NCBI RefSeq assembly: GCF_018350175.1 | Contig: NC_058368.1 | Location: forward strand, 116,932,001-116,996,000 | Source: Felis catus | Taxonomy: Eukaryota | Reading direction: 5' to 3' | DNA: 64,000 nt | Shown: positions 1-64,000 of the stretch, in pieces | How positions within the stretch are numbered: the first letter of the stretch is position 1 | How the letters are laid out: each line of letters begins with the position of its first letter | Program-made: the position numbers and the translations under genes | Notes under the pieces: generated by a model | Told to the model about the DNA's origin: nothing | Seen by the model: only the letters and a program-made list of their open reading frames with translations | Databases searched by the model: none

Positions 1-1009
1 CCAATTATTAATGTTAGTTTAATATTTTGAAATAATATTATTAAAGTGCAATTTAAGGAACTAAAAATACTAATTAAAATCTAATACCTATTTCACCAAT
101 TAATTTCTCTTTCTCTCAACAATTAATGTTCAAACTCCTTCTGCTTTCCCCCTTAAAAACAGCCCTCAAGTCATCATGAAGTTTGAAAAAATTCTTACTT
201 TTGTTTTAAAACAAGTGAGAGTATTCAAAACTTCAGAGTATGGATTTTGCATTTTGAATTTTCCATCTACTGGTATTCAAATACCTTTAAAATGATTTTT
301 ACCTTTTCTTCAATGAAATTTAAAGGTCTTGCCTATATTTTACCAGGGAGATATTAAAACTATTCTCTCTCTCTTTGTATACTCAAAATGGAAAAAATAC
401 TTTAAATGTCATATTTCAGGTCCTGCAAAAGTTGTGTAAATTGTTGTATGAATCCTTCAGAATGGATAATGCAACTTTCCTGACTGGAATAGAATGGTTT
501 TTTGGGTGATCATTATTTATATCATTAACTCCTCCTCCATGCAGGGAAAATACAATAGTCTGTTTTTAAATTTAGCAGTTTATTTGGGGGGAATAATCTA
601 TGATGTAATATGTTAGACAGTCCTTTTAGGCCATCTTTCTTGATTTTAACTTCACATACTAGTAACATTTCAAAAGAGCATACATAGATATCTTTTTCTC
701 CAATAATTAAGGCTATAGGGAATTCATTAAATATGTCATTCTTAATTTTTACTTTTTACCTAATTAATGGTCACAACAAAGCACTACTAGTTTCCCCTCC
801 AATTCCTAAGTTTTGTAAGCACCTCTTTTTGCTGGTTTCTAACTCTAAAGGAAGACAGACCATCTTGAAGATAGTCATCTTAGGTTAACTACAAACTTGA
901 ACATAAATATATCTCACCTATGATGTCTATGTACCCAAGACTTAAATTTGGATCTACATTATCTAAAAAGTTGCCCACTTCTCCAATTCCACTTATGTAG
1001 ATAAGAGAA

Positions 1010-1200
1010 TAGATTCTGGAGCCACACACAAACAACAGTTTGAATCCCAGCTCTGCCATTTCATATGATGTGTGATTATGGGTAGGTTATTTAAACCTAA
1101 ATTTCTTCATCTATAAAATGCAGATGATAAGAGTGTCCACCTCATAAGGTTGTTGGGAGATAAAATGAATTAATATATGTAATTGCTTAGAGTATTACAT
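1010..1200 (+). mobile_element. MIR SINE relic
   Basis: tttgaatcccagctctgccattt ... tttcttcatctataaaatg ... cctcataaggttgttgggagataaaatga, the typical MIR core. Confidence 0.75.
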
Positions 1201-1830
1201 AGAATGGCATATAGAGACACATTTGTGTTAATATTATCTAGATTTCATTTGCTTTGGATTGACAAAAGGAACTGAAAAGAGCTGGTTTGCAACACTGTTT
1301 GAATGTCAACAAATAGGAATAAGCAAATGAAATATAGTTTCAGATTTGTTCTGAACACTTTAATTTGAATCTAACTAGAACTTCATTATTATATTGTATA
1401 CAATTTGCTCTTTGTTTTGCCCAGGATATTTGTTTTCCATTTATATCTAAAATAATATTCTTGCTTTTTATTCTTTTCAGTATTTATTTCACTTAATGTT
1501 CATATATATATTGTATCTCCTCTGATTTGCCTTAAATGTAAAAGAATTCTAAAGTGTATTAATGTTATTATTGCCAATGCTGTATCTCTTATAGGAATTC
1601 ATTAATAGAACTAGACTCAAAGTAAATTTAATTGAATAGTACTTAGCATGTACTATACCCTCATCTCTGAGAATTCTATATTTATTTTCAGACATGTTCA
1701 TAGCTGCATATATGATCTGGCAATAATCTTACATATATAGAAACATGATCATTAGAGTGGATTAATTTATTTATTCAACTGATATTTTTTAATGATCACC
1801 ATAATCCAGGCTTCTTTCAAAAATATTTTT

Positions 1831-1844
1831 TAGGTTTATTTATT

Positions 1845-1881
<37 letters not shown>

Positions 1882-2030
1882 ACGAACAAGGGAGAAGTGG
1901 AGACAGAGAGAGAGAATCCCAAGCAGACTCTGCACTCACAGTACAGAGCCCAATGCGGGGCTTGAGCTCCCAAATCGAATCACCACCTGAACCAAAATCA
2001 AGTGTCAGACACTTAACCAAGGTGCCCCCC
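1831..2030 (-). mobile_element. Can-SINE (SINEC_Fc family) with (AG)n tract
   Basis: Reverse-complement SINEC body; TSD aaaatattttt at 1820-1830 and 2031-2041. Confidence 0.85.
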
Positions 2031-3210
2031 AAAATATTTTTATAATACTTTCTGTCACTAACAGAATCTAAGATTATCATGCTTTTAAAATAACTCATTC
2101 TACATGAATTATAATTTATTAAGTTAATTAAGTAATTAAATAAAATGACAGGATATTTAAGGAGGGGAAATCCTGTATGTGCCAAGATAGATGGCACTCC
2201 ACTTAATATACTAATTGTAACCAACAAACTGGTTAACTGTATCTCAGTTAACTTACTGTATCAGGGCAATTACAATAGCTGCACACTGTGCTGGAACCCA
2301 TTTTATAAATACGTTTCTTCTCTTTATGATATATGAATAGACAAGGCCTGAGGCACCCTTTGTTCACAGATTAAAATGTTTTAAATCAAGATTTCCTATC
2401 CACCCCCCACCCCGCAGTGAGTTGGTTGAAGAATATAGTATCTGGGATACAAAGGATGAATGTGCTAAGAAGCAAACATAAAATATAGATATCTATCTAA
2501 CAAAGTAAGCTTAAACTTAAACCCTTTATCTTAACAAAATATTATGATTTTTATTCACTTGATTTTGTCTTTATATTATCCTGCTAATAGTCAAGTAGAG
2601 TAATCAAATCCTATACCCTTCAGTTTCCTTATCGATAAAACTCCTTTCATTTACTCTCCAAGTCTATTACTTGGAGAGAATAGAATCAAATTCTAATACG
2701 TTTTTATTCCTTCTTAATTTAATGTGGGTTCACACTGTAAAAGGATTCATAACAAATCAAGATCCCTCTTCATTCAACTATATTACTGTTTGTACCAGTG
2801 TAGCGACATAGAAACTTTCCTTTGAAAAATAGTCTCCCTGAGACCTTGTGATGCAGAACACCTTAACAAGCTTTTGCATCATCATTAATTGCTCCATACT
2901 TGGAAATAAACAAATGTAACTATTATGAATTATAATTTTATGAGAATTTATCTCCCCTGGTTAGATTATGCAAAGGGAAAATGGAATTCTTTGAAGTTAC
3001 ACTGATTAGAATGTGGGGAGATCAGGGTATCCTCCTGCTTTGTGCTCACAATTACTCTAGCTCATGCAATATAATGAAGTAACCTTATATATTATGCAAT
3101 TGGATGGAATAAAAAGGTTTGTAAAAGTTATATACACCTTAAAAAATAGTTTACATTTGGACCCTTAACAAAATATGCTTTGACTTGAAAATATTAATTT
3201 CCCAATCAAG

Positions 3211-3235
3211 ACGCAGGGTGGCGCTGCAGGCTAAG
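3211..3235 (+). promoter_or_regulatory. Pcdh promoter CSE / CTCF site of PCDHB4
   Basis: acgcagggtggcgctgcaggctaag; CGCT box at 3222, 250 nt upstream of the ATG. Confidence 0.88.
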
Positions 3236-3381
3236 AGTGTGAATAAAGAGCTGTAAAAAGCTCCGTATTCCTTTGTTGCAAAAAGGAATCAAATACACGG
3301 AAGAAGCTTTGCCAGCCATACTGGGTTACCAGCGAGTTTGGGCTGGGATAAACGAATTTAAGATTAAAGGCAACTTTATGA

Positions 3382-5859
<2,478 letters not shown>

Positions 5860-7501
5860 GGATTGTATTTGGTCAAGTCAGCCTCTCCTTAATTTTGGTC
5901 AACCTAACTCCCATTGCAACACCTTTCTTTTAAAAAAAATTTGTTGTCTAAATATGTACACCTCTTTTCCAACCTATGCGTGTCCCTGATTGTGCCAAAT
6001 TTTTCTCCTTTTATTAATATTCATTGGACTTGGCATTTTAAAACTGATTAAGTATGTATATTCTCCATATTTGACCTTCTCTTGGTGATTAATCTTTCCA
6101 TAACTATAAATTACTCAAGTAGCATAAGAAGAAATTTTATTTAAATCGACTTCTTAATGTCCTAAAGCTTTTATGTAATTATGCATTTCTCTATATTTGT
6201 GGTGTTTGTCTTTACCATTAACTTTATCTGTAGAGTGTTTGAAATACCTAGGCTTTGTTCATTGCTCTCCAGGCTCCTCCCTGAATAACCATAAGCATAT
6301 AACTTATTTGTTTCTCTCAGATTGTACATAAACATGCACTTCCATTAAAATATTAATACACTAAAATTGTGACTTTCTGTTGTGCACACCATGTATGCTA
6401 GAATTTAAAAAATGTATTTGATCGATACTTACATGGTACACTGTATGTATTCCATAAATACTAATAATAAATTTTAAAAATTATTCTCATAAATAATTGA
6501 AGAGAAAATCTTCCATAATTTGGTATCAGGTTCACTAAACAAAACTAAGTCACTACTTGGTAAAATCCTTTATAACTATTTCAGAACCTTAAATACACCT
6601 TAGATCCTTTCAAAGGATGCAAAACAGGAAAGGCATCATTACTTCCTTGTCCTTCCTTTTCCTCTGTAAATAAAAGTTCAAGTATAATGTATATTTCTTT
6701 TGGTTTTCCTGCAGCTTCTCCTCACCTTTCAAAAGAAAGAATTTCTTCTGAGTTTCTCTTATCCTATTCAGGTTTGATTATTGGCTGGTACAAGATTTTC
6801 ACTTTAAATTACTTTGCAGACATGAACATCCGTTATCAACCAAATAATTATTTACCTTTGATGTCCAAGTTATCTTCTCTTCAATGTAGCTTTGAGGTAT
6901 TTTATTTCAATTTATCAGTTTTATGTTAAACTTTCATTGTAGGAAATAAGCATTATTTTGCCATTTTGGACAATAAGAACAGAAATAGAAATTAAATAAG
7001 AATGAACTTATCTTAAGTGTCATTGTTTTATGTTGTGTTCAGTAAGCCTAGTAAGCTGATCATGTGGTTTCCAACTAAATTTATATGGACATAAGTATAA
7101 GACCTCTTAGTTGAACTTTTGGTACAATGTGAGCAATTAAAGAGTCTGTTTCATAGTCTAAATATTTTTAAATCTCATGGGTCATTCTATGGAATTTAAT
7201 TACTTGTACTTATTAACCTTGAATTACTTTTTTCTCTAAGGGTAAAGTGACATAAAAAGGGGAATTACTGGTTAAGTTATTCTTGAAACATAACTTTTAG
7301 CCTTCATCCAGTCTAAAAATTGAAATGAGAAAGCAATAAAAATGAGAACAAAATTAAGCACAAGTATATATGGACATAAATTTGGTAGTCAACTTTAACA
7401 ACTACTGATTAGCTATTATATGAATAGCTTTGTGTATGGTGACAAGAAATCTGAGTGAAGCTTTCACCAGTGTATTTCACCATTATGAAAATCCAAGTTG
7501 A

Positions 7502-7504
<3 letters not shown>

Positions 7505-7542
<38 letters not shown>
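7505..7542. repeat. (CT)n microsatellite
   Basis: Direct reading. Confidence 0.9.
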
Positions 7543-7544
<2 letters not shown>

Positions 7545-8726
7545 TTTATGTCACAAAATTCCCAATTGTATAATTGCCCAAATGAGACTGGCTAAATAAA
7601 CACCCAGAACCCACCTTTATGATTTTGTAGGTAAATTTGTGAATTACTTTGTATATTATTTTATGGATTTCTGTATGTATTCATAAAGCACAGATCATTC
7701 CTTACATAAAGCATAGGTCATTCCTTACACCAGACTTTGAAAATCAGTCATTACAATTTAGTAGTAAATATGATCCAAATAACTTGCACAAATGCCTACA
7801 TTATGAAAAATTGGCCAGTTCTATTGTTGCAAAACAAAAATAAAGAATGGAGGCCAAATATCTTGATAACATTGTTCATTTCAATTCTATGTTTCTCACA
7901 TGTTTCTGTTATAAGTGCATACTTTTCCCAGTGTTATTGATAAATAATTGAGAAATAATTTCATTATTAATAATAATAATAATTTTCATTGATAAATAAT
8001 TTACAGCACTGTAAATTTAAGGTGTACAGCATGATGCTTTGAATTACACATAATGTGAAATGATTACCATAATAGGTTCAGCTAACTTCTATGTTATACA
8101 TACATCTTTTACAGTTACTTTACTGTTTTTAGGCACAGCATATAGTCAGTTTAACATATGCTGTTTTGGGGGCAGAAATTTTACTGAAGGCATTGTATAG
8201 GACTTTACAACCACTTTAAGGACCCCTCTTCCTTTATTACCAAAGTTACAAAATACAGATTTTAAAAAGCCTGAGGTTAAAAGTTATACACTTATTTGGT
8301 GGAATTCTGCTTACAGGTAGACTGGATGTATTATCTAACAGCAGAAACAACCACAAAAACTCATTAAAATTCAGAAATTATCTGTTTGAAGCAACAGACA
8401 GCAGGTGTTATAATAAGAACAGAAAGGGCTAAGATTTCTGAAAAGGAGAATCCTCTAGTTGTGAACTGACTTCTACAGTTGATTTGCCCTGAGGAAATTT
8501 GTCTTAGAACAGACAAAAGGCTCTTGCTAGGGGTAGAGCACATTCATTAGCCTTCCGCAGACTGGAAGATTCAAGCTCAAGGCCAGTTTTCCCCTCAGGA
8601 TACTTGTCAAACTCAGGGACATTCCATTTAGTCTTTTAGAAGACTAAAAACCTAAGTAAAAAAAAAAATCTCTGAATAGCAGAGTGCACTTTTGATAGTC
8701 TTGATGCATCAAGATTAGGGTTTAGA

Positions 8727-8943
8727 GGGGCGCCTGGGTGGCGCAGTCGGTTAAGCATCCGACTTTGGCTCAGGTCATGATCTTGAGGTCCGTGAGTTCA
8801 AGCCCCATGTCCGGCTCTGTGCTCACTGCTCAGAGCCTGGAGCCTGTTTCCGATTCTGTGTCTCCCTCTCTCTCTGCCCCTCCCCCGTTCATGCTCTGTC
8901 TCTCTCTGTCCCAAAAAAAAACAAATAAACGTTGAAAAAAAAA
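8727..8943 (+). mobile_element. Young SINEC_Fc
   Basis: ggggcgcctgggtggcgcagtcggttaag...(CT) tract, poly-A; 16-bp TSD aagattagggtttaga at 8711-8726 and 8944-8959. Confidence 0.93.
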
Positions 8944-9338
8944 AAGATTAGGGTTTAGAAACTGCCATGGGAAGGGACTGTGGACAATACACTAAGTTCT
9001 GAACTGGTAATGCTGGAGGGTTAGGTGTTATTAGGACTGCAAAGCAGCTTGACTAATTACAGTGCCTGTTTGGATTAAGGAAATTGGATTTTACATGATT
9101 CAAGTTAATGGGAAAAGGTGAACTCTTTTTGGAAAAAGATAATATCATCTGGATCCTGGACAGCTTTTTACATAAATATTGAGAATTCAATAAAAAAACT
9201 ACTAGGAAGACATACAAAAAACTGGTTGACATGAAAAAAACCTAGAGAAAAAACAGACAATACAAACAGATACTAGAATTTACTGACAATGATGTTAAAA
9301 TAAGTATGACTAATAGATTGTAAAGAATAGAGAAAATA

Positions 9339-9560
9339 GGGGCACCTGGGTGTCTCAGTCGGTTAAGTGTCTGACTTCAGCTCAGGTCATGATCTCACAC
9401 TCTGTGAGTTTGAGCCCCGCGTCAGGCTCTGTGCTGACAGCTCGGAGCCTGGAGCCTGCTTCAGCTTCTGAGTCTCCCTCTCTCTCTTCCCCTCCTCTGC
9501 TTATGCTGTGTCTCTCTCTGTCTCAAAAATAAATAAAAACATTTTTAAAAATTTAAAAAA
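9339..9560 (+). mobile_element. Can-SINE
   Basis: SINEC body; TSD aaagaatagagaaaa at 9322-9336 and 9561-9575. Confidence 0.9.
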
Positions 9561-9774
9561 AAAGAATAGAGAAAACAAAAAAGAATTTCACCAGAGAATT
9601 GATATTTAAAATAGAAATTCATTACAGAACAGAAAAATATAATATCTGAAATTAAAAGCTATTAAGGTAGTTTATGACTTAGTAGATATAAAGGAATACA
9701 GGATTAATGAAAGACAGGCCAATATAAAATATCCAAAAAGCAGCATAGGAAAAAATATTGAAAAATACAGAAAC

Positions 9775-10100
9775 ATATATGGCCTTTTGTTGCTACGTGG
9801 ATGGAACTGGAGTGTTATGCTAAGTGAAATAAGTCATACAGAGAAAGATACCATATGTTTTCACTCTTATGTGGATACTGAGAAACTTAACAGAAGACCA
9901 TGGGGGAGTGGAAGGGGGAAAAAATACAGAGAGGGAAGGAGGCAAACCATAAGAGACTCTTAAAAACTGAGAATAAACTGTTGGGGGGTGGGAGGTAGGG
10001 GAAAGTGGATGATGGACAATGAGGAGGGCACCTGTTGGGATGAGCACTGGGTTTTGTATGGAAACCAATTTGACAATAAATTTCATATAAAAAAGAAAGA
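9775..10100 (+). mobile_element. 5'-truncated carnivore/felid L1 3' end (L1_Fc-like)
   Basis: gtggatggaactggag ... gaaacttaacagaagaccatggggg ... ggatgagcactggg ... ggaaaccaatttgacaataaatttcatat followed by an A-rich tail. Confidence 0.85.
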
Positions 10101-10298
10101 AAGATACAGAAAAGAACATAATTGACAAGTGAAACATAATGAAAAACTCTAATATACATAGGACTGTAATCCTAAAAGGAGAAGAGATACTAGGAATGGA
10201 GAATAAGCAATGTTTGAAGAGATAATGACGAAGAATTTGTACAAATCCTTCATCACTCAAAATGCTCAGGGAAACCCAGTCAATAGAAATAAAATACA

Positions 10299-10467
10299 GG
10301 GGCACCTGGGTGGCTCAGTTGGTTAAGACTCTGACTTTGGCTCAGGTCATGATCTTATGGTTCGGTTCATGAGTTCCAGCTCCATGTTGGGCTCTGTGCT
10401 GACAGGTCAGAGCCTGGAGCCTGCTTCAGATTCTGTGTCTCCTCTCTCTGCCCCTCCCATGCTCCCA

Positions 10468-10500
<33 letters not shown>

Positions 10501-10535
10501 TTCTCAAAAATAAACATTAAAAATTTTTTAAAAAG
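10299..10535 (+). mobile_element. Can-SINE
   Basis: TSD agaaataaaataca at 10285-10298 and 10536-10549. Confidence 0.9.
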
Positions 10536-11348
10536 AGAAATAAAATACAAAATACAACTAGGAAATATCATAGGAAAACTGCTGAAGACCAGCGTCAAGG
10601 AGAAAATCTTAAAAGCAACCACATAAAAATGACACATTACTCTTAAAGGAGCAACAATAAAATGGAGAGCTGGCTTTTCAACATAAATCATGAAACCAAA
10701 AGACAAAGAAATGAGGTCTTTAAGGTCGTGGGAAAAAGAAACCAGATTAGCACTCTTCTATCATCAGAAAATATCCTTCAAAAATAAAGTTTTCAAACAG
10801 ATAAAAACCAAGAGAATTAATCATAGTCACATTTGCACCAAAACAAATGTTTTTAGTAGAATTCACTGGGTAGAGGGAGAACAGTCCTAAAGGAATCAGA
10901 CTTGCAGGAAGAAACGAAGAGCAACAGGAAGAATAAATATAAATTAATATTGATTATACGAGGCAAAAACAGTTTCTTAAAAGATTTAAAATGTATACAA
11001 GATTTAAATTCATGACAACAATAATGTAAAGGGGAAGATGATATAGATACAGTCAATGAGTTCTAAGGTTCTAAGAATGATCATGGAAGTAGTAAAATTA
11101 AAAAGTTTGTGTCAGACTCTTGTAGATCAAAGACACATGCTTTAATCTGTAGGATAATTACTACAAAATTAACTAAAAAACTAACTGAAGGAAAATGAAA
11201 AATAACAAATATCTGAATAGTCTAAAAATAACAAAACTTTAGGGACAAATAGAAAAAAATAGATGGTAAATATAAATAATTATCAAATATTACATCAATC
11301 GTGATTAGATTAAATAATCAATTAAACAACCAAAAGTTTTCAGACTGT

Positions 11349-11547
11349 GGGGCGCCTGGGTGACAGTTAGTTGGTTAAGCATCTGACTCCTGATTTCCAC
11401 TCCAGTCATGATCTCAATGTTTATGAGTTTGAGCGACATGTCAGGCTGTGTGCTGACAGTGCAGAGCCTGCTTGGGATTCTGTCTCTCCCTTTCCCTGAC
11501 CCTCCCCGCTTGTGCTCTTTCTCTCTCTCTAAATAAACTTTAAAAAA
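11349..11547 (+). mobile_element. Can-SINE
   Basis: ggggcgcctgggtgacagttagttggttaagcatctgactc... with CT tract and A-rich tail. Confidence 0.85.
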
Positions 11548-12023
11548 TGACATGATTGTACATATAAAAAGTCATAAAGAATCTCTTGATGATTAGGCTT
11601 AATAAATAAACTAGTTAGCAATTCCACTGGTTATAAGGTAGCATAAAATATAAATTGTATTTCTGATAGCAACAAAAATCCTAAAATTAAAAATTTTAAG
11701 TATAATTTACAATAGTTTAAAAAATATCAATTATCTAGAAACTAACAGAATATGTGTAAGACTTATATACTGAAAAACTATAAAATATTGAGAAAGGTTA
11801 AAGATCTAAATAAATAGAGGATATATAATTTTCAATAGTTGGAAGACTCAATGTTGGGAATATGTCAATTATCCCCAGTCTATAGATGGAATAAAATTCT
11901 AAACAAAATTTCAGCAGATTTCTTTGTAAAAATTGACAGGCCAAATCTAGAGATTATATAGAAATGCAAAGGGACAAGAAGAACCAAAACAATCTTGAAG
12001 AAAAAGAATGAAAGTGGAGGACT

Positions 12024-12120
12024 TATTTATTAAGTAATTTCTATACCTGACATGGGGCCTGAACTCACAACCCTGAGATCAAGAGTCACAAGCTTTTCTG
12101 ACAGACCCAGCCAGATGCCC
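12024..12120 (-). mobile_element. Short older Can-SINE
   Basis: ggggcctgaactcacaaccctgagatcaagagtcac...ccagatgcccc. Confidence 0.7.
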
Positions 12121-12465
12121 CAATAATAATGACTATTATAAAGCTATAGTAATTAAGAAAATATGGTATTGCAGGATAAATTAAGGGAAAAATGGAAAGA
12201 AGAGTCTTGAATACACCTATGGTCACCTGACTTATAACAAAAATGACACTTCAAAAACAAAGGGGAATGAAACTTCTCAAAAGATAGTGCAAAATCTGGA
12301 TATTTTTATGAAAAATGATGTAACCCTAACTTCATAGGAAAAAAATTCTGGAATACTATAGCTCTACATGTGAAAGGTAAAGCAATTGATTTTTCAAAAA
12401 CGCCATACAAGAATATTTCCATGACCTTGAGATGTGCAAACGTTTCAAGAGAACACAAAAAAGTG

Positions 12466-12660
12466 TTTTTTTAATGTTTATTTATTTTGAGAGAGAGAGT
12501 GAGTGCAGGAGTGGGTGGGGGGGTGCAGAGAGAGAAGAGAGAATTCCAAGCAGACTCCATGCCCAGCATGGATCCGGACTAGGGGCTCATTCCAACAGAC
12601 CATGAGATCATGACCTGAACCAAAAACAAGAGTGGGATACTTAACTGATTGAGCCAACCC
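12466..12660 (-). mobile_element. Can-SINE
   Basis: Reverse SINEC body flanked by gaacacaaaaa(a)agt repeats. Confidence 0.82.
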
Positions 12661-13464
12661 AAGAACACAAAAAGTCTTAAAACCATAAATTAAAAAATAT
12701 TGATAAATTAGACTAAAAATAAGAAGTTTTGTTCATCAAAGATAGCACAAGAGAACTAAAATGCAAGCCATAGAGTAGGAGAAGATATTTGCCATACTTA
12801 CTTCTGAAAAAGTGCTTATACTCAATATAATAAGGAACTTCTAAAGATTGATAAGAAAAAAAGGCAAATGCCCTAAATAGATAGACCAAAGACAAGCACT
12901 TCACAAGAATGTGTCCTAATAACCATTAACCTTGTGAAAAAAAGTGCTCAGTTTAATTAATCAAGGAATTGCTAAAGTTACAATATGATATCACTACACA
13001 CTCATCAGAGTGGTTAAAATTAAAAGACAATATCAAGTGTTGACAAGGACATGGAACAACTGGAACTGTCATTCTTTGCTGGTTTTCGTGGAACCACATT
13101 TGTAAACTTTTGCAATATCTGTTAAAGCTAAATATATATTCATGTCTTATAACACAGAAGTCTAACTCGTAGGAATATATTCAACATAAATGCTCCCATA
13201 GACACTAAAAGACATGTTCAAGAATGTTCATAGCAGCACTATCCAAAATACCCTCAAACTGGAGCACCCAATCAATTGGAGAATAAACAAATAGTAGTAC
13301 AGTCATACAATAGAATAATATAAAGCACTGAGAATAAAATTAATTAGGATAGTGTGTAACAGATGAATTTTACAAACATAATGTTGAGTAAAAGAAGCCA
13401 AACATAAAAGAGAAATACTCCATAAGTCCATTTGTATAAAAGTTAAAAAAAAAAAAAAAAAAGA

Positions 13465-13690
13465 GGGGTGCCTGGGTGGCTCAGTCGGTTAAGCATATGA
13501 CTTCGGCTCAGGTCACGATCTCGCGGTCCGTGATTTCGAGCCCTGCGTCGGGCTCTGTGCTGACTGCTCAGAGTCTGGAGCCTGTTTCAGATTCTGTGTC
13601 TCCCTCTCTCTCTGACCCTCCCCCGTTCATGCTCTGTCTCTCTCTGTCTCAAAAATAAACGTTAAAAAAAAGTAAAAAAAAAAAAAAAAG
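13465..13690 (+). mobile_element. SINEC_Fc
   Basis: ggggtgcctgggtggctcagtcggttaag...poly-A. Confidence 0.9.
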
Positions 13691-14203
13691 AAACGAATCT
13701 ATGATAATAGAAGTCAGAAGCATGCTTACATTTAGCAGGGAGGGTAATGAGCACACAAAAACAGAAGGGGGCTTCAAGGGTTTTGGTTACAGTTTTAATT
13801 TAGGTTCTACTTTTACAAGTGTGCTCACTTCATGAAAATGTATTGAGTTGTACACTTAGAATGTGTACCCTTTTCTGATATATATTTCAAAATAGTGACT
13901 TTTTAAAAATTGTAAACTTTTGTAAACATCAGTTATCACTTCTTTCTTAAATATAATCAAACCCACAAGAGAAAGTTTCTTCTCAAAATGTATTTTATGA
14001 GGAACACTAATATATCATTTCAGTTTGTTCTGGAAAATGTTCTTTTACTGAAAGCTAACCCAACAGATATTTCTTTCGAACTTCCACTACTTAAGAACTG
14101 GAGAAACGATCGGGCGCACTTCTGTGACTTAAAAGGACATTGGTATGACAGCAGTTATAATTGGGAATGAAATGGCAAATACTATATGCAATAGTAAATA
14201 AGG

Positions 14204-14228
14204 ACGCCTGGTGGCGCTGCAGGCTAGG
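14204..14228 (+). promoter_or_regulatory. CSE / CTCF site of PCDHB5
   Basis: acgcctggtggcgctgcaggctagg; CGCT at 14215, 254 nt upstream of the ATG. Confidence 0.88.
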
Positions 14229-14465
14229 AGTATGAATGAAAAGCTCTGTGACTATGCCGGACGCCATTAAGCTGGGACTCAGAATAATGAATGCTTCCTG
14301 AAAGACGGAAGTATTTTAGGTAAGATCTAGGGGCAGATGTCTTCAGAGAGGACATCATTCTAGGGCGAGTCAGTCAGAAAGATCTAATTCAAGGTTATTT
14401 AACCAAATCATCTGGGTCGACCGTATACAGAGGTGAAGAAACTGCACCACATGAATTTGGTCTGA

Positions 14466-16856
<2,391 letters not shown>

Positions 16857-17349
16857 GGATCTGATCACAATGCCGTGAGTTTTGTCATTTATCTCTAATT
16901 TCCCCAAATACCGAGTTTGAGAGCGTCATGGAGAAAAATCCCACCTTCAGGTATGATTTCCCTGAATTTATCCTTTTCAACTTTATCTTGCCCAATTTTG
17001 GGAAAACTGAATTCTCTGTCACTGCATCTATGTATACACAGTGCCATCCCAAACCTATGCATGCTATTGACTTTCCTAAAATGTTTGCTTTTGATGGTAT
17101 TTGTCAGGATAAGCTGTCTTAATGAAATCAAATACTGTTTTTCTCTGTATTCTGTCCATTCTGTTTCATCACACTGTTTTTGATGCTAAATAGCAAAAAT
17201 AAAAAGGTTTTACATAATTTTATTTTGTTTTCAAAGGAATACATGCAAATGATAATGAATGTACTATGTGAGAAAACTTGACAAAAAGCAACAACAATGT
17301 TCTAACTACTCTTCTTTCCTAGCTTTCATCCATACTGGCAAACATTTTT

Positions 17350-18000
17350 TAAACAATTTTTATTGAATTATGCATACAGAAAAGGCAACGAATCATAATT
17401 TCAATGTGTTTTCAGAAAGTTAACATACTTGGTACCAGCATCTTGGTGGTTAGTAATGAAACGTTGCTAACATTTCAGGTGCCACACAGATTACCCCTTA
17501 AAGTCACTACCAGCCCAAGTATAACAATATCCTGACTCCAATACTATGATTTACTTTTGCCTGTTTTGAATTTATATAATTGGAATAGTAGAGTATGAAC
17601 TGCTTTGTGTCTGGCTGATTTCAGTCAACATTATGTTTATGATATTTGTCCATGACAATGCTTTTAATTTTAGTTTTTCATTCTCATTGCTGTATAGTAT
17701 TCCACTGTATGAATATTTTACAATTTATGACCCATCCCACTATAGACGGATATTTGGGTTGGTGCACAGTTTGCCTGTTTGAATAGTACTACTTTGAACA
17801 TTCTCATACACGTCCTTTGGCAAACATGTATATGCATTTCTGTTGGTATATACCTAGGGGTGAAATTGCTGCTCATTTAGTAAGTACATGTTCCCTTTTT
17901 GTAGATTCTTCCAAATAGTTTCCAAAGTGGTTGTACCAGTTTACACTGCTCTCAGTACTGTCTGGATGTACCAGTTCCTCCATATTTTTGCCAACACTTT
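17350..18000 (-). mobile_element. Old L1 3' end fragment; boundaries approximate
   Basis: Reverse L1M-type 3' UTR motifs (ttcagtcaacattatgtttatgatatttgtccatg; ggatatttgggtt; atacctaggggtgaaattgctg). Confidence 0.7.
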
Positions 18001-19039
18001 CATTTTATCCCATTGGAAAGTACCTTTAAACCTTTTATCTGTAGTCCTTTTTATATTCTTTTTTTATTACTAAAGAGTATGTTTGTAACCTTTTCATAAA
18101 GTCTAAACAATTTCCTTAATTTCCTGCTACTGTTGTCTAGTACCTAGCACACTTAAAACTTCTCTCATTCATCCTTTACATAGAGCTCTGTCACTATTTT
18201 CCAGTACTTCCCTGAACAAGCTGAAACCCTCCATTTATTGTTCATAACAACAGTTCCTTTCATTTACTTGTCTGACAGAAAAAAAATACAATTCTTACTT
18301 TTTTCTCTTACTTCTTTCTCCCTTACACTTTACAACCTCTGTCAAATTAACTTACACTTTTATATAGTCCAGATTGATGACATTTTTACTCTATAACCAT
18401 AGCTAAGAATAGAATTCCCCCTTTGTCTATATATCTGTTGTAGAATCTGAAATCACTATTAAAAATTCACTTTTAATGACCATTATATTATGAATGCCCT
18501 GTAACCAAAGATCACAAGGACACACTGGATCAGAACAAAGCTGAGTTTATTGACTTGTTGTAACAAGGGAGACTGCACATTCTGGGAAAGCTTTGGTCAC
18601 CTTAGTAATAGCTCCTTAAAAAAGTATAAGGCTTGTGTTTGGTAGTTTTGCATAGGGCTCAAGGAAGTAGCCCTGGACTGGAAGCTTCCAGTGAATGGGA
18701 GTAATTCTATTATAGGGTATCTTATTGAATTTTATTCAGGAAATGAGAAGAACAAAGGGAGATTAAAATGTAATTGTTTTTTTAAAAACCAGCATTCAAT
18801 CATAATCAGCCAGGACAGAGTACTCTGGGCATTGTTTTGGTTTATACAATGTTCTTGTTTTTGACTGTGCTCAAGCATGATCATGATGTCATCTTATTGC
18901 AATTTTGTTCCATCTGATCACAATCCCTCTTTAATGATGTTGTTCTGTGAAGTTGTTTATATTCAACAGGAGATCATGGCCTATTTGTGAGTGCCACGCC
19001 AATTCCTATGTATAAGAGACTGATTTTCTCAAAGAATTC

Positions 19040-20140
19040 ATTGCACTATAAAATTCCTAGAAGAAAGCATAGGAGAAAAGCTTCATGACATTGAATTTGG
19101 TGGTGATTTCTTGGCTTTCACAACAAAACACATGGAACAAAGCGAAAATAGACCAATGAGACTACATCAAACTTAAAAAATTTTGTGCACCAAAGAACAC
19201 CATCAACAGTGAAAAGGCAACCTATGGAATGGGAGAAAATATTTGCAAATACTATATCTGATATGGGGTTAATGTCCATAATATTTAAGAACTCCTACAA
19301 CCCAACAATAACAAAAAAAATCAAATAACCTGATTAAAAAATGAGCAAAGGACTTAGATATTTCTCCAGAGATGATATGCAGATGACCAACAAACATATG
19401 AAAAAATCTTCAACATCACTAATCATCAGAGAAATGGAAATCCAAACCACAATGTAGTGTCACCCTACACACATTAGGATGACTGCTATCAAAAAAAAAA
19501 AAACACACAGAAAATAACAAGTGTTCAAAAGGATGTGGAGAAACTATCCCCTCCGTGCACTGTTGGTGAGATTGTAGAATGGTGCAACTGCTATAAAAAC
19601 AGTATGAAGTCTTCTCAAAAAAGTGTAAAAGAGAACTTCTATATGATCTGGCAATCCCATATCTGGGTATATACCTAAAGGAATTGAAAGCAGGGTCTCA
19701 AAGATACTTGTGCACCCATGTTCATAGCAGCAGTATTCACAACTGGCCAGAGGTGGAACCAACCCAAATACCCATGTATGGAATCTTAAAAAAGGAAGGG
19801 AAACCTATCACGTGCTACAACATGGATGAACTTTGAGGCCATTATTCTAAGTGAAAGAAGATAGTCACAAAAAGGCAAATACAGTATGATTCCACTTATA
19901 TGATGTATCCAAGTTTGTTAAATTCATACAAACAGAAAGTAGAATGGTGCCTACCAGGGACTGGGCAAGGAGGAAAAGGAGAGTTTTTGTTTGATGGGTA
20001 TAGAGTTTCAGATTTGCAAAATGGAAACGTTCTGGAGATCTGCTTCTCAACAATGTGAATGTACTTAACACTATGGAACTGTATACCTAAAAATGGTTAT
20101 GATGGTAAATTTTGTGTTACATTTTTTAACCGCAGTAAAA
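19040..20140 (+). mobile_element. L1MA/MB-type ORF2 end and 3' UTR
   Basis: aaaattcctagaagaaagcataggagaaaagcttcatgacattg ... gtacttaacactatggaactgtatacctaaaaatggttatgatggtaaatttt. Confidence 0.8.
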
Positions 20141-20270
20141 TACATTGCTCATTGCAGAGCCATATTACTTAAGGACTGTATTTTCTGCTCCTTTGATATA
20201 CTGTTGTGTTTCCTGTGCCATTGAAAATACAGTGTTCCTAGAATCAAGATAAAATAAATTCACCATTTTA

Positions 20271-20496
20271 TTTTATTTTACTTTACTTTAGGTTACTTTT
20301 TCTTTTTTAGAGAGAGAGCACACAAGTGGGGGACAGAGGCACAGGGAGAGAGAGGGAGAGGGGGGGTGGGAATCCCAAGCAGGCTCCATACTTAGCACAG
20401 AGCCTGATGTGGGACTTGATTCCACAACCCTGGGATCATGACCTGAACAGAAATCAAGAGTCAGATTTAGCCAACTGAGCCACCCAGGTGCTACAG
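20271..20496 (-). mobile_element. Can-SINE
   Basis: TSD attcaccatttta at 20258-20270 and 20497-20509. Confidence 0.87.
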
Positions 20497-21189
20497 ATTC
20501 ACCATTTTAGACTCCATCAGTTGGCTTTACCATATCTTCAAATATTTCTAAATAATTCAGGTTCCCATAACTCTTACCTGAAGCTCTCTTTCTGCTTCTG
20601 TCTGGAGTAAATGATCTCTAAATGTGTACAAAACTATCATCTTGTTTTTATACCTCTCCTAGTTAAGCCCATTGTTTGATAGATTACTTATCTCCTATTT
20701 TTAAAGCCCTCTCTGTGCTACAGTATATCCTCAAGTGGATTCCTAAGAGAGGGCACATGAAAAATAAACTCTGTCTCTGCATGTCTGAAAATGCATTTAG
20801 TTTTCTTTTACACTTCATTGATGTGCTATATAGTATATATGTCATGTAATGTCCTAAAAATTCTAAAAATTCCTGCCTTTTCATATCTGGGATCATTTCA
20901 TCTCTACTATTGTTTCCTTAATAACTGTATTCCTAACTTTATTTTTTTCTCAGCCTTGTGTTTTGTCAGTTATTGAACATTCTCAATAATATCTCTAGTT
21001 TCTTATATTTCTCCTTTATTTTACATCTTTGGTTTTTCCTCTCCATCCTCTTTTAAAGTGAGTCCCTCACTTTATTTTGAGCATTTCTGTTTCTTCCCCT
21101 AGGAGAAGTGTTGATATTTGTTGCTACAGGATGCAGGGATATCCTGGCAACTTCACAGCAGAAGAGTGACATGCTGAAAACAGGGGAAA

Positions 21190-23210
21190 ACCCTCATGAC
21201 GTCAAATCTGGTAATCCACACCAAATTTCTGAAAACTAAAGAGAAGGAAAAAATCTTGATGGCAGTGACAGTAGATTTCTCACCAAAAACCATGGGAGTC
21301 ANNNNNNNNNNNNNNNNNNNNNNNNNNNNNNNNNNNNNNNNNNNNNNNNNNNNNNNNNNNNNNNNNNNNNNNNNNNNNNNNNNNNNNNNNNNNNNNNNNN
21401 NNNNNNNNNNNNNNNNNNNNNNNNNNNNNNNNNNNNNNNCAAACAGAAAGGAATCAATTAAAAAAAGAATCTTGGAACATCAGGAAAGAAGAACACAGTA
21501 AATAAAAATATGGTTAAATGCCATAGACATTCCTTCTCCTCTTGAGTTTTCTAAATTATGTTTGATGGTTGAATCCCAAATTATATATGATTATGTCTGA
21601 TTAGTTCTAAGTATATATTGAGGAAATACTTAAGACAGCTTTAAATGGGGGAGGTTAAAGGGAGGTAAGTTTTCTACCCTTCTCTTGAACTGGTAAAATG
21701 ACATACCAGTAAACTGTAATAAGTTAAGTATGGAGCAACTACTATAAAAGCTATACAGTGTGATGCACCAAAAAATGCTATAGATAAATCAAAGTGGAAT
21801 TCTAAAAAAAGTGTCCTAATAAACTACAAGAAAAGCAGGAAAAAGAAAACAGAAACAAAAAACAGAACAAATATAAAAGAAAAAATAAAATGTCAGGCTT
21901 AGGCTCTAACATATCAGTAATTACATTTAATGTAAATGGTCTAACATATCAGTAATTACATTTAATGCAAATGGTCTGAACACACCAATCAAAACAAAGA
22001 GATTGATATAATGTGTTTAAAAATGACCAACTGTATGCTGTCTACAAGAAACTTCACTTCAAATATGATATAGGCAGGTTGAATGTAAAAAGATGGAAAA
22101 CATATTATGCAAATGTTGATAAAAATGTATTAGGAGTGGCCATACTAATGTCAGATAAAGTGACATCAGAGGAAAGAAAATGACCAGAGACAGAGTAGGA
22201 CATTAGGTAATGATAAAAGAAGACATAGCATTCCTAAATACGTATACATATTTACAAACAACAAAGGTACAAAATACGTGAAGCAAAAACTGACAAAACT
22301 GAAAGGAGAAATAGATCTACAATAAAAGTTGGATACTTCAATACAGAAAATCAGCAAGAACACAGAAGCGAACAACACCCTCAACAGGATGGATGTAATC
22401 CATATTTACAGAACACCTAGCCAAAAATACCAGAATACACATTCTTTTCAAATGCTTCCCAAAAATATGCAAAATAGACTGTGTAAACAAGGCCATACAC
22501 AAACTTCAATCCATTTAAAAGAATTGAAATCATACAGTGTGGGTTCTCCATTCACAATAGAATCAAACTAAAAAACATAAAGTAACAGGAAAATCTTCAA
22601 ATGCTTGAAAACGAAACATTTCTAATTAATCCATGGATCAAAGGCAAAGTCTCAAGGAATATAAAAAATACATCAAGCTGAACTAAAAATGAAAAGACAA
22701 CAAATTAAAATTTATAAGACACAGCTAAAGCAGTGCAGAGGGACATTTATAGCACTAAATGCATATTAGAAAAGAGGAAAGGGCGCCTGGGTGGCTCACT
22801 AGGTTAAGCATCTTGACTCTTGATTTCAGTTCAGATCATGATGTCACAGTTCGTTGAGTTCCAGCCCTGCGTGGGACTCATCACTGATGGCGTGGAGCCT
22901 GTCTGGGATTCTTTTTCTCTCCTTCTCTTTCTGCCCTGCCTCTGTGCACATGTGATGTTTCTCTCTCTCTCTCAAACTTAAAAAAAATTTTTAAAGAAAA
23001 GAGGAAAAGTCCCAATCATCTAATCTCCCACCTCCAGAATCTAGAAAAATAAGAGAAAAATAACCCAAAGCAAGCAGGAGAAGCAGGAGGAAGGAAATAG
23101 TGTAAATAATAGAAGAAACCAATTAAATTCCAAATAAAAATAATAGAGAAAACCAATGAAATAAAAAGTTGATTCTTTGAAAAAATAAAACTGACAGACA
23201 TCTAACAAGG
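21190..23210 (+). mobile_element. Decayed L1 (ORF1 end to ORF2 endonuclease region); contains N run 21302-21439 and a 35-nt tandem duplication at 21905-21974
   Basis: atatcagtaattacatttaatgtaaatggtct ... tatgctgtctacaagaaacttcacttcaaatat ... are L1 endonuclease-region motifs. Confidence 0.75.
22781..22994 (+). mobile_element. Can-SINE inserted in L1
   Basis: TSD agaaaagaggaaa at 22768-22780 and 22995-23007. Confidence 0.88.
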
Positions 23211-24402
23211 AAGTCTTCCCCAAACATTTGAGATTTCAAATGTGTTTAGCATCAATTCCTTTATATTTTCAGACTTTTATGCATCATTTCTTTCTCCCAT
23301 CAATTGAGAGCGTTAAGTGATTGCTTACATATCTGCATCTTTGCCCTGAGTCATTGTTTTTCCTTGCATATAGTTAAATGAGATTTTAAGAGATTTATAA
23401 CAAAATTAAAGAGTTCTAAGATGAACCATGAGGGTTAGTCTTTATCTTTCATTTTTAGTAAACTTGAAGAATTTTTAAAATGTATAATGGAATGAAAGGA
23501 AAACAAACATTTGTAGCATAAAAATGGAAATCAGCTTGATCAGCTATGCAATAATTATAAGCTAACTAAATAAAATTAAGTTTAATATACTTTATAATGT
23601 TTCATCAAAGTATTATTTCAGCTCTTTGATAATAATCAGTTAATCTTAATGATCTGTCACTTCACATAAGCATACACGAACATAATAAGTATTGGCATGA
23701 GTATTGGAAATGGTGTTTTTTTACATTATTTACCTTTACATGTTGTGTCTAGAGGAAGCCAAGCTTTTGCCACCTAATTATTAAAATTAAGCTGGAATAT
23801 GAGTAAGAAGGTTCCCAATGAATGAAGGAAACGTTCTATATCTTGAAAGAGGTGTGGGTTACATGGATGGATCCATTGTTAAAATGGCACAGTTAAGATT
23901 GGTGCATTTCAATTTGGGTAAATGTTACCTTAAAACAACTATACAAAAATAAACATTGACTGGGAGGCGGAGGGTGGAGGGAAAGATATAGATGAAGCAA
24001 GACAAGATGTTTTGAAGCTGGGTGATGTGTACATGGAAGTTATGCTGTTTGCTTTGTATGTACTGAACTTGTTCCACAATAAATGCTAATGAGTTATTAC
24101 TTGTGAGACAAGTTGATAAATGTCAATTCAATTCTACTCTAGCAAAGCAAAACAAAAGAGAGTAAAGCAGAGACGCATTCTCCTGAAAGAATCTAAAGTA
24201 ATCCATTTCCATAAAAAGGCAGTTTCTTCACATACCAACTGACACCCTTGAAGGATACATTAAGATATTCTGTTCTTCTTTCTATAATAAAAAGCAATGT
24301 TCTCCAAGATATTTCAGTGATCTAAACTGAGTTCTACAAATGCTGTACTGCTAGTAAAATTTGCTTTAAAATGAATAATTATTCAGTAAGCTATCTGTGA
24401 AG

Positions 24403-24555
24403 ATGTGTGGTGGCGCTGCAGGTCAAGAGAGTAAATAAAGGATTGCACAGATGTCAGGGATGCCATTAAGCTGGAATCAGAATATCCACTGAAGGAAGGG
24501 AATCTTTAGGGTTGGGCTAGAAATAGCTCTGTTTCAAAGAAGAAACTACACCCAT
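24403..24555 (+). promoter_or_regulatory. Orphan PCDHB promoter relic with intact CSE core and no downstream exon
   Basis: tggtggcgctgcagg at 24408-24422, followed by ggatgccattaagctggaatcagaat and gaagaaactacacccat, which match segments of the PCDHB5 5' region. No cadherin-coding sequence follows. Confidence 0.8.
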
Positions 24556-24712
24556 CTAATGTGTTTATGGTTGTTGGTTTTATTTCATCAGTTTACTTTG
24601 TCATTCATACCCTCAAGGAAATCTATTCTCAGTAACATTTATCAAGTGAACCATAGAGACTGGTCACCATGATCTTATTTTTTTATCCTTCTGGATAGAT
24701 AGAGTGCTTTTT

Positions 24713-24924
24713 TTTTTTCAACGTTTTTTATTTATTTTTGGGACAGAGAGAGACAGAGCATGAATGGAGGAGGGGCAGAGAGAGAGGGAGACACAGAATC
24801 GGAAGCAGGCTCCAGGCTCCGAGCCATCAGCCCAGAGCCCGACGCGGGGCTCGAACTCATGGACCGCGAGATCGTGACCTGCCTGAAGTCGGACGCTTAA
24901 CCGACTGCGCCACCCAGGCGCCCC
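24713..24924 (-). mobile_element. Young SINEC_Fc
   Basis: TSD tagagtgcttttt at 24700-24712 and 24925-24937; near-consensus body. Confidence 0.93.
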
Positions 24925-25921
24925 TAGAGTGCTTTTTAAGTACAAAATTATTTCATATGGTCAGAGTTTAGATTTTATTTAGCTTTACTTATTTTACCTA
25001 GAGTTGAAACATTTTGAAAAAGATCCTCAGTTTTAATCTTTCATCATTTTGGCTCTTACCTGAAGTGAAGTTTGGTTGAACTCAGTTGATTTAATCTCTC
25101 AATATGTATGAAATCAATCTGAAATGAAATTATGCTTGGCGCATTTTGTGTTGTTATATGTGCACTGACCCAGTTCATGTATTTTCAGGATGTTTAAAGA
25201 CATGTTTTCCTATTAATCTGAACAGAAACTGAGGAGATAGAAATGGATAAAGCCATGATGAACCATCAGTGAATTCTGTGGAATCCACTCAAGTGTAATT
25301 CACCTTTCACATTACCTTATTTGATGTTGATTTATAGAAACTCATGTCATCTTTGTTGTGGGAGGGTTGGTAGAGGTGAATGTTTATTTTCTGCATTGCA
25401 TTATGTCCTTACAACAGGATAATATATTTGGGCCTCGATTAATTACTATAGGAGTTAAATTTGATTTAAAAATTACAATAATATAAACAATCCTAATAAA
25501 AATCATGACTAATTCTACCTGTACAAAATGAAGTAAAATCCCAAGATGTGTACTCATGACAGACTATTGATTGTTGCTAGTTCCTCTTTTAAATAATTGA
25601 ATTGATTAGGTACTTCTATCTTAAGTATTTCTTGGCCTCAGTTTTCCTTCTAATAGCCTAATTCTTTCCTTTATTTTGCAGGTATAAGCACAAAATAAAG
25701 TAGGTCTGTTGTTTATGTCATTTTATGAGCCATATAACTTAGAGAAATAGTTTTTTATCTTATAATTGGTGTTGCTAACCAACATTTACATTTTGTAGTT
25801 TATTGATTTGTTTGTTGGGACAAATAATGTACATTTTGAATTCACAAATCACACTATTCGTCAGAGATAAATTTCATTGCCAAAGAATACAAGATGATTA
25901 TAGTAAATTTACATTATTTGG

Positions 25922-26122
25922 GGTAGTGATTTCTAAACGTTAGTATGCATGAGAATCACTTAAAGACAAAGATTGAAGTTCAGATTTCAGTTAGCACCCC
26001 CAGAGAATTTGATTGAAGATCTAGAGGGAAGACCAGGAGTTGACTTTGAAAAAAAAAACAACCCAAGACTCCCAAGTAATTATTTATGCATATGGTTCAC
26101 ACACTATGGTTTGAGAAACACG
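25922..26122. mobile_element. MER5A-like hAT-Charlie MITE just upstream of the PCDHB6 CSE
   Basis: Decayed termini tagtgatttctaaac ... tttgagaaacacgg and internal tgcatgagaatcac. Confidence 0.65.
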
Positions 26123-26205
26123 GACTCCATCTCAAAGTCTTTATAACGCTCAGATTTGGGGAATATTATTGCCTGTATGTTATCATATTGAAGTTATCAA
26201 TTTGA

Positions 26206-26230
26206 ACGCGTGGTGGCAGTGCAGGCTAAG
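26206..26230 (+). promoter_or_regulatory. Variant CSE of PCDHB6 (CAGT replaces the CGCT box)
   Basis: acgcgtggtggcagtgcaggctaag; 257 nt upstream of the ATG, same flanks as the paralogous CSEs. Confidence 0.82.
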
Positions 26231-26410
26231 AGAGTGAATAAAGCTCTGCAGATTCGGTGGACTCCATTTTATTCAGAGACCCCCTCTCCCCTCAAATACA
26301 GGACACATTTACAGCTAGAGCAAAGTTAGAAGTATTCAGGAAGGCAGTCGTCACCAGAGAAGTTATAAGACAAATTCGAAATTCAACAGCAAAGAGATTA
26401 CGGAGGGTAG

Positions 26411-28858
<2,448 letters not shown>

Positions 28859-29208
28859 GTATTCTATTCAGCTCTTTTGAAAATCTCTTTTAACTCAAAG
28901 TTACATGTTATTGATGGTCCGATTTTAATTATTTACGACACGTCCTTAGATTGAGAAAAAATCAGATACTGAGTATACACAGTATTTTCCCTATGCTATG
29001 GTTAGTAGATTTTTGTTACTTTCAACTATATTTGACAGTCTGAATAAAAAGTAAATTTTTATTTGAATACTTTAAAATTTTTGAAACTCAATCATCTATT
29101 CATTTTACAAAAATTGTAATGCAAAGTCCTTAAGTAGGATTGTATAACTATTAGTGACAATGGTCATCACTATAGCTATGTAAGGAAATTTTTAAAATGT
29201 GAGTGTTT

Positions 29209-29315
29209 GGGGCATTTGGCTGACTCAGTTGGTAGAGCATTCGACTCTTGACCTGGGTGGTGAGTTCAAGTCCCATGTTGGTTATAGAGCCTACTTTAAA
29301 AAAAAAGAAGAAGAA
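29209..29315 (+). mobile_element. Short tRNA-derived Can-SINE
   Basis: ggggcatttggctgactcagttggtagagcattcgactc...gttcaagtccc, A-tail; flanking taaaatgtga repeats. Confidence 0.75.
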
Positions 29316-29994
29316 TAAAATGTGACTGGTTGATATTTAATCTGCTTGTTTAAGTTTCATTTTGGGGTGACTGCCACAGTGTGAATAACTAAAGATAAAT
29401 ACTAAAGATGGCTAAATGCGAGGATAGCCATTCATATCTATGGGTAATTCAACATACCATAATAGTCAATACATTTTTCTATGCATATAAACTTTACAAA
29501 AGTATCAGTACATTAAACTCCAATTTGTGAGCTTCATGTAAGCCCATGATAGTCTTTTTTTAATAATACCAACCCAATTATAAGTGCATAATAAATATTT
29601 GTTGAAAGTTATTAACATTCCAATAGTGAATTTTAAAAATTAATTTTCAAGGAATACAGAAAAATGCTAATGAAGTACCTTTGTCAGTAAGTGAAACTAC
29701 ACATCATTGTTTTATTTTCTTTCTAAACAGAAAACACCCTCCATGCACCCTAAACTCCATTACAGAATATAAAATGTTGAGAGTATATTTCATCTCCTTG
29801 TCTTTGTCTAACAAGCTGAAAGTTCAAATGTATTATTTAGTAAAATCCAAATTATATTGAAAAATACCTTCCTCCTAGCTTCTAAAGCTTTTTTATATGT
29901 GATACCTGCCAAGACCTAAGTAAGCTATTAGTATCAGGTTATTAGGTAATGTCAGATTTTCTGTTCTAGTGCTGTGTAAGTATCATTTATCTTT

Positions 29995-30120
29995 CTTTTT
30001 TAAGTAGGCTCCACGCTCAGTGTGGAGCCCAGTGCAGGTTCTGAACTCACAACCCTGTGATTAAAACCTGAGCTGAGATCAAGTCAGTTGCTCAACCAGC
30101 TGAGCCAGCCAGCCACCCTG
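29995..30120 (-). mobile_element. Short Can-SINE
   Basis: TSD tcatttatcttt at 29983-29994 and 30121-30132. Confidence 0.8.
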
Positions 30121-30921
30121 TCATTTATCTTTATTAACCATAAAATCATTTACTTGCACAGTTTAGCCCGTATTTGTCTTGTGCTGGTTTTATTTGTAGT
30201 ATTTTAAGAAAAATTTCTCATTTCACCTTCCCATCAAAGTCAGGCAATTTATACTAAAGTGACAGCTGAGTGAATATTTTATTTTTATACTTAATTAAAA
30301 TGGAACTAGCCTTAACTAAATTATATTTGGCTGTGATTTGTGTCCAAATAAGTGAACTATCATGGATTATTACTAGGTGGTTCAATGAGTGTAGGGAACA
30401 CTTACTGTTTTGCATTCTTAGATATTTATCCCCTGCTCCTCAGAATAGCATTCTTCTTTGGGGGAAACTACTTTTCCTGCTAGGTCACTGCAACCACTTG
30501 GCTTTCGTTGGTGCCGTGGTATTTTTCGGTATACTCATTTCCATAATCCCAGGGGATATACACTGAGATGGACCCCTGTCCAATGTTGACAGGTTAAAAC
30601 ACTTCCCCAGAAAGTGTATCTTTAACTCCATTGACGTTTTTTTTCCTTCTTCATCTTTGTAGAAAAGACACTGCCTGAATCCTGAACTTATATTGATTTC
30701 TAACAAATCAAACAGCCATTTCCTCTTAGTCTTACTGGGCATTGCATGGAGTGATTTTATGAAGGAAAAAAAATTGCCAAAGGCTATGTAGTCCAGGAGA
30801 TTGACACGAAATCGCATTTTAATTTTTTTCAGGGGTTACAGGCACATTTCACTTTGGGAGTGGAAAGTAAATTTTAAAATTTGTAACTTCTTCCAACAAT
30901 ACAACAAATTAGTATTTTTGT

Positions 30922-31030
30922 AATTGAATGTAAGCACCCATGAGGAAGAACTTTTGTGTTTATTTTACCACTTAATCTCCAGAAGCTGGAAAAATGCCTG
31001 CATGGAGAAATACTCGTTAAATGGGTAAGT
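30922..31030 (+). mobile_element. L2 3' end relic
   Basis: gaatgtaagcacccatgaggaagaacttttgtg...aatgcctgcatgg...tactcgttaaatg resembles the L2 terminus. Confidence 0.6.
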
Positions 31031-31271
31031 GATTTTGTCTTGAGCAGAGTTTTGTGTTACTGAACTTGTACCTTGTACCTTTAACAAAGATGAATATAGA
31101 CATAGATATATAGGTATTACTTTTGCTCTCACAAATATTGTTAGTTACCTGTTACCTGCAATTGGGTGGAAGAGAGTTTATAACCCAAAAGGCTTTCTAT
31201 TTGTTTTAACTGTTGCATGATGCTTTGAAAAGGAAAAAAACAAACAAAAAACCCTGAAGTTGTAAGGCAAG

Positions 31272-31296
31272 ACGCTTGGTGGCGCTGCAGGCTAAG
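31272..31296 (+). promoter_or_regulatory. CSE / CTCF site of PCDHB17-like gene
   Basis: acgcttggtggcgctgcaggctaag; CGCT at 31283, 243 nt upstream of the ATG. Confidence 0.88.
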
Positions 31297-31519
31297 AAAG
31301 TAAAAAACTATCTCTGCAGGCACCATAATAGCTGAGCAGTTTCTAGCTGCTCAAAAAGGAAGTGTTTTACACCATTAGGAGGATAGTAGGTTTCTGAGAG
31401 GCAGCTATCGCCATATCAATCAGTGTTAAGAACTAACTCAAGATTATTGAACCGAGATAGCGGAGTTGGCTGCACAGCAATTATTTTGTGATTAAATAAC
31501 TGCATCTTTTGGACCCTAA

Positions 31520-33925
<2,406 letters not shown>

Positions 33926-35893
33926 GCATCTCACCTTAAGGGGAGATATATGATAATACTAACTAATGTATTAGTTCGCAACCTGTTCATTCACATAAAG
34001 AACTACATATTCACACAATAATTATTGTCATATTTATAGGTATTTCAGCCTATTGAGGTATTTTACGTTCTGAATCTCTGGGTTTTTGTTGGTGGTGGTG
34101 GTGGTGTTTTTAGCCAGCTCACATTTTGCATGTTCATACAATAGGGGAGAAATGGTGTATCTGTTTTGTGGGGGTAAGATTTTTGGAGGTCAGAAATGGT
34201 TTCAGGTTCCTGATGTTTGAGCTTGTTCACTAATATCTTGTTATGGCTAAGAGAATTGTGTTTTCTGATTATCATTAGCATAGAGTATTGTAAATCATGA
34301 CTTCCAATTTTAAAAATACTTTTCATTTTTACAAATGAATTATACTTTTCATTTATACAAAAAAAACTTGTCACGTTAGAAATTGTTAGATTTCTGTAGT
34401 AAGTGTTTTGTCTTGCCTCAAAGGAACTAATATTTTATCTGGGTGTCGTCTAAGTTGAGTATTGTCTTTCAAAATTGATCTCTTTGGACTATACCATCTG
34501 ATACAATTTTAAAGAATTCAATCCCTGTTAAATAGAAAAAATGTTGGTAAACTTACGATTACTTTTTCAAAATAAATGATTTGGGTATGTAAATAATGAT
34601 TCTCATTCTTTTAAAATAATAGAAAGTTACATGATTCAAACATATTCAGTATGAATAGAAAACAAAATTTTTTTCTCTTTCAGATTTTTAAATTCTAATT
34701 AGTTAACATAGAGTGTAATATTAGTTTCAGTAGAATTTAGTGATTCATTACTTACATACAAGACCCAGTGCTCATCATAGATTCATAATTAAAACTATCA
34801 TGTTTCACCTGAATGTAATAAAGCAAAAATTATATGCAACTATAGATTTTGCTTAAGCTTAGATAAATAATCTCTATAAGGTTAAAACACAAGAATATAA
34901 TGCATAGTAAGATATTAGCATCACTTAACTGCCTGCTAAAAAATGAGGCATCCTGTAATACATGCCCCCTCACCTTACTTTATACTTTTTGTTATATATA
35001 GTACCTTTTCAATGTTTATAGTATTTACAATGTATTTTTAAAGGATAATCCCCATGATTTTTTAGACTTTTTATGTTTTCAAAGTCAGTGTAGCCTTTCA
35101 CTCTGTTTCATGCAAATATGTTCAAGCAGTCATTTATTTATTTACATATGGTAAGCATAGTTAGTTTTTAAACCTGTCTGATACTTCTGATAGCTGAAGT
35201 TTGTATGCGCCTATTTCTGCTGTATTGTTACTGATTTTTCTTATTGGTTTTATCTTTGTTTCTTTGTGTGACTCATATGGTTGATTGCCCTTGAAAAATT
35301 TACTTGTAGGATGTCCTCAAAGCCTAGGTTGCATGTTTCATCCTTCAAAATGTATTTTCATTGGGTTCAGCTAGGATTCTTAAATCACTCTCAGTAGGGA
35401 ACCACTGCAAACCAATTTTATGGCTTGATGTATCTCACAACTCAACATATGCATATTGAAAATTAAACACACATGAAGACCAGTCAGTAGCTATAATTTC
35501 CCAGGCATCTTTTCTTTTTTTTCTGCTCTACTTAACATCAGGAGCGCTTCCATATAGTTCCCTGAACTTGGGGTGAGGGAGCATCTTTAGATTTGTTTAT
35601 GTTTACATTGTATAAACATATGTATATATAGTGGATATAGCCCTGTGGGGATCTCTTAAAATGGGAGGATCTTTGTAGAATATGCTGCAAATTTGGTTGA
35701 CCCTGAGTCTTGATTTATATTTAATCTCATGAATAGCTTCAAATCAAAGTCCAAGGGCAAATATTTTTAATTGCCCTGAGGGAATAATGAGTTTTGTTGT
35801 TCTGACACACGGTTTACTCCTCCATTACAAGCTTCCATCAAAAATTGGGCTTTTTTTCCATTGTGTTTTCTACTATGTTTTTAGCTCTTCAAT

Positions 35894-35934
35894 TTTTTTA
35901 AGAGAGAGAGAGAGAGCGAGTGGGGAGAGGGGCA

Positions 35935-35985
<51 letters not shown>

Positions 35986-36109
35986 TCTTAAGCAGGCTCC
36001 ATACTTAGTGTGGAGCTGGAGGCAGGATTTGATTCCAGGATGATAACTTGAGCTGAAATCAAGAGGGAATTGCTCAACCGCTCAACCCACTGAGCCACCC
36101 AAGCACCCC
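35894..36109 (-). mobile_element. Can-SINE with expanded (AG)n
   Basis: TSD tagctcttcaat at 35882-35893 and 36110-36121. Confidence 0.87.
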
Positions 36110-36601
36110 TAGCTCTTCAATATTTTTAAAGTAGTTTTTTTTTTTAAAAGTCTTGTCCATTATTCTTTATTGTTTTCCATGGGAAAGTCATCTGAATTAT
36201 CTATACCATCCATTTCAGAAATGGGGAGTTTTGCCTAATGTTTCAATTTGCAGATTCAATTTTGCCATCATTCCAATGATATATGAGGCTATTTTTTCTT
36301 TGAATCCGGTGTTTCATTCTTTGGGTACCCTGCCCAGGCAAATGATCTCCTTTCCTCACTAAACTTTAATCTCATGGAGAGAGCTCTTTTTCTATTACAT
36401 TTAGGAAAATACATACTGAAGTAAATATAGACGAATGAGAGTTGAATAAATTATTGAATTAATGAATTAGTGTGTTATTTTATCATCTGGCTTTATAAAC
36501 TTATAAACTACAACAAAAAATTACCTATTTTTATAAAATGCTCATGTACTGTTTACACTATTTGACATTTGTTTCGTTCACCGAACAGTTTATCATTTAC
36601 A

Positions 36602-36815
36602 AGTGCCTGGGCTCAGTGGTTGGGTGTTCGACTCTTGATTTTGGCTCAGATAATGATCTTACAGCCCATGGGTTCAAGCCCTGCATCAGTCTGTATGCTG
36701 ACAGTGTAGAGCCTGCTAGGGATTCTCTCTCCCTCTCTTTGCCCCTCCCCCCACTAATATGTGCATGCACACACACTCTCTCTCTCAAAATAAATAAATA
36801 ATAAAACTTAAAAAA
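36602..36815 (+). mobile_element. Can-SINE
   Basis: gtgcctgggctcagtggttgggtgttcgactcttgattttggctcag..., CT tract, A-rich tail. Confidence 0.8.
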
Positions 36816-36970
36816 GAATGATTTATCATTTAGAATATGTGAGCCAACTATCATCTTGTAAAGTGTATGATATGTTGAGCACTTTCCATATTTATTCACA
36901 AATAATGAAATTTAATTTTATTTATTGTATTACTCATAAGGGGAGAAAGAGTCTAAGATTCAGTTTCAGA

Positions 36971-36973
<3 letters not shown>

Positions 36974-37013
<40 letters not shown>

Positions 37014-37050
37014 TATGCATATATATATATGCAACTAATTATATATATAT
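36974..37050. repeat. (TA)n microsatellite
   Basis: Direct reading. Confidence 0.9.
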
Positions 37051-38059
37051 AATTAGATTATTAAACATTTTTATCCTTAGTTTCTCAGGAATGCACCTGT
37101 AATTTTTTATTCTGCCCTATTTTTGAACCAAGATGTGTTAGCATAAGGGAACACTTTAATTGCTTGATGATTTTATACCTTACTTCTTTTCCTTTACAAA
37201 CTCTGACAATCTCCTATTCCTTATAATTTGAGTGAAGGTATGCAATTTTGACTTTGACCTTGGGTGACTTTGAGTGAATTATTCAGAATTCAGCACAATA
37301 AAAAAATAGAAACCACTTTATGTATATCTAACCAATAACAGATATTTGCTAGAAGGTATTAGATGCTTACAGAATCAGAAGAACTGGACAAGCAGAAATG
37401 AGAGAGCCTGCAATTAACTCCTGGTTTTGAAGCCATACTACCATTTTTGTAGTATAGAAATCAGGAAGCCACTGCTACTGCTACTATCAAAACTGTTGCT
37501 CCTACAATGTCCTCTCCCGTCATCACCTCTAAAACTGGTGAAAATTCAGGGGAACCTAGTGTCTAGCTGCCACAATGGCCTCCAATTACTTCTGAAACTG
37601 ATGGCTTGACACAGAAATGCTGACTTGGCTGCAAGCACTCACATCTCTCTGACCTTGCTGATTAATAGCAATGACAGTGGGTAGATGACCTTTGCCTGTC
37701 TTCTCAGGCTCATCATCTGAAGCCATCTCATTGGTAAAACCTAATTTTCATCCAGAATAATAATTCAGAGTCCTTCAAATTAAATTTTAAGATATCTGGA
37801 CCCAGAATTTTTTAAAAATCATAAAAAGAAGTAGGAATGGATGACAGTTGCCAAGAGCCCACTGAGGAAGCATCATTAGTTCAAAGAGAATCTTGTCTCA
37901 GCAAATGAATTCATTTATTGCTTTGGGGCTAAGTTTTCAGTGGAACAAAAATTCTTTTGGCTACAAATCACACCACCAATATGTAGAAATGCAATCATAT
38001 GCTCCTCTAATAACCAACCCAAACAGGCAAGTTAGTTGACCCTATCTGCTTCTAGTGAA

Positions 38060-39740
38060 CAATGGGAACTATTGGTGTGGTTTGAGTGGGTATGACATAG
38101 ACTACTCATTTCACCCAAATATATGTTATCCCCTTTTTTTTTTTTTTTTACTAATAGACCTCTCATTTTTTAGTTGCTCATGTGGATATGTGGGCTATAA
38201 ATTATATTTCCCAACTTCTGCTGTGATTGGAAGTGGTCTTGTACCAAAGTTATGGCCACTGAGACATGACTACAAGTGCCATGGAATATTTCATGGAAGT
38301 AGTCTTTAAAAATGAAGACAAAGCCTTCCCTTTCTCCTACTTATTGGTCTTAATGGAGCTATAAAGGGTGGATATTAGACAGCGGTCTTGAACTGTAAAG
38401 TGAAGGCCATGATTTGAAGGTGATAAAACAACAAGATGGAAAGTGACTATCCCAGATAGCACTGAATGCATTTCAAGCCACTATCCTTTTATAAGAGAAA
38501 ATAAAATTATATTTTGGAGAAGCCATTGTTGTTATGGTTTCTTCTATAATATCAGGTTGAAATTATAGAGAACATATTTATATATAGAAATTACCTAAAA
38601 CATAATTCTTGCTGTTATAGTAAGCTTCTTTAACAAAACGATATTTAAGATAATCAAAGAAGGAACAGCTCAAGATTTAAGAAAAATAATTTTTAAAAAT
38701 GAATTGATTATAGGAATAAAAGTAAATTAATTAAGTAGAATAATAACCACAGAAGATTTCACCAATAAAACATAAGTCTATTTCTTTGAAAAATTCAAGG
38801 GTATTTTGAGTTAAATTGGTGGGTTGGACATATACCTTTAATTTGGCTTCCTCTAAATATGCACTAACATGAAAGTAAAGAGATATTTTCAAAAATATAA
38901 ACTTATAATAATGGAAAGAAGAAGGTAGAGGACAACAGGGAAAAATCTTAGTAGTTGGAAAGTAAATGAATGACTTAGTGGAATGACAAACCAACTACCA
39001 AATCCTGAAGTGTGAAAAGCTGAGAACCAATCCTGTTGAGGCTGCAGGATTTTCAGAAGCATCAGAGCCATCAGCCCTAGATACTATGGAAATGATGATA
39101 GCATGCCAAATATGGAGGGTCACATTAAAATTGCCTGAAAAGTGGTTAAATTTACAGCAGATAACTTTTCCCCAAGTAGTCAATGAGCAACCTCTTTCTC
39201 TGATCCTAGCATTAATTCTAGAGTTTTGATTTCTCATCACCACAAAAAAGGAGAGTCATTATATTAGAGGTTCCACTGGCAAAGTTGAGAGCAGGGGTCA
39301 TATGGGTAGTAGAAATAAATGACCATCTAAACATTGTATGCTGACGGATTGTTAAAATGCAATGAGAGTCATTGGGACCAATTACAGATGTTTCCATTCT
39401 CAGACACATGGCAGAATTTTAATTGTATTTCTTCTTTAAATTACATGTGGCCAATAAAATGTGAGAATAAATGATATATGTTACTTCTGGGCTAAGGCTT
39501 TCAGAGACTGCACATGGTTTAACACATTTACTTTCTCCAATACAGTGATCCTGAAAGCATAGTTAGAGATGGAGTCTCCAGAAGCCTGGATCCCTGGCTG
39601 AGCACCATGAGGACTCCATGCTGAACTGTATAGGATATATAGTGTGAGAAATGAATCAACCTTCATTGTGTTAAGCCTCTGAGATTTGGAGGGGTTGTTT
39701 GATATTGAAGCATTACCTATCATATCCTGAGTGATGCAGA
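38060..39740. mobile_element. ERVL-MaLR (MLT1-like) LTR relics; boundaries approximate
   Basis: attatatttcccaacttctgctgtgattggaagtgg (~38200) and aaccttcattgtgttaagcctctgagatttggagggttgtttg (~39660) resemble MLT1 LTR motifs. Confidence 0.5.
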
Positions 39741-40198
39741 TATCCACTCGTCTTCCTCCATCAGTCCTTTACCTTTTCAACTTATACCTTTTCCTTTTGA
39801 GTAGGAGATTTTATAGAGTTGAAGAATCTAACCAGTCCAAGTGGCAAAGACCTATTCCGACTGACACTAGGGTTTCCCCAACCACAAGTGCTTCCAGTTC
39901 ACCTTAGAGCACACATCAAAATGGACAAGCCCTGCCAACATGCTTAGAGCTAGCACTGAACTCCTTAGGCTACCAAACTAAGTTAAGAACAGACACCTGA
40001 ATGAAACCCCTGAAGAAAGCTTCTAAAAAGAAAAACTGAAACAAAAACCAGGCAAAGAGGGAAAAAAGGTAAATTGGACAAAATAAAGTTTTCAGAGATG
40101 AAAACTTGAAAAAAAAACCCTAAAATTAATATCATCAGATAAGTTGTTGCATCTATGAAATAAGCACAAAAAGAGGACTCTCTTGAAAAATTCCTTAA

Positions 40199-40423
40199 GG
40201 GGCGCCTGGGTGGCTCAGTCGGTTAAGCCTCCGACTTAAGCTCAGGTCACGATCTCGCGGTCCGGTCCGTGAGCTCGAGCCCCGCCTCTGGCTCTGGGCT
40301 GATGGCTCAGAGCCTGGAGCCTGCTTCCCATTCTGTGTCTCCCTCTCTCTTTGCCCCGGCCCTGTTCATGCTCTGTCTCTCTCTGTCTCAAAAATAAATA
40401 AATGTTAAAAAAATTAAAAAAAA
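40199..40423 (+). mobile_element. SINEC_Fc
   Basis: TSD gaaaaattccttaa at 40185-40198 and 40424-40437. Confidence 0.92.
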
Positions 40424-42484
40424 GAAAAATTCCTTAAAAAACAGAGCTCTTGTAAAATATGAACATAATAAATGAAAATCTCAATAGAAGAGCTTGAAGG
40501 TAAGGTTGAGAAAGTATTCCAGGAAATATTGCAAAAGTATTTTAAAATGGCAAAAAGGTGAGAAAAAATAAGGAAATTAGAGATCATACCAGAGGTCCAA
40601 CATCTTATTTGTAGTAATTGAGAGAGACAGAGAGAGGAGAGAGAGAGAAAAAAAAATAACATTACCCATGAACTAATTCCAGAAAATTTCTAAAAGCTGT
40701 AGAAAATTAGTTTCCTAGTAGAAAGTGCTTACCAATTGTCAATGCATGAACTTAAACCCAAACCAAGACACATCAGTGTTTAATTTGAAAATAGCACAAT
40801 GATGAAATACTCCAAGAAGTAAAAATACAGGTTATATAGAAACTATAAAATAAGGTTTCCTTTAGACTTCTTAGCAAGCACATTGATTTTAGGGAGCTCA
40901 CTGACAAAATATTTTAAAATTCTGAAGAAAAATATTTCCAACCTCAAACTCTATCATCAAATTTCCAATCAAGTTTGAGGGCAGACTAAAGATATTTTAA
41001 TACCCTCAAGGTCACAACAAAATGTAACTCTCATACATTCTTCTCTGGAGACTACTGGAATATATCTATTAAAATGATAGAGTAATCCAAGAGAGGAAGT
41101 CAGAATAAAAAGAGAAGAGAATATTGAAAAAAAGAAATGAAATGAATCTTCAAATGATGTCCAAAAATAATCCCAGGATGACAACTGTGTCTCAAGTGCA
41201 AACTAGTCCAATTTGGAGCTGTGTAACTCAAGAGACAGGCATTTTGGAGGATATCATCATCAAGTCTCCTGACATCTTTTCAGATGAAACTATTATAGGA
41301 TGAATCTATTAAAGCCATGGAGTAAATCAAAAAAAGAGGAAGAAATAAAATCCTAAAATAGGAAATCCAACGAGAATAAAAGACAAAGAGAACTCCAAGA
41401 ATGACAGCAAAGGAAAGTTCCAGGAAGATAGCAATGCAGCAGATGTAGAAAACAAACACTCAATTTAAAGAAAATTGGTATCTCGGGAGATATGGGAATG
41501 ACCATGTGGAAAATTCTACTGAGAGGCAATTGGAAGTATGGGAAGAACATGTGATAAATAATAAAGAAAATCAAGTAAATGAAAAAGCAAGGCAATTATT
41601 AACTTCAAGAAAACAGTGAAAAAGAAAATATAATTAGTATACAACCATGTTTGAAATAGTACTACAACTAAAGGAAGGCATGAAAGGGCCTTGAGTGTAC
41701 AAGAGCTAAACCTAATCCAATATAATGAGTCAATTGATAATGCCTAAAATTAATAAAAATACAGCAGAATACAGAATAAGGCAGAAGAGAAAACTAAAGG
41801 AGTTTAAAATGACTGCCTATTGGGAAGGGATCTAGGAAAGTAAGGAAACAAAGGAGGACAAAGATTTTATTCTAAACCACTTAGTACTATTTGATTTTGA
41901 ACCAAGGGTCACATATTTTGAAAAAAGAACCGCATTTTAAAAGATCAGCAAAATAGAGACCTTACAAGTCTCCCCAAGAATAAAAAGGAGATAAAAAATT
42001 AAACATTACTAATAAGAACAAGGCTATAACCAAAGATAAAAAATACAATGAATTTTGCAAATCCAGATAAAATGACTAGTTTTTAAAATTAAATACAAAT
42101 TACTTTAAAACTAAACAAAACCTGGACAGATAACCAAAAGTGAAATGGAAAAGATAGTCATTGATTTACCACCAGCAAAGCCACCAAACCCCCAATCCAT
42201 TAAAAAATTGGAGAAAGGTTTAAGATTTACTTCTGGTGGGAAGCCAGAGTTTAATTTCCTGTTCCCAGATTAAGGAAAACAACAAATTTACTTTTCTACT
42301 AATTCAGACTATCAGAGGGGTAAACAATATAGGCCCTTACTAACATTACTGTGACCATTTAAGGTAAATGGTAATAAAACCGCAAAGACACTTGGGGGGG
42401 GGGGGGGGAAGCTACTCCTGTTGCAGTTCCTTTAATCCGCCATCTTTTTGTTCTATTCTTGAAAGTGGGAATAACATCCACAAA

Positions 42485-42509
42485 ACGCAAGGTGGCGCTG
42501 CAGGCTTAA
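42485..42509 (+). promoter_or_regulatory. CSE / CTCF site of PCDHB7
   Basis: acgcaaggtggcgctgcaggcttaa; CGCT at 42496, 242 nt upstream of the ATG. Confidence 0.88.
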
Positions 42510-42626
42510 AAAGAGGGGGAAATATTCGCACAAAGGATGTTACAGACTCCAGTTTTCAGAGGAAAGCTGGCCAGACAAGAAAAGTAGAAGAAAGGAAACC
42601 GTGGTGTTGGAGTTGGGGAAAAGTAG

Positions 42627-45125
<2,499 letters not shown>

Positions 45126-46074
45126 TAAGGGATGGAACATAAATGTCCATATTGTGTCTGTAAATATTTTTCTATTATGAAATTCGTCCTGAGTTACCTG
45201 TAGAGGAGTGCTTTAATATTATTTAAAGTCAGGGTAAATTTCTTTACGGAGAAACGGATCCAGCTTTAGCCCTAGGAAACTTCCACAAAGCAGGCAATGT
45301 ATATGTGTTATATTTTATCTCAAACAATTGTGCATTTTTTGCAGCCTATTACGTGATTAATCTTGTTTATGATGTTTTAAGTTGGTTTTGTCTTTAAAAT
45401 TTTGCTACTCTTATTTTCTGAGTTGGAGTGTTGTAGTATACCTACTCTTAGTTTTAGAAGTATAGATAGTATCTTTTAAAGCTTTTTAAAAAACGCTTGC
45501 TATGCATCATACACAATTTTAACACTTTTAATATTAGAAGTAAATCTGTAAGGTGTTTTAGAAATGAGCAAATAGATATTCATAGAGGCCCAGCGAGTTC
45601 ACTAGGGTCAGCAACTAATAAATAGTAGAGCTGAGCATCTCTCCTAGATCTGTCTGACTCTGGGATCTTGCTATGATGCTATACAGCTTTCTGTCATTAG
45701 ATATCACCTGGCAAGTTTCTCCTAATTAAGGAGAAGAATCTTCTCAGGTTAGTATTCCTGTTGAGTGTTTTCTACGTTTGGAGATAATAATGTGTGTAGT
45801 GGTCTGTGGTTATATGTTCTCATATACCAATAAGCCAGCTTTTCTGGATCAATTATTCAACTATTATTATTAGAGCTGTGATCTGACCAAAGCTTAAGTT
45901 AAAAAATATTGAAGGATCCATTTGTGCTTTCTCCTTGTTATCTGAACATATGACCTTCATATCACAGAAAACTTAATGACTCTGAATAGAAATAATACAT
46001 CAGTTTGATTGCTTCATTAGTTTATTTTTCCTCACATTGCAATAACTTTTCTACAGTGGTCCCTACCTACTTTT

Positions 46075-46285
46075 TTTTTTTTTTTTCAACGTTTATTTAT
46101 TTTTGGGACAGAGACAGAGCATGAACGGGGGAGGGGCAGAGAGAGAGGGAGACCCAGAATCGGAAACAGGCTCCAGGCTCCGGGCCATCAGCCCAGAGCC
46201 TGACATGGGGCTCAAACTCACGGACCGCGAGATCGTGACCTGGCTGAAGTCGGACGCTTAACCGACTGCGCCACCCAGGCGCCCC
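46075..46285 (-). mobile_element. Young SINEC_Fc
   Basis: TSD cctacctactttt at 46062-46074 and 46288-46300. Confidence 0.93.
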
Positions 46286-47356
46286 ATCCTACCTACTTTT
46301 AAAACACATTTTCCTTCCTTAATTTTAAAGTTAATTTTTAAAACTTCCTATTCAATATATTGCAGTGATGAATCAGGGAAATATAAGAAAAAGAATAGTT
46401 TTAAATATGTCATATTAAAGAAACAAATTGTCATTAAATTGCTTAGAGATTCTGGAAAGTTAATGAGAAGTTTTGCTTGCTATAATAATCTGCCACTGCT
46501 TTTTCTTTAACAACTATTCAGATAATTTCTACATAGCTGTATTCTGAATGTATTATATGCTAAGTTGGTAACTCTTAAAATAGTACTGCTACTATGAATT
46601 ACTAATGGGATAAAGTCTAAGGGCAAAAGAAAAACCCCTCATGGCAGTAAAATCCTAAATTGCTTTCATGGTGTCAGGGTAAAATTATCCTTTTTCCAAC
46701 AAATCAATGAAATGGAAAAAGGGAGGAGGGAATTCTACACAATGAAAGAAATTAAGACACATACCAAGCAAATATAATGCTTGGTGGGTCTTGATTCAAA
46801 CAACCATAACAACTGAAAGAATTAGAGAAATTTGAATCTAAGTGGATATTAAATAATGCTAACCTAACTTCTTAGGTGTGGGGATGGCATTATAGTTGTT
46901 TTATTTTTTTAAGTATTAAAAGTTGGAGATCTATAATGAAGTATTTATGGGTGAAAACTTAGTTTGGGATCGGAAAATGATGGGCAGATAGAGTGAGCAA
47001 TAATGGCAAAATATTGAGAACTGTTGAAGCTAGTGATGAGTACCTGGAGATTCATCATACAGTTCTTCCTTATGGGGTTTGAAATTTTTCATAATAAAAA
47101 GTTTTTACAATTGACACTGTAAGAAGGGAAGTTAATGAAATTAGGACATCCATCTGAGATGTGGAATCACCACTGCAGTTACAGATTATATCTTTCTTAG
47201 ATAAACTCTCCAGCCTTTCCTTGTTTCATCATTTGAGATGATAATTTCTGAGTAATCCTGCTCATACATTCTTCTACCACATGAATCTTGGGTGTTTTCA
47301 AGTTACGGCAATGGACTCATGTAAACTCTGCTACCTGATGGCATCAAATTACATGC

Positions 47357-47360
<4 letters not shown>

Positions 47361-47391
<31 letters not shown>
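47361..47391. repeat. (GT)n microsatellite
   Basis: Direct reading. Confidence 0.9.
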
Positions 47392-47394
<3 letters not shown>

Positions 47395-47604
47395 AAGTTA
47401 ATCTCTCTCTGTCTCAGTATCTTCATCTGTAAAGTGAGGAAACTCAAGGCGGCCCTATGAGGTATACACTATTACTATCTCCATCCTACAAGTGAGAAAA
47501 CTGGGAGAGGTTAAATAATTTGTCCAAGTTTCATAGCTAGCAGTTTCCATAGTTCTTGGCAATAAAAATATGTAACTCTGAGAGTTTTCTGTATGACTCC
47601 AATT

Positions 47605-47850
47605 GTGTGTGTGTATGTATATGTATGTGTGTGTATATATATATACATAATACATATACTATATACTATATATATATGAGTTTAATTTTGAGAGAGAGTA
47701 CAAGCAGAATAGGGGCAGAGAGGCAGGGGCAGAGCATCTGAAGCAGGCTCTGTGCTGACAGCAGTGAGCCGAAAGTGGGGCTCTAACTCACAAACCACAA
47801 GATCATGACTTGAAGTCAGACGCTCAACCAATGAGCCACTCAGGCACCCC
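47605..47850 (-). mobile_element. Can-SINE (47679-47850) adjoining a (TG)/(TA) microsatellite
   Basis: Reverse SINEC body ending caggcacccc; TG/TA repeats on the tail side. Confidence 0.82.
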
Positions 47851-48110
47851 TCCAGTTGTATATTTTAATTGTATATGTTTTCTTCTTAGCCAGGCTGTTA
47901 CATAAATATTTTCTTTTTGCTCCAAATTCACTTAGCGTTATTGAAAGTAGAAAGTTCTTACTAGTGTTATTTCTCTTTTTTGGCTCTCAGACAGTTGTCT
48001 GCACCGTAAAGTCCAGGGATAGTAAAGGTAAGACTCAGTATAGTACATACAGGCAAGAGTTGGGAATACTGCATCATTTTTCATCCCAGAAAATGTAAGA
48101 TCCTATGAGG

Positions 48111-48135
48111 ACGCCTGGTGGCGCTGCAGGATAAG
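48111..48135 (+). promoter_or_regulatory. CSE / CTCF site of PCDHB8
   Basis: acgcctggtggcgctgcaggataag; CGCT at 48122, 246 nt upstream of the ATG. Confidence 0.88.
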
Positions 48136-48172
48136 ACGGTACAAACCAGCACCGCAGCTGCAGCACCATTAA

Positions 48173-50764
<2,592 letters not shown>

Positions 50765-51017
50765 TTGTATTGTTTTTCATATTCCAGATATTTAAAATTG
50801 GTAAGTTCAAGATATAGCTTTCCTGGCAATCCGTTAAGACTTTTTAAATCACACTAAACTTGCCTGCAAAATACTTTATATTACCCCTTTGTTATAAAGA
50901 ATAGTCTTTTTTTCATCACTATGAGATGATTGGTCTTAAATTTTGCCCTCAAAACACTGATGAGGTCATTAGTTGTACAAATTGTTGCTGTGGAATAGTT
51001 TAGGAATGGATTAGGAT

Positions 51018-51205
51018 GGGGCACCTGGGTAGCCCGGGTGAGCATCCCAACTTCCCCTCAGGTCATGATCTCACTGCTCCAGACTTGGAGCCCAGAATAG
51101 GGCTGGATGCTGTGGGAGCCCCATTCGGATCCTCTGTCTCCTTCTCTTTCTGCCCCTCCCCCTCAAAAAGGACTAAACATTTTTTAAATAGAGCTTGAAA
51201 AAAGA
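51018..51205 (+). mobile_element. Diverged Can-SINE
   Basis: TSD aatggattagga at 51005-51016 and 51206-51217. Confidence 0.82.
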
Positions 51206-51390
51206 AATGGATTAGGAAAAAATAGTGGAAAGTTCATTTTATACAATCAATTGTATTCCCTTTTCTTGTTTTAAATCATTAGATAAATAAAAGCAGTAAT
51301 ACACTAACACATGAAGTATGCCTGGTGGAGAAGGAAATAACTGGTACAGTGAGAATCTGGCTCTTGCTTTATTCTGCTCTCATAGCTCTT

Positions 51391-51498
51391 TTTTAATTTA
51401 CTTAGAGAGAGGATGTGTGCACACATGCATGCGAAGGAGGGGCAGAGAGAGGGCAGAAAAGAGAGAATCCCAAACAGACTCTGCGCATTCAGGGAAGC
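51391..51498 (-). mobile_element. 5'-truncated Can-SINE
   Basis: 16-bp TSD tgctctcatagctctt at 51375-51390 and 51499-51514. Confidence 0.85.
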
Positions 51499-52182
51499 TG
51501 CTCTCATAGCTCTTAACTCTGATATTGTTTTCTCTTAAATGTTATACTAACTGTGCTTCCTTTCATTCATATAGTAGTGTTAATTTTAATATAATTATTT
51601 TAATTGCTTTCTATTAAGTTTCATTGCTGTTAACTGGAGGAAAAATAGCTACATTGTGTTCATCCAGTGACATAAGATAGCATAGTAGTGAAATGGACTT
51701 TTTCTATTTGAGAAACATTGAGCATGGATGACAGTAAATGCATTGGCCACCAAATATCCATTTATTTTTTCTTCCTTAGTAACATCACAAATTACATGTA
51801 GAGCATTAGCAAGTTTAGTAAAAAAAAAAAAATACTTTTTCCCTCCTTGGCAGCTGGAATGGAGCATTTCACTAGGTTATTGCCAATGGAATGTATATAC
51901 AGATGTTGTAGGAGACTTCCAAGAAGGCTATTTAAAGGGAGAGGTACCTTTTTGTTCTTCTCTAACTGCTTCTTATGGCTTGGAATGTGTAAGTAATAGC
52001 TGAAACACAATTAGCCATGTTGGACCATAGAACAACACTAAGGATGGAAATATTGTACAAAGATAGTCAGTGTAGAATAAACTTAAAAGAAATGAGGGTC
52101 CCTGGTAACTATGGAGTCATCATATCACCCCTGGAGTGCCTACTTCTGAATTTCTTTTTTTACTTGAGAGATGAAAGAACTT

Positions 52183-52399
52183 TTTTTTTTTTTTTTCAAC
52201 GTTTATTTATTTTTGGGACAGAGAGAGACAGAGCATGAACGGGGGAGGGTCAGAGAGAGAGGGAGACACAGAATCTGAAACAGGCTCCAGGCTCTGAGCC
52301 ATCAGCCCAGAGCCCGACGCGGGGCTCGAACTCACGGACTGTGAGATCGTGACCTGGCTGAAGTCGGATGCTCAACCGACTGTGCCACCCAGGCGCCCC
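52183..52399 (-). mobile_element. Young SINEC_Fc
   Basis: 16-bp TSD agagatgaaagaactt at 52167-52182 and 52400-52415. Confidence 0.93.
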
Positions 52400-53378
52400 A
52401 GAGATGAAAGAACTTCTATCTCATTTCAGCACCATCATTTTAGTTTTTGTGCTACCTCCAGTGGAATCCAATCCTAAGGCTTTAACAGTAAGATTTTTTA
52501 AAACTAAAATGTTATGTAAGACAGTAAAATGCACAGATCTTAAGTGTATAATTTGATATAACTGATCTCTTAAAGCTCTTATTCATGATTTCTAATTTAG
52601 TTCAAAGTAGGGTACAGAAAAAAAAATAGTAGACTAGAATGCTTTACATTCATTATCTTTTTAGTCCTCTGCCAAACTCTAAGGTCTGAATAAGGGACTT
52701 AGAAAAAATGTATGTAATAAAGTGAAACTTTCTAAGTTACATATGAGAAAACTGAAGCTTAGAAAGGTTAGTAACTTGCTAGCAATTATAAAGTAATAAA
52801 AGGAGAAATTTGAATATCTGTTTTAACTGAATACTCCAGTTCTTAATCCATGTGTTATAATGGCAGGCATTAACTGGTAGCATTGTCTTCCTAACTAAGG
52901 AAAGTGAAATCCATCTATTCCATAAACTGAACCTTATGTAGAAATGTAGCTTTTAGTCTACAGTTTGTACTTGTTTCTTTACTATAGACTAAAATACTAC
53001 TCTGGACCAGTAGATCCAAAGTTCTTATAGAAGCACTGACCTACTATCTGGGTGAGACACCACAGTTAATCTTCACTGGGAGTAATACAGCCTGATCATT
53101 TTCCTGTACCGTCTCAACATATCCCATTCATTATTGCAGTAATGAATGCCCTGAATAAGGAATAAAGTTACCTTATGGTTATGTTTCTTGAGTTTCTTGT
53201 ACTTAGCCCTTCAGTCTGTTTTCTGTCAGTCCTAATATAAAATTTTTATTTTCCTTAGAAAGTTGAAATTCACTTTATTATTTACATTTTTTCTAAGTCC
53301 CTTATGCAGATTAAATACACTGTATTTATTTTAGCACACTATTATTTGAAAGCAATTGATATTCTAGTATTAATTTTA

Positions 53379-53576
53379 TTTTTTAAAGCTTATTTTTTTA
53401 TTTTGAGAGAGGGAGAATGAGCATGGCAGAGGGGCAGAGGGAGAGAGAGAGAGAGAGGGAGACAGAGGATCGGAAACAGGCTCTGTGCTGACAGCAGAGA
53501 GCCAGATGGGGGGCTTGAACTCATGAGACCTGAGCTGAAGTCAGATGCTTAACCAACTGAGCCACACAGGTGCCCC
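53379..53576 (-). mobile_element. Can-SINE
   Basis: Flanking repeat tattctag(t/c)attaatttta at 53360-53378 and 53580-53598. Confidence 0.87.
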
Positions 53577-53736
53577 TCATATTCTAGCATTAATTTTAAA
53601 TGAAATAACTAATTTCAGAGAAGTATAGGCAATGATGTGGAAGATTTTTTTTCACTGAATAATTTAGAGATTCTGGAAATTTAGTAGGAACAAAACTGAT
53701 AGGCTCCAGCTATGTTCTGTTAAAATTAACCACATT

Positions 53737-53956
53737 GGGGCGCCTGGGTGGCGCAGTCGGTTAAGCGTCCGACTTCAGCCAGGTCACGATCTCGCGGTCC
53801 GTGAGTTCGAGCCCCATGTCAGGCTCTGGGCTGATGGCTCAGAGCCTGGAGCCTGTTTCCGATTCTGTGTCTCCCTCTCTCTCTGACCCTCCCCCGTTCA
53901 TGCTCTCTCTCTGTCCCAAAAATAAATAAACGTTGAAAAAAAATTAAAAAAAAAAA
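53737..53956 (+). mobile_element. Young SINEC_Fc
   Basis: TSD taaaattaaccacat at 53721-53735 and 53957-53971. Confidence 0.93.
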
Positions 53957-54154
53957 TAAAATTAACCACATCTTTGGCAACTCCAGAAAAAAATTATGCT
54001 GCAAAAAATTTAGAGAGTCATAAATGACTTTATTCTGAAAGGATGGCTTACTGGAGCTGAATCAGACATCTTCCAGCAATTGCTTTGGGAAACTATTCTT
54101 GTAGAGTGATAAATTGTTGTTGACTCAGCTGTGAGGTGCATGAATATCCATACT

Positions 54155-54628
54155 TGTGTACCATATTTTTTTTTCCATTGTTGCTATAAAAAATTACCAC
54201 AAAGTTGCTTAAAACAAAAAAAATGTATTACCTTACAGCTTTTTAGGTCTCATGTCTGGTATAGGTATCACTGGGATAAATCAAAGTGTTGGCAGGAGTG
54301 CATGTCTTTCTGGTGGCTCTAAAAAAGAATCTGTTTCTTTGTCTTTTCCAACTTCTAGATGCTGCCTACATTACTTGACTCATGTCACCTTTCATCCATT
54401 GTCAAAACCAAATATTGTATCTCTTAAACAGATTATTCCATAATCATATCTCCTTTTGACCATTCCCAACAAAAGTTTTCCCACCCAGATAATCCAGGAT
54501 AATCTTCCCTTCATAAGATCTTCAATTTAATTACATCTATAAACCTTTTGTCATGTAAGATACATATTTACAGATTTGGGGAATTCGGATGTCTTTGGGT
54601 GGGTAGCCATTATTCTATCTACCACAGA
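54155..54628. mobile_element. MLT1-type (ERVL-MaLR) solo LTR
   Basis: ccattgttgctataaaaaattaccacaaagttgcttaaaacaa...tgtattaccttacagc ... ccattattctatctaccaca termini typical of MLT1. Confidence 0.72.
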
Positions 54629-54849
54629 TTGGCTGCTTGGAAGAAAATCATTCAGTCTAGCAATACCACTGGTAGCCAATGGAAAGCACATAAAGGTCTT
54701 TATAACAGGAATTTAGGCCTCATTGATTAGATGCTTTAATCCCAGACAAGGTATTTAACAAACTTCTAAGAATTACTAAGAAAAACACTGAATTGATAAA
54801 GATATGAAGCTTACTGCAATTCAATTCAAATTATAGAAATGGAAAGTCT

Positions 54850-55735
54850 GAACAAATACATACAAATCTGAAAGGGACTTGTATCTAGGATATACAAAGA
54901 ACGCTTGTAACTCAATTATGAAAAGNNNNNNNNNNNNNNNNNNNNNNNNNNNNNNNNNNNNNNNNNNNNNNNNNNNNNNNNNNNNNNNNNNNNNNNNNNN
55001 NNNNNNNNNNNNNNNNNNNNNNNNNNNNNNNNNNNNNNNNNNNNNNNNNNNNNNNNNNNNNNNNNNNNNNATACCCACTAGAGTGGGTAGAATCAAAAAG
55101 TCAGATAACCAATGTTGGAAGGATGTGGGAAAACTGGAATGCTGATACAAAGCTGATGGGAATGTAAAATGGTGCAGCCACCTTGGAAAATATAGAGCTA
55201 CCATATGACCTGGCAATTCTGCCAGAGAAATGAAAGTTTATGTCCACATGAACTCTTGTATATGAATGTTTGCAGCAGCAGGACTCTGANNNNNNNNNNN
55301 NNNNNNNNNNNNNNNNNNNNNNNNNNNNNNNNNNNNNNNNNNNNNNNNNNNNNNNNNNNNNNNNNNNNNNNNNNNNNNNNNNNNNNNNNNNNNNNNNNNN
55401 NNNNNNNNNNNNNNNNNNNNNNNNNNNNNNNNNNNNNNNNNNNNNNNNNNNNNNNNNNNNNNNNNNNNNNNNNNNNNTTATTCTGTTCATATGAAAGTCC
55501 AGAATAGGGAAATCTATAGAGATAGAAAGTAAATTAGTTATTGATTAGGGCTCAGCATGGGAGGGATAGGGTATTAGGGTTGTTGCTAAAGCGTATGGAT
55601 TTTGAGGGGTGATGAAAATGTTCTAAAATTGACTATGGTGATGGATGTGCTACTCTGTGAATATACTATAATTCACTGAATTGTACACTTTAAATGAGTG
55701 AACTGTGTGGTATGTGAGTTATATGTCATTAAAGC
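54850..55735 (+). mobile_element. Old L1 3' region with two N runs (54926-55070, 55290-55476)
   Basis: tacccactagagtgggtagaatcaaaaagtcagataaccaatgttggaaggatgtgg ... gaattgtacactttaaatgagtgaactgtgtggtatgtgagttatatgtc. Confidence 0.78.
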
Positions 55736-56300
55736 TTTTTAAATATAACAAATTATTCTTGTTATATATATATTTTAAAAGAATCCAAAAGCATGGCAGG
55801 CCTAATCTTGAGATCTATGTATTTGGGAAATAATTTTTCAATAACTTGAAAATTGCAAAAACAGCTCTCAGTCTTCAGTGTTGTAAAGAAGAGGAAGTAT
55901 GCAATTTAATAACGCATTGGTTAAATAATATCTTTAGAACTGTCACTAATTGCAATTTTGCAGTGTCCATTCATTTGTAATTCTGTAATGTGTACCATGA
56001 AAATGATCTACTTGTGAAACTTTTCCCATGGTAATTCAAAAACATTTTGCTCCTAAATGTACATTGTTTTCAGCTTAAATGTTAATTATTTTATTTAATC
56101 ATGAACTCTCAACAGGTTTTAACAGTAACATAAGTGAGTTTGATCTTTGTACTCCTCCTGTGCAACAACACAGAGCTCTATCTGAACACACACACATCAC
56201 ATGAAAATAGAGCTCATTGTTTTATATTACAGAACACATTTTACACAACTTATTTGGTACATTTAGGAGTATTTTGTGGAAAATATAAGACTCAGTGAGA

Positions 56301-56325
56301 ACACATGGTGGCGCTGCAGGTTAAA
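56301..56325 (+). promoter_or_regulatory. CSE / CTCF site of PCDHB16
   Basis: acacatggtggcgctgcaggttaaa; CGCT at 56312, 237 nt upstream of the ATG. Confidence 0.88.
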
Positions 56326-56455
56326 TGATGAAAAACAGAATTGCCTATGCAGCTCCAGTATCCAGCCAAACAATTTCACATTGCCTGGAAGCTAAAGTAC
56401 GTTTTTCTTGGCCACAGCAAACGTGAATCTGAAATCTCTTTAAAACTATATTTAG

Positions 56456-58936
<2,481 letters not shown>

Positions 58937-60813
58937 TTATTGCTAGGAACCTATTTAATAAAGACATTAACTTCTAATTTTTTTCTTGACTAAATTGTTT
59001 ATGCCTGCCACCACAAATAAGGTGTTGTTTAATTTTCTCTATTTGGTTCATCCTCAATTTCCAATTTTATACCTGTCTTCACAGGTTTCTTTACCCTCAT
59101 ATTTTAGTCCAGTGAAGTATTTTTCAGTAGAATCCCAGTAAGTGAAATAAGTTCTACTTTCAAAGATGATACCATTAACATTTTCTACTACTTTATGAAT
59201 AAGTGTCTTTATTGGCTTTGTACTTACAATTTTCATTTTAGTTTTCTTTCCAGAGCTTCTTCAGTTATGAAAATAATGTGCATGTGATCTATGCATTTCC
59301 TATTTGGTAGTTCTTCTCTTCCATTTTAAAACTGGTATTTTTGTTGGTTTATCGACCTCAATTTTTATTATAGCGATTTTTAAAACTATTACTTTTTTAA
59401 AGTTGTTTTCCCGTTATTGGTATTTGCATCTTTAAAGTATTTACATTGTGTGATAAGATAAATAAATCCCTAATAAGTCTTATGTAAAATAAGAAGAAAC
59501 ACCTCTGTAAGATACTGAGTGTGTGTGTATGTATTTAAGTTTGGAGACAAAAACAATGTTTAGGTGTTTTATAGCATCATGTAGAAATATTTAATCATTT
59601 GTTTTAAATCCTGTATGAAAAAAAACAGAGATTCCTGTTAAGTTTTTAATGGCTAACAAAGCAGTCCCATTCAGTTGGAAAAAAACTGTAGAAATCGTCA
59701 GAAGTTTATATGGTATAGATTCTTCGTTTAGCAGTTAGAGTTTTTGGCAGTATCTAGCCCTTTCCCTCTACAATGTCCTTCAGCTTAATCTCTATCTCTT
59801 GCTTATTAGAGGAAAAACAGAGTTATTTCTGGATATTAGGCCTTTGAATAAAATTCTCTATGAGGTAGATGTTATGCTTTTCTTACTGTCGGTAGTGTTT
59901 GGATAGGCATTATGCTGGTCTATTCTTTCCCTCCCTTTTATTTGGTACAGAGAAATTAGATCCCACCAGATTTTAATTAAGAGGAACTTTAAAATAAAGA
60001 CCAGTCCCTTCTTTAATTTTGTAAGTAATTTTAAAGCTAATATAAGAAAAACAAAGACATGAAAAAAAGAAACAAGTTGATAAGAATGAGTTAAGTGAAA
60101 GAATACAATTTTCAAATGGTATGGATTTAAGGCACAGAAGGTCGTTTCATATCCTAGTAAGTAGAGCTTATTTATCCATTCCTTAATATAGCAAGCATTG
60201 AGTGTCTGATTTGTGAATTTAAGATGATTAAGGCATCCTTCCATCCTTACATAGGGACAGGTTGACTTGAATAAGGGACAAATTGGCATGAAACAGGAAG
60301 CAGTAATATGTACAGAGCAATTATACAAGTTTCTATGGGAGCACAGAGGAGGGAAAGCCTAAACCCTTCCCTCTGGATGATTATATTTAGGCAATATGAT
60401 TAGATTTTAAGGAAATTGTTGAAGAATGTGTGAAACAAGTTTCTTTTTTCAGTTTGGTCAATGTTTTTGGAAAAGTAAAATCTGTTATTTTGGTCCCAGA
60501 GGTCACCACTGTTTTCCACTTTGGTTCATGACATTGCATGGGAGTAGTTTCAGGAGTGAAAGGCCTACTACAGAACTAAATGTGGCACATTGAGGTGGAC
60601 AGAGTTAACTGCTAGAAACATTTTCCAAATTTTGAATTTTTAACTTTTCCCATGAATCAGTGAAAAATCTCAACAATGTGAGCAGTATTCTATCTCAACA
60701 TTACTTTCTACCAAACAAAAGAAAAGAAAAATGAAATACTTAAATGAGCCACTAAAGAAAAAAATTGAAAATACACACACAAATTGGGTAGAGCCATTTG
60801 AGTCTGTTGGAGG

Positions 60814-60838
60814 CCACGCGGTGGCGCTGCAGGCTAAA
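60814..60838 (+). promoter_or_regulatory. CSE / CTCF site of PCDHB9/10
   Basis: ccacgcggtggcgctgcaggctaaa; CGCT at 60825, 261 nt upstream of the ATG. Confidence 0.88.
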
Positions 60839-60843
60839 AAGAC

Positions 60844-60870
60844 AAAAAAAAAAAAAAAAAAAAAAAAAAA
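60844..60870. repeat. A27 homopolymer in the PCDHB9/10 promoter/5' leader
   Basis: Direct reading; begins 19 nt after the start of the CGCT box. Confidence 0.9.
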
Positions 60871-61061
60871 TCGACCATGAACTGAGAATGCTGCGGAAGG
60901 CATTAGCAAAAAGGATCAAGGCAGATGAGCTGGGAGAAAACCTGTACTGGCCCAAGATTGGAAAAGGAAAAAAACCCAGACTCCTGCTACAAATGGCATA
61001 GGTCTGGGGGTTGCAACTGCTGGTTCTGTAGGCTGGGAGCTGTGATTGTGACCAACATTGA

Positions 61062-63479
<2,418 letters not shown>

Positions 63480-64000
63480 AAATTCTTTTTTATATTTTCA
63501 CGCACTTTTAAGTGGTGTACAATCATATCAATATCAGTTTAGTTTTAAAATTCCTAGTTATTTTAAGCCTAATTTTAAGTACTATATATCTCTGATTTAC
63601 AATGTCATTTCATCCTTTTTTGCATTTAATCAATAGGTAGCTTTAATTAGCACCCATTTGTAAATAATAGTTTAAGGTTTAATCATTTCAAAATGTACAA
63701 GGATGTAGTTATTCTTACCTAGAAAATCGAAATTTGTCTTTTCCTTTTAGTATATTTCATAGACTAATCTCTGTCCTCATCGCCTTGTACTTCCTTCATG
63801 TCAGCAGACATCCCTCCACTTCTGATCTTCTCTAACATTCTGTTTAATCATGTGAAAAAAAATCATGTCATCTAGCATTTTAAAGATATTTCTCTCTTAC
63901 TCTGCTCGTGAGAAAATGAGAGAGATCATTTTGTGAGTGATATGGGACTACAGTCATATCTTGTAGTCATATTATTATTCCATTTCCTTTAAATACACTA

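Follow-up and report, generated by a model that had tools for sequence, protein, structure and literature searches.

Between PCDHB5 and the gene that follows it, a sequence-only reading of this DNA had noticed a CSE core with no protocadherin exon behind it. This raises the question of whether the site is the promoter of a vanished gene and, if it is, whether what remains of that promoter may still act on the genes around it. The window (the whole stretch of DNA that was analysed, 64 kb of a 2.43-Gb genome) holds eight single-exon protocadherin-beta genes, all on the + strand, and we widened the area scanned to the window plus 80 kb upstream and 120 kb downstream, in which the beta cluster comprises 16 long open frames. 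A protein search names the gene at 14469 as PCDHB5 (94% to hyaena protocadherin beta-5); the 120 matches listed were mostly orthologues and allow no view of a lost sister clade. The other PCDHB names follow the sequence-only reading, by which the next gene after the relic is PCDHB6, or the order of genes in the cluster. A CSE is present in 15 of the 16 frames, which agrees with the published rule that every beta gene except the first carries one (PMC7811963). These 15 beta promoters served as the living reference set and were scored leave-one-out.

A promoter and leader without an exon

The core, TGGTGGCGCTGCAGG, stands on the + strand at 24408-24422, just where it had been described. It had also been described as standing upstream of seven of the eight genes in the window; this is true of a 14-mer of the core, whereas the exact 15-mer precedes only four of the eight. 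The 14-mer has 40 exact matches genome-wide, 11 of them in the cluster (10 gene promoters and the relic site), and by our own arithmetic the remaining 29 correspond to an expectation of about 1e-4 in the 9.3-kb interval between PCDHB5 and the next gene. Nothing around a second ATTAAGCTGG, at 23786, resembles a CSE, and we took this copy to be chance.

The homology of the relic extends approximately 110 nt beyond the core. A profile built from four neighbouring promoters matches 24389-24553 on the + strand (nhmmer, E=9.8e-14), and this stretch is firmly homologous to the promoter and proximal leader of a PCDHB4/5/6-like paralogue; the best pairwise match is PCDHB5, whose CSE, leader and start codon (14204-14469, + strand) are the closest living counterpart of the relic. 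When the core is omitted, 24423-24530 still matches the PCDHB5 leader with p=0.003 (300 shuffles each, six leaders compared), the leader of the next gene with p=0.010 and that of the previous gene with p=0.017. Over the longer stretch 24423-24704 the comparison with PCDHB5 gives z=4.5, yet the top score of the 300 shuffles is higher. The upstream flank of the relic shows no homology to eight paralogues (z at most 1.2). Chance resemblance to a CSE might be thought of, given the 29 exact 14-mers elsewhere in the genome and the SINE heads that give weak CSE-like scores of up to 22, but the small number expected in the interval speaks against it and the homology of the flank already refutes it, and we attach practically no probability to it. 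Judged by this homology, the relic between PCDHB5 and the next gene is a true paralogous PCDHB promoter and leader, and the earlier proposal that the gene to which it belonged has vanished is supported.

Where the leader ends is less clear-cut. The alignment past about 24530 is uncertain, and the homologous leader appears to end at about 24530-24553; taken by itself, 24531-24704 matches none of six leaders significantly (p 0.2-1.0). An all-paralogue profile reaches 24663, and 24554-24663 (+ strand) is tentatively a leader remainder with a dead start codon, the ATA at 24653, which lies 245 nt from the core and falls on the start-codon column of the profile. The PCDHB5 start context and the relic match here in 13 of 16 positions; depending on which of three window sizes is used, 0, 1 or 3 of 103 control windows do as well. 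The collinear leader alignment scores 289.5, against 238-257 for a register with a leader deletion of approximately 95 nt. The second leader match proposed in the sequence-only reading, at 24539-24555 (13 of 18), turns out to be weak, in that one of 44 control windows equals it and the register that it implies, the one with the leader deletion, scores below the collinear one.

Behind the relic, the reported absence of cadherin coding sequence is confirmed. A tblastn search with the eight window proteins against 16900-26400, to E=10, returned no cadherin coding match (one masked stretch excluded), and coding-DNA profiles gave no match behind the relic either; 24937-26150, compared with 15 paralogue 3' flanks, gives nothing beyond marginal scores above shuffles. 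The SINE that had been reported behind the relic is also present, on the minus strand, with its body at about 24713-24924 (84-92% identity to the closest copies within the window) and a target-site duplication of 13 nt, at 24700-24712 and 24925-24937, so that the feature as a whole occupies 24700-24937. Because both target-site copies are kept, the SINE is a later insertion into existing DNA and not a deletion junction. The 5' ends of the young SINE family are the strongest non-promoter matches to the CSE profile in the window, with heads such as those at 8736, 24906 (minus), 46267 (minus) and 53746 scoring 17-19, and such copies might serve as a source of weak CTCF-like sites facing either way.

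An exon may be missing for another reason, namely that the promoter and leader were duplicated alone, by partial duplication or unequal crossover, and that the copy never had one. The complete lack of coding DNA and the fading of homology at or before the start codon would both be expected from such an event, but four living neighbours are at approximately the same distance from the relic (0.65-0.78) and none of them has an upstream flank in common with it (again z at most 1.2), both of which fit an old independent paralogue, and all five of the other relics in the cluster contain coding DNA. We therefore hold this origin to be quite improbable.

The CTCF core and its CpG context

The CTCF core is approximately 14-15 nt long, CCNNNAGGGGGCGC, and is contacted by fingers 7 to 3 (PMC10287918, PMC10484683). 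The frame of the core was taken from these two papers, and we inferred its placement on the CSE ourselves. So mapped, the core starts at 24403, five bases ahead of the 15-mer of the sequence-only reading, which covers just the 3' part of the CTCF motif. In the relic this degenerate CSE (24403-24417, + strand) reads ATG TGT GGT GGC GCT, against ACG CCT GGT GGC GCT in PCDHB5. The relic has T at core position 2 (24404) and at core position 4 (24406), and all 15 living beta promoters carry C at both, while the CGCT box (24414-24417) retains its CpG at 24414-24415. The beta-cluster-specific tail of the CSE (GCAGG..AAGAGAG; 24418-24445, + strand) carries a T>C change at 24424, in a column that is likewise invariant in 15 of 15 living promoters. 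The relic thus breaks three of the 11 invariant CSE columns, two of them by CpG-type C>T changes, whereas living promoters scored leave-one-out break none (11 of 15) or one (4 of 15), and the core cannot be called unmutated, as it had been.

The size of this contrast depends on which columns are hit, since on a looser set of 19 columns, where the relic differs at three, two living promoters differ at three and four and so equal or exceed it. The score of the whole CSE profile is 30.3, inside the living leave-one-out range of 27.5-46.2; the score of the 5' half is -0.8, against 2.8-10.5 in the living promoters, and that of the 3' half is full. A CTCF matrix that is approximate and indicative only gives the relic -8.4 bits against 5.5-13.2 for the living promoters. 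The upstream CTCF motif, in register, reaches 2-3 of 6 in the relic and 6 of 6 in PCDHB5, but since 10 of the 15 living promoters also stand at 3 of 6 or less, the missing motif does not discriminate. Both of the 5' changes read TG, which is the product of methyl-CpG decay, and the living promoters have CG at core position 2 in 11 of 15 cases and at core position 4 in 3 of 15, including the next gene. Core position 2, which is read by finger 7, is the sole CpG position whose methylation significantly alters binding energy, and a lone C>T at this position results in vitro in a core of intermediate strength, not in a dead one (PMC10287918).

Over 361 nt the relic holds a single CpG; the 15 living promoters have 3-14 (median 10), and 20 intergenic windows average 1.4. 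This loss suggests long germ-line methylation. The sole CpG left in 24300-24704 is that of the CGCT box, and methylation of this box blocks CTCF (PMC7811963). That the last CpG should be this one is, given roughly ten ancestral CpGs and by a rough estimate, a coincidence of about 1 in 10; the survival of an intact 15-mer under neutral change of 10-16% per site has a probability of 0.08-0.2, lower when the CpG is taken into account, for a stretch that was picked post hoc. The surviving CGCT CpG and the intact 15-mer are the best evidence for residual function, and this evidence is mild and post hoc.

That the core was kept while its flanks decayed, as the sequence-only reading had described it, is not borne out by the flanks. 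Compared over +15 to +145, the relic has an identity of 0.70 with PCDHB5 and of 0.65-0.78 with three further neighbours, and the same flank among those living genes gives 0.63-0.70, with 0.70 between PCDHB5 and another living paralogue; the divergence of the relic flanks from PCDHB5 does not exceed that seen among living paralogues. In the array, the leaders of paralogues drift apart and their CSEs remain similar, so the contrast between core and flank is the normal state of any member and is uninformative on selection after the loss of the gene.

On these comparisons, the relic is a CSE by descent, with homology and a CGCT box, forward orientation and a paralogous leader, from which three traits of a functioning promoter CSE that we examined are missing: the intact 5' cytosines of the CTCF core (positions 2 and 4), the CpG-rich promoter context, which is here at background level, and the start codon of a variable exon approximately 250 nt downstream, where a tentative dead one stands at +245.

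Possible activities of the relic

A promoter that has lost its gene may nevertheless serve as a CTCF anchor in forward orientation. Such an anchor would be weakened but in use, would contribute to loop extrusion and would alter which promoters of the beta array are used. Core positions 6-15 are intact, the CGCT CpG included, and the orientation is the same as that of the gene promoters; in addition, inserted CTCF sites insulate and shift Pcdh promoter usage (PMC7087399, 10.1101/525543), and single core-2 variants still bind in vitro (PMC10287918). However, two 5' cytosines that all 15 living promoters share are gone, the CpG content is at background and a methylated CGCT box blocks CTCF (PMC7811963), and the divergence of the flank is not above that of living paralogues. 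The sequence evidence points away from a CTCF-bound relic, and we consider it unlikely that such an anchor is in use here. We are similarly doubtful that the site forms a natural "empty slot" that absorbs enhancer contacts and tunes the choice of neighbouring isoforms, and the decoy role that had been put forward earlier likewise appears unlikely from the sequence. If such an anchor did exist, then the promoters of dead genes, both this relic and a CpG-rich one upstream of the window, would be regulatory parts and not junk. If the relic were bound by CTCF, it would provide a natural test of the model in which tandem CTCF sites balance promoter usage, a model so far tested by engineered insertions and deletions.

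The relic may also be viewed as an alternative upstream promoter of the next gene, as had been suggested, or as the driver of a non-coding RNA. Its promoter-like leader lies 1.8 kb upstream of the next CSE, and one strong-looking acceptor is found at 25681, but 24430-24704 contains no donor of at least 5/7, and two polyadenylation hexamers and 40 ATGs stand ahead of the start of the next gene. Moreover, alpha genes need a CSE together with a gene-specific upstream element, the CSE being necessary and not sufficient (PMC3333863). The CSE of the next gene (26206-26220, + strand) reads ACG CGT GGT GGC AGT; it has GGCAGT and no CGCT box, but it retains its 5' half, with both 5' cytosines kept and 5/6 of the upstream motif, and nothing therefore suggests that this gene needs a spare promoter. 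The suggestion thus appears unlikely from the sequence, and we assign a very low probability to either kind of transcriptional role.

Two living beta promoters are without a CGCT box, the one at 26206-26220 (GGC AGT) and another at L009:798-812 (GGC ACT); both have no CpG at the position of the CTCF-blocking methylation and keep the core-2 CpG. The frame of the next gene opens at an in-frame ATG at 26411, 63 nt upstream of the ATG at 26474, and it is the latter that fits the usual CSE spacing (263 nt).

RNA data came from two raw runs of unstated tissue, sampled at about 2 and 1 in 100 of their reads, and from two contig sets on 24100-26400. In the two runs the depth is 0 over 24408-24638 and likewise 0 over the promoter and leader of the next gene, which leaves the comparison with no positive control. 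RNA on 24100-26400 consists of SINE cross-mapping and scattered traces, with no joint outside the SINE among those shown, again without a positive control. A contig piece of depth 2 covers 24384-24534, and since equal pieces lie on plain intergenic DNA, we read it as DNA background. At 24443 one low-depth contig piece has C for T, possibly an allele. Two pattern scans of metagenomes for related DNA gave 0 matches.

Relics of the cluster and known systems

When the 16 intervals that separate the first beta gene from the first gamma gene were scanned with profiles, five further dead-gene relics came to light, all of which keep coding fragments. Two are in the interval that follows the first beta gene, one lies just ahead of the window and two stand before the gamma cluster. 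In the interval of the first two beta genes, upstream of the window, a dead PCDHB gene occupies L007:5749-7162 (about 116907750-116909160 of G000:C1). Its coding DNA is badly decayed, its promoter has 15 CpGs in 361 nt, and its CSE is near-intact (ACG CCT GGT GGT GCT), with changes only at the C of the CGCT box and at one base of the tail. The same interval contains a second dead PCDHB gene, from L007:8612 to L008:522, whose CSE is degenerate and whose promoter is CpG-free. The fragmentary PCDHB relic at L009:5316-8636, just upstream of the first gene of the window, comprises three coding-like pieces and no CSE that scores above 12, and two cadherin-like fragments, L017:3139-3328 and L018:9973 to L019:495, are situated between the last beta and the first gamma gene. 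A CpG-rich promoter with a near-intact CSE, as in L007:5749-7162, is what a preserved gene-less promoter is expected to look like, and the relic at 24403 is unlike that; by its sequence, the promoter at L007:5775 would be the better candidate for a gene-less promoter that was retained, or for a CTCF anchor or decoy.

The most probable reading of the relic at 24403 is that a deletion long ago took away the exon of an old PCDHB4/5/6-like paralogue and left its promoter and leader behind, which are now methylated, decaying and likely inert. A unit of the PCDHB4/5/6 type would have been made by the tandem duplication of the array, and a deletion would subsequently have taken its exon, which is absent here while the other relics in the cluster retain coding DNA. 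Because these five keep coding fragments, full erosion of 2.4 kb seems unlikely, and deletion would be the simpler account. Once deprived of the CpG-rich exon, the promoter may have become methylated in the germ line, and CpG decay would have turned an ACGCG-like sequence into ATGTG, at the cost of the cytosine contacted by CTCF finger 7; the 3' half would appear intact because it was under selection during most of its history and is short. The motif changes and the loss of CpG are observations, and it is their cause that we infer. Binding of CTCF at the relic is predicted to be weak or absent, and no regular transcription start is predicted. This account of a deleted exon is weakened in that the deletion junction is unlocated and no species with an intact gene has been seen. 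If it is right, CpG loss damages a decaying CSE in its finger-7 half, and the CGCT half, which remains visible, can persist and mislead the matching of short cores. Our literature search, outside of which lay key comparative and structural works, found no report of a CSE that lacks a gene in the PCDHB5-PCDHB6 interval.

Engineered extra CTCF sites (PMC7087399) resemble the relic in being gene-less CTCF motifs within the array that affect promoter balance if bound, but those sites are strong, with binding shown by ChIP-seq, whereas the relic is degenerate and at most a putative binding site. With the CSE of clustered protocadherins (PMC7811963, PMC3333863, PMC7087399) the relic shares homology, forward orientation, the CGCT box, the beta-type tail and a paralogous leader, and it differs in having no variable exon, in the loss of two invariant 5' cytosines and one tail base, and in a CpG content that is intergenic. 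As the probable remnant of a deleted gene, it would be one more unit that the PCDHB array has lost in its history. Pseudogene or relic variable exons were reportedly described in mammalian Pcdh clusters by Wu et al. in 2001. The relic has the features of such remnants, in that it is a paralogous, non-coding remnant within the array, with no open frame and with change of a neutral type, and like them it is what is left of a lost unit of the tandem array. It differs from them in what has been preserved, which here is only the promoter and the leader, whereas the other relics retain fragments of their coding DNA.
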